Of a stretch of 32,000 nucleotides of DNA, positions 1 to 32,000 are shown piece by piece. The notes beneath the pieces were generated by a model. That model was not told where the DNA came from and did not search any database. It saw only the letters and a program-made list of their open reading frames with translations. The DNA lies in contig NC_014833.1 in the NCBI RefSeq assembly GCF_000179635.2, positions 2,760,001-2,792,000 on the forward strand. The letters are read 5' to 3'. A program made the position numbers and the translations under genes. The stretch is from Ruminococcus albus 7 = DSM 20455 (GTDB taxonomy: Bacteria > Bacillota > Clostridia > Oscillospirales > Ruminococcaceae). Positions within the stretch are counted from its first letter, which is position 1; each line of letters opens with the position of its first letter.

Positions 1-1368
1 CGCACCATAGAGAGTATGAGCATATTCTGTCTGCCAGCCTTCGTTTCCTCCGGATTCCTGACCGAGCTCGTTCCAGTGGTCGTCGTGTACGCCGGAAGCG
101 GTTCTGTGGTGGATAGCCGTAGGAGACTTATCGCCCATACCGAGAACATAGCTGTAGCCCATTTCATTATCGCCAAAGCAGTAGTTCATCTGGAGATCGC
201 CCCATTTGCTGAACTTATTCTCAACATCTGTACCCTTGAAGAGTGTATCAGAACCGAGCTTTGCAAGGAAAGCTGTAGTAGTTGCGTGACGCAGACAACC
301 CCACTGGAACAGCCATGAAAGTCCCTTAGGTGTTATCTTGCCAAAGAAAGGCTTGGAATCCTCGCCCATCCAGTAAGTGAGGTGACGCTTTACGTGAGCA
401 GTCCATTCCTTGTTGCCTGTTATCTGAGCGTAGAGGAAAGCAGCACCCTGTGAGGTATCGTCCCAGCAGAGACCCCATGTGAACTTACGAGCTGTATCCT
501 GCTCTTCCTTGGGGAATAAGGGGATATAATCCTGTTCAACCTTGTTGAGATATGACTTATCGCCTGTTGCCTTGTAAAGCCAGAGAGCAGCAAACATACA
601 GTCATCTACCCATGACTCGGTTTTATACATACCTGCCATACCGCCGATATCTGAACAGTCTCTTATCTGGTCAGCACCCTTGAAAAGGGACTTAGCGTGC
701 TTGAGGTATTCGTTAGCTCTGTCGGGATCTGTATCCTTGAATACGAGATATCCTTCTGCAAGAGCAGCAGCAGAAAGTCCTGCAACAGAAGCATTTTCGA
801 TCACATCATACGGACGCTTCCAGTCACCGTTGTTGAGGTGATGTTTACGGAGATAAACTTCTGAGCTGCACCAGATGTTATGGTCAGTAGAACCGCCTTT
901 GAAATCACCGATAGTTCCGACCATTTTTCCGTTGCCCATATCGCAGTTCATTACATAGTCAAGTCCCCACTGGAGATTGTTTCTGTAAAGCTCGCCCATG
1001 CCTGCATTATCGACAGCATCTTTGTACTCAAGATAGCCCCATGCAAGCATTGAAGCTGAATAAGCATTTGTAAGACAGAACTTGAAGTGGTCACCTGCAT
1101 CGAACCAGCCGCCCTTTACGTAGTCAGTGTCGTTACCGTCCTCATCGACCATACAGTCGTCCTTCCACTGAACAGTGTTCCACTCGGGAAGTACACCTGA
1201 CTGCTGTACCTCATAGAAGAACATCGACTTCTGGAGTGCCTCTGCATAGTTGTATGCCGAAGCTGCGTTTGCCGTCAGTACCGGTGAACTGTTCTGAGGC
1301 AGTACAGAGACCATTCCAGCTGCCATAACAAGTGCTGATACCGCTGCAGTGATTTTTTTGATCAACAT
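1..1368 (-). CDS. Glycoside hydrolase family 9 endoglucanase (cellulase); N-terminal part with signal peptide, 3' end runs off the window
   Basis: Absent from the ORF track because it stays open to position 1. My minus-strand translation from ATG 1368 (GGAGA RBS just upstream) reads MLIKKITAAVSALVMAAG...NYAEALQKSMFFYEVQQSG...GGWFDAGDHFKF...DDTSQGAAFLY...IHHRTASGVHD...TLYGA. These are GH9 catalytic-domain signature blocks. Confidence 0.85.
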   Translation of the reverse strand, partial: MLIKKITAAVSALVMAAGMVSVLPQNSSPVLTANAASAYNYAEALQKSMFFYEVQQSGVLPEWNTVQWKDDCMVDEDGNDTDYVKGGWFDAGDHFKFCLTNAYSASMLAWGYLEYKDAVDNAGMGELYRNNLQWGLDYVMNCDMGNGKMVGTIGDFKGGSTDHNIWCSSEVYLRKHHLNNGDWKRPYDVIENASVAGLSAAALAEGYLVFKDTDPDRANEYLKHAKSLFKGADQIRDCSDIGGMAGMYKTESWVDDCMFAALWLYKATGDKSYLNKVEQDYIPLFPKEEQDTARKFTWGLCWDDTSQGAAFLYAQITGNKEWTAHVKRHLTYWMGEDSKPFFGKITPKGLSWLFQWGCLRHATTTAFLAKLGSDTLFKGTDVENKFSKWGDLQMNYCFGDNEMGYSYVLGMGDKSPTAIHHRTASGVHDDHWNELGQESGGNEGWQTEYAHTLYGA

Positions 1369-1635
1369 TTTCCATTCTCCTCTCGAAAAAATAAGATTTT
1401 CCTTTTAGTCATTATGAATATAATATCCTTGTGTTTTTAAATTTTACTATATTATCTGCCTTTTGTCAATGGCTAAAATAATAAATTAAATATCCTAAAA
1501 AAACAAAAATACAGCACATTCACACAACTATCCCGCACAAAGTGCGTAGAATGCTATAATAGTTGTATTCTCGTCATGATTTCATATAACAGCAAATTTG
1601 AAAATAATTCATCAAAGATAAAACATTATACAAAA

Positions 1636-1677
1636 AACAACGTCCGACGGCAAACAGCACCGTCGGACGTTTTGTTC
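1636..1677 (-). terminator. Rho-independent terminator of the GGDEF-EAL gene
   Basis: Perfect stem ACGTCCGACGG (1640-1650) / CCGTCGGACGT (1660-1670). It is followed on the minus strand by TTGTTTTTTG. Confidence 0.7.
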
Positions 1678-1688
1678 ATATTTCCTCA

Positions 1689-3095
1689 TTAAAGATACTT
1701 CTGTAAAAACACATCAATGACAACAGGTCTGGAGAAATAATACCCCTGATAGCTGTATATGCAGTATTGTCTTGCAAAATCTATCATCTCACGGGTCTCC
1801 ATGCCTTCAAGGCATACATGTACCTGCAATTCTCTTGCGCAGCCTGTTATAGCCTTGATTATAGCCTGATTGGCAGTATTTGTCATTATATCCTTTGTAA
1901 AGCCGCGGTCGAATTTCAGTGTCTCAACCGAAAGATCACTCAGCAGGTTGAGTGACGAGAATCCAGTACCGAAATCATCTATCGCTATGCGAATCCCCAG
2001 TCCTTTCAGGAAATTTATCTCAGCCTGAAGATAGCTTTTTTCCAGCTGACGGCAGCTCTCTGTGAGCTCCATGCAAAGGTTTTTCGGCGGGAACCCTGTT
2101 TCCTTCAGTATCGCCTTTACGGATTCACGGAAAAGCGGATGCGACAACTGCGTATAGGCTATGTTCACATTAAGCGTGAAATCAGGATATTTTTCCACCA
2201 TTATCATGCTCTCATTCATCGAACGTCTGAGTATCCAGCAGCCCAGTTCAAAAAAGCTTGGATCATTTTCAAGCATCGGTATGAACTCTCCCGGCATGAC
2301 CGTACCAAAGTCCTCACTGTTCCACCTAAGCAGCGCCTCTGCCCCTATCAGCTCCTCCTTGTCTGATGACATCAGCGGCTGATAGCACATAAAGAACCCG
2401 TCATAATCATTCACCATGGACTTTCGCAGCGCACTCATAAGCCCGAGCCTGCGGCGTGTGGTGTCTTTCATATTGTTTTCAAATACGTACAGTTCCCCGT
2501 GATGTTCATGCTTTGATCTTTCAAGAGCATACCTGGCACTGCTCTGCACCGAGAACTCATCGTATTCCCCGTCAAGCAGCAGAGCCCCCGCAGATATACA
2601 GACGGGTATACGGATATTATCAACAAAAACATTATACTTCATCTCAAACTGTATCTTACGGTACAGATCGTAAATATACCCCACAGCTACGTCAGTAAGA
2701 CAGCACGCGAATTTTGCACCGTCCATACGGTAGACCTTGCTGCGTGAACCTATCACGTTCTTCAGTACCATTCCGACCTGTTTTAGCACCTTGTCACCGA
2801 AGCTGTAACCGTACATATCGTTTATCTCGGAAAAGCAGTTTATACCTATCAGCAGTTCCACTGCCGTTTGACCCGATAGCTTGAGATCCCGTATGTCCTG
2901 CAGGAATTCATATACATTATACAGTCCCGAAGCCGCATCAACTCTCTCAGCTATACCATGGTTCTCAATAGAACCTATAAATATATCAGGCTTGCCTCGC
3001 ATGACCTTGCCCTTGCAGGTACATATAACATACTCGCCGTCTTTGTTCATCGCCCTGTAGTCAACACAGTGATTATTTTTCACCCCACTGAGCAC
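1689..3095 (-). CDS. Degenerate-GGDEF / EAL c-di-GMP phosphodiesterase; larger part of a split PAS-GGDEF-EAL gene
   Basis: EAL-domain motifs are intact (AEALLRW, DDFGTG, EGMET, QGYYFSRP). The GGDEF signature is replaced by RMDGAKFA. The frame stays open upstream of the tracked GTG start to about 3197 and there encodes PAS-like sequence (ENAGEIWANHVHPEDRQKYLDDINAV). Confidence 0.85.
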   Translation of the reverse strand: MLSGVKNNHCVDYRAMNKDGEYVICTCKGKVMRGKPDIFIGSIENHGIAERVDAASGLYNVYEFLQDIRDLKLSGQTAVELLIGINCFSEINDMYGYSFGDKVLKQVGMVLKNVIGSRSKVYRMDGAKFACCLTDVAVGYIYDLYRKIQFEMKYNVFVDNIRIPVCISAGALLLDGEYDEFSVQSSARYALERSKHEHHGELYVFENNMKDTTRRRLGLMSALRKSMVNDYDGFFMCYQPLMSSDKEELIGAEALLRWNSEDFGTVMPGEFIPMLENDPSFFELGCWILRRSMNESMIMVEKYPDFTLNVNIAYTQLSHPLFRESVKAILKETGFPPKNLCMELTESCRQLEKSYLQAEINFLKGLGIRIAIDDFGTGFSSLNLLSDLSVETLKFDRGFTKDIMTNTANQAIIKAITGCARELQVHVCLEGMETREMIDFARQYCIYSYQGYYFSRPVVIDVFLQKYL

Positions 3096-3100
3096 CGCAT

Positions 3101-3322
3101 TTATATCATCCAGATACTTCTGCCTGTCCTCGGGATGTACATGGTTCGCCCATATCTCACCTGCATTTTCCGATATTCTCCGGGCAGACCAAAATATTCA
3201 ACCGCTTTAGCTGACCATCTTGATAAACCCGAATCAAGATCGGTCAGAAAAATATAACCTCTCTCAGAAGTTTCAGCAAATCCTTCAAACAGACGGCTGT
3301 CAAGTATATCTATTGAATCCAC
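3101..3322 (-). CDS. N-terminal PAS-domain fragment of the same signalling gene, in a different frame
   Basis: GTG start preceded by a GGAGGGGGGAG RBS. The sequence ...FLTDLDSGLSRWSAKAVEYFGLPGEY is PAS-like, then reads nonsense to a stop at 3101. The PAS continuation lies in the frame of ORF 1689..3095. Confidence 0.6.
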   Translation of the reverse strand: MDSIDILDSRLFEGFAETSERGYIFLTDLDSGLSRWSAKAVEYFGLPGEYRKMQVRYGRTMYIPRTGRSIWMI

Positions 3323-3660
3323 ATGATCTCCCCCCTCCGGTTATTTAGCTGGCTAAAGAACAAATAGTTCCCTAAGTTAAATTTATTATACCACAGTTCA
3401 AAAAAAATTTCAATATCTTTTTCGGTTATTTCATGTTTGAAATAACGTTTTTAGCATTTTGCACAATTTAATTAAACATTATCAAACTCGATATAGTCCC
3501 ACATCCAATTTAAAAATATATATTTTTCCAATATTTAAAAATGATATGTTAATATTGTGTATGATACACCATGCTTGTCTATCCGCGCCTCAGGCAGCTG
3601 CAACAATATAGCTTTATACAATTTTTATGAGCATATATAACACTTTTCAGAAGAGGTATA

Positions 3661-3707
3661 TGGTATAATTTCTATAGGCAGAAAAGGCTCTGAGCTTTCT
3701 GCCTATA
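3661..3707 (+). promoter_or_regulatory. Extended -10 promoter (TGGTATAAT) followed by a 12-bp perfect inverted repeat at the predicted 5' end of the aldo/keto reductase mRNA
   Basis: TGGTATAAT lies at 3661-3669. TATAGGCAGAAA (3673-3684) pairs with TTTCTGCCTATA (3696-3707) across an 11-nt spacer, about 40 nt upstream of ATG 3745. Confidence 0.45.
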
Positions 3708-3744
3708 ATAATGTCATTAAATGAAATAACGATTTTTAAAAGGA

Positions 3745-4680
3745 GTGGATATGATGAAGATGCTGAATATTGTCAACGGTCCTCAGAACGTTTCAAACAT
3801 TGTCCTCGGCTGTATGAGAATGCCTGCACTTGATGTGAAAGCTGCGGCTGATATGATAAACAGCGCATACAAAATGGGGATAAACTTCTTTGATCATGCA
3901 ACCTGCTACGGTGAAGGTGAAGCCGAGACCCGCTTCGGTGACGCACTGCCGCTGACTGGTATAAGCAGAGATGATATAGTACTTCAAAGCAAATGCGGTC
4001 TGCATTTTGACCGCGGTGAGTTCGACTGGACAAAAGAAGATATACTGGCAAGTGCCGAAGCCAGCCTCAAAAGGCTCCGCACTGACCGCCTTGATGTACT
4101 GCTGCTTCATCGTCCGGACCTGCTGTTCGATCCTGCCGAGGTAGCCGAAGCTTTCGATAAACTGTATGACAGCGGCAAGGTGCTCCACTTCGGTGTAAGC
4201 AACATTACCCCGGGTCAGCTGGAACTCCTGAAAAAATATGTGCGTCAGCCGCTGGTATTCAACCAGCTCCAGTTCTCACTGGATCAGACCCAGCTTATCG
4301 ACTGCGGACTATACATAAACAACCTTACCACAGACCGTTCAACCGACAGGGATAACGGCATCCTCGATTACTGCCGCCTCCACGATATCACCATACAGGC
4401 ATGGTCACCTCTCCAGAAGGGTATGTTCGGCGGATGCTTCGTAGATGATCCCGAATTCCCCGAGCTTAACGCAGTACTGGCAAGGCTGGGCGAAAAATAC
4501 GGTGTACCGAAAACTGCCATAGCGATCGCATGGATACTTCGTCATCCTGCAAATATGCAGGCTATCGCAGGCACTATGGATCCTGCTCACCTGAAGGATA
4601 TCTGCGATGCTTCAAAGGTAACGCTTACACATAAAGAATGGTATGAGCTCTACCTCGCTTCGGGTAAGTTCCTGCCGTAA
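3745..4680 (+). CDS. Aldo/keto reductase family oxidoreductase
   Basis: 311-aa ORF with AKR-like blocks (GCMRM..., FFDHATCYGEGEAE, LLLHRPD, FGVSN, AWSPL). AAAGGAG RBS upstream. Confidence 0.8.
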   Translation: MDMMKMLNIVNGPQNVSNIVLGCMRMPALDVKAAADMINSAYKMGINFFDHATCYGEGEAETRFGDALPLTGISRDDIVLQSKCGLHFDRGEFDWTKEDILASAEASLKRLRTDRLDVLLLHRPDLLFDPAEVAEAFDKLYDSGKVLHFGVSNITPGQLELLKKYVRQPLVFNQLQFSLDQTQLIDCGLYINNLTTDRSTDRDNGILDYCRLHDITIQAWSPLQKGMFGGCFVDDPEFPELNAVLARLGEKYGVPKTAIAIAWILRHPANMQAIAGTMDPAHLKDICDASKVTLTHKEWYELYLASGKFLP

Positions 4681-4691
4681 CAGACTTAAAG

Positions 4692-4722
4692 GAAACGGTT
4701 TAACAGACCGTTTCTGCTTTTT
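4692..4722 (+). terminator. Rho-independent terminator after the AKR gene
   Basis: Stem GAAACGGT (4692-4699) / ACCGTTTC (4707-4714), followed by TGCTTTTT. Confidence 0.65.
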
Positions 4723-4755
4723 ACGAAAAGTTAATAATATATCATCAAATGCCTG

Positions 4756-4784
4756 TTGTAAACAGACAACGCCTATGATATACT
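4756..4784 (+). promoter_or_regulatory. Sigma-70-type promoter of the MATE gene
   Basis: TTGTAA (4756-4761), 17-nt spacer, TGaTATACT (-10 at 4779-4784, extended TG). Confidence 0.5.
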
Positions 4785-4840
4785 TTTTCATTGGTCATAT
4801 GTTTTTGGTTATAGGATAGAATTGTGAGGGGAAAATTATA

Positions 4841-6211
4841 ATGAAGGATCTGACAAAAGGCGAGCCTACCCGGCTGTTGCTGCTGTTTGCCATACCCATG
4901 CTGCTCGGAAACGTGTTCCAGCAGTTTTACAATCTGGCAGATACAAGGATAGTCGGTCAATATCTCGGTGAAAACCCACTGGCTGCTGTCGGCGCTACGT
5001 CTTCGATCAACAACGTTATTATCGGATTCATGCACGGATTAACCGGCGGATTCAGCCTTACTGCCGCCCGTGCATTCGGTGAAAAAAATTATGATAAGCT
5101 CAAAAAGACTGTGGCTGCAACAGTGGTACTAGGAGGAGTGACCTGTATAGTGCTCACTATACTTAGCCTCCTGTTCATCGATCCCCTGCTGCACGCTATA
5201 AACGTGGAACCCGATATCTATAATGACGCTAAAAGTTATATAACAATGATACTCGCAGGAATGGGGATAATCCTCTGCTACAATGCTATGGCATCGCTGA
5301 TGCGTGCTATAGGCGATACAGTCATGCCGCTGGTATTCCTTATATTCTCAGCATTCGGAAATATAATTCTTGATATACTGTTTGTAAAATATCTGAGGTT
5401 AGGCATAAGGGGCGCTGCCGCTGCTACTCTTATCACTTCCGGTATGTCGGCCGTTGCCTGTTTTATCTATATGAAGAAAAAATACCCGTTCCTCATACCC
5501 TCAGCTGAGCATTTCAAATTCTCACGCAAGTTTGCAGGTGATATGTACGCATCGGGCTGTTCTATGGGACTTATGAATTCCATGGTAGGTCTTGGCTCCC
5601 TTATAATGCAGGGTGCGATAAATAACCTCGGCAAAGATACCATCAACGCTCATATCGCCGCAAGAAAGATAAGTGAGATGTGCATGATGCCTATGATGGC
5701 ATTCGGCGGTGCTGCTTCAAACTTCGCCGGTCAGAACTACGGTGCAGGAAAATACTCGAGAGTACGCAAGGGTTTTTACAGTGCCACCATGCTTACCTGG
5801 ATATGGAGCGTATTCGCTATCATAGCTGTATACGTAGGCACACCTTTCTTCGTACAGGCAATAACAGGTCTGCATAAAGAATATATAATCAAAACAGCAT
5901 CTCAGTATACCCATTTCAATTTCCCATTCTATTTCGTACTCGGTATAATATTCGTGTTCAGGCATTCACTGCAAAGTGTCAAGATAAAGCTTATGCCCAC
6001 AATGTCCAGCTTTATCGAGCTTGTAGGAAAAATAGTCGTATCCTTCCTGCTGGCACCGAAGATAGGCTATAAGGCTATTATAATATCCGAACCGATCTCA
6101 TGGCTGTTCATGACACCGGTGCTTATATGGGGATTTGTAAGCTGCAAACAGCTGAAAGAACCCGATGTTCCCGATATCGACTCAAAATCACTTGCAGGCG
6201 CAAAACTATAA
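4841..6211 (+). CDS. MATE family multidrug/toxic-compound efflux transporter
   Basis: 456-aa polytopic membrane ORF. The N-terminus LLLLFAIPMLLGNVFQQFYNLADTRIVGQYLG..LAAVG is typical of MATE/NorM-like pumps. Confidence 0.85.
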   Translation: MKDLTKGEPTRLLLLFAIPMLLGNVFQQFYNLADTRIVGQYLGENPLAAVGATSSINNVIIGFMHGLTGGFSLTAARAFGEKNYDKLKKTVAATVVLGGVTCIVLTILSLLFIDPLLHAINVEPDIYNDAKSYITMILAGMGIILCYNAMASLMRAIGDTVMPLVFLIFSAFGNIILDILFVKYLRLGIRGAAAATLITSGMSAVACFIYMKKKYPFLIPSAEHFKFSRKFAGDMYASGCSMGLMNSMVGLGSLIMQGAINNLGKDTINAHIAARKISEMCMMPMMAFGGAASNFAGQNYGAGKYSRVRKGFYSATMLTWIWSVFAIIAVYVGTPFFVQAITGLHKEYIIKTASQYTHFNFPFYFVLGIIFVFRHSLQSVKIKLMPTMSSFIELVGKIVVSFLLAPKIGYKAIIISEPISWLFMTPVLIWGFVSCKQLKEPDVPDIDSKSLAGAKL

Positions 6212-6217
6212 AAAATG

Positions 6218-6255
6218 ATCCCACAGTTTCCGTTATAGAAACTGTGGGATTTTTT
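6218..6255. terminator. Bidirectional terminator between the convergent MATE gene and the membrane-protein operon
   Basis: Perfect 12-bp stem ATCCCACAGTTT (6218-6229) / AAACTGTGGGAT (6239-6250). It is flanked by an A-run on the left and a T-run on the right. Confidence 0.8.
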
Positions 6256-6315
6256 ACTATCATATTATCATAAGGCTTATACACCATACCTGACAATGAG
6301 TTGGATCTGTCAACA

Positions 6316-6957
6316 TTATTCTGCCTTGACCCACTCACCGTTCTCGTTGAGCATATTGCCGTTGTAATCCACTATATGCATGATAGTGTTCATATCAAAT
6401 ACACCGCTGCTTATATTCTGGTTTGCAGGATTTACCGCTGTAAAGCGGACAGTAACATCTGACATTTTTGACGGCAGTTCATCCAGTGTAAGCTTCTCGA
6501 TCATCTCACCGGGACGCACCCAGCCCGTTGCACCTATGCGTACAAGGCTCTCATCAGAGGGATAGAACAGATCATGCCAGAAAAGCTTCATCTTTTTATT
6601 TCCGAGATTCTTCTTATCAGTGTATATCTCCGCGCGAACAAGCACCTTTGTGCTCTCGGGCGAAACAAAATCTACCTGCACCGTCCTGTCGCGACTGTCA
6701 CATATAAGTATCGGCTGGAACGCTACCGTCAGATCACTATTGAAGGGCATGACCTGCAGGCTCGATGCATCAGGGTTCACCTCAGATATCGATTTGGTAT
6801 CCGCAGCAAATTTTACTTTTTCGGGACGCAAATATGTCACATACTTTATAATAAGCATCAGGGCGATAAGTATTATCATTGCCGCCATGAAGATACGACC
6901 GATCAGTCGGTGCATTGGCTGCTTCTTGTTCTTTTCGTTTACTGCTGCATCGCTCAT
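6316..6957 (-). CDS. Single-pass membrane-anchored protein of unknown function (third gene of operon)
   Basis: 213-aa ORF with a basic N-terminus, one hydrophobic helix (IGRIFMAAMIILIALMLII) and a beta-rich extracytoplasmic part. Its ATG shares one base with the upstream gene's TGA (TGATG at 6955-6959). Confidence 0.7.
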   Translation of the reverse strand: MSDAAVNEKNKKQPMHRLIGRIFMAAMIILIALMLIIKYVTYLRPEKVKFAADTKSISEVNPDASSLQVMPFNSDLTVAFQPILICDSRDRTVQVDFVSPESTKVLVRAEIYTDKKNLGNKKMKLFWHDLFYPSDESLVRIGATGWVRPGEMIEKLTLDELPSKMSDVTVRFTAVNPANQNISSGVFDMNTIMHIVDYNGNMLNENGEWVKAE

Positions 6958-7670
6958 CAGTTCGCCACCTCCAATGTAACAGGGATATTTGCGTCATAGG
7001 GTGAAAGCACACCCGTTTCGTGATCATAAAAACGCTCGCTCATATTCAAGCTGTAGCTGCCTGCGGGCAGATACGAACCATCAGGCAGAGTTTTCAGCTG
7101 TACCTCGCCTATCATATAGCCGGGCTCAAACAGTCCCGACTGCGCGATCAGCCACTTGCCGTCCTCTACGCCGTTCGTACTCAGCCCATGAGCTATAAGC
7201 TCGTCCTCGCTTATATACAGGCTCATTACTATATCATGTGTGGAATCCTCCACATTTCGGACATCGCAGTGCAGTTTGCCCGAACCGTTCTCGGCAGTGT
7301 AGACATCACCTGCGGAATATACAGTGAAATGACCGTTGGTCTCAGCCTTGCTTTCCTCCTCTGAAGTGTCGGTCTGGTCGGGAGTCACCTGCTTGTCATC
7401 ATCTTTCGGTGCCGAACTGTCATCAGTTTTTTTCTGATTATCATCCTTCTGCGGATCTATCTTCTGCTGATTTTCATCTGCTGCCGCAGGCTTTTCAAAT
7501 ATATGCGGCTCGTCGTATCTGCGGTATAACGAAAATGTGCATACCAAGATAAATACTGCCGTCAGCAGTATATTGATGATCCAGCCTATGATATCTCTGA
7601 CACCGTGCTTTTTGCGCTTATTCTCATCGGTCGTCTGCGCATTATCACGCTCCATGATCTCGTTGTCCAA
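6957..7670 (-). CDS. Single-pass membrane-anchored protein with a D/K/Q/E-rich linker, unknown function (second gene of operon)
   Basis: The ORF-track frame is 6957..7763. The likely start is TTG 7670, 8 nt after GGAGG (7679-7683); ATG 7655 is the alternative. TM helix IIGWIINILLTAVFILVCTF, then a low-complexity acidic/lysine stretch, then a folded C-terminal domain. Confidence 0.65.
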   Translation of the reverse strand: MDNEIMERDNAQTTDENKRKKHGVRDIIGWIINILLTAVFILVCTFSLYRRYDEPHIFEKPAAADENQQKIDPQKDDNQKKTDDSSAPKDDDKQVTPDQTDTSEEESKAETNGHFTVYSAGDVYTAENGSGKLHCDVRNVEDSTHDIVMSLYISEDELIAHGLSTNGVEDGKWLIAQSGLFEPGYMIGEVQLKTLPDGSYLPAGSYSLNMSERFYDHETGVLSPYDANIPVTLEVAN

Positions 7671-7683
7671 TTTTGTTACCTCC

Positions 7684-7992
7684 TTACGCTGAAAAGCGGC
7701 TGTGGTGTACAGCCGCTGATGTAATATTTGCAGTACCGATATCAACGTAGCTTTGTGAATCAAAGCCGCTCATATTTGTAATGTTGATAGTGATAGATGT
7801 ATCTCTATCACCGCCAACCGTGATAGGTTCCTGAGAATTTGAAACATTAAAGGTTGCGCCAAAATTTTCTGATTGACTGTTATCAGCTATCGATGTAACA
7901 CTTGTTATGGCAAAGTTGCTGTCATTCTTAATATTGAATGATTTTTCTTCTGTCTCATTGTCTGCTAAAGCATAAGAGGATACGGTTCCTGA
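7684..7992 (-). CDS. C-terminal portion of the secreted protein gene, out of frame with its N-terminal ORF
   Basis: My translation gives SGTVSSYALADNETEEKSFNIKNDSNFAITSVTSIADNSQSENFGATFNVSNSQEPITVGGDRDTSITINITNMSGFDSQSYVDIGTANITSAAVHHSRFSA*. The frame is open from TGA 7993-7995 to TAA 7684-7686, which abuts the next gene's GGAGG. There is no internal start codon, so the ORF track does not list it. Confidence 0.55.
   Translation of the reverse strand, partial: SGTVSSYALADNETEEKSFNIKNDSNFAITSVTSIADNSQSENFGATFNVSNSQEPITVGGDRDTSITINITNMSGFDSQSYVDIGTANITSAAVHHSRFSA
7695..7717 (-). terminator. Intra-operon stem-loop (possible partial terminator or processing site) at the end of the secreted-protein gene
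   Basis: AGCGGCTGT (7695-7703) / ACAGCCGCT (7709-7717) form a 9-bp GC-rich stem. On the minus strand it is followed by TTTTC, immediately before the stop codon and the next RBS. Confidence 0.35.
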
Positions 7993-8357
7993 TCATCTCC
8001 TACTGTCTTATTATAGGTATGGTTAACTGGATCCCATGTAATAACCTGATATTTACGAGTTGTATCGGTTCTAACGATATCCCACTGCAACGTATCAGCA
8101 TCGATTGTTACATTCCAGATATGATTGACAGAATCATTATTATTAGGATCGATATCACCCTCCTCTACAGGAGTATCCACGCTGGAAATCTTTGCCTGAA
8201 GTGCAACACTGGCATTTTTGTAATCTGGACCATCACTGTAATTATCTGATGTTATAGTCGGTTCTGCGAAAGCTGATATACTGCCAAGTGCGGAAATGGT
8301 CATCATAGTTGCGGTGATAGCTGCGAATCTCTTCATGGTCTTTTTCATAGATTTCAT
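7965..8357 (-). CDS. Secreted protein of unknown function, N-terminal portion with Sec signal peptide (first gene of operon)
   Basis: 130-aa ORF. Signal peptide MKKTMKRFAAITATMMTISALGSISAFA-EP. The second ATG at 8348 has better spacing from the AAGGA RBS. The ORF ends at TAG 7965-7967 while the coding-looking sequence continues in another frame. Confidence 0.7.
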   Translation of the reverse strand: MKSMKKTMKRFAAITATMMTISALGSISAFAEPTITSDNYSDGPDYKNASVALQAKISSVDTPVEEGDIDPNNNDSVNHIWNVTIDADTLQWDIVRTDTTRKYQVITWDPVNHTYNKTVGDDQEPYPLML

Positions 8358-8473
8358 CCTTTCGTTTTAAAATGCAATATTTGAATTGCATATTTAATAT
8401 AATATTTACAAATAGCATTATCCCCAATATCAGCAGTATACCCACGATAGTTCAGATTTTCCGAACAAGAAGC

Positions 8474-8519
8474 ATAAAAATACCCTGCCGGGATCAAAAC
8501 CGATCTTCCGGCAAGGTAT
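8474..8519 (-). terminator. Rho-independent terminator about 200 nt downstream of the first LRR protein gene
   Basis: Stem TACCCTGCCGG (8481-8491) / CCGGCAAGGTA (8508-8518) with one G-U pair. A T-run follows on the minus strand (complement of AAAAA 8476-8480). Confidence 0.6.
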
Positions 8520-8721
8520 TGGTCATTCATCGTATATGTAAATCGATACTTTTTTCCATTTAACTGATCAAACCCTTATACTCGCTCTCAGGCGATCAAT
8601 CATTACTATCTCCGTTTGATCAACATTTATTGCAAGGTCGATCCCCCTTCATATACCGTATGCTCTGTCTTAAAGTATCCCGAGGGTATGTAATTCGGAT
8701 ATTATCCTACAATGCTGCATA

Positions 8722-9969
8722 TCACTTAACTGCAATAGTGAAAGCCCTGTTTGCAAGATCTGATGTATCCCACTTTCCATTGACCTTTGCACATATCACC
8801 ACGTCATACTTGCTGCCTGCTTTCAGCTTAGGCGAAGTAAATGTCGTGGTCTTTGCGTCGGTGTAAGCCTGTACTTTCCACTTTCCTGCCAGATTAACTG
8901 CAACACCGTACTGCTGTGCACCCTCTACCTCCGTCCAGTTAAGGCGGAACTGGAAATAATCCGAATAATTGATCCTTGCAACTTTTGCAAATTTTGCCTC
9001 TCTCAGCTCAGGAAATTCAGTCCTGTTTTCAATGTCTATCACCTTGAAATTGGTAGCGTTTGCAAGTGCGTGTTTCTCAGCAGCTGAACCATTATAACAC
9101 TTCAGTGTGAAAGAAGGTTCTTTATTTTCATTTTCAGACCTGTAATTGTTTGTAAAGGTATTTCCGCCAATTTTCTTTAAGCTTGCAGGAGCTACTAATT
9201 CTTTAAGGCTTGTACACCTGTAAAAATTAGAGTTATTTATATAATCAACGTTAGATGATAATTTAACATCTTCAAGAGAAGTACACGCATAAAAAGCCAT
9301 AGTTCCAATATATGTCACAGTATCAGGTATTGATATGCTGACAATTTTTTTACAGTTTTGAAAAGCATAATCTTTAATAGTTTCCAGACCATCAGGCAGG
9401 TTGATATTATCAAGGTTATAGCAAGCACGAAATGCAGCCTCACCTATAGATTTAATACCGGAAGGCAGCTCAACATCCGTAAGATTTTCACAGCCATCAA
9501 ATGTTGCAATTTCTATTTCAGTTAATTTACTTGATAATGTAACTCTCTCCAGAGCAATGCACGTTGCAAACACACTGCCTCCTAAAGTTTCAACGCTGTC
9601 GGGCATTTCCACTTTGATCAATTTCTTACAAGAACAAAAAGACTGTGCACCTAAATTTTTAACACCATCAGGTATCTTGACTTCAAGTAAATCGCCACAT
9701 TCATAAAAAGCTCTCCTGCCGATACTTGTCACAGCCAAACCGTCTATCTCAGCAGGTATATCAACAACTTCATCGGTACCGTTGTACTTTGTTATCTCAA
9801 CAGTACCATTATCTAAAGTGTACTCATAATCGCCATAAGTCAGCACTTCTGTATCAGAGCTTGCAGCCGAAGCTGTCACACCACTGTAAACAACTGCACC
9901 CGGCAAAGCAGTACCTCCGAATACAAGTGTCAGCGCCAGCAGACCTGATGTAAATCTTTTTTTATTCAT
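8722..9969 (-). CDS. Cell-surface leucine-rich-repeat protein (BspA-type LRR) with a C-terminal Fn3-like domain
   Basis: 415 aa. Signal peptide MNKKRFTSGLLALTLVFGGTALPGA. Repeated IPDxVxxIGxxAFxxCxxLxxV units, then an Fn3-like tail (W..VEGAQQYGVAV...KLKAGSKYDVVICAKV). GGGAGG RBS. Confidence 0.8.
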   Translation of the reverse strand: MNKKRFTSGLLALTLVFGGTALPGAVVYSGVTASAASSDTEVLTYGDYEYTLDNGTVEITKYNGTDEVVDIPAEIDGLAVTSIGRRAFYECGDLLEVKIPDGVKNLGAQSFCSCKKLIKVEMPDSVETLGGSVFATCIALERVTLSSKLTEIEIATFDGCENLTDVELPSGIKSIGEAAFRACYNLDNINLPDGLETIKDYAFQNCKKIVSISIPDTVTYIGTMAFYACTSLEDVKLSSNVDYINNSNFYRCTSLKELVAPASLKKIGGNTFTNNYRSENENKEPSFTLKCYNGSAAEKHALANATNFKVIDIENRTEFPELREAKFAKVARINYSDYFQFRLNWTEVEGAQQYGVAVNLAGKWKVQAYTDAKTTTFTSPKLKAGSKYDVVICAKVNGKWDTSDLANRAFTIAVK

Positions 9970-10052
9970 ATTGATTACCTCCCAAATTAAATTATTTTAC
10001 ATATTGTATGATACCACAGCAATCATTATTTGTCAACAAAAATTTCAAATAA

Positions 10053-10086
10053 ACGCAAAAAACAGCAGAGCCTGAGCCCTGCTGTC
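10053..10086 (-). terminator. Rho-independent terminator after the second LRR protein gene
   Basis: Stem ACAGCAG (10062-10068) / CTGCTGT (10079-10085), followed on the minus strand by TTTTTTGCG. Confidence 0.6.
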
Positions 10087-10102
10087 GCAATTATTGATCA
10101 TA

Positions 10103-11482
10103 TTACTTGATAGTAACAGTAAATGCTCTGCCGCTGATATTGCTGGTATCCCATTCACCGTTCACCTTTGCACATATCACCATCTGATACTTATCTCCCG
10201 GTTTCAGCTTCGGTGATGTGAAAGTAGTGGTCTTGGCATTTGTGTATGCCTGTACCTTCCACTTTCCTGCCAGCTTTACAGCTATGCCGTACTGCTGTGC
10301 ATCGGGCACTGCCGACCACTTCACCCTGAACTGATGATAAACCTCGTTGTACTGCACTTCCTCAGGCACAGGATATGCAGGAACAGCCTTTTCGTTGGGT
10401 GTTACGGTTATAGCCTTTTCTACATCTGTATACTCCTTGCCGCATATGATAGCTGATACAGCCACCTGATACTCGGCGCCTGGCTTGAGTTTTTCCAGCA
10501 GATAGTAAGGAGTATCCACCTCAGCTATCTTTTTCCAGCTTCCGTTCTGTAAACCGTATACTCCGTATTTTTCAGCGCCGAAAGATTCTTCCCATTTGAG
10601 TTCAACACTTTCATCGCCTTTTTCAAATGTTACCTCTGGTATCAGATCATTCATATAAACATAGTCCAAACCGATATCATCAGCATACGCCGCCGCAGCA
10701 GAACCCTTTACACAGTATATCTTCAATCCAAGACTTGTCGCCTTACTGAATGAGAATGTACCTATATCCTTAACGCTTCCCGCTATCATTACGTCACTCA
10801 GTGATATGCAGTAATAGAATGCGTGATTTCCGATAGCTGTTACACCATCCGGTATCACTATGCTCTTCAGTGATTTGCAATTGAAAAACATTTTCTCGCT
10901 TATCTCAGTTATACCCTTAGGCAAAGTAATATCAGCCAGACCGTAACAGTTCATAAATGCCTGCTCGCCAATGGTCTTCACGCCTTCGGGCATCCTTACT
11001 TCATTAAGTGAATAGCAGTCACTGAATGCCGATGCACCTATGCTCTCGAGTCCGTCAGGCAGATATATACTGCCCATATTAAGGCACCATGTAAAAGCAG
11101 AATCACCAATGGTCTTCAGCGTTCCGGGCAGTATGACCTCTCTCAGGAGCTTGCAGTTATCAAATGCGCTATTGCATATCTCAGTAACGCCTTCGGGTAT
11201 CTCAACGCTTGTCAGGCTGTTCATATTATAGAATGCCTTTTCGCCTATGCTCGTTACCTTTTTGCCGTCGATCTCATCGGGTATCTTAATATCTGCTTCG
11301 GTACCCAGATATTTGACTATGCTAACAGTACCGTCATCCAGTTCGCTGTACTCATAATCAGCACTGCCTTCTGCCGCCGCTGAGATAACACGGATCCCGC
11401 CATCCCTTGCCATAGGAAGAGCTGTTCCGCCTGTGACCAGTGCCAATGCCAGCAGACCTGCTGCAATTCTTTTAATATCCAT
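10103..11482 (-). CDS. Cell-surface leucine-rich-repeat protein (BspA-type LRR) with two C-terminal Fn3-like domains; paralog of 8722..9969
   Basis: The ORF-track frame is 10103..11506. The preferred start is ATG 11482 (MDIKRIAAGLLALALVTGG...), 8 nt after GGAGG (11491-11495). Same repeat unit as the neighbouring gene, and a closely related C-terminal 76 aa. Confidence 0.8.
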   Translation of the reverse strand: MDIKRIAAGLLALALVTGGTALPMARDGGIRVISAAAEGSADYEYSELDDGTVSIVKYLGTEADIKIPDEIDGKKVTSIGEKAFYNMNSLTSVEIPEGVTEICNSAFDNCKLLREVILPGTLKTIGDSAFTWCLNMGSIYLPDGLESIGASAFSDCYSLNEVRMPEGVKTIGEQAFMNCYGLADITLPKGITEISEKMFFNCKSLKSIVIPDGVTAIGNHAFYYCISLSDVMIAGSVKDIGTFSFSKATSLGLKIYCVKGSAAAAYADDIGLDYVYMNDLIPEVTFEKGDESVELKWEESFGAEKYGVYGLQNGSWKKIAEVDTPYYLLEKLKPGAEYQVAVSAIICGKEYTDVEKAITVTPNEKAVPAYPVPEEVQYNEVYHQFRVKWSAVPDAQQYGIAVKLAGKWKVQAYTNAKTTTFTSPKLKPGDKYQMVICAKVNGEWDTSNISGRAFTVTIK

Positions 11483-11726
11483 TTTAACGACCTCCATAAA
11501 AAACAATTTTTCATTTGATTATACCACTAACTTTATTCTTCTATTTTATCATAATTTTTTTAACTATTCTACCATATTTTTTGATAAATGTAAATACAAT
11601 ATCCGACACCCAACTCAGCACCCTTTATAAATGCCGCATGAGCGCGTATTTTCAGAGCTATTTCATTCAGCAGATACGCAGTCAAACAGGGTTTCAGATA
11701 CACAATTCATTATTTTGTAAAAACAC

Positions 11727-11755
11727 TTGACATATAAATTATGATATTGTATAAT
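11727..11755 (+). promoter_or_regulatory. Consensus sigma-70-type promoter of the LysR gene
   Basis: TTGACA (11727-11732), 17-nt spacer, TATAAT (11750-11755). Confidence 0.6.
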
Positions 11756-11792
11756 ACATATGAGCGTATATATTTTATCACATGGACGGAGG

Positions 11793-12728
11793 ATGAAGAT
11801 GAATCTTACGCATTTGAGATATGTTGTGGAAGTCGAGCGCCTTGGTTCTATAACCAAAGCTGCAGCTGCACTTTATATGGGTCAGCCGAATCTTTCCAAA
11901 GCTATAAAAGAAATGGAACATGAAGTTGGTATACCGATATTCAAGCGTTCTGCAAAGGGCGTAGTACCTACCGATAAAGGCAAGGCTTTCCTGCAGTATG
12001 CCAAGGCGATACTCGTCCAGCTGGATAAGATGGAAAATCTCTACAAGGACAACGTCAATAACAGAGTCAGCTTTTCACTCCTTCTGCCACGTGCAAGCTA
12101 TATCACCCATGCATTTACCTGCTTTTTAAACAACGTATCAGACAGTCAGGCTATGGATGTCAAGATCAAAGAAACCAACTCCATGGAAACTATAAACTCT
12201 GTAGTCGAATGCGAATATGATATGGGCATAATACGCTATCCCATCGCATACGAAAGCTTTTTTCTTCCGCTGCTGGAGGAAAAGAACCTCACCGTACACA
12301 GCAGCTGGGAGTATGACTATGTGCTTATAATGAGCGAGGACAGCCCCCTTGCCCTTGAAGATGATATCACCGAGGATGTGCTTGAAAAGTATATCGAGAT
12401 ACTCCACGGCGATAACACCGTCCCAAATATCGCATCGGTATATCAAAAAAAGAATTCCGATCTCAACCCTCACAGACGGCATATATATGTATACGAAAGA
12501 GGAAGTCAGTTCGATATACTGTCGTCGTGTCCCGAATCATATATGTGGGTATCGCCCATGCCGCAGGAGATACTTGACCGCTGCAGACTTGTACAGCGCA
12601 GTACCCCGAATATCCGCAAGACCAATAAGGACGTTCTGATATACCAATCCAGCTACCGGCTCAGCGCTACAGATAATATATTCCTGGAGGAACTTGAAAA
12701 GGTACGCAAAGAGATCAGTATATTATAA
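11793..12728 (+). CDS. LysR family transcriptional regulator
   Basis: N-terminal LysR HTH: MNLTHLRYVVEVERLGSITKAAAALYMGQPNLSKAIKEMEHEVG. The start is ATG 11793 or, with better spacing from GGAGG, ATG 11799. The tracked ORF begins further upstream at 11760. Confidence 0.85.
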   Translation: MKMNLTHLRYVVEVERLGSITKAAAALYMGQPNLSKAIKEMEHEVGIPIFKRSAKGVVPTDKGKAFLQYAKAILVQLDKMENLYKDNVNNRVSFSLLLPRASYITHAFTCFLNNVSDSQAMDVKIKETNSMETINSVVECEYDMGIIRYPIAYESFFLPLLEEKNLTVHSSWEYDYVLIMSEDSPLALEDDITEDVLEKYIEILHGDNTVPNIASVYQKKNSDLNPHRRHIYVYERGSQFDILSSCPESYMWVSPMPQEILDRCRLVQRSTPNIRKTNKDVLIYQSSYRLSATDNIFLEELEKVRKEISIL

Positions 12729-12761
12729 TATGGTTATCCCCTTAACACACCACAAGTAAGA

Positions 12762-13064
12762 TCACTGCACCAAAGCAGCCAAGATCCTTAAATACGCACT
12801 GTTTCCAAGCTTGCGGCGGTTGAATTTGCAGCAGTATTCAGCAGCATAGTATTGCACCTGAATAGGCCAATGATCCGGTCCCGGTTCAGTCACTTCTATG
12901 TAAAAATCATAATCTTGTTCCTCATCTCCCAAATATGCTTCTGCTGATGCACCTGAGTTTTCATCAACCAAAATGCCGTTTTCCATTACAAGAGTATATG
13001 AATAATCCGAAGGAAAAGTAACGTAATTATCACTTCTGAAGCGTATCTGTCCACTCGGATCCAT
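12762..13064 (-). CDS. Acidic 100-aa hypothetical protein, possibly a gene remnant
   Basis: ORF only, with a weak RBS and no recognisable motif. An adjacent upstream stretch is open in a different frame. Confidence 0.3.
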   Translation of the reverse strand: MDPSGQIRFRSDNYVTFPSDYSYTLVMENGILVDENSGASAEAYLGDEEQDYDFYIEVTEPGPDHWPIQVQYYAAEYCCKFNRRKLGNSAYLRILAALVQ

Positions 13065-13155
13065 AGTATTTCCGTGATCTTCTGGGATACTATGGCGTTC
13101 TTGTATTTATGGTTTGTGCCTTTAAGATTGTTTTTGACAGACACTTATACTCAGT

Positions 13156-13198
13156 AAAACAAACCCGCCGATGTGCTTAATATAAACACATCGGCGGG
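13156..13198 (-). terminator. Rho-independent terminator of the ABC transporter gene
   Basis: Perfect 12-bp stem CCCGCCGATGTG (13164-13175) / CACATCGGCGGG (13187-13198), followed on the minus strand by TTTGTTTT. Confidence 0.8.
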
Positions 13199-13209
13199 AT
13201 AATTTTATA

Positions 13210-16074
13210 TCATTCTGTCCTGAGGGCTGTAACAGGATCTTTCTTGGCTGCTTTCTTCGCGGGGATAAAACCGCCTATAAGTGTCAGGAATATGCTGAGG
13301 GCTATCAGTACAAATGCACTTAGCACAGGGAGAGATGCATTAACATCATCTGTTTCTGCCACTTGATGTATCACTGCATTGCCGGGTATCAGCATAAGTA
13401 GGGTAAGTCCTATACCTATAATACCCGAACAAAGTCCGATGATAAATGTTTCAGCATTGAATACCTGTGAGATATTCCTCTTTGAAGCACCTATCGCACG
13501 GAGGATACCTATCTCCTTTGTTCTTTCAAGAACGGAGATATAGGTGATGATTCCGATCATGATGGAGGATACTATCAGCGATACTGCAACAAAGGCTATC
13601 AGTACATAGGATATTGTATTTACTATCTTTGTTACCGAGGACATCATCAGACCTACATAATCGGTGTAGGTTATCTGGTCTTCAGCACCTGCCTTATTGT
13701 TATAGTCCCGGATACATTGTGCTATGGCGTCCTTTGATTCAAAATCGTCTGCGTAGATATCTATTGATGAAGGTGCATCTAAACTTACAACGCCAAGTGT
13801 CGAGAGTGTATCATCATAGTTGCCGTTTGAGATATACATATCATATATCATCAGCATTACATTATCATCGGGAGATTCAAGATATTCATCAAGTAATTGC
13901 GACATATCCATCTCGCTCATATTTTCGGGGTCTGCCATTTCATCAGGCATATCGGGGATATCTGCGTTTTCTGCTGTTTCAGCATCATCGGACTCCCCTG
14001 CTTTTGCTGAGTTGCTCTGTTTCTGTATCTCACCTGTAATTTCAGGGATGATGCCTGAAAGGTCATCCATGGACATTCCTGCCATCGACATCATGGACAT
14101 ACTGTCCATGGACTGCATCATCGTAGTGTAAATACCAGCTTTTTCACTTGTGTTAAGGCTTCTTATATATGTCTTTGCATCCTCGATCTTCTGCTTATCA
14201 TCGGCAGCTTCAAAGCTAAGACCGTTTATGACATTTATGTCCTTGTTTGCCAGCTGTTCTTTTACAATTTCGCTGTTGTTGGTATGATCTATCAGGTAAT
14301 TTGTCAGCGCCGAGGTATAACCGATCGGTGTGTTGATCAGCTGAACATCAGAATCAGCGTTAGGCTTGATGATACCGGCTATCTTCAGCTTTATTGCACT
14401 GTCTATCATTCCCTCTATGGCGGTATTGTCATCCGATATATTATCATATGTGCCGTTCTCGTTCTTTATGAAAAGATCACACTGGGGAATAAGATAATAA
14501 TCCTTAGCACAGATATCAGCATAATCCAGCTTTTTGGATTCTATTTTGACCTCTTTGCCTGCATCTATCTGATCCACGATATCTTTATATTCCTGTGAGG
14601 GAAGTATCCCGAGTTCATAGAGAACAGTTGCTGAGACTTCATTGTTTTCATCAAGTACAAGTACGACCTCATCGTATTTTTCAGGATACTTACCGTAAAG
14701 GACTTCATAATTCTCAGTCATAGCATTGCTGACCTGATTACCGTCAGTCCCTGCGATAAGCTGTGAAAAATCAGATGCATAAGCACCGCCCATCATGCCC
14801 ATTACATCCCTGCCTTCCAGAGGAGTTGCCTTTCTGGAACTGAGGGTACTGCCGTCGGTGTTGACGAATTCGCCGTTTTCATCATATGTGAATACGCCGA
14901 ATTTTGTATCGTAGGAATAAACTATGCCGTTCTCACCCACGTATTTGTTTATCTCACTGTCTTTATCGTCAAGATATTTTTTGAAAGCGGTCAGGTTGTT
15001 TTTTGTGAGGCTCATTGTCATAGCCGCCCTGTCCTCAAAATCAGAGTTGTCAACATAAACGCCGTCCATATCGTGAGTTTTTTCCTCTTCGCTCTGCCTG
15101 CCCATGGGAGTGTTTTCTATCACAGCGCTCATATCAAAAGTCTGAGCTTCGATACTTATAGGATACGACGCCATGGTGCTTTTCTGTACATCACTGATAT
15201 AATTGTTTACACCATTTGACAGTGAAAGTATCATCGCGATACCTATGATACCGATAGAGCCTGCAAAAGAGGTCAGCAGAGTTCTTCCCTTTTTGGTACG
15301 CAGATTGTTGAAACTGAGACCCAGCGAAGTCAGCGGTGACATTGACGATCTGCCCATGTTCTTGTGCTCGGGTGAGGCAAGTTCGGTCTCATCTACCTCA
15401 TAAGGGTTGGAATCGTTTATCATTTTTCCGTCTTTGAGTTTTACTATCCTGTTGGCATATTGCTCCGCCAGTTCAGGGTTATGTGTAACCATTATGACCA
15501 GCCTGTCCTTTGCGACTTCCGCAAGCAAGTCCATAACCTGTACACTGGTCTCGGAATCAAGAGCACCTGTCGGTTCGTCCGCAAGGAGTATATCGGGGTC
15601 GTTTACCAATGCTCTCGCGATAGCCACACGCTGCATCTGTCCGCCCGACATCTGATTGGGACGCTTGTGTATCTGTTCTCCAAGTCCCACTTTTTCAAGC
15701 GCTTCTTTAGCACGTCTTTTTCTTTCGGACTTAGAGATACCCGAAATGGTCAGGGCAAGCTCAACATTTGAAAGCACGCTCTGGTGCGGGATAAGGTTGT
15801 AGCTCTGAAACACAAAACCTATTGTATGGTTACGGTAGCTGTCCCAGTCCCTGTCCTTGTATTTCTTTGTAGATATCCCGTTGATGATTAGGTCGCCGCT
15901 GTCATAGCGGTCAAGTCCGCCCACTATATTCAGCAGTGTCGTCTTTCCAGAACCCGACGGACCCAGTATCGCAACAAATTCATTGTCACGGAAATTAAGG
16001 CTGACCCCGTCCAGCGCGGTCTGTTTCAGATCGCCTGTGATGTACTCCTTTCGGATGTCTTGGATCTTTAACAT
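13210..16074 (-). CDS. Fused ABC transporter: MacB/LolD-type ATPase plus FtsX-type permease with a very large extracytoplasmic domain
   Basis: 954 aa. Walker A GPSGSGKTT, signature MSGGQMQRVAIARAL, Walker B ILLADEPTGALD. Then a TM helix, about 550 aa of soluble domain, and a C-terminal FtsX-like three-TM block (ERTKEIGILRAIGASKRNI...). GAAGGAG RBS. Confidence 0.85.
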   Translation of the reverse strand: MLKIQDIRKEYITGDLKQTALDGVSLNFRDNEFVAILGPSGSGKTTLLNIVGGLDRYDSGDLIINGISTKKYKDRDWDSYRNHTIGFVFQSYNLIPHQSVLSNVELALTISGISKSERKRRAKEALEKVGLGEQIHKRPNQMSGGQMQRVAIARALVNDPDILLADEPTGALDSETSVQVMDLLAEVAKDRLVIMVTHNPELAEQYANRIVKLKDGKMINDSNPYEVDETELASPEHKNMGRSSMSPLTSLGLSFNNLRTKKGRTLLTSFAGSIGIIGIAMILSLSNGVNNYISDVQKSTMASYPISIEAQTFDMSAVIENTPMGRQSEEEKTHDMDGVYVDNSDFEDRAAMTMSLTKNNLTAFKKYLDDKDSEINKYVGENGIVYSYDTKFGVFTYDENGEFVNTDGSTLSSRKATPLEGRDVMGMMGGAYASDFSQLIAGTDGNQVSNAMTENYEVLYGKYPEKYDEVVLVLDENNEVSATVLYELGILPSQEYKDIVDQIDAGKEVKIESKKLDYADICAKDYYLIPQCDLFIKNENGTYDNISDDNTAIEGMIDSAIKLKIAGIIKPNADSDVQLINTPIGYTSALTNYLIDHTNNSEIVKEQLANKDINVINGLSFEAADDKQKIEDAKTYIRSLNTSEKAGIYTTMMQSMDSMSMMSMAGMSMDDLSGIIPEITGEIQKQSNSAKAGESDDAETAENADIPDMPDEMADPENMSEMDMSQLLDEYLESPDDNVMLMIYDMYISNGNYDDTLSTLGVVSLDAPSSIDIYADDFESKDAIAQCIRDYNNKAGAEDQITYTDYVGLMMSSVTKIVNTISYVLIAFVAVSLIVSSIMIGIITYISVLERTKEIGILRAIGASKRNISQVFNAETFIIGLCSGIIGIGLTLLMLIPGNAVIHQVAETDDVNASLPVLSAFVLIALSIFLTLIGGFIPAKKAAKKDPVTALRTE

Positions 16075-16260
16075 TTGCTCTCCTTCTTTCGTCTGTCTTT
16101 ATATATTTAATAGTACAGAGTTTTCACAGCATCAAGATCAACTCCGCCCGCTGAGAAAAACTCGACAAATTTCATTTTATCACACCTTGAACAACTACAA
16201 GTAATAACTATGTGATAATTATGTGAAATCAATTAAAGATCAGGTGATACAAACATGGTA

Positions 16261-16289
16261 TTTACTTAACGGATATTTTGTTCTATAAT
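16261..16289 (+). promoter_or_regulatory. Candidate plus-strand promoter with no ORF downstream
   Basis: TTTACT (16261-16266), 17-nt spacer, TATAAT (16284-16289). The only downstream plus-strand signal is the terminator at 16531-16565. Confidence 0.35.
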
Positions 16290-16417
16290 TATTTACAGGC
16301 AGTCACGAAATATCCCCTGCTAAAAGTGAACTGTGACACGGATGAAAATTCAGCCATATGAGAAACGGTCAGCTGAAACCCGGATACAACATACAGTCAG
16401 CGGTGAAAGGCGTATAC

Positions 16418-16467
16418 AGAACAAAACACCCCCGAGTCCTCTTTTTTGAAGAGGGCTTGGGGGGTGT
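16418..16467 (-). terminator. Strong hairpin with a minus-strand T-run (second terminator or insulator between gdhA and the ABC gene)
   Basis: Arms 16426-16443 / 16449-16467 give a stem of about 18 bp (three of them G-U) with one bulged base. On the minus strand it is followed by TTTTGTTC. No U-run on the plus strand. Confidence 0.55.
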
Positions 16468-16530
16468 GCGCACTGAAACAGCTTATTTCACCAGTAATTA
16501 TGTTTTTTACTCTGATGTTCGGATATAGTT

Positions 16531-16565
16531 AGAGGGTGCTGCGGTTGCAACACCCTCTTTTGTAT
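16531..16565 (+). terminator. Plus-strand rho-independent terminator
   Basis: AGAGGGTG (16531-16538) / CACCCTCT (16551-16558) with inner TGC/GCA pairs, followed by TTTTGTAT on the plus strand only. Confidence 0.55.
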
Positions 16566-16597
16566 AAAAATATACCCGCCGAAACCGACGGGTATAT
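16563..16597 (-). terminator. gdhA rho-independent terminator
   Basis: TATACCCG (16571-16578) / CGGGTATA (16589-16596), followed on the minus strand by TTTTTATAC. It lies 35 nt after the gdhA stop. Confidence 0.7.
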
Positions 16598-16631
16598 CGA
16601 TATATAAGGACTAAAGTTTAAATGGCAGAGA

Positions 16632-17981
16632 TTATACCACGCCCTGAGCCTTCATAGCCTCAGCAACCTTCAGGAAGCCTGCGATGTTAGCGCCTGCGAT
16701 CAGGTCATCGCCCAGACCGTACTCCTTAGCAGCCTTAACAGAAGCGTCGAAGATATTCTTCATGATCTGGTGCAGCTTAGCGTCAACCTCTTCAGCTGTC
16801 CAGTTATATCTCATGGAGTTCTGGCTCATTTCCAGACCGGAAACGGAAACGCCGCCTGCGTTAACTGCCTTTGAAGGAGCAACATTCAGACCGTTTTCCT
16901 TCAGGTATGCAACAGCATCAGCAGTTGTAGGCATATTAGCAACCTCGATATAGTACTTAGCACCGTTAGCAACGATATTCTTAGCATCATCAAGATTTAC
17001 TTCGTTCTGAGTAGCGCAAGGCATATAGATATCAGCCTTAGCCTCCCAAGGCTTCTTGCCTGCATAGAAAGGTACACCGAACTTGTCAGCATAATCCTGA
17101 ACTCTGTTTCTGCAGGAAGCTCTCATCTCCAGCAGGTAATCTACCTTCTCGCCTGTGATGCCGTCCTTGTCGTAGATATAACCGTCAGGACCGGAGATAG
17201 TAACTACCTTTCCGCCCAGCTCGTTAACCTTCTTGATAGTACCCCAAGCAACGTTACCGAAGCCGGATACTGCAAAGGTCTTGCCCTCGATGGAATCATT
17301 GTAGTGCTTGAGCATCTCAACTGCGTAGTAAACAGCGCCGTAGCCTGTAGCCTCAGGTCTGATCAGGGATCCGCCGTATTCCATACCCTTACCGGTCAGA
17401 ACGCCAACGAACTCGTTTCTGATCCTCTTGTACTGACCGAACAGATAGCCGATCTCTCTTCCGCCAACACCGATATCACCTGCAGGAACGTCAGTATCAG
17501 CGCCAACGTGCTTGCACAGCTCAGTCATGAAGCTCTGGCAGAATCTCATAACTTCAGCGTCAGACTTGCCCTGAGGATCAAAGTCAGAACCGCCCTTGCC
17601 GCCGCCCATAGGAAGGCTGGTCAGGCTGTTCTTGAAAGTCTGCTCGAAGCCCAGGAACTTGATAACGGAAGCACATACTGTGGGGTGGAATCTCAGACCG
17701 CCCTTGTAAGGTCCGATAGCGGAGTTGAACTGGATACGGAAACCTCTGTTTACCTGTACCTTGCCGTTGTCATCAACCCAGGGAACACGGAACATTATCT
17801 GTCTCTCGGGCTCAACTATTCTGTCGAATACGCCTGCATCAATAAGATCCTGTCTCTTGTCAGCAACAGGAACAAGGCTCTCAAGAACCTCATAAACTGC
17901 CTGGTGGAATTCCTTCTCGCCGGGGTTTCTCTTCTCGACCTGCTCGTATACCTTCTGGAGGTACTCATTCTTCAATGCCAT
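16632..17981 (-). CDS. gdhA: NADP-specific glutamate dehydrogenase
   Basis: The Glu/Leu/Phe/Val dehydrogenase family is unmistakable (KGGLRFHP, LPMGGGKGGSDFDP, GFGNVAWG). The preferred start is ATG 17981 (MALKNEYLQKV...), after a GGGAG RBS. The tracked ORF starts 19 codons upstream. Confidence 0.95.
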   Translation of the reverse strand: MALKNEYLQKVYEQVEKRNPGEKEFHQAVYEVLESLVPVADKRQDLIDAGVFDRIVEPERQIMFRVPWVDDNGKVQVNRGFRIQFNSAIGPYKGGLRFHPTVCASVIKFLGFEQTFKNSLTSLPMGGGKGGSDFDPQGKSDAEVMRFCQSFMTELCKHVGADTDVPAGDIGVGGREIGYLFGQYKRIRNEFVGVLTGKGMEYGGSLIRPEATGYGAVYYAVEMLKHYNDSIEGKTFAVSGFGNVAWGTIKKVNELGGKVVTISGPDGYIYDKDGITGEKVDYLLEMRASCRNRVQDYADKFGVPFYAGKKPWEAKADIYMPCATQNEVNLDDAKNIVANGAKYYIEVANMPTTADAVAYLKENGLNVAPSKAVNAGGVSVSGLEMSQNSMRYNWTAEEVDAKLHQIMKNIFDASVKAAKEYGLGDDLIAGANIAGFLKVAEAMKAQGVV

Positions 17982-18068
17982 TGTAAAAACTCCCATCTTA
18001 AATAAATAGTCTGCTGTAAGCACGCCACACACGGACATTTGTCCGCGTCGGGCTCACACTGCCTTTAT

Positions 18069-18097
18069 ATTATAGCACACAATATCCCATTTTGCAA
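18069..18097 (-). promoter_or_regulatory. gdhA promoter
   Basis: On the minus strand: TTGCAA (18092-18097), 17-nt spacer, TGcTATAAT (-10 at 18069-18074). Confidence 0.65.
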
Positions 18098-18397
18098 GTG
18101 TAAAAACAAAAAAATTCAGTTTCCGCACAATTTTTAGCTTATTAGAAATAAAACTGCGTAATTTCATCTTGATATTTATGCAATTAGTCGGAATAGTTCA
18201 GTATTTTTATATCGCAAAATAATACGCCAAAACATCTCAAACAAACTCAAAATGCCTATTCTGCAGGATTTTATTCAATTATGAATTTTAGAAATCCATT
18301 TCCTGCATTACAATGAACCTGCATTAGCCGCCGTGGTATTTCCTTGACTGTTACAACTGCGGATATCAAAAAATCATAGATTTTATTGCTATATATC

Positions 18398-18426
18398 TTT
18401 ACTTTTTGGAGTATATATGGTATACT
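18398..18426 (+). promoter_or_regulatory. Promoter of the NYN-domain gene leader
   Basis: TTTACT (18398-18403), 17-nt spacer, TGgTATACT (extended -10, hexamer 18421-18426). Confidence 0.5.
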
Positions 18427-18432
18427 ATCTGT

Positions 18433-18675
18433 GACGGTGCTGTATCTGCACCGAATCTGAAACGGACACGGCAGTGATGTCTGTCACTGCGGCAGCACGG
18501 ATATCTTTGTACCGACCGACTTATATCATATCCCTTCCCTTTCGCACAGGCGAATACTGACCCTGATGTGCGTCACGGGACGGCAGATGAAATGTCCGAA
18601 CGGTGCAGAGGTTCTGTGCGAGCCGATGCTGCACAGAACACTGCCTGTCCGTAAAAAACCGAAAGGACAAGACAG
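18433..18675 (+). promoter_or_regulatory. Long GC-rich structured 5' leader (candidate cis-regulatory RNA, family not recognised)
   Basis: About 240 nt between the promoter and ATG 18676, with no ORF. It is much more GC-rich than the AT-rich spacer upstream. Four clear helices: 18435-40/18448-53, 18471-77/18484-90, 18543-48/18567-72 and 18611-19/18631-39, the last extended by GCAG/CTGC. Confidence 0.4.
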
Positions 18676-20379
18676 ATGAAAATTTATCTTATCGACTTTG
18701 AAAACGTAAAGTCAAAGGGTCTTACAGGTATCGACAGCCTGACCGAGTATGACCGCGTGATCATATTTTACAGCGAGAATGCCGACACCATCAATTTCGA
18801 GATGCACCAGAAGGTGCTCATATCCAAAGCCGAGGTCGAGTATTTCAAGGTACACGTAGGCGGCAAGAACGCACTGGATTTCCAGCTTTCGACTCTGCTT
18901 GGATATCTGGTCAGCAAGAATTACTACAGCCATATATTCGTCATCAGTAATGACAAGAGTTTTGATTTCCTTCACGATTTCTGGCACGGCAAATACATAG
19001 CAGCACCCGATTGCATAGTTTACCGCACCAAGACCATAGCACAGGCTATCAATTATGCAGGCGGAAAGAAGCAGATAGTGCCCGACGATGACGATACCGA
19101 CACAGCCGTTTTCGGTGCCGCTGACGATACATCAGCCGAAAACTCAGCCGAAGATATCACAAAAGATATTCAGGCAGCAGAAGAAGTAAACGATACCAAG
19201 TCTGAAGCAGCCGAAACCGATACAGCACAGCCGGCTCCAAATAACGAAGCCGCTGAAAAGCCGCCTGTAATGAGTGCAGATCTGACCGAGAAACGCTCTC
19301 CCAAGCCGGCGCCCAAAAAGGAAAAGGCTCCTGTACAGGCTAAAAGAACTCAGCCCGATAAAGCTGAAGAATTCACTATCAGCGCAGAAGAGCTCAACGC
19401 TCTTGAAGCATCATTCAGCGCTTATTCCATCATAGATGTGAAAAAGAACGATAAAAAGACTGAGAGCAAGACAGAAAATATCCCCGAAAAGAAAACTGCG
19501 GATATCCCTGTGGAAAAGCCCTCAGCAGTTCCGGCAGCAAAAAAGGAAGCTGCCGCTGTCTGTGAGCCTGCCAAAGCAGAGCCGCCGACAAAGGAAGCAG
19601 TCAGTGAAAAGCCTGCCGATAAGCCCAAAGCAAAATCAAACGGTTTCTTCGCCGCTCTTAAAGAGATAATGAAAAAGACCGATTGCAAGGCTGAGATGAT
19701 AAACCATATTTCCCAGCTGCTCATTAACTCCGATACCAAAGAGGAGTTCCACAACGCTCTCGCCAAGGATTACAAGCAGGATGCCACCGAGCTTTATAAG
19801 CTGCTGCGTCCCAAGTATCTCAGACTCAGAGAGATGTATGCTGCCGAGCACCCGGGATTTGTAACAGCGCCAACTGCAGATACTGCTCCTGTCAAGGCTG
19901 AAACTACCGTCAAGACCGAAGCTCCTGCAAAACCTGCATCCGAACCCAAGGCAGATATCTCCGTTCCCGAAACGGAAAAGCCTGCCGAGCAGACCTCCGA
20001 AAAAGCCGAGGCTCCTGCCGCAGCTGAGGAAAAGCCCGCAAAGAAGAAGACCAGGAGTACTAAAGCCAAAACCGCCAAGGCAGCTAGATCCGAGGAGGAT
20101 AAAAAGCCTGCCAAGACAGCAAAGCCGCGAACCAAAAAGAAAGCCGCATCCGATACAGCCTCTCCCGATGTGAACACTCAGACAAAGAGCCTCGATCAGC
20201 TCCTTGACGGCAAGTGTTCCCCCGAGGAGATCGAGCTTATCCGCCAGCTTTTCAGAGAAGTACCCTCACGCCAGCAGCTCTACATACGCATGATAAAGCT
20301 GTTCGGCAAAAAGGAAGGCTGTGTTTATTACAATGCGATAAAGGCTGAGTACGAAACACTGCGCGAAGCAATAAAGTAA
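18676..20379 (+). CDS. NYN/LabA-like (PIN-fold) domain protein with a long P/A/K/E-rich low-complexity region
   Basis: The N-terminal ~130 aa read IYLIDFENV...VGGKNALDFQL...FVISNDKSFDF, which resembles NYN-domain catalytic blocks. They are followed by about 300 aa of disordered PAKE-rich sequence interrupted by one short helical module, with a second such module at the C-terminus. AAAGGA RBS. Confidence 0.6.
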   Translation: MKIYLIDFENVKSKGLTGIDSLTEYDRVIIFYSENADTINFEMHQKVLISKAEVEYFKVHVGGKNALDFQLSTLLGYLVSKNYYSHIFVISNDKSFDFLHDFWHGKYIAAPDCIVYRTKTIAQAINYAGGKKQIVPDDDDTDTAVFGAADDTSAENSAEDITKDIQAAEEVNDTKSEAAETDTAQPAPNNEAAEKPPVMSADLTEKRSPKPAPKKEKAPVQAKRTQPDKAEEFTISAEELNALEASFSAYSIIDVKKNDKKTESKTENIPEKKTADIPVEKPSAVPAAKKEAAAVCEPAKAEPPTKEAVSEKPADKPKAKSNGFFAALKEIMKKTDCKAEMINHISQLLINSDTKEEFHNALAKDYKQDATELYKLLRPKYLRLREMYAAEHPGFVTAPTADTAPVKAETTVKTEAPAKPASEPKADISVPETEKPAEQTSEKAEAPAAAEEKPAKKKTRSTKAKTAKAARSEEDKKPAKTAKPRTKKKAASDTASPDVNTQTKSLDQLLDGKCSPEEIELIRQLFREVPSRQQLYIRMIKLFGKKEGCVYYNAIKAEYETLREAIK

Positions 20380-20386
20380 TTAAAAT

Positions 20387-20410
20387 ATCCCCCGTCAGCC
20401 GACGGGGGAT
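20387..20410 (+). terminator. Stem-loop or terminator between the NYN-domain gene and uvrC
   Basis: Perfect 10-bp stem ATCCCCCGTC (20387-20396) / GACGGGGGAT (20401-20410) with loop AGCC. The U-tract is weak (AATTCTTG). Confidence 0.5.
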
Positions 20411-20430
20411 AATTCTTGAATGGAGGATAT

Positions 20431-22275
20431 ATGCATATCACCGAAGAACACAATCCCCGCCTGCCCTACCTGCGGGACAAGACCTCAAAGCTTACCACTT
20501 CACCCGGGGTATATATAATGAAGGACAAAAGCGGTAAGATAATATATATCGGCAAGGCGAAGAACCTGCACAACCGCGTAAATTCATATTTCCGCAAAGG
20601 ACAGGATCATCTGCCGAAGGTGTGGAAAATGGTATCCAATGTCAACGACTACGAATTCATAGTGACAGACAGTGAATTTGAAGCCCTCGTACTTGAATGC
20701 TCCCTTATTAAAATGCACACCCCGAAATACAACATTCTTCTGAAAGATGACAAGGGCTACAGCTATATCCGCGTGACTGACGAGCCGTATCCGCGCATAC
20801 AAGCGGTTTTGCAGAAATCCGATGACAGTGCCGAATATATCGGGCCATATACCAGTTCATTCACCGTGAAACAAGCGGTAGAAGAAGCAAACCGCGTGTT
20901 CAGATTGCCCACCTGTACAAAAATATTCCCTCGCGATATCAAAAAGCAGCGTCCCTGCCTTAACTACCATATCAAACGCTGCATGGGTGTCTGTACAGGT
21001 GAATTCAGCGAGGAGGAATACCGCAGCATCGTTTCTCAGGCAGTTGACTATATCAAAAACGGTTCATCCAGTTCAGTTGAACGTCTTACCGAAGAAATGG
21101 AACGTGCCGCCGAAAACCTTGAATTTGAACTTGCAGCCAGGCTGCGTGACAGGATAACTGCCATACAGAAAGCTGCCGAGAGCCAGAAGGTCATTGATGA
21201 AACCATTCCCGACTGTGATATCATCGCCATATCACAGAGTGCGGATATCGCCTGCGCAAGTGTTATAATGTACCGCGGCGGACGACTGACCGACAAGGCA
21301 GATTACTTCCTCGGCGACCGCTCAGAACCTGCTGCGATGATGGAAGAATTCGTCCTCAGCTTCTATGCCATGAAGGATGACGCACCAAAAACTATCATTC
21401 TCGAAGAAGACCCCACGGATATCCTTATGCTTGAGCAGTATCTCCGCGAGAAATATGACCACGCCGTTCACGTAAGTGTACCAAAAAGAGGACATTTATT
21501 AAGACTATCCACAATGGCAAAAAATAACGCCAACGCATTTATATCCGTCCGCGTAGGCAGAACAGGACGCGAAGTCGCAGGGCTGGACGAACTGGCAAGG
21601 GCGCTTGGCATGGAAAAACCGCCCCGCTTCATCGAATGCTACGATATTTCCAATCTGGCATCCACCGATATGGTGGCTGGTATGGTAGTATTTGAAAACG
21701 GCAGACCATGCCGCAAAAACTATCGCAAATTCAGTATAAAGACCGTCTTTGAGCAAAACGACTACGCCTGCATGACCGAGGTCATCGAACGACGTTTTGC
21801 CGAATACAAAAAAGGCACCGATGACGGTTTCGCACAGCTTCCCGACCTGATACTCCTTGACGGCGGCAACGGTCACGTAAACACCATAAGACCTGTTCTT
21901 GAACGTCTTGGTATAAGTGTACCCCTGTACGGTCTTGTAAAGGACGACCGCCACCGTACACGCGCCATAGCTACAGGCAGCGGAGAGATATCCCTGCTGA
22001 AAAGCCGCGCCGCCTTCGCACTGGTAACGCAGATACAGGATGAAGTCCACCGCGTAGCAATAAGCTACCAGCGCTCAAAGCGCAGAAAGACTGCTTTCAG
22101 TCTTGAACTCACTTCCGTAAGGGGCGTGGGCGAGAAAAAAGCCCAGAAGCTCATGCGCGAATTCAAAACAAAGGAAGCTCTGAAAAAAGCATCCGCCGAG
22201 GAACTCCGTGCAGTGGCTGGCATAAGTGCCGATACCGCAGCAGAGCTCAAAAAGATAATAGATGAAATGAGTTGA
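20431..22275 (+). CDS. uvrC: Excinuclease ABC subunit C
   Basis: GIY-YIG N-terminus (PGVYIMKD..GKIIYIGKAKNLHNRVNSYF), UVR motif (ELAARLRDRITAIQK) and C-terminal (HhH)2. Start ATG 20431 follows GGAGGA; the tracked TTG is 5 codons upstream. Confidence 0.95.
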   Translation: MHITEEHNPRLPYLRDKTSKLTTSPGVYIMKDKSGKIIYIGKAKNLHNRVNSYFRKGQDHLPKVWKMVSNVNDYEFIVTDSEFEALVLECSLIKMHTPKYNILLKDDKGYSYIRVTDEPYPRIQAVLQKSDDSAEYIGPYTSSFTVKQAVEEANRVFRLPTCTKIFPRDIKKQRPCLNYHIKRCMGVCTGEFSEEEYRSIVSQAVDYIKNGSSSSVERLTEEMERAAENLEFELAARLRDRITAIQKAAESQKVIDETIPDCDIIAISQSADIACASVIMYRGGRLTDKADYFLGDRSEPAAMMEEFVLSFYAMKDDAPKTIILEEDPTDILMLEQYLREKYDHAVHVSVPKRGHLLRLSTMAKNNANAFISVRVGRTGREVAGLDELARALGMEKPPRFIECYDISNLASTDMVAGMVVFENGRPCRKNYRKFSIKTVFEQNDYACMTEVIERRFAEYKKGTDDGFAQLPDLILLDGGNGHVNTIRPVLERLGISVPLYGLVKDDRHRTRAIATGSGEISLLKSRAAFALVTQIQDEVHRVAISYQRSKRRKTAFSLELTSVRGVGEKKAQKLMREFKTKEALKKASAEELRAVAGISADTAAELKKIIDEMS

Positions 22276-22279
22276 TATT

Positions 22280-22690
22280 ATGGTAAGAGAAATAGTACAC
22301 GATGTTATATTCCTGAAAAAGAAGTCCATAAAAGCGGACAAGAACGATGTAGATATAATCACAGACCTCCGGGATACCCTGAAAGCAAACCACGACCGCT
22401 GTGTAGGCATGGCAGCAAATATGATAGGCTTCAACAAGCGCATCATCATATTCACCGCAGGCATAATGGATATCGTTATGATAAATCCCGTGATAGTAAA
22501 GAAAGCCCAGCCCTACGAAACCGAGGAAGGCTGTCTTTCCCTTACAGGCGTCCGCAAGACAAAGCGCTGGGAAAAGATAACCGTTGAATATCAGGATACC
22601 TCATTCAACAAAAAGCGCGGTGATTTCACAGGCTTTGTAGCCCAGATAATCCAGCATGAATGCGACCATCTTGAAGGCATAATCATCTGA
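22280..22690 (+). CDS. def: Peptide deformylase
   Basis: 136 aa with the metal-binding motifs EGCLS and QHECDHLEG. Confidence 0.9.
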   Translation: MVREIVHDVIFLKKKSIKADKNDVDIITDLRDTLKANHDRCVGMAANMIGFNKRIIIFTAGIMDIVMINPVIVKKAQPYETEEGCLSLTGVRKTKRWEKITVEYQDTSFNKKRGDFTGFVAQIIQHECDHLEGIII

Positions 22691-22712
22691 TGTATAACAC
22701 AGCTATATATAC

Positions 22713-22748
22713 AAAAATACGAGCGTATGCACACCTATGCATACGCTC
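22713..22748. terminator. Bidirectional terminator between the convergent def and VOC genes
   Basis: 11-bp perfect stem GAGCGTATGCA (22721-22731) / TGCATACGCTC (22738-22748). The A-run on the left gives a T-run on the minus strand. Confidence 0.65.
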
Positions 22749-22805
22749 ATACTATGTCCGTATATTATTTCCCGCCTGCGATATCAATGCCGTCAGCAGA
22801 ATACA

Positions 22806-23183
22806 TCACTTCTCACAGAACAACTCTATCTCCTCACCAAGGGCACCATAGAAGAAAGCCATTCTTGCAGGCAGCGGAGGTTCAGAAGGTATACAGATAT
22901 CACTCGGTTCTTTAAACACCTCGTATCCTGCTTCACGTACACTCTCTATAATAGTATCAACATCATCCACAGCAAACGCAAAATGCCGTACAGCACCTGT
23001 TGTCTTGATTCCCTCTCCGTTTGTGAATACCTCGATAAGACAGTTTCCCGCATCGAACATCACTCCGTCGCACCATTCACGCTTAACTTCAAGACCCAGT
23101 ATACCCGAATACAGTTCCCTTACCTTCTCCAGTTCATCTCCTCCGTGACATTTCAGCGAAATATGATGTATACCCTTTATCAC
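22806..23183 (-). CDS. VOC (glyoxalase / bleomycin-resistance / dioxygenase) family protein
   Basis: 125 aa. GIHHISLKC...YSGILGLEV...RHFAFAVDD is typical of VOC beta-alpha-beta-beta-beta modules. GTG start after GAGGTGG. Confidence 0.7.
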   Translation of the reverse strand: MIKGIHHISLKCHGGDELEKVRELYSGILGLEVKREWCDGVMFDAGNCLIEVFTNGEGIKTTGAVRHFAFAVDDVDTIIESVREAGYEVFKEPSDICIPSEPPLPARMAFFYGALGEEIELFCEK

Positions 23184-23206
23184 GTTACCACCTCGTTATT
23201 ATAGTA

Positions 23207-23239
23207 TAAAAAAGAGTGATGATCATATAATCATCACTC
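23207..23239 (-). terminator. Terminator of the tRNA operon
   Basis: 10-bp stem GAGTGATGAT (23214-23223) / ATCATCACTC (23230-23239), followed on the minus strand by TTTTTT. It sits directly after tRNA-Cys. Confidence 0.7.
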
Positions 23240-23241
23240 AG

Positions 23242-23312
23242 AGGCGCCACCCAGATTTGAACTGGGGATCAGGGTGTTGCAGACCCACGCCTTACCACTT
23301 GGCTATAGCGCC
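23242..23312 (-). tRNA. tRNA-Cys (GCA)
   Basis: Reverse complement GGCGCTATAGCCAAGTGGTAAGGCGTGGGTCTGCAACACCCTGATCCCCAGTTCAAATCTGGGTGGCGCCT folds as a cloverleaf. Anticodon loop CTGCAAC. Confidence 0.9.
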
Positions 23313-23321
23313 ATAAAAAAG

Positions 23322-23394
23322 AGCGGATTACGAGGCTCGAACTCGCTACCTCCACCTTGGCAAGGTGGCGCTCTACCAGATGAGCTAAATCCGC
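23322..23394 (-). tRNA. tRNA-Gly (GCC)
   Basis: Reverse complement GCGGATTTAGCTCATCTGGTAGAGCGCCACCTTGCCAAGGTGGAGGTAGCGAGTTCGAGCCTCGTAATCCGCT. Anticodon stem-loop CCACC-TTGCCAA-GGTGG. Confidence 0.9.
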
Positions 23395-23433
23395 AAGTGC
23401 CAATATTTTATTGACAGTGCCTTTCGACACAAG

Positions 23434-23507
23434 CGACCCGGATGAGACTCGAACTCACGACCTCCGCCGTGACAGGGCGGCGTTCTAACCAACTGAACTA
23501 CCGGGCC
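23434..23507 (-). tRNA. tRNA-Asp (GTC)
   Basis: Reverse complement GGCCCGGTAGTTCAGTTGGTTAGAACGCCGCCCTGTCACGGCGGAGGTCGTGAGTTCGAGTCTCATCCGGGTCG. Anticodon loop CTGTCAC. Confidence 0.9.
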
Positions 23508-23532
23508 GTAAGAGTTTTATTCAAACTCTTGA

Positions 23533-23608
23533 TGGTGGGGACTACAGGGCTCGAACCTGTGACCCTCTGCTTGTAAGGCAGATGCTCTCCCAGCTGAGCT
23601 AAACCCCC
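23533..23608 (-). tRNA. tRNA-Val (TAC), CCA encoded
   Basis: Reverse complement GGGGGTTTAGCTCAGCTGGGAGAGCATCTGCCTTACAAGCAGAGGGTCACAGGTTCGAGCCCTGTAGTCCCCACCA. Anticodon loop CTTACAA. Confidence 0.9.
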
Positions 23609-23664
23609 ATTTTGCTGGACTTTGTGAGGTTTTCGTTTTTGTTTTGTCCCTCACAACAGTATCT

Positions 23665-23693
23665 ATTATACACCATTACAAGTGATTTGTCAA
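23665..23693 (-). promoter_or_regulatory. Consensus promoter of the tRNA operon (proximal)
   Basis: On the minus strand: TTGACA (23688-23693), 17-nt spacer, TATAAT (23665-23670). A long A/T-rich UP-like tract lies upstream (23700-23750). Confidence 0.75.
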
Positions 23694-23867
23694 CCCCTTT
23701 TTTCAAAAAAAATAATATTTTTTTATTTTAATTTTTTAACCCTGAGTTAACTTTATTTTCGGCACAAGATCCACGATCACTGCCCCTTTTTCAATATAAA
23801 AGGAAGAGCTCACGTTCACTGCATTCCGCAGATCACATGAGCCTTGTTCCAATGTTCGACTAAGCAT

Positions 23868-23896
23868 ATTATATACTATAGCAAGTGAATCGTCAA
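23868..23896 (-). promoter_or_regulatory. Second, distal near-consensus promoter upstream of the tRNA operon
   Basis: On the minus strand: TTGACG (23891-23896), 17-nt spacer, TATAAT (23868-23873). It lies just downstream of the hslO stop. Confidence 0.5.
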
Positions 23897-23912
23897 GCTT
23901 ACAGCAGCTGGT

Positions 23913-24791
23913 TTATTCCTTACTTTCTGCTATCAGCTTGCGCACCTCATCAGGGGTAAAGGTATACTCCTTTCCGCAGAAGTGACATTTGATATCAACG
24001 TTGCCGTCCTTTATGATATCATTGAGCTCCGCCTCGCCAAGAGATATCAGAACCCTCTCCGTTCTCTCACGCGAGCAGTCACAGCGATACTCTACCTTGA
24101 AATCATCAAGCACATTAGGCTCAAGACCTTCAAGCGCCATAAGTGCTATCTCATCGGTAGTCCTGCCGTCTTCCATAAGCTTGGTCACAGACTGCATAGC
24201 CTGAATATTCTTCTCGATCTGAGTGATTATCTCATCACTTGCGAAAGGGAGCACCTGTATCAGGAAACCGCCTGCGTTCTTTACTGTCAGATCAGCGTTG
24301 ACCAGTACACCAAGAGCGCACACGCTTGGCACCTGCTCGCTCTGAGCAAGGTAGGCTGTTATATCCTCAGCTATCTCGCCGCTGATAAGGGGCACCTGTC
24401 CGACATATGGTTCTTTAAGACCAAGGTCTTTTATAACTGTGATAGTGCCGTCCGTACCGACTGCACCTGCAACATCAAGCTTGCCTATGGCATTAGGCGG
24501 AAGTTCGACCACGGGCTGCATAACATCAGCCTTTACGTTGCCGTAGCTGTCAGCGACCGCTATCAGCTGACCTGCAGGTCCGCCGCCTTCTATCTTAACG
24601 GTTATCTTGTCGTCCTCGCCCTTCATGCCGAAGCCCATAAGCGAAGTACCCATAGCAAGTCTGCCCAGCGCGGCTGTTACCACCGCCGAGGACTCATGCA
24701 CACGCTCTATCTCCTCAACTATATCCTTGCCGTCAATGGCAGAGCATACCACCGAAGCATCCTTTGATATTGCTCTTACAATTCTTCCCAA
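23913..24791 (-). CDS. hslO: Hsp33 redox-regulated chaperone
   Basis: 292 aa with the C-terminal zinc centre CDCS...CHFCG and Hsp33-like N-terminal blocks. Confidence 0.9.
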   Translation of the reverse strand: MGRIVRAISKDASVVCSAIDGKDIVEEIERVHESSAVVTAALGRLAMGTSLMGFGMKGEDDKITVKIEGGGPAGQLIAVADSYGNVKADVMQPVVELPPNAIGKLDVAGAVGTDGTITVIKDLGLKEPYVGQVPLISGEIAEDITAYLAQSEQVPSVCALGVLVNADLTVKNAGGFLIQVLPFASDEIITQIEKNIQAMQSVTKLMEDGRTTDEIALMALEGLEPNVLDDFKVEYRCDCSRERTERVLISLGEAELNDIIKDGNVDIKCHFCGKEYTFTPDEVRKLIAESKE

Positions 24792-24815
24792 TTTAACTAT
24801 CTCCTAATCTAAAAA

Positions 24816-25190
24816 TCATATGAAAGGCATGATACCGCCATATGCCAGAAATACTCTGAGTATGAGCGACACTATCGTTGCTGCGATCAGAGTTTTCATA
24901 TACCTACGAAGTCTCGCTGAACACTTTATCCCGACACCAACACACGATACAATTCCGCACAAAGGACTTAACAGCGCACATATACAAAGCATTGTAAACA
25001 TACGATCCACATCTTTTATTGACAGATCAGCGGTGGTATTTCGGTTTGAGATCTCTTCATGCTTTTTGCGTTCAAGCAATTCCTTTGCCCGCTCAATTTC
25101 TTCTTCAGAATACAAATCTCTTTGTTCATTAATTATTAGTTCCAGATCCGAAATATCATATTCTTCAAAATCAGTATATTTATCTTCCAT
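24816..25190 (-). CDS. Small membrane protein of unknown function (acidic N-terminal region, two predicted TM helices)
   Basis: 124-aa ORF in an operon-like position between the methyltransferase gene and hslO. Hydrophobic segments MFTMLCICALLSPLCGIVSCVGVGI and LIAATIVSLILRVFLAYGGI. Confidence 0.55.
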   Translation of the reverse strand: MEDKYTDFEEYDISDLELIINEQRDLYSEEEIERAKELLERKKHEEISNRNTTADLSIKDVDRMFTMLCICALLSPLCGIVSCVGVGIKCSARLRRYMKTLIAATIVSLILRVFLAYGGIMPFI

Positions 25191-25219
25191 CGACTTACCC
25201 TCTAAGTGCTTATATCTAT

Positions 25220-25972
25220 TTATAATCCCCTAGGCTTACGCCTGAAAACATAAAGTTCACGCTGAGTAGTATCGCATGGCGGATCATTTGTCAGCCCGTC
25301 GTATACTCCTATCTGTTCAAAGTCATACTCCTCCGCCGTCTCCTCGATAAGGTCACGCGGTAGCAGTATCTCACTGATGTACTCGCTCTCACGGGTGTAG
25401 CTGCCGTCCTCTTTTTCAGCAAAGAAATCCAATGCGATATCCACCCTGCCGTCTGCGCGGCAGTTATTCCTCCATGCACAGAACAGCCCGTCAAGTTCAT
25501 AGACGAAACAGTTATCGCCCAGTACCTCACGGTGCTTGTACTCGGTATTCACATCAAATATAAACAGCCCGCCGTCACAGGTGAACATTGAAGCACGCTC
25601 CACAGTCCTGCGGAAAGCTTCCTCATTCGGCAGATGATTCATGCCGTCAAGAACGCATACTATCATATCCGCAGCGCCCCAGAGGTCAAGTTCCGACATA
25701 TCCTGGCATATATAGGTGATATCGCTGTCAGGTGTACGCTGTTCCTCAGCTTCCTCCAGCATATCCGCCGAGATATCCACACCGATAACGTCCAGCCCAA
25801 ACTTTTCAAGTTCACGGCAAAGTCTGCCAGTGCCGCAGCCCAGTTCAACGACTACCTCGTTCTCACTGCTGTATTCAAGCCCCAGCTGACGTATCCTTGC
25901 AGCTATCGCCCCATAGGGCACATCCTTCTGCAAGGCATCGTAATATCCGGCAAAGCTGCTGTAGCCGTTCAT
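25220..25972 (-). CDS. Class I SAM-dependent methyltransferase
   Basis: Motif I VVELGCGTGRL followed by an acidic residue (GVDIS). Its start overlaps the upstream gene's stop by 4 nt (25969-25972). Confidence 0.8.
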   Translation of the reverse strand: MNGYSSFAGYYDALQKDVPYGAIAARIRQLGLEYSSENEVVVELGCGTGRLCRELEKFGLDVIGVDISADMLEEAEEQRTPDSDITYICQDMSELDLWGAADMIVCVLDGMNHLPNEEAFRRTVERASMFTCDGGLFIFDVNTEYKHREVLGDNCFVYELDGLFCAWRNNCRADGRVDIALDFFAEKEDGSYTRESEYISEILLPRDLIEETAEEYDFEQIGVYDGLTNDPPCDTTQRELYVFRRKPRGL

Positions 25973-26277
25973 TCCTCGGATCCCTTTTTCTTCTCCAGCC
26001 TGTCGAAGACTATGTTATATCCGCCGCTGCCGTCATAGGAAAGCGACCTGTTCACACGGCTGATTGTAGCCGTAGAAGCCCCTGTCTCCTTGACGATATC
26101 GCTGTATACGTGCTTGTCTGTCAGCATCCTGGCTACCTGAAAGCGCTGTGAAAAGCTCTTCAGCTCAGGAACGGTACACAGATCTTTAAAGAAAAGCCTG
26201 CACTCATCAAGAGTTTCCAGGCATAGTATCGCTTCGTAAAGCTCATCAAGATTTGCTATCTCTAATTTATCACGCAT
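25969..26277 (-). CDS. yerC: YerC/YecD-family TrpR-like DNA-binding protein
   Basis: The sequence ...LCTVPELKSFSQRFQVARMLTDKHVYSDIVKETGASTATISRVNRSL matches the family hallmark. The preferred start is ATG 26277, 8 nt after AGGAG; the tracked ORF starts at 26346 inside the promoter/att region. Confidence 0.7.
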   Translation of the reverse strand: MRDKLEIANLDELYEAILCLETLDECRLFFKDLCTVPELKSFSQRFQVARMLTDKHVYSDIVKETGASTATISRVNRSLSYDGSGGYNIVFDRLEKKKGSEE

Positions 26278-26336
26278 AAAAAACACTCCTTTACATCTAC
26301 TGTTTTTCATATTGTAAAGTGCTAAATCACAATTAT

Positions 26337-26365
26337 ATTTTAGCACATTACAGCGTAAATGTCAA
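26337..26365 (-). promoter_or_regulatory. Promoter of the yerC-like operon spanning the attL junction
   Basis: On the minus strand: TTGACA (26360-26365), 17-nt spacer, TGcTAAAAT (-10 at 26337-26342). The -35 box is half repeat core and half element DNA. Confidence 0.5.
26344..26362 (+). repeat. attL core CACATTACAGCGTAAATGT
   Basis: Identical 19-mer at 31686-31704. Extending by four bases (CAAG here, AAAG at attR) gives 22 of 23 matches. Confidence 0.8.
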
Positions 26366-26408
26366 GAAGTGCTTATAAACATTTTTCATTAAAATCAAAT
26401 GCATTTTA

Positions 26409-26434
26409 TAAAAGTGCGTATTTACGCTATTTTC
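26409..26434 (+). repeat. Dyad site A: TAAAAGTGCGTA-TT-TACGCTATTTTC
   Basis: 26-bp 12-2-12 imperfect palindrome. One of three copies of a roughly 30-bp element-specific motif, and the only one with central dinucleotide TT. Confidence 0.7.
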
Positions 26435-26495
26435 CGTTCTTCTCTGTTTCTTATCTGCTCTCAAAAGTCAAATAAGATTTATAAAAATCAACTCA

Positions 26496-26527
26496 AATGT
26501 CACCCGAATGTCAACCAAATGTCAACC
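26496..26527 (+). repeat. Three tandem AAATGTCA(A/C)CC repeats (11-bp period) next to the integrase 3' end
   Basis: AAATGTCACCC, GAATGTCAACC and AAATGTCAACC are read directly. The same motif recurs at 26357, 31052 and three times at 31616-31643, always in this orientation. Confidence 0.6.
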
Positions 26528-26545
26528 AAATACAAGTACAAAAAA

Positions 26546-27733
26546 TCACACTGCTTTATTAACTGTCCATGTTATGTTTCGTTCGCAGCTGTCTTTTTCT
26601 GTATCAAAATAGCAATCAAGCAGTTTGCCCGAATACTCTTTTGTCAACTTTTCTTTTTCTTCATGCCTAGCGTGTGTGTACACTGTTTTAGATACACCAC
26701 CCTTTAAAGACCAACCACCAACAATTTCCGCAATTGTACAATCTTTGTTATCACTTATGAATATGTGTCTTAATATGTGTGCTGTTATCCAATCATATCC
26801 GTTCTTAATAGCAAGTTGTTTAATACAACTACCATACTGCCAATTACATATTGAAATCACAAAATCATCATCTGATTTATGTTCAATACTATGTATCATG
26901 TCATACAATCTGTTGTCAATCAGAAATCTTCTTGTACTGTATTCATTCTTAGTTTCTTCTCTAAAATGGTCTTTACCTCTAATACAAGTCTTTGTAGCAT
27001 GAATATTCACATAACAATTACCGTTCTTCTCTTTGATAACGTCTTTAAATTTAAGCCCTCTGACTTCTTCAACCCTTAAACTGTGCAGACCGAGCAGCAC
27101 ACAAACAGCTGTCCTGTCTTTGTATTTCGTTGTATCAGCTTTAAGCCATTCAACAACATCAAGTGCAGTAGGCAAATTTTCAAAGTCTTTCTTTCTGCCT
27201 TTACCTATATATGTTGCATTGTTGACATAGCTTTTCAGTTCCTTTTGTACCTTTGGTGTTAAAGCTGGCACTTCAAAATAATTTAATACCACGCATAAAA
27301 CAGTAAACTCACGTTTCATAGTGGTTTTTGCACATCCTTTTGCTATATCCGTGTTAATAGCTTGCATTAAATCACTTTTAGTTATCTGTCTAATAGGTTT
27401 ATTTTGCAGTTCTTTGAAGTAGTATTTTATTGTATTGCGATAACTGTTAAGCGTGTTATATGCCAATGAAGCATGAGTATTGATATAGCTTTCAAACGCG
27501 TTGACAAGTGTAATATTATCACCGTGATTACTTTCTAACTCAATAATCAGTTCTTCAACTTTCTTTGATAGCTCATTAAGAGATTTTGCAGTTACCTTTT
27601 TTCTAATGCGTTTACCGCTTTCATCTTTACCGAAGTCAGCTTGTATATAATAATTACCGTTATCCGCTATATGTGCATTAAACTGTCTGTCACCAACATA
27701 AAAACAATTAGTATTGCTTTTTTTCTTAGCCAT
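26546..27733 (-). CDS. Tyrosine-type site-specific recombinase (integrase)
   Basis: About 395 aa with an SAM-like N-terminal domain and a catalytic C-terminus (LGLHSLRVEEVRGL..., AHILRHIF, VYTHA). Start ATG 27733 follows AAGGAG. Confidence 0.8.
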   Translation of the reverse strand: MAKKKSNTNCFYVGDRQFNAHIADNGNYYIQADFGKDESGKRIRKKVTAKSLNELSKKVEELIIELESNHGDNITLVNAFESYINTHASLAYNTLNSYRNTIKYYFKELQNKPIRQITKSDLMQAINTDIAKGCAKTTMKREFTVLCVVLNYFEVPALTPKVQKELKSYVNNATYIGKGRKKDFENLPTALDVVEWLKADTTKYKDRTAVCVLLGLHSLRVEEVRGLKFKDVIKEKNGNCYVNIHATKTCIRGKDHFREETKNEYSTRRFLIDNRLYDMIHSIEHKSDDDFVISICNWQYGSCIKQLAIKNGYDWITAHILRHIFISDNKDCTIAEIVGGWSLKGGVSKTVYTHARHEEKEKLTKEYSGKLLDCYFDTEKDSCERNITWTVNKAV

Positions 27734-27781
27734 AAATACTCCTTTCACATGATAGCAACACTAACACATAATTGCATCAGT

Positions 27782-27810
27782 ATTGTATCATGTTTTTAAC
27801 GTGAAGTCAA
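27782..27810 (-). promoter_or_regulatory. Candidate integrase promoter
   Basis: On the minus strand: TTGACT (27805-27810), 17-nt spacer, TACAAT (27782-27787). Confidence 0.45.
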
Positions 27811-27842
27811 GTTTATATGTAATATCAGAACATGGAATATTT

Positions 27843-28097
27843 TTAAAACTGTTCTAACTCACACAAGCTGTCAATATGATATACTTTACAGAAATTATAA
27901 ATTGATGATAGTTTCAGATTATCTGCACTTTGACTATAGTTGCTAACTGTTGTCGGAGTTACTTGTAAAGCCCTTGCAAGTTCCGTCCTATCTATCTTGT
28001 TATACTTGCAATAACCTTTTATTTTACTCCAAAGATAATTAGATGTTAGTTTGTCTGGTGTTTTTGCTGTGTTTGTGAAATTGATATTGGTATTCAT
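27843..28097 (-). CDS. Small XRE-type helix-turn-helix DNA-binding protein
   Basis: IDRTELARALQVTPTTVSNYSQ is a classic HTH_3-type motif. The preferred start is ATG 28097, after the AGAGGGAA RBS; the tracked ORF starts 20 codons upstream. Confidence 0.65.
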   Translation of the reverse strand: MNTNINFTNTAKTPDKLTSNYLWSKIKGYCKYNKIDRTELARALQVTPTTVSNYSQSADNLKLSSIYNFCKVYHIDSLCELEQF

Positions 28098-28123
28098 TTC
28101 TATTCCCTCTTTCTTTATATCAG

Positions 28124-28161
28124 CTTTAGAATTGCTCTCTGTTGTATTGTACGGCATTGTA
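28124..28161 (+). repeat. Copy 1 of a 38-bp perfect direct repeat upstream of the HTH gene
   Basis: CTTTAGAATTGCTCTCTGTTGTATTGTACGGCATTGTA is identical to 28213-28250. Confidence 0.8.
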
Positions 28162-28212
28162 AAGCCTGCTGTTGTATTTGTCGTATCTCTATACTACCTT
28201 ACCATGTATCAA

Positions 28213-28250
28213 CTTTAGAATTGCTCTCTGTTGTATTGTACGGCATTGTA
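28213..28250 (+). repeat. Copy 2 of the 38-bp perfect direct repeat
   Basis: Identical to 28124-28161. The submotif CTGTTGTATT also occurs between the two copies at about 28169-28178. Confidence 0.8.
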
Positions 28251-28492
28251 TAATTAAAACTGTGATTTTAATTTTTATGTTCTTAATTCTAGTCTTTATA
28301 GATAGTGCTATTATTATATTCTGATTTACTATTCTAGTTTTTATGTATCTGTGTAATTTATGATTATTAATGATAATTACTATATTAGTCATTTGCAAAA
28401 TTACAAAAGTGCATTTCAGCCCTATATTATGCGGTTTAAAGCACATCTGACATTTTCAAAAAGTTAGTCAACGACTAATTATTTTAGCTGTA

Positions 28493-29563
28493 TCAACTAT
28501 CAAAAAATCTTTCACCACTTGAAATGATTTTATTAACATACTCCGTTAATAACTTCATGCTTATTGGCTCAAAACCTTTTTTTCGCTTATAATCAGATGC
28601 AGCCGTGTTAGGTGCTTTATATCCTAACCACTTAAAGAAATCAGATAATTGTTCTTGTGTATAGAAATGGTCTATATACTTTGATAGAAATTCATATACT
28701 GACATATTTTTGTATGTAGTTTTTTCCTTTTTCCATCGCTCATATAACCGATTATTCTTTTCTTCTTGTAGGGTTTTATATAAATCACTATCAAGAATTT
28801 TCAAAAGCTTTGTTTTCCATTTTTCAAACTCTTTTCTTTCATCAGTATTGTTTGCCATTTTACATGACCTTAATTCTAATCTAGTATCAACATTTCCATT
28901 TGGTTCTTGTTTGCGTTTATGATAATACTCAATTTGAAAATATTGTGTTTGCGCTCTAAGTGTCAAACGTTCACACGATATGATGTCGGTACTTGCGTAT
29001 CTGTTTTTTATATTATACTTTTGGGATAATAATGCTATTAAAACGTTATTGAGTTTCCATAACTTATTAAATGTGTTATCATCGAAAAAGTCAAACCTAA
29101 AATCAACCCTTGACAATGATAATTCTCTAGCGGTCAATTCAAGGTTAAACATCATTTCATCAAACACTTTGGTATATTCACTTTTTTTATAGATACCAAT
29201 ATTATCATTAAATTTGTCGGGATTAACAACATATAACCACCGACCATCTTTCAAACATTTCCGCTTGTTATTATGTACATAATCTTTTTGTTTAATTACT
29301 TCTTCTTCAATTTCTTTGTCCGTCTTAATTTGAATAGTGTCAATTCCTGCATACATCTCGCTTTCAGAAAGTATCTTTAATGTATCAGGTGATTTAACTT
29401 TTTCACCTATATAATCAAGCACTAACTTAACAGCTTTATCTAATTCCTGTTCTCTGCTAATATGCCCCTGTGCAAATTGGTATTCAATCATTCTCAACCT
29501 AAAATTAGAGCGGTTATTTTTTCTTAATTTTCTTATTTCGTTTATTTCTTTTCCATATAACAT
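28493..29563 (-). CDS. Putative replication initiator / relaxase of the Rep_trans type
   Basis: About 356 aa. LSRVDFRFDFFD and YYHKRKQ...NVDTRLELRSCK resemble the conserved Rep_trans blocks (xDxxFD; YDK...R.E.R). Start ATG 29563 is 8 nt after GGAGG. The family call rests on motif resemblance only. Confidence 0.5.
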   Translation of the reverse strand: MLYGKEINEIRKLRKNNRSNFRLRMIEYQFAQGHISREQELDKAVKLVLDYIGEKVKSPDTLKILSESEMYAGIDTIQIKTDKEIEEEVIKQKDYVHNNKRKCLKDGRWLYVVNPDKFNDNIGIYKKSEYTKVFDEMMFNLELTARELSLSRVDFRFDFFDDNTFNKLWKLNNVLIALLSQKYNIKNRYASTDIISCERLTLRAQTQYFQIEYYHKRKQEPNGNVDTRLELRSCKMANNTDERKEFEKWKTKLLKILDSDLYKTLQEEKNNRLYERWKKEKTTYKNMSVYEFLSKYIDHFYTQEQLSDFFKWLGYKAPNTAASDYKRKKGFEPISMKLLTEYVNKIISSGERFFDS

Positions 29564-29700
29564 TTTATATTCCTCCAATCTTTTATCTATTTATTTTCTG
29601 TGTTTATTTTCAATTCAATCATAAGCACCACCACCATTTTATTTTATAAAGAATGTTTGATTTTAAGTTATATCAAATTGTCTTTTGTATTTTCAAGCTT

Positions 29701-29730
29701 ATTATACCCCAATCAAATAGAAAATGTAAA
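29701..29730 (-). promoter_or_regulatory. Candidate promoter of the Rep gene
   Basis: On the minus strand: TTTACA (29725-29730), 18-nt spacer, TATAAT (29701-29706). Confidence 0.4.
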
Positions 29731-30047
29731 CCCTTGCATTGTAAAATCTGTATAATTTACAAACAATCAAGGTGAATACTGTACGCGCTATTGTACATAT
29801 TATTCATGATAAATAATGAATGTGATAAAAATTAATAACATCACATTCACTGTTATACACTTACAATCTTAACATTTTGAATTGTTCGGTGTACACTTCG
29901 GTGAAAGTCCGAAATCCTTGTGTTTAGATGAACTAGGTAATAGCTTTACTGTACAATTATTTACCCTGTAAAGTTTTAATTTCCCCTATATCATGGTAGT
30001 TTTTATTCAATAGCCGAATAGTAAATTATAGTATTTTATTAGCACTC

Positions 30048-30073
30048 TAAAAGTGCGTAAATACGCTGTTTTA
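30048..30073 (+). repeat. Dyad site B: TAAAAGTGCGTA-AA-TACGCTGTTTTA
   Basis: 26-bp 12-2-12 palindrome with 10 of 12 positions symmetric and central dinucleotide AA. It shares the flank GTTTTAAGC with site C. Confidence 0.7.
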
Positions 30074-30184
30074 AGCACTTTAAATTGTTCGGTAGCATTT
30101 TTTCAATACCTGGTATGTGAATGAAGTAGCCATAAACATATAAAAAGTTAGCAAGAATTGTTATCATGTTCTATTTTAAACATA

Positions 30185-30228
30185 TAAAAAGCCTGCTATC
30201 ATTTGTTATCTTTTTGATAGCAGGCTTT
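30185..30228 (-). terminator. Terminator of the serine recombinase gene
   Basis: 13-bp perfect stem AAAGCCTGCTATC (30188-30200) / GATAGCAGGCTTT (30216-30228), followed on the minus strand by TTTTTATATG. Confidence 0.75.
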
Positions 30229-30231
30229 GTA

Positions 30232-30978
30232 TTATTCTATTCCGTATTCGGCAAACAGTTCAGACTTGTATTTATAGTAACTGTTTCTTGCAACTCCAAC
30301 ACCTTGACCATTTATCATAGCTATTGTATCAATATCATTCAGTGTACCATTCCCAAAAGCCTTGTGATACTTTACAATCATTTCTTTAACAGCTATTGAC
30401 TTCTTTGTTGTTACCGTCTGTCCGTTCTGTCTGCCTATCTTTTTCCCCTTTGCTTTAGCCTCTCTGATACCCTCGCTTGTTCTGCCGTGTAAATCCTGAA
30501 CTTCTTTTTCGCTTTGTTCAAATGCAAGCCTAATTTGTTTTTCTGCTAACTTAGTGATGTAAATAGCTACTTCTGACATAATGCCATTTATCAATCTGTC
30601 TGTATCATCATCATTTGTATTCACTTTAATTGATAACTTGTTCTCACCTAAAACCGACTTAAAACTATCTGTGTTTATTGTCTGTTCTTTGAGAAATACA
30701 AGGTTAATACCTTTGTTGTATAGTTCCATGTATGTGTTAAATCCTTCTTCTGCATTTCTACTCATTCTGCTAACACTATCAAATACAATCGTATCTCCTG
30801 CATGAACTATTTTAAGCAGCTTAATCCACTCTGGTCTGTTGCTCTTTGTTCCTGTGTATACCTCTGCTTTAATATCTGCTGTCGGGTATGCTCTTTTGAT
30901 GTTAGTAATCTGTCTGTCAATACTTTGTTTTGCTGTTGATATTCTGCAATAGCCATAAACCTTATTATTTTCTTTCAT
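30232..30978 (-). CDS. Small serine recombinase (resolvase/invertase family) with C-terminal HTH
   Basis: N-terminal YGYCRISTAKQSIDRQ (catalytic Ser), VFDSVSRMSRN, and a C-terminal GVARNSYYKYK HTH. AAGGAG RBS. Confidence 0.85.
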   Translation of the reverse strand: MKENNKVYGYCRISTAKQSIDRQITNIKRAYPTADIKAEVYTGTKSNRPEWIKLLKIVHAGDTIVFDSVSRMSRNAEEGFNTYMELYNKGINLVFLKEQTINTDSFKSVLGENKLSIKVNTNDDDTDRLINGIMSEVAIYITKLAEKQIRLAFEQSEKEVQDLHGRTSEGIREAKAKGKKIGRQNGQTVTTKKSIAVKEMIVKYHKAFGNGTLNDIDTIAMINGQGVGVARNSYYKYKSELFAEYGIE

Positions 30979-31031
30979 GTTTGAACACTCCTTTTGTATT
31001 ATTTTAAACGTTCGCTTATTTTGATACTGTG

Positions 31032-31060
31032 ATTATAACATCATTCAAACCAAATGTCAA
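31032..31060 (-). promoter_or_regulatory. Consensus promoter of the serine recombinase gene
   Basis: On the minus strand: TTGACA (31055-31060), 17-nt spacer, TATAAT (31032-31037). The -35 box is the complement of an AAATGTCAA motif copy. Confidence 0.6.
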
Positions 31061-31114
31061 TAGGTTTTGATACTTTTTTCTTTAACGTTCAAAATAATAC
31101 TATCTATTTACCGA

Positions 31115-31149
31115 AACAAAAAAGGCTCACTAATAAATAGCAAGCCTTT
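31115..31149 (-). terminator. Terminator of the 141-aa orphan gene
   Basis: Stem AAAGGCT (31121-31127) / AGCCTTT (31143-31149), followed on the minus strand by TTTTTTGTTT. Confidence 0.55.
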
Positions 31150-31154
31150 ACGTA

Positions 31155-31580
31155 TCATATATAGTTACAATACTTTTGCAGTTCCTTGTTCACTCTCAAT
31201 GCAAGCTGATAATCTTTACTGTCAGCACCAAGCACAACAACATAATCAGTATAATCCAAGCAATCATCACTTATTGTCTTTATCTGCTTAACAATAACGC
31301 TATCCCAATCAAGCAATAATATTGTTTCCATTCTGGTCTTTATAGTCAAGTGTGTTTCTCTGACTTTAACAATCGGGTTGATAACACGACTTGTAAGCCA
31401 CGAAATAAAACTGTCCTCTCCGTCTGACTTGCCTATATCTATTACAAGTTCTGCACCAACACCACGCTTTAGTCTGTCCATGTCCGTCAAATCCCAACTA
31501 TCATCTTTACGAAAGTCAAAAGCTGGGTCTGCAAGTTTAAAAATCTCTTTTACTTCTTCGATAGAATTAACATTGTTCAT
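31155..31580 (-). CDS. 141-aa hypothetical protein (sole unassigned cargo gene of the element)
   Basis: ORF with an AGAGG RBS and its own terminator. I recognise no motif in it. Confidence 0.55.
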   Translation of the reverse strand: MNNVNSIEEVKEIFKLADPAFDFRKDDSWDLTDMDRLKRGVGAELVIDIGKSDGEDSFISWLTSRVINPIVKVRETHLTIKTRMETILLLDWDSVIVKQIKTISDDCLDYTDYVVVLGADSKDYQLALRVNKELQKYCNYI

Positions 31581-31615
31581 TTGTGTATACCTCTTTTACA
31601 TAATATTCGCAATCA

Positions 31616-31643
31616 TGTGTCAATGTCAACTAAAATGTCAACC
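31616..31643 (+). repeat. Three clustered TGTCAA(C) motif copies at the right end of the element
   Basis: ATGTGTCAATGTCAACTAAAATGTCAACC is read directly. Same orientation as the left-end array. Confidence 0.55.
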
Positions 31644-31651
31644 TTGTTTTA

Positions 31652-31677
31652 TAAAAGTGCGTAAATACGTTGTTTTA
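31652..31677 (+). repeat. Dyad site C: TAAAAGTGCGTA-AA-TACGTTGTTTTA
   Basis: Third copy of the 26-bp dyad motif, central dinucleotide AA. It ends 8 bp from the attR core. Confidence 0.7.
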
Positions 31678-31685
31678 AGCTAATT

Positions 31686-31704
31686 CACATTACAGCGTAA
31701 ATGT
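31686..31704 (+). repeat. attR core CACATTACAGCGTAAATGT
   Basis: Identical to 26344-26362. Confidence 0.8.
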
Positions 31705-31746
31705 AAAGGGGTATATTGAATATTTTATATTAATATTTTAAAATTT

Positions 31747-32000
31747 TTATCTGTTGCGGTTAGGTGTAAGAAATCCCGCAGGCGGCTCACTGTCATCTTC
31801 GTAATCGGGCGCTTCTTCGGAAATATCTTCCTCCTCAGCATCCTCGGTGCGTGTGTACCAGTCTTCGCGTATCTCCTCGATGATCGCTTTCAGCTCATCA
31901 ACACCCTCGCCCGTTACCGCCGAGAATGGTATACAATGTATATCCTCAAAGTACGGTATCTCATCTTTGAAAGCTTCCATACGCTCCTTGCGTGCGGTAG
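31747..32000 (-). CDS. C-terminal part of a GTP-binding protein (EngB/YsxC-like), with an acidic tail; 5' end outside the window
   Basis: The frame is open to position 32000 (...TARKERMEAFKDEIPYFEDIHCIPFSAVTGEGVDELKAIIEEI...). SAxTGEGVDEL is the G5-region pattern of small ribosome-biogenesis GTPases. The subfamily assignment is tentative. Confidence 0.55.
   Translation of the reverse strand, partial: TARKERMEAFKDEIPYFEDIHCIPFSAVTGEGVDELKAIIEEIREDWYTRTEDAEEEDISEEAPDYEDDSEPPAGFLTPNRNR

Follow-up and report, generated by a model that had tools for sequence, protein, structure and literature searches.

What kind of mobile element occupies positions 26344-31704 of the window (the whole 32-kb stretch of Ruminococcus albus DNA analysed here), and how would it move? 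The GC content of this block is 31.5% versus 44.7% for the rest of the window, where the lowest-GC stretch of 5.36 kb outside the block still reaches 41.0%. The block contains five ORFs, all real and all on the minus strand, and is bracketed by a 19-bp core, CACATTACAGCGTAAATGT, which is present in exactly two copies in the window (Table 1). This count remains two when up to two mismatches are allowed, shuffled sequences giving an expectation of 0, and extension of the copies to 23 nt leaves 22 of 23 positions identical (repeat family D11). Genes for capsid, lysis or a conjugation pore do not occur in the element. A preliminary description had claimed the repeat pair, the AT-rich composition, the five minus-strand ORFs and the absence of such genes, and because of this absence its view of a minimal mobilizable or plasmid-like element rather than a prophage or an ICE stands. 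The best explanation as a whole, to which we give a probability of about 0.7, is an IME-like mobile element of R. albus, 5.3 kb in length, that is integrative and plasmid-like. The element is real and recently mobile, and uses one exact insertion spot in front of an R. albus gene. Present-day usage would class it as a minimal IME or an integrative rolling-circle replicon, and it joins the small integrative elements, mobilizable or replicative, that form a known class. Elements of this kind have already been documented in streptococci.

Table 1. Features of the element and its host flanks (window positions; function of promoter-like, res-like and origin features is predicted).
Feature	Position	Strand	Evidence or remark
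yerC/yecD (TrpR-related), host flank	25969..26277	-	TIGR02531 2.2e-35; Pfam Trp_repressor 7e-26
Hybrid promoter-like site across attL, into yerC	26337..26365	-	promoter scan, 11/12 with TG
attL core, 19-bp identity segment, yerC side	26344..26362	.	exact repeat; single copy at empty sites and in L001 attP contig
Palindrome GCGTAWWTACGC, copy 1, ~50 bp inside attL	26416..26427	.	kept in L003 attP
Arm-type repeat cluster adjoining integrase stop codon	26494..26531	-	three (G)TTGACATT-like units, 11-bp spacing
Tyrosine integrase, 395 aa	26546..27733	-	PHROG_1 integrase 2.4e-27; Pfam SAM-like domain
XRE/Cro-type HTH regulator, 84 aa	27843..28097	-	Pfam HTH_26 2.8e-4 (just below cut-off); PHROG_8, PHROG_3 regulators
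89-bp-period tandem repeat, ~1.7 copies, between rep and xre	28096..28250	.	repeat family D2
Rep_trans-like nicking protein, 356 aa	28493..29563	-	AF2 fold, Foldseek, hhalign, invariant residues
Non-coding region upstream of rep, 620 bp, candidate origin (dso and/or oriT)	29564..30183	.	
rep promoter-like site	29730..29701		promoter scan
Hairpin, 10-bp stem	29817-29849		in 620-bp non-coding region
Conserved block	~29880-29975		in 620-bp non-coding region
Palindrome GCGTAWWTACGC, copy 2	30055-30066		in 620-bp non-coding region
Hairpin terminator after serine recombinase gene	30184..30232	-	18-nt arms, 94% complementary
Small serine recombinase (resolvase/invertase type), 248 aa	30232..30978	-	Pfam Resolvase 1.8e-21; PHROG_125 1.4e-34
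res-like site overlapping recombinase promoter	30990..31105	.	GTATYAWWWT half-sites and AACGTT motifs
Serine recombinase promoter TTGACA-17-TATAAT	31060..31032		12/12, with TG
Intrinsic terminator after orphan gene	31121..31149	-	promoter/terminator scan
Orphan, 141 aa	31155..31580	-	only candidate cargo or accessory gene
Arm-type repeat cluster, other side of core	31615..31645	-	two GTTGACATT units and one TGACAC; conserved in L003
Orphan's own promoter-like site	31629..31600		
Palindrome GCGTAWWTACGC, copy 3, 16 bp inside attR	31659..31670	.	repeat/motif searches, L003 attP comparison
attR core, 19-bp identity segment, GTPase-gene side	31686..31704	.	exact repeat
GTPase gene 3' end, host flank	31747..32000	-	Pfam MMR_HSR1 in full-length homologues

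All four att sites are observed. While attL and attR lie in the window, the empty attB (right flank, one core, left flank) is present in eight contigs (L010 and L012-L018) with an identical YerC protein, and the occupied and empty alleles that share this YerC hardly differ in the flanks displayed around the site. The same arrangement occurs in nine Ruminococcus species-representative genomes (R. albus AR67, 8 and KH2T6 and six Ruminococcus MAGs), each of which contains the 19-mer as a single copy. The empty allele anticipated in the preliminary description thus exists, and the core is not the common genomic repeat that it might have been. Integrated copies, found in more than 10 assemblies, are all located at this same site, which is occupied in different species-level hosts, and the cores are perfect and all element genes intact. 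The core itself consists of inverted 5-bp arms (ACATT/AATGT) around an 8-bp centre, as read from its sequence, and in attP it is accompanied on either side by conserved GTTGACATT arm repeats and the GCGTAWWTACGC palindrome. Compared at the sequence level, the att sites show that the tyrosine integrase recombines a roughly 300-bp attP with an attB identical over 19 bp. The attB is located between the GTPase gene and yerC, which follows directly downstream of the insertion point, and falls within the spacer of the promoter of yerC; at the empty site this promoter reads TTTACA-17-TAAAAT. In the occupied allele, the -35 element TTGACA comes from the element, the core forms the 17-nt spacer and the -10 element TGnTAAAAT comes from the host. 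On integration, yerC would keep its promoter, which the consensus -35 of the element may strengthen.

Insertion and excision would be carried out by the tyrosine integrase, whose start codon is the ATG that relatives use (the open frame extends to 27748). Its Phage_int_SAM_1 domain scores 28.9 bits, above the Pfam cut-off of 22.3, and the Phage_integrase catalytic domain 20.4 bits, below the cut-off of 27.1; the residues R225, H324-x-x-R327, W346 and Y357 are present. The motif TTGACATT occurs six times in the element, always on the minus strand, versus 0.4 copies expected. The arm cluster next to the integrase gene is kept in a distant relative, L003 (6.4 kb, Rep identity 60%), which has the same arm motifs around a different core.

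The preliminary description had called the 356-aa protein Rep_trans-like, a label that holds for its fold and active site and fails for every sequence-family model. The protein has no match to Pfam (including Rep_trans PF02486), NCBIfam or PHROG models, nor among PDB sequences, plasmids or phages, and no member of its family reaches any Pfam model, PF02486 included. Counted from its ATG (a TTG-initiated ORF extends to 29578), the protein begins with an N-terminal extension, ~65 aa long and made up of three helices, after which comes a core of ~290 aa. A profile search gathered ~375 related clusters, with which AlphaFold (AF2) produced a model with pLDDT 92 and pTM 0.82. In the PDB, Foldseek ranks four chains of 4CIJ highest for this model, with E 2.6e-6 and probability 1.0 but low TM-scores of 0.26-0.36; this entry is the Rep_trans rolling-circle initiator RepSTK1. 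The best BFVD matches are inovirus Rep-like proteins. Alignment to Rep_trans with hhalign (E 2.3e-4, probability only 44%) pairs motif I (RxDxxxD), motif III, in which Y219 is matched with Tyr191, the catalytic residue of pT181 RepC, and motif IV (RxE). The catalytic Tyr-x-Lys and acidic residues are invariant in the family, R157, D159, Y219, R233, E235 and R237 being so in 88 of 88 members, and PMC6499999 describes what these residues do in Rep_trans and MOBT proteins. As modelled, the Rep_trans affinity is only at the level of fold and motifs. The protein would be a divergent Tyr nuclease of the Rep_trans superfamily, with a Y219-x-K221 motif and D80, D159 and E235 as proposed metal ligands. 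Nicking of an origin in the 620-bp region upstream of its own gene would set off rolling-circle replication once the circle is excised, and the protein may also mobilise the element as a MobT-like relaxase through the conjugation pore of a helper. This region has no Rfam match, its most obvious hairpin is not kept in relative L002, and neither a nick site nor an origin could be located in the element. IMEs with a Tyr integrase and a Rep_Trans/MobT protein are documented, and MobT of Tn916 and ICEBs1 serves both as relaxase and as rolling-circle initiator (PMC5704250, PMC7563843).

An unlikely but serious alternative is that the nuclease serves solely as a MobT-type relaxase with an oriT as its target; in that case the excised circle would lack autonomous replication and spread only by hijacking a helper conjugative element. 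Indeed, on plasmid contig L023 a family protein lies alongside ParA and a bona fide Rep_3 initiator, and in L022, L024 and L025 it adjoins another possible replication module (with an HTH/DUF536 partner in the last two), so that the role of the family protein on plasmids may be other than initiating replication, for instance that of a Mob protein. Moreover, the chromosomal clade of the family has the ~65-aa N-terminal domain that the plasmid clade lacks, which recalls the DNA-binding domain that MOBT relaxases carry in addition at their N terminus (PMC6499999), and mobilisation has been demonstrated for IMEs with Rep_Trans-family relaxases (PMC7563843). However, the extension matches no HTH model, neither a coupling protein nor a recognisable oriT was found in the element, and relaxase and replication roles can coexist (PMC5704250). 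The presence of a resolvase with a res-like site is easiest to explain if the circle replicates, and the junction-bearing contigs described below are small and were assembled separately in two unrelated data sets, which suggests that the circle is abundant. Family members also occur on circular 5-6 kb contigs (30-nt terminal overlaps, rotated copies in two samples) that carry resolvase and toxin-antitoxin genes.

For the favored integrative replicon, the presence of two unrelated recombinases in 5 kb had appeared as a puzzle in the preliminary description. The puzzle has an ordinary candidate answer, since the serine recombinase is most likely a plasmid-type resolvase, as judged from its relatives and its putative site. 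The catalytic Ser14 lies within the motif CRISTAKQ, and full-length homologues with 50-57% identity are encoded on 8-11 kb clostridial plasmids. In L003 the enzyme is 82% identical and the res-like motifs are kept, as is (there and in other relatives) the terminator after the gene. The internal half-sites and the position over the enzyme's own promoter resemble the res/tnpR-type organisation of Tn3/gamma-delta. The resolvase would act at this site in multimer resolution and autoregulation. It is rather improbable that the enzyme is instead a second integrase/excisionase, or an invertase that flips the 71-bp promoter segment between the outer 17-nt inverted repeats of the site (30996-31012 and 31084-31100). 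The consensus promoter is flanked by these inverted repeats, the best PHROG match is to 'DNA invertase', and there are weak NCBIfam matches to Mpi-invertase and XisF. However, the segment has the same orientation in six of six copies compared, even at 74% DNA identity, and the internal GTATYA half-sites resemble a res-type arrangement. The large C-terminal domain of serine integrases is absent from this 248-aa protein, and integration is already accounted for by the tyrosine integrase with its arm sites.

The excised form is probably represented by a public contig of 5,267 bp (L001), a circular permutation of the element in the order xre-int-core-orphan-resolvase-rep, with a single core. In its interior, window position 26344 is joined to 31708, and this junction is the attP reconstructed from the window, as predicted in the preliminary description (31685 - core - 26363). 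A head-to-tail tandem array would yield the same junction as a circle. The ends of L001 fall in the internal 89-bp repeat and overlap by 16 nt, whereas circular Logan contigs typically close with an overlap of 30 nt. Closed in this way, L001 would make a circle of 5,251 bp; an integrated copy with one repeat (L011) measures 5,253 bp from core to core. L003 is also permuted and its ends do not overlap. As L001 shows, the element occurs with attL and attR joined, which is consistent with a circle of ~5.25 kb. The incomplete overlaps, together with the absence of the exact attP 28-mer from the two large collections scanned (JGI metagenome contigs and IMG/VR), could also fit a now-immobile island whose attP-type junctions stem from tandem duplication or mis-assembly. 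Such an island is very improbable, given the coexistence of occupied and empty alleles among strains with identical YerC, the perfect cores and intact genes at the same site in different species-level hosts, two independent permuted contigs free of host DNA, and a predicted circle within 2 bp of an integrated copy.

The remaining genes of the mobile element are those of the XRE-type regulator and the orphan, both identified as such in the preliminary description, together with the separate terminators and the recombinase promoter listed in Table 1. The orphan has no family match in Pfam, NCBIfam or PHROG and is 28% identical in L003, and some of its 11 homologous clusters lie in phage-like gene runs. 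The preliminary description's alternative of a satellite-type element, which would depend on a helper phage for induction, replication and packaging, is not supported and most improbable: its small size, its int and XRE-type layout, orphan homologues in phage-like small-gene runs (L034) adjoining HNH genes, and resolvase homologues on faecal contigs of 4.5-4.8 kb that are named 'Bacteriophage sp.' and lack annotation are outweighed by the lack of a terminase small subunit, a capsid-redirecting gene and a primase-type gene, by PHROG matches limited to integrase, regulator and invertase, by the occurrence of the attP junction in no IMG/VR contig (four contigs match the arm 21-mer, none of which encodes a relative of the element proteins), and by nickase and resolvase relatives on plasmids. 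The 84-aa XRE gene, with an RBS-preceded ATG as its likely true start (the ORF reaches 28157), is called in L002, L003, L005 and L011, and the protein is 81% identical in L003. It would regulate xre-int via the 89-bp repeats. This tandem repeat is the main source of the length polymorphism among copies of the element (5253, 5342, 5426 and 5592 bp), and L005 contains 4.4 copies of it with 99% identity.

The 5,361 bp bracketed by the two exact copies of the 19-bp core have a GC content of 31.5%; the remainder of the window reaches 44.7%, and no other stretch of 5.36 kb in it falls below 41%. Further copies of the core are absent from the window even when up to two mismatches are allowed, none being expected by chance either, and the repeat pair can be extended to 22 identical positions out of 23 nt. 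Five credible genes are located between the repeats, all on the minus strand, and encode a tyrosine integrase, an XRE/Cro-type HTH protein, a 356-aa protein referred to here as 'Rep', a serine recombinase and an orphan protein. The integrase contains R225, H324-x-x-R327, W346 and Y357, residues of the R-K-H-R-H/W-Y catalytic domain seen in heterobivalent (lambda-Int-like) tyrosine integrases, in addition to a SAM-like core-binding domain, while the serine recombinase carries its catalytic serine in the motif YGYCRISTAKQ, as in the catalytic domain of small serine recombinases. The consensus promoter of the latter gene and the two terminators noted in the preliminary description are present in the sequence. 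Contig JHYT01000001.1 (assembly GCA_000621285.1) is identical to the window across 12 kb.

Features of the element and its surroundings (window coordinates unless another contig is named)
Feature	Position	Strand	Remarks
Core 19-mer CACATTACAGCGTAAATGT	26344-26362 and 31686-31704		Exact repeat, two copies in the window
Tyrosine integrase (int)	26546-27733	minus	PHROG_1 2.4e-27, residues 29-375; PF02899 SAM-like domain above cut-off; PF00589 catalytic domain just below cut-off
XRE/Cro-type HTH protein (xre)	27843-28097	minus	Family profile matches
'Rep' (rep)	28493-29563	minus	
Serine recombinase, 248 aa	30232-30978	minus	Pfam Resolvase PF00239 1.8e-21, 77 bits against a cut-off of 23.3; Ser14
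Orphan, 141 aa	31155-31580	minus	No match in Pfam, NCBIfam and PHROG scans
Palindrome GCGTAWWTACGC	26416-26427, 30055-30066, 31659-31670		Three in the element, none elsewhere in the window; two flank the attP core
89-bp tandem repeat	28096-28250; 11314-11705 in L005 (a relative)		Between rep stop and xre start
Four tRNA genes (Val-Asp-Gly-Cys)	23241-23608	minus	2.7 kb from the element

Occupied and empty alleles of the integration site were both recovered by an exact-sequence look-up of the flanking YerC protein. At occupied sites the five element genes lie between the GTPase gene and yerC, and integrated copies are found in more than 10 assemblies with at least two species-level flanks, all at this one site. 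In eight contigs, the GTPase gene is followed by yerC after a spacer of only 127 bp, which reads ...CCCCTTT-ACATTTACGCTGTAATGTG-CTAAAAT..., i.e., the right flank of the window, a single core and the left flank, exactly the empty site that had been predicted. When one genome per species was scanned, nine genomes of Ruminococcus, those of R. albus AR67, 8 and KH2T6 among them, had the core once and at the identical empty site; two chance matches occurred at other places. The 19-mer is therefore not the dispersed repeat that the preliminary description had allowed for. The circular junction anticipated there was also found, in a permuted, circle-like contig of 5,267 bp (L001, from the Logan assembly of SRR30829483) that has the order xre-int-core-orphan-resolvase-rep, contains one core and joins window position 26344 to 31708. 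The junction region of L001 agrees nearly base for base with the attP rebuilt from the window. This contig ends in the internal repeat with a 16-nt overlap, which gives a circle of 5,251 bp, and the integrated copy L011, with one such repeat, measures 5,253 bp from core to core. A more distant relative, L003 (6,414 bp; ENA TONG22-1 scaffold_1261), is circularly permuted in the same manner and free of host DNA, and is 60% (Rep), 70% (catalytic part of Int) and 82% (resolvase) identical to the element; in L003 two ORFs, of 120 and 248 aa, make up the integrase, and two additional small genes are present. The same attP junction could arise from a tandem array, and the exact attP 28-mer is absent from the JGI metagenome contigs and from IMG/VR. 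Because of these two points, the existence of a free circle is strongly suggested rather than proven by the assemblies. Two metagenome contigs, L007 and L008 (ENA ERZ27247035 and ERZ27247007), break about 120-140 bp beyond one or both ends of the element, a pattern to be expected of samples that contain a mixture of occupied, empty and/or circular forms.

As in integrative and mobilizable elements (IMEs), there is thus an integration/excision module of the element's own, with attL, attR, attB and an attP junction on a circle-like contig, and no complete mating pore (T4SS). None of the five ORFs encodes a T4SS, coupling-protein, capsid, structural or lysis domain detectable with Pfam, NCBIfam or PHROG, and terS, cos/pac and capsid-remodelling domains, the hallmarks of phage satellites, are likewise absent from every ORF. 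With its 5.3 kb and five genes, the element has neither the structural and lysis genes of a prophage nor the T4SS of an integrative conjugative element (ICE) and is neither of these nor, on present evidence, a phage satellite. Four IMG/VR contigs match the arm 21-mer and none of them encodes a relative of the element's proteins; a scan with the same 21-mer returned 32 loci, just one of which (L072) is a true relative. A search of the element against Rfam at a permissive threshold gave no match. The idea that two tandem elements make up a composite, with their boundary at the internal repeat copy near 30045, was discarded for lack of a third core, and the tRNA cluster, 2.7 kb off, is not involved as att site; a local GC dip lies beside it at about 23600-24000. 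The ORF at 28189-28446 (85 aa) was not retained as a gene, being of low complexity, overlapping the variable repeat region and matching no family.

In attP, the core has 5-bp inverted arms (ACATT/AATGT) flanking an 8-bp centre, as expected where a pair of core-type sites surrounds the crossover. Three GTTGACATT repeats with 11-bp spacing lie past the int stop codon and two ahead of the orphan gene; these repeats and the palindrome GCGTAWWTACGC stand on both sides of the core, all in the same orientation, and are conserved. Also, TTGACATT occurs six times in the element, on the minus strand only, against 0.4 occurrences expected. In L003 the core differs and both arm motifs (GTTGACATT and GCGTAWWTACGC) are kept, which implies another chromosomal target and is the pattern expected of arm sites that evolve together with their integrase and a core that follows the attB in use. 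The N-terminal 80 aa of the integrase may resemble arm domains of the AP2 type, and no Pfam arm-binding domain is detected in this protein; the pairing of proteins with attP motifs is one that we infer. The third GCGTAWWTACGC copy is situated in the non-coding region upstream of rep, inside a 29-nt repeat sharing 97% identity with the copy on the attR side, and the three copies together suggest that one DNA-binding protein may link the recombination and origin regions.

The protein encoded by rep had been described as 'Rep_trans-like', which holds for its fold and active-site motifs and does not hold for membership of PF02486 or of any other Pfam family. It matches no model of Pfam, NCBIfam or PHROG, and neither tblastn against 72,556 plasmids and 50,697 phages nor phmmer against PDB sequences returned anything. 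Nine close homologues were found in a word-indexed search, the closest cluster being labelled Ruminococcus albus by NCBI; repeating the search with an alignment added five proteins, and a profile search of 1.84 billion cluster representatives retrieved 375 related clusters, mostly of proteins of about 300 aa that cover residues 65-354. Among 88 sampled members of this family none matches any Pfam family, PF02486 (E<=0.01) matching neither these nor the window protein, and the 88-member profile produced only spurious hits against Pfam and PDB sequences (best, V-ATPase subunit E, E 0.012), missing 4CIJ (RepSTK1). With the family alignment, AlphaFold2 gave a model with a pLDDT of 92 and a pTM of 0.82, against an unusable pLDDT of 53 with ten sequences. 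The top four Foldseek matches of this model in the PDB are chains of 4CIJ (E 2.6e-6 to 8.9e-6, probability 1.0, about 215 aligned columns), and TBP-like folds rank after them; in a viral structure library, inovirus Rep-like proteins come first. The predicted fold is thus the two-lobed beta-sheet of RepSTK1, although the TM-scores to 4CIJ are modest (0.26-0.36).

In Rep_trans proteins, as reported by Carr 2016 and relayed in PMC6499999, the catalytic tyrosine resides in motif III (Y-x-K) and three acidic metal ligands in motifs N', I and IV; these residue classes are essential by mutagenesis in both Rep_trans and MOBT enzymes (PMC6499999). When the 'Rep' profile was compared by hhalign with an alignment of seven Rep_trans sequences (pT181 RepC and six plasmid homologues), an E-value of 2.3e-4 was obtained, whereas the comparison with RepC as single sequence reached a probability of 17%. 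The alignment places NP(D/N)K...R157-x-D159-x-x-x-D163 on motif I, E217-x-Y219-x-K221 over RIY191NK of motif III, with Y219 on the catalytic Tyr191 of RepC, and R233-x-E235-x-R237 on motif IV. R157, D159, Y219, R233, E235 and R237 are invariant in all 88 members, in which only K or R occurs at position 221 and only D or H at position 80, the latter being assigned to motif N' by position alone. A Y-x-K motif and three candidate acidic ligands, together the probable Rep_trans active site, are in place. MOBT relaxases combine an N-terminal HTH with a PF02486 domain, an architecture reported solely on ICEs (PMC6499999). In the present family, an N-terminal extension of about 65 aa, with three helices, is confined to the clade of integrated elements and matches no HTH model. 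We conclude that 'Rep' is a divergent nicking enzyme of the Rep_trans superfamily that stands formally outside the Pfam family. A far wider interpretation can be put forward tentatively, and is rather unlikely to hold jointly in all its parts: that these proteins (about 375 clusters at 50% identity, without Pfam coverage) form a large unannotated sister family of Rep_trans/MOBT, present both on circular plasmids of 5-6 kb from gut and rumen, a part of which have another initiator, and on integrase-bearing chromosomal elements; that this is a new family of mobilisation/replication nickases linking small plasmids and IMEs in Clostridia; that the integrated clade gained an N-terminal targeting domain; and that the element rewires the conserved yerC promoter through a consensus -35.

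Several small plasmid contigs from public runs that carry the family bear on its function. Two samples yielded the same 5,909-bp contig in different rotations (L021 and L022, 100% identical), with terminal overlaps of 30 nt, and L025 closes as well; a Phd/YoeB pair is among the genes of these circle-closing contigs, and L021, L022 and L024 carry a resolvase and an RNase III-like gene. The 'Rep'-family protein is always found beside a conserved HNH-like partner of 240-257 aa, which the element in the window lacks. L023 additionally has genes for ParA and for a bona fide Rep_3 initiator, and a 433-448-aa protein that could be a separate replication module is present in L022, L024 and L025, with an HTH/DUF536 partner in L024 and L025. 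Scans of the 433-448-aa and 240-257-aa proteins with NCBIfam and PHROG gave only a faint HNH signal and one DUF536/HTH match. Because of the Rep_3 initiator and this possible replication module, the nickase on the plasmids may serve a Mob function rather than that of replication initiator; the related plasmids are classified as 'non-mobilizable' by MOB-suite. In the window element, the nickase is the sole candidate for replication as well as for mobilisation. The Rep_Trans/MobT proteins of Tn916 and ICEBs1 act both as relaxase and as rolling-circle initiator of the excised circle (PMC5704250), and many streptococcal IMEs pair a tyrosine integrase with a Rep_Trans/MobT protein (PMC5704250, PMC7563843). 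By analogy with these systems, the nickase would nick a putative origin within the 620 bp of non-coding DNA that lie upstream of rep, and nicking would drive rolling-circle replication of the excised circle and possibly its mobilisation. Neither a nick site nor an oriT was identified in the element; the relative L002 does not retain the best hairpin candidate (29817-29849) but does retain a block at about 29880-29975. A candidate for the relaxase with which an IME exploits the conjugation pore of a helper is this predicted Rep_trans-fold nickase with its conserved active site.

The presence of two unrelated recombinases in about 5 kb, which the preliminary description had singled out as a puzzle, has a candidate answer in the origin of the resolvase. 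Among the element's genes, this is the only one with DNA-level matches elsewhere, all of them on small clostridial plasmids. Full-length protein homologues with 50-57% identity are encoded by pSMBb of C. acetobutylicum, by the rat-gut plasmids pRGI00071 and HG796256, by 9-10 kb C. botulinum plasmids and by unannotated faecal contigs of 4.5-4.8 kb. Two such contigs, from human faeces and labelled 'Bacteriophage sp.', MT839117.1 (4,561 bp) and MT838879.1 (4,788 bp), encode close resolvase homologues (52-54%), and an unannotated contig from human faeces with the same label, MT839593.1 (4,170 bp), encodes a weak integrase homologue (30%); at this size, none of the three need be a phage, and each could be a small plasmid or a related element. 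Directly upstream of the resolvase gene, over its consensus promoter, GTATYAWWWT half-sites and AACGTT motifs lie between 17-nt inverted repeats, and these half-sites and motifs are kept in L003. An invertible promoter was considered for this segment and rejected, since no inverted form occurs among the relatives compared. The simplest reading is that of an autoregulated resolvase of the plasmid type, probably active in multimer resolution and inherited with a plasmid backbone, facing a putative res site whose subsite structure is guessed from the motifs. Such an inheritance would remove the paradox of the two recombinases.

The element can be filed with the small integrative mobilizable or integrative rolling-circle elements of Firmicutes. 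Like the streptococcal IMEs (IMESag-rpsI, IME_Sga2069_rpmE and the IME_oriT group; PMC5704250, PMC7563843), it is small, has its own tyrosine integrase, a site-specific att beside a housekeeping gene, a rolling-circle-type nickase and, probably, an excised circular form, and lacks a conjugation pore. Unlike them, it targets a promoter spacer and not a gene 3' end or oriT, adds a small serine resolvase with a res-like site, has no coupling protein or resistance cargo, and belongs to a rumen clostridial genus, with a nickase beyond the reach of PF02486. The host genus, the nickase beyond profile models and the added resolvase/res module are the three respects in which it differs from described elements. 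RepSTK1 (4CIJ) and the pT181-family plasmids provide the best structural match, with motifs I, III and IV and the catalytic tyrosine aligned and relatives on small circular replicons, whereas HMM-level membership is lacking, TM-scores are low and no pT181-like origin is recognised. We know of no integrase or site-specific integration in pT181-type plasmids. The MOBT relaxases of Tn916, ICEBs1 and ICESt3 are likewise Rep_trans-fold tyrosine nucleases on integrated elements, and the dual role described for Tn916 and ICEBs1 (PMC5704250) is the model proposed, by analogy, for this element. These elements are, however, conjugative and of 18-30 kb, with a T4SS and a coupling protein that are both missing here, and their relaxases have the N-terminal HTH and PF02486 domains (PMC6499999), neither of which is detected in the element's nickase. 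The Tn5520/NBU elements of Bacteroides share the minimal set of about 5 kb, which in Tn5520 is one integrase plus one mobilisation gene according to the title of a paper cited in PMC5704250. The serine recombinase resembles Tn3/gamma-delta resolvases and those of plasmid multimer resolution in being small, in its catalytic serine motif and in a candidate multi-subsite region directly upstream, over the gene's own promoter, and its closest homologues are on small plasmids; classic resolvases have about 185 aa against 248 aa here. To our knowledge, Tn5520/NBU-type elements have neither a resolvase nor a rolling-circle-type nickase; their Mob proteins are unrelated to the present nickase and their hosts belong to another phylum. 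The concept of a plasmid that integrates through a tyrosine integrase, excises and replicates as a rolling circle is that of the actinomycete AICEs of the pSAM2/SLP1 type, which differ in phylum, Rep families, tRNA att site and TraB-type transfer function.

The element clearly illustrates how plasmids and IMEs form a continuum, with a division of labour in which one recombinase would serve the transition between chromosome and circle and the other the maintenance of the circle. R. albus, which has an important part in the breakdown of cellulose in the rumen, is difficult to manipulate, and a fully delimited, apparently active element of 5.3 kb offers raw material for genetic tools: an int/attP cassette for a conserved 19-bp attB, present once in at least nine Ruminococcus species, and possibly a small replicon. 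The most interesting by-product is the unannotated Rep_trans-like family, which profile libraries miss, so that its small plasmids and IMEs are invisible to replicon and relaxase typing.

Insertion may also tune the neighbouring host operon. The attB core forms the 17-nt spacer of a promoter-like site of yerC, TTTACA-17-TGnTAAAAT (empty sites L010 and L035-L045), and after insertion attL (window 26337-26365, minus strand) reads TTGACA-17-TGnTAAAAT, a consensus hexamer from the element taking the place of the -35 of a conserved host promoter. The core is kept across the nine Ruminococcus species while the spacer around it diverges, so that it may double as a host regulatory site, possibly a YerC operator. 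The lengths of integrated elements (5,253, 5,342, 5,426 and 5,592 bp) are mostly explained by the number of 89-bp repeats, of which there are about 1.7 copies in the window, 4.4 in L005 (99% identity) and one in L011. The ribosome-binding site and start of xre lie in the last copy, and the repeats might serve as an array of operators or iterons. For the orphan, no more than 11 homologous clusters were found, a few of which lie in phage-like gene runs. The surroundings of its homologues hint at an accessory role on mobile elements, possibly in anti-defence or exclusion. In two contigs (L033 and L034) the orphan homologues adjoin HNH_3 genes, with an IS605 OrfB/TnpB gene alongside in L033 and a long run of small phage-like early genes plus an integrase in L034.

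Follow-up and report, generated by a model that had tools for sequence, protein, structure and literature searches.

Three 26-bp dyads in a Ruminococcus integrative element as candidate binding sites of its excision and replication module

Three 26-bp dyads in the window (the whole 32-kb stretch of Ruminococcus DNA analyzed here) lie within a small integrative element, and we tentatively propose that they are dimer-binding sites of its excision/replication module, with an element-encoded Rep-like protein as the likeliest binder and with the neighboring serine recombinase acting elsewhere. We put the probability of this reading at roughly 45%. The analysis shows the anatomy of the sites, their arrangement in attP, the fold of the Rep-like protein, the pattern of co-occurrence, and the separate substrate of the recombinase; the identity of the binder and the effect of its binding are what we infer.

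The sites, all on the + strand, start at 26409 (site A), 30048 (site B), and 31652 (site C), where the original prediction had placed them, and the dyad consensus with up to three mismatches matches the window three times, against 0.00 matches expected from 100 shuffles. Each has a 12-2-12 layout with quasi-symmetric arms matching at 10 of 12 positions: TAAAAGTGCGTA-TT-TACGCTATTTTC at A (26409–26434), TAAAAGTGCGTA-AA-TACGCTGTTTTA at B (30048–30073), and TAAAAGTGCGTA-AA-TACGTTGTTTTA at C (31652–31677). The description of A as having only its center flipped was accurate; its inner 12 bp (GCGTATTTACGC) are the exact reverse complement of those of B (GCGTAAATACGC), although the left-right asymmetry of the outer arms is unchanged, and its TT on the + strand is AA on the rep-sense strand. 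No half-sites occur elsewhere in the 32-kb window. A possible fourth copy reported by a repeat finder (28401–28428) is only 71% identical and was excluded from the count.

All three dyads lie inside a 5.3-kb island of ~30% GC, an integrative replicon bounded by 23-bp direct att repeats (CACATTACAGCGTAAATGTCAAG; attL core at 26344–26366 and attR core at 31686–31708, both + strand). Its genes, correctly called in the original prediction, are all on the minus strand: orf141 (31155–31580), which is the first gene of an orf141-recombinase unit and has a predicted promoter, TTGACA-18-TATTAT (31629–31600, minus strand); a small serine recombinase (248 aa, PF00239; 30232–30978); a 361-aa initiator-like protein with a predicted Rep_trans fold (28493–29578); a small Cro/C1-type HTH protein (27843–28157), directly upstream of int and a candidate excision or regulatory factor; and a 395-aa tyrosine integrase (26546–27733). 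Three 11-bp-spaced AATGTCAAC repeats in the int-proximal arm (26494–26531, + strand) and ATGTCAA repeats in the distal arm (31615–31643, + strand), the latter overlapping the −35 of the orf141 promoter, are read as integrase arm-type sites. Site A is separated by 42 bp from its core and by 59 bp from the int-proximal repeats, and site C is 8 bp from both its core and the distal arm repeats, in keeping with the earlier remark that both sit close to the cores; site B is in the 650 bp of non-coding DNA that separate the recombinase terminator from rep. The 5,267-bp circular contig L156 has a single att core, with the order HTH, int, A, core, C, orf141, recombinase, B, rep. It is the excised circle of the element, and attP is therefore arranged as arm repeats, C, core, A, arm repeats, such that A and C each lie between the core and a cluster of arm-type repeats.

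L030/L031, L144/L145, and L156, which are diverged copies of the element, repeat the center states TT, AA, and AA of sites A, B, and C. Site A is conserved in all close relatives and in the more distant L158; site B is lineage-specific and decaying, with two mismatches in L030/L031, three in L145, and a 3-bp insertion at its center in L157. Across related sites the center may be AA, AT, TT, or CC, so it is probably an unread spacer, and not the signal setting site polarity that had been predicted. The difference between AA and TT would then be drift, with AT a possible intermediate, and would not be a polarity switch. Site A (CGTA-AA-TACG on the rep-sense strand) would be the ancestral copy, with B and C added later.

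The 361-aa protein belongs to a new family with, judged from its structural model, a Rep_trans fold. The best match to its AlphaFold model (pLDDT 92.3) is 4CIJ, a Rep_trans rolling-circle initiator (probability 1.0, E = 3e-6), which supports the earlier guess of 'rep'; Tyr219, within an ExExYNK motif, is invariant. Dyads with a CGTA-NN-TACG core were found in four lineages (the window clade, L158, L175, and L178), which have no gene product in common other than the Rep-like protein; in this small sample the dyad is present in four of five lineages with a Rep-like gene and in none of three without it. Two intergenic dyads of this kind occur in L178, which uses a large serine integrase and encodes neither an integrase nor an HTH protein homologous to those of the window. 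Dimers of Rep_trans initiators bind an inverted repeat, and the repeats recognized in the family are ~24–26 bp long (PMC5775427, PMC9371924). The element resembles the pT181-family ICRIII/ICRII and ICESt3 oriT IR2/IR1 systems (Rep_trans and MOBT proteins) in that it encodes a Rep_trans-fold protein, and its dyads track the Rep-like gene in all four lineages.

We suggest that a dimeric DNA-binding protein from the element's own excision/replication module, most likely the Rep_trans-fold protein, would recognize A, B, and C, and that the dyads would act as origin-type 'bind' sites linking the att region to replication of the excised circle, possibly with an additional operator role. The attP arrangement in L156, the conserved distance between C and the arm repeats, and the high conservation of the non-coding att arm (both detailed below) also count in favor of this reading. 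pSAM2-type integrative elements have a rep-xis-int operon. The Ruminococcus element is likewise small, excises to a circle, encodes a rolling-circle-type initiator, and has genes for Rep, a small DNA-binding protein, and Int in that order on one strand; it differs in its Firmicute host, its Rep family, its extra serine invertase with a promoter switch, and its lack of transfer genes.

Several observations count against Rep as the binder. L177 encodes a Rep-like protein (39% identity) yet has no CGTA-NN-TACG dyad, no Rep-like gene lies within 5–10 kb of the 26-mer in ~45 phage-type contigs and five chromosomal intergenic loci, and three protein-based scans of IMG/VR returned no Rep-like gene. 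Unlike the pT181 and ICESt3 sites, the dyads do not contain the canonical nick hairpin of Rep_trans proteins, in which a GC-rich stem carries CT'AA within a loop of 6 nt or more, and no nick hairpin of this type is conserved among relatives; three copies per replicon are also unusual for a rolling-circle origin. The protein, a candidate binder or nickase, has no Pfam PF02486 match by sequence. The positions of A and C are exactly those expected for Xis or IHF-type accessory sites, which makes the HTH protein or a host protein a serious alternative binder.

It is possible, if on balance unlikely, that the dyads serve the att arms of the tyrosine integrase as accessory sites, architectural or for directionality, bound by the HTH protein acting like Xis or by a host DNA-bending protein, with bending at A and C allowing the integrase to bridge arm and core and with B either an operator or a relic. 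The fallback offered in the original prediction, accessory sites of the integration machinery, is similar, and it fits the evidence much better than the mechanism preferred there. The arrangement of attP is consistent with it, as is the persistence of A and C while B decays, and a bend site would need only A/T-richness at its center. The spacing of C to the arm repeats (7–8 bp) is kept in L158 (integrase ~67% identical), which also keeps the int-proximal repeats, and in L175 (41% identical), where the int-proximal repeats vary in sequence and a positional equivalent of C retains the 8-bp spacing. The att-arm region is conserved above coding sequence (non-coding 26340–26539 is 93–98% identical between the window and L145, compared with 84–92% for int), and the HTH-int gene pair is found in all integrase relatives. 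Discrete putative protein sites between arm-type sites and core on both sides, conserved spacing to the arms, and a small DNA-binding gene directly upstream of int all recall the H (IHF) and X (Xis) sites of lambda-type attP. However, the dyads are symmetric, whereas IHF sites are asymmetric and Xis sites are direct repeats; one of the three copies is outside att; and the same 26-mer occurs in promoter-like phage blocks outside any att context. Furthermore, the dyad is missing from closer integrase relatives and from the integrase/HTH relatives that have no Rep-like gene (L171/L173, L174, and L176), L178 carries its two dyads without this HTH protein, and there is no dyad within 5 kb of a phage protein whose HTH domain is 90% identical.

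The phage copies suggest another role, which we consider doubtful: operators for a phage or host transcription factor not encoded by the element, which the element would share with phages of ~100 kb from the same host group and which would wire it into infection in a satellite-like manner. In the ~45 phage-type contigs, the 26-mer (arms identical to those of site B, and 25 of 26 positions identical to site A of L156) lies within a conserved ~110-bp block, ~40 bp upstream of methyltransferase or other genes, with neighboring genes on both sides unrelated between contigs. The phage flanks cannot be aligned with the element, and the 26 bp are therefore likely to be a discrete selected unit; a divergent promoter region on the chromosome (L124 type) contains the 26-mer as well. 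Against this, no candidate regulator was found, each phage locus has a single copy, and the strict dyad pattern has only 10 loci across 185,579 species genomes. Nor do 650 kb of other gut-phage loci show any enrichment of the dyad core, with no strict match and one relaxed match, the element's own C in L030, compared with 0–3 for control palindromes.

That the dyads act at module boundaries as insulators, or as weak intrinsic terminators working in both directions (A-tract, stem-loop, T-tract), is very improbable. Perfect-palindrome relatives (AAAACCGCGTAWWTACGCGGTTTT) beside tRNA 3′ ends and att arms do fold at −14 to −15 kcal/mol, and the phage 26-mer begins 8 nt past a stop codon, but the window dyads fold weakly, with a 4-bp stem and ~−1.6 to −4.2 kcal/mol from the dyad's own hairpin, a terminator scan does not call A, B, or C, the arm mismatches (GT versus TG, two positions) are conserved without compensation, and the recombinase gene already has a strong terminator, an inverted repeat, at its 3′ end.

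The anatomy in the original prediction stood, whereas its preferred mechanism, in which the dyads are hix/gix-like crossover sites of the 248-aa serine recombinase, with B × C deleting a 1.6-kb module and A × B or A × C inverting the int-HTH-rep segment, is scarcely tenable. As at the hix and gix sites of Hin and Gin, 26-bp 12-2-12 imperfect dyads with A/T centers lie near a small serine recombinase gene. Also in its favor, B and C share one center and flank the recombinase and orf141, and L178 has a related dyad ~95 bp upstream of the gene for a different small resolvase. Unlike hix and gix, however, the center varies by copy and lineage, and dyads and recombinase each persist without the other. 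L175, a complete circular element, keeps a dyad without any serine recombinase; L027–L029 encode an 88%-identical recombinase with no 26-bp site within seven mismatches; and L158 retains the recombinase (82% identical) with its own sites, yet it lacks B, and its C, unlike its good A, is degenerate through a 1-nt deletion. The insertion in L157 interrupts the center of B, tblastn with the recombinase found no match at 16 viral, 10 genome, and ~40 metagenome 26-mer loci outside the window's own clade, and eight close-relative assemblies and L158 are all collinear, with none of the predicted inversion or deletion isoforms.

By sequence comparison, the 26-bp dyads are almost certainly not where the recombinase cuts; its cognate sites are instead GTATCAAAA-type 32-bp dyads, with which it flips a small promoter switch of its own. 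In the window these form an inverted pair on the minus strand (P1, 30996–31027; P2, 31069–31100) enclosing the recombinase promoter, TTGACA-17-TATAAT (31060–31032, minus strand), and the GTATC motif is missing from the 26-bp dyads. Inverted dyads of the GTATCAAAA type are conserved at the recombinase's own promoter in the window and in 80 viral homologues, and among the latter the 75–76-bp segment between them lies one way round in 30 contigs and the opposite way in 12.

The island that carries the three 26-bp dyads is 5342 bp long, has a GC content of ~30% (~50% for the genome), and is bounded by 23-bp att direct repeats at 26344-26366 and 31686-31708. All of its genes are on the minus strand, and they code for orf141, a 248-aa serine recombinase (PF00239; 30232-30978), a 361-aa protein referred to here as Rep-like (28493-29578), a small Cro/C1-type HTH protein (27843-28157), and a tyrosine integrase (26546-27733). 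The nearest protein matches carry the names Ruminococcus albus and Ruminococcus sp., and the 361-aa protein has no Pfam, PHROG, or NCBIfam match. Two clusters of arm-type repeats (AATGTCAAC, 11-bp spacing; 26494-26531 and 31615-31643) are putative integrase arm sites. The dyads were originally noted at three positions, A (26409-26434), B (30048-30073), and C (31652-31677), and searching with ≤3 mismatches to the consensus returned these three matches, with none expected from shuffled sequences; no further half-sites of this type are present elsewhere in the 32-kb window.

One relative, contig L156 (5267 bp), has the order HTH, int, A, a single att core, C, orf141, recombinase, B, and rep, and its length agrees with that of the island after collapse of an 89-bp tandem repeat unit. 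Given the circular gene order, the single att core, and the matching length, we conclude that L156 is the excised circle. Its attP consists of arm repeats, 8 bp, C, 8 bp, core, 42 bp, A, 59 bp, and arm repeats, such that A and C lie 42 bp and 8 bp from the core, respectively, as close to it as had been proposed. A second relative, L175 (5574 bp), is a complete circle whose ends overlap by 30 bp. Two host species share 93-98% identity over the arm region (26340-26539), as against 73-88% for the flanking genes and 84-92% for int. A 66-nt direct repeat (28096-28161 and 28185-28250, 89-bp spacing) spans the 5′ end of the HTH gene, and three independent assemblies (L030, L031, and L156) break or collapse there.

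Each 26-mer has a 12-2-12 layout in which the arms agree at 10 of 12 positions, giving an imperfect dyad of crossover-site size with a 2-bp centre. The inner 12 bp of A are the reverse complement of those of B, and the outer arms retain the same asymmetry in both (AAAAGTGCGTA on the left, TACGYTRTTTT on the right), so the earlier wording, that the arms are the same and the centre is flipped, describes them fairly. Read on the rep-sense strand, the centre is AA or AT in site A of the window, site A of L158, L175, and L178, a copy found in every lineage; it is TT in B and C, and CC in the second site of L178. Because an AA- or AT-centred copy is present in every lineage, A is canonical, with B and C as variants of it. 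Site B has three mismatches in L145, all in one arm, and a 3-bp insertion at the centre in L157. The centre behaves as an unread spacer, which would suit a symmetric dimer site and not a crossover dinucleotide or a nick site; the prediction that the central dinucleotide sets polarity fails, with AA, AT, TT, or CC found among related sites. An 11-mer of the att core (ACAGCGTAAAT; 26350-26360 and 31692-31702) recurs in the dyad of phage sites and in site A of L156, and site A of the window matches it at 10 of 11 bases (ATAGCGTAAAT); this sharing is unlikely to be due to chance.

We propose, with a probability of roughly 45%, that the dyads serve the excision/replication module as dimer-binding sites, for which the Rep_trans-like protein is the most likely binder. 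Dyads with a CGTA-NN-TACG core are present in the window clade, L158, L175, and L178, and the only product common to these four lineages is the Rep-like protein. The integrase of L178 is of the large serine type, and homologues of the window integrase and HTH protein are absent from L178; its two dyads, ACGTA-AA-TACGT and ACGTA-CC-TACGT, are both intergenic and are the sole repeated palindrome in that element. Relatives of the integrase and HTH protein without a Rep-like gene (L171/L173, L174, and L176) have no dyad. The exception is L177, in which a Rep-like gene (39% identical) is present without a dyad. The dyad is thus present in four of the five Rep-like lineages examined versus none of the three integrase relatives without the gene, a small sample with the phage copies outside the pattern. 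If this reading is correct, the dyads would offer a first way into the DNA specificity of a large, unannotated initiator family, and the setting would be a family of very small integrative replicons in rumen and gut Clostridia that has not been described before.

The Rep-like family comprises 378 clusters sharing the motifs GIDT, NPNK, RxDFRFD, ExExYNK, and RLELRSK, with an invariant Tyr within ExExYNK; no member matches a Pfam model, PF02486 included, and there is no sequence match in PDB. An AlphaFold model built on an 84-sequence alignment has a pLDDT of 92.3; a first model from a shallow alignment was unusable (pLDDT 54.7). The PDB entry that matches best is that of a Rep_trans rolling-circle initiator, 4CIJ, through its four chains (probability 1.0, E = 3e-6 to 1e-5), with TM-scores of only 0.26-0.36, and the predicted structure thus supports the original rep assignment at the level of fold. 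The next PDB match is TBP, a resemblance that a structural paper on the Rep_trans family reportedly noted. Rep-like genes pair with tyrosine or large serine integrases in ~5-kb elements, and an HNH/NUMOD4 gene directly precedes the Rep-like gene in L175, L177, L178, and L179. None were detected elsewhere in searches of IMG/VR, PLSDB, or INPHARED.

Rep_trans proteins act as dimers, binding to one inverted repeat and introducing a nick into the loop of a second (PMC5775427); in the related MOBT proteins, nicking is at CT'AA in a GC-rich hairpin, and a different inverted repeat is used for binding (PMC9371924). Unlike the Rep_trans nick hairpin, which is GC-rich with CT'AA in a loop of ≥6 nt, the dyad alone forms a 4-bp stem and a 4-nt loop (~-1.6 to -4.2 kcal/mol). 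As the 26-mers do not resemble nick hairpins, they would be ‘bind’-type sites if the Rep-like protein binds them, and we speculate that such sites, built into attP, link excision to rolling-circle replication. No hairpin with CTAA in the loop is conserved among the relatives. The only canonical nick hairpin overlaps site B in the window and in L156, and was set aside as it is not conserved; here the left flank and left arm of B (30042-30056) read GCACT-CTAAA-AGTGC, a small hairpin with CT'AA in the loop that is absent from L145, L030, and L157. Upstream of rep, a non-coding block at ~29880-29960 contains TTCGG/CCGAA hairpins and a GTGTACAC palindrome, and is kept in L030, L145, and L157 amid diverging surroundings; it has no Rfam match (a search of 25900-32000 found no Rfam family), and may be a single-strand origin or other origin element.

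The reading ranked second, a serious rival even if somewhat unlikely in our estimation, makes the dyads accessory sites of the att arms, bound by the HTH protein or a host protein. In the L156 circle, A and C are at textbook positions for this role between the arm-type repeats and the core, the spacing between C and the arm repeats is 7 bp in L158 and 8 bp in L175 even though the L175 integrase is only 41% identical, and the HTH-int gene pair is kept in all of the integrase relatives; however, those without a Rep-like gene are missing the dyad. The HTH protein has a phage connection, in that a 138-aa phage protein (L155, 4794-5210) has a C-terminal 70 aa 90% identical to it (86% in DNA), which indicates that its DNA-binding domain has recently been exchanged with a phage.

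The 26-mer is also carried by 16 contigs of IMG/VR, one of Hominimerdicola, and ~27 phage-type metagenome contigs; none of them has a homologue of any element protein within 5-10 kb. In ~100-kb phages it is inside a conserved intergenic block of ~110 bp among replication-module genes (L001-L016 and L112-L154; for example, L007 5290-5400), with a methyltransferase or other gene ~40 bp downstream of it, and the sequences and genes on both sides are unrelated between contigs; the block resembles a portable cassette (promoter or junction). One chromosomal copy is in a divergent promoter region. Together, the phage and chromosomal copies favour a binder that is not limited to the element, or cross-talk of element and phage. 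We consider it improbable that the dyad is an address shared by the element and ~100-kb phages of the same host clade, at which an element factor (the Rep_trans-like protein or another) binds or nicks the phage site, or a phage factor acts on the element att or ori; if true, this would make the element a phage satellite or anti-phage parasite of a new kind, wired to the phage through one DNA site. A general host-factor motif was rejected, since no enrichment of the dyad core is seen across other gut-phage loci (650 kb). The phage loci contain a second dyad (AAAAGTGGCGTAGTTACGCGCTTTTT), which is inside an ORF and was judged coincidental, and matches in Paludibacteraceae (read through an ORF, with flanks translated by eye) and in Prevotella, Wolinella, and Anaeroplasmataceae (single, with two to three mismatches each) were judged chance or unrelated. 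Neither the element nor the phage block nor the att arm has a near-identical DNA counterpart among cultured phages and plasmids.

The original prediction, that the dyads are hix/gix-like crossover sites of the 248-aa recombinase, agrees with the 12-2-12 layout and the matched arms, but the sites and the recombinase do not covary across relatives, and we regard it as very improbable. The recombinases of L027-L029 are 88% identical, yet no 26-bp site is found there at ≤7 mismatches; L158 (recombinase 82% and Rep-like protein 60% identical) lacks B, and has C degraded by a 1-nt deletion, yet retains P1 and P2, the dyad pair at the recombinase promoter. Conversely, L175 has a dyad (AAAAACAACGTA-AT-AACGCACTTTTT) but no serine recombinase, and ~45 phage-type contigs have the 26-mer without a recombinase homologue nearby. 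The centres also vary among related sites, whereas recombining partners would have identical ones. At the assembly level, none of the inversion or 1.6-kb deletion isoforms that were predicted is seen in eight close-relative assemblies or L158, which are all collinear (L030, L031, L144, L145, L156, L157, and L158 with the window among them). A false lead is thereby removed, and the recombinase is not expected to rearrange the island.

The recombinase has a different candidate substrate at its own promoter. Directly upstream of its start codon is P1 (30996-31027), a 32-bp dyad, GTATCAAAATAAGCG-AA-CGTTTAAAATAATAC, and 73 bp from it is the inverted partner P2 (31069-31100); the two GTATCAAAA-type dyads enclose a consensus promoter, TTGACA-17-TATAAT. 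The same layout is present 5′ of the recombinase gene in diverged element copies, at a homologue of 88% identity from a prophage of Ruminococcus sp. YE71, and in most of 80 IMG/VR homologue loci (L032-L111). In viral loci sharing the inverted repeats GTATTAAAAATGCCG and CGGCATTTTTGATAC, the 75-76-bp inner segment is oriented one way in 30 contigs and is the exact reverse complement in 12, the signature of an invertible segment. The recombinase-family motif at this promoter, GTATYAAAA...CG, is common to the window element and its relatives as well as to most of the 80 viral loci, and the GTATYAAAA half-site is not found in the 26-bp dyads, which weighs further against their being crossover sites. 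We thus predict that the recombinase substrate is its own ~75-bp promoter switch, an unusually small invertible segment that is widespread in gut phages. This recombinase-family switch, the unannotated initiator-like family with a predicted Rep_trans fold, and the observed circular form of the element are findings incidental to the dyads.

The dyads are very unlikely to be intrinsic terminators, as their folds are weak (z-scores of -2.3 to +0.4 in 46-nt windows, with the lower values stemming from flanks pairing with one arm and not from the dyad itself) and a terminator scan calls none of A, B, or C. Apparent real terminators were encountered in the perfect-palindrome relatives by tRNA/att sites (L159, L163, and L170 types), which were rejected as evidence because their integrases are unrelated and the shared core was forced by the search pattern.

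The island is inserted in the promoter of a TrpR-like gene (25969-26277), which it rebuilds at 26337-26365 on the minus strand. The rebuilt promoter spans the attL core, with an element-derived -35 (TTGACA) and a host-derived -10 (TAAAAT); the native -35, at attR, is TTTACA.
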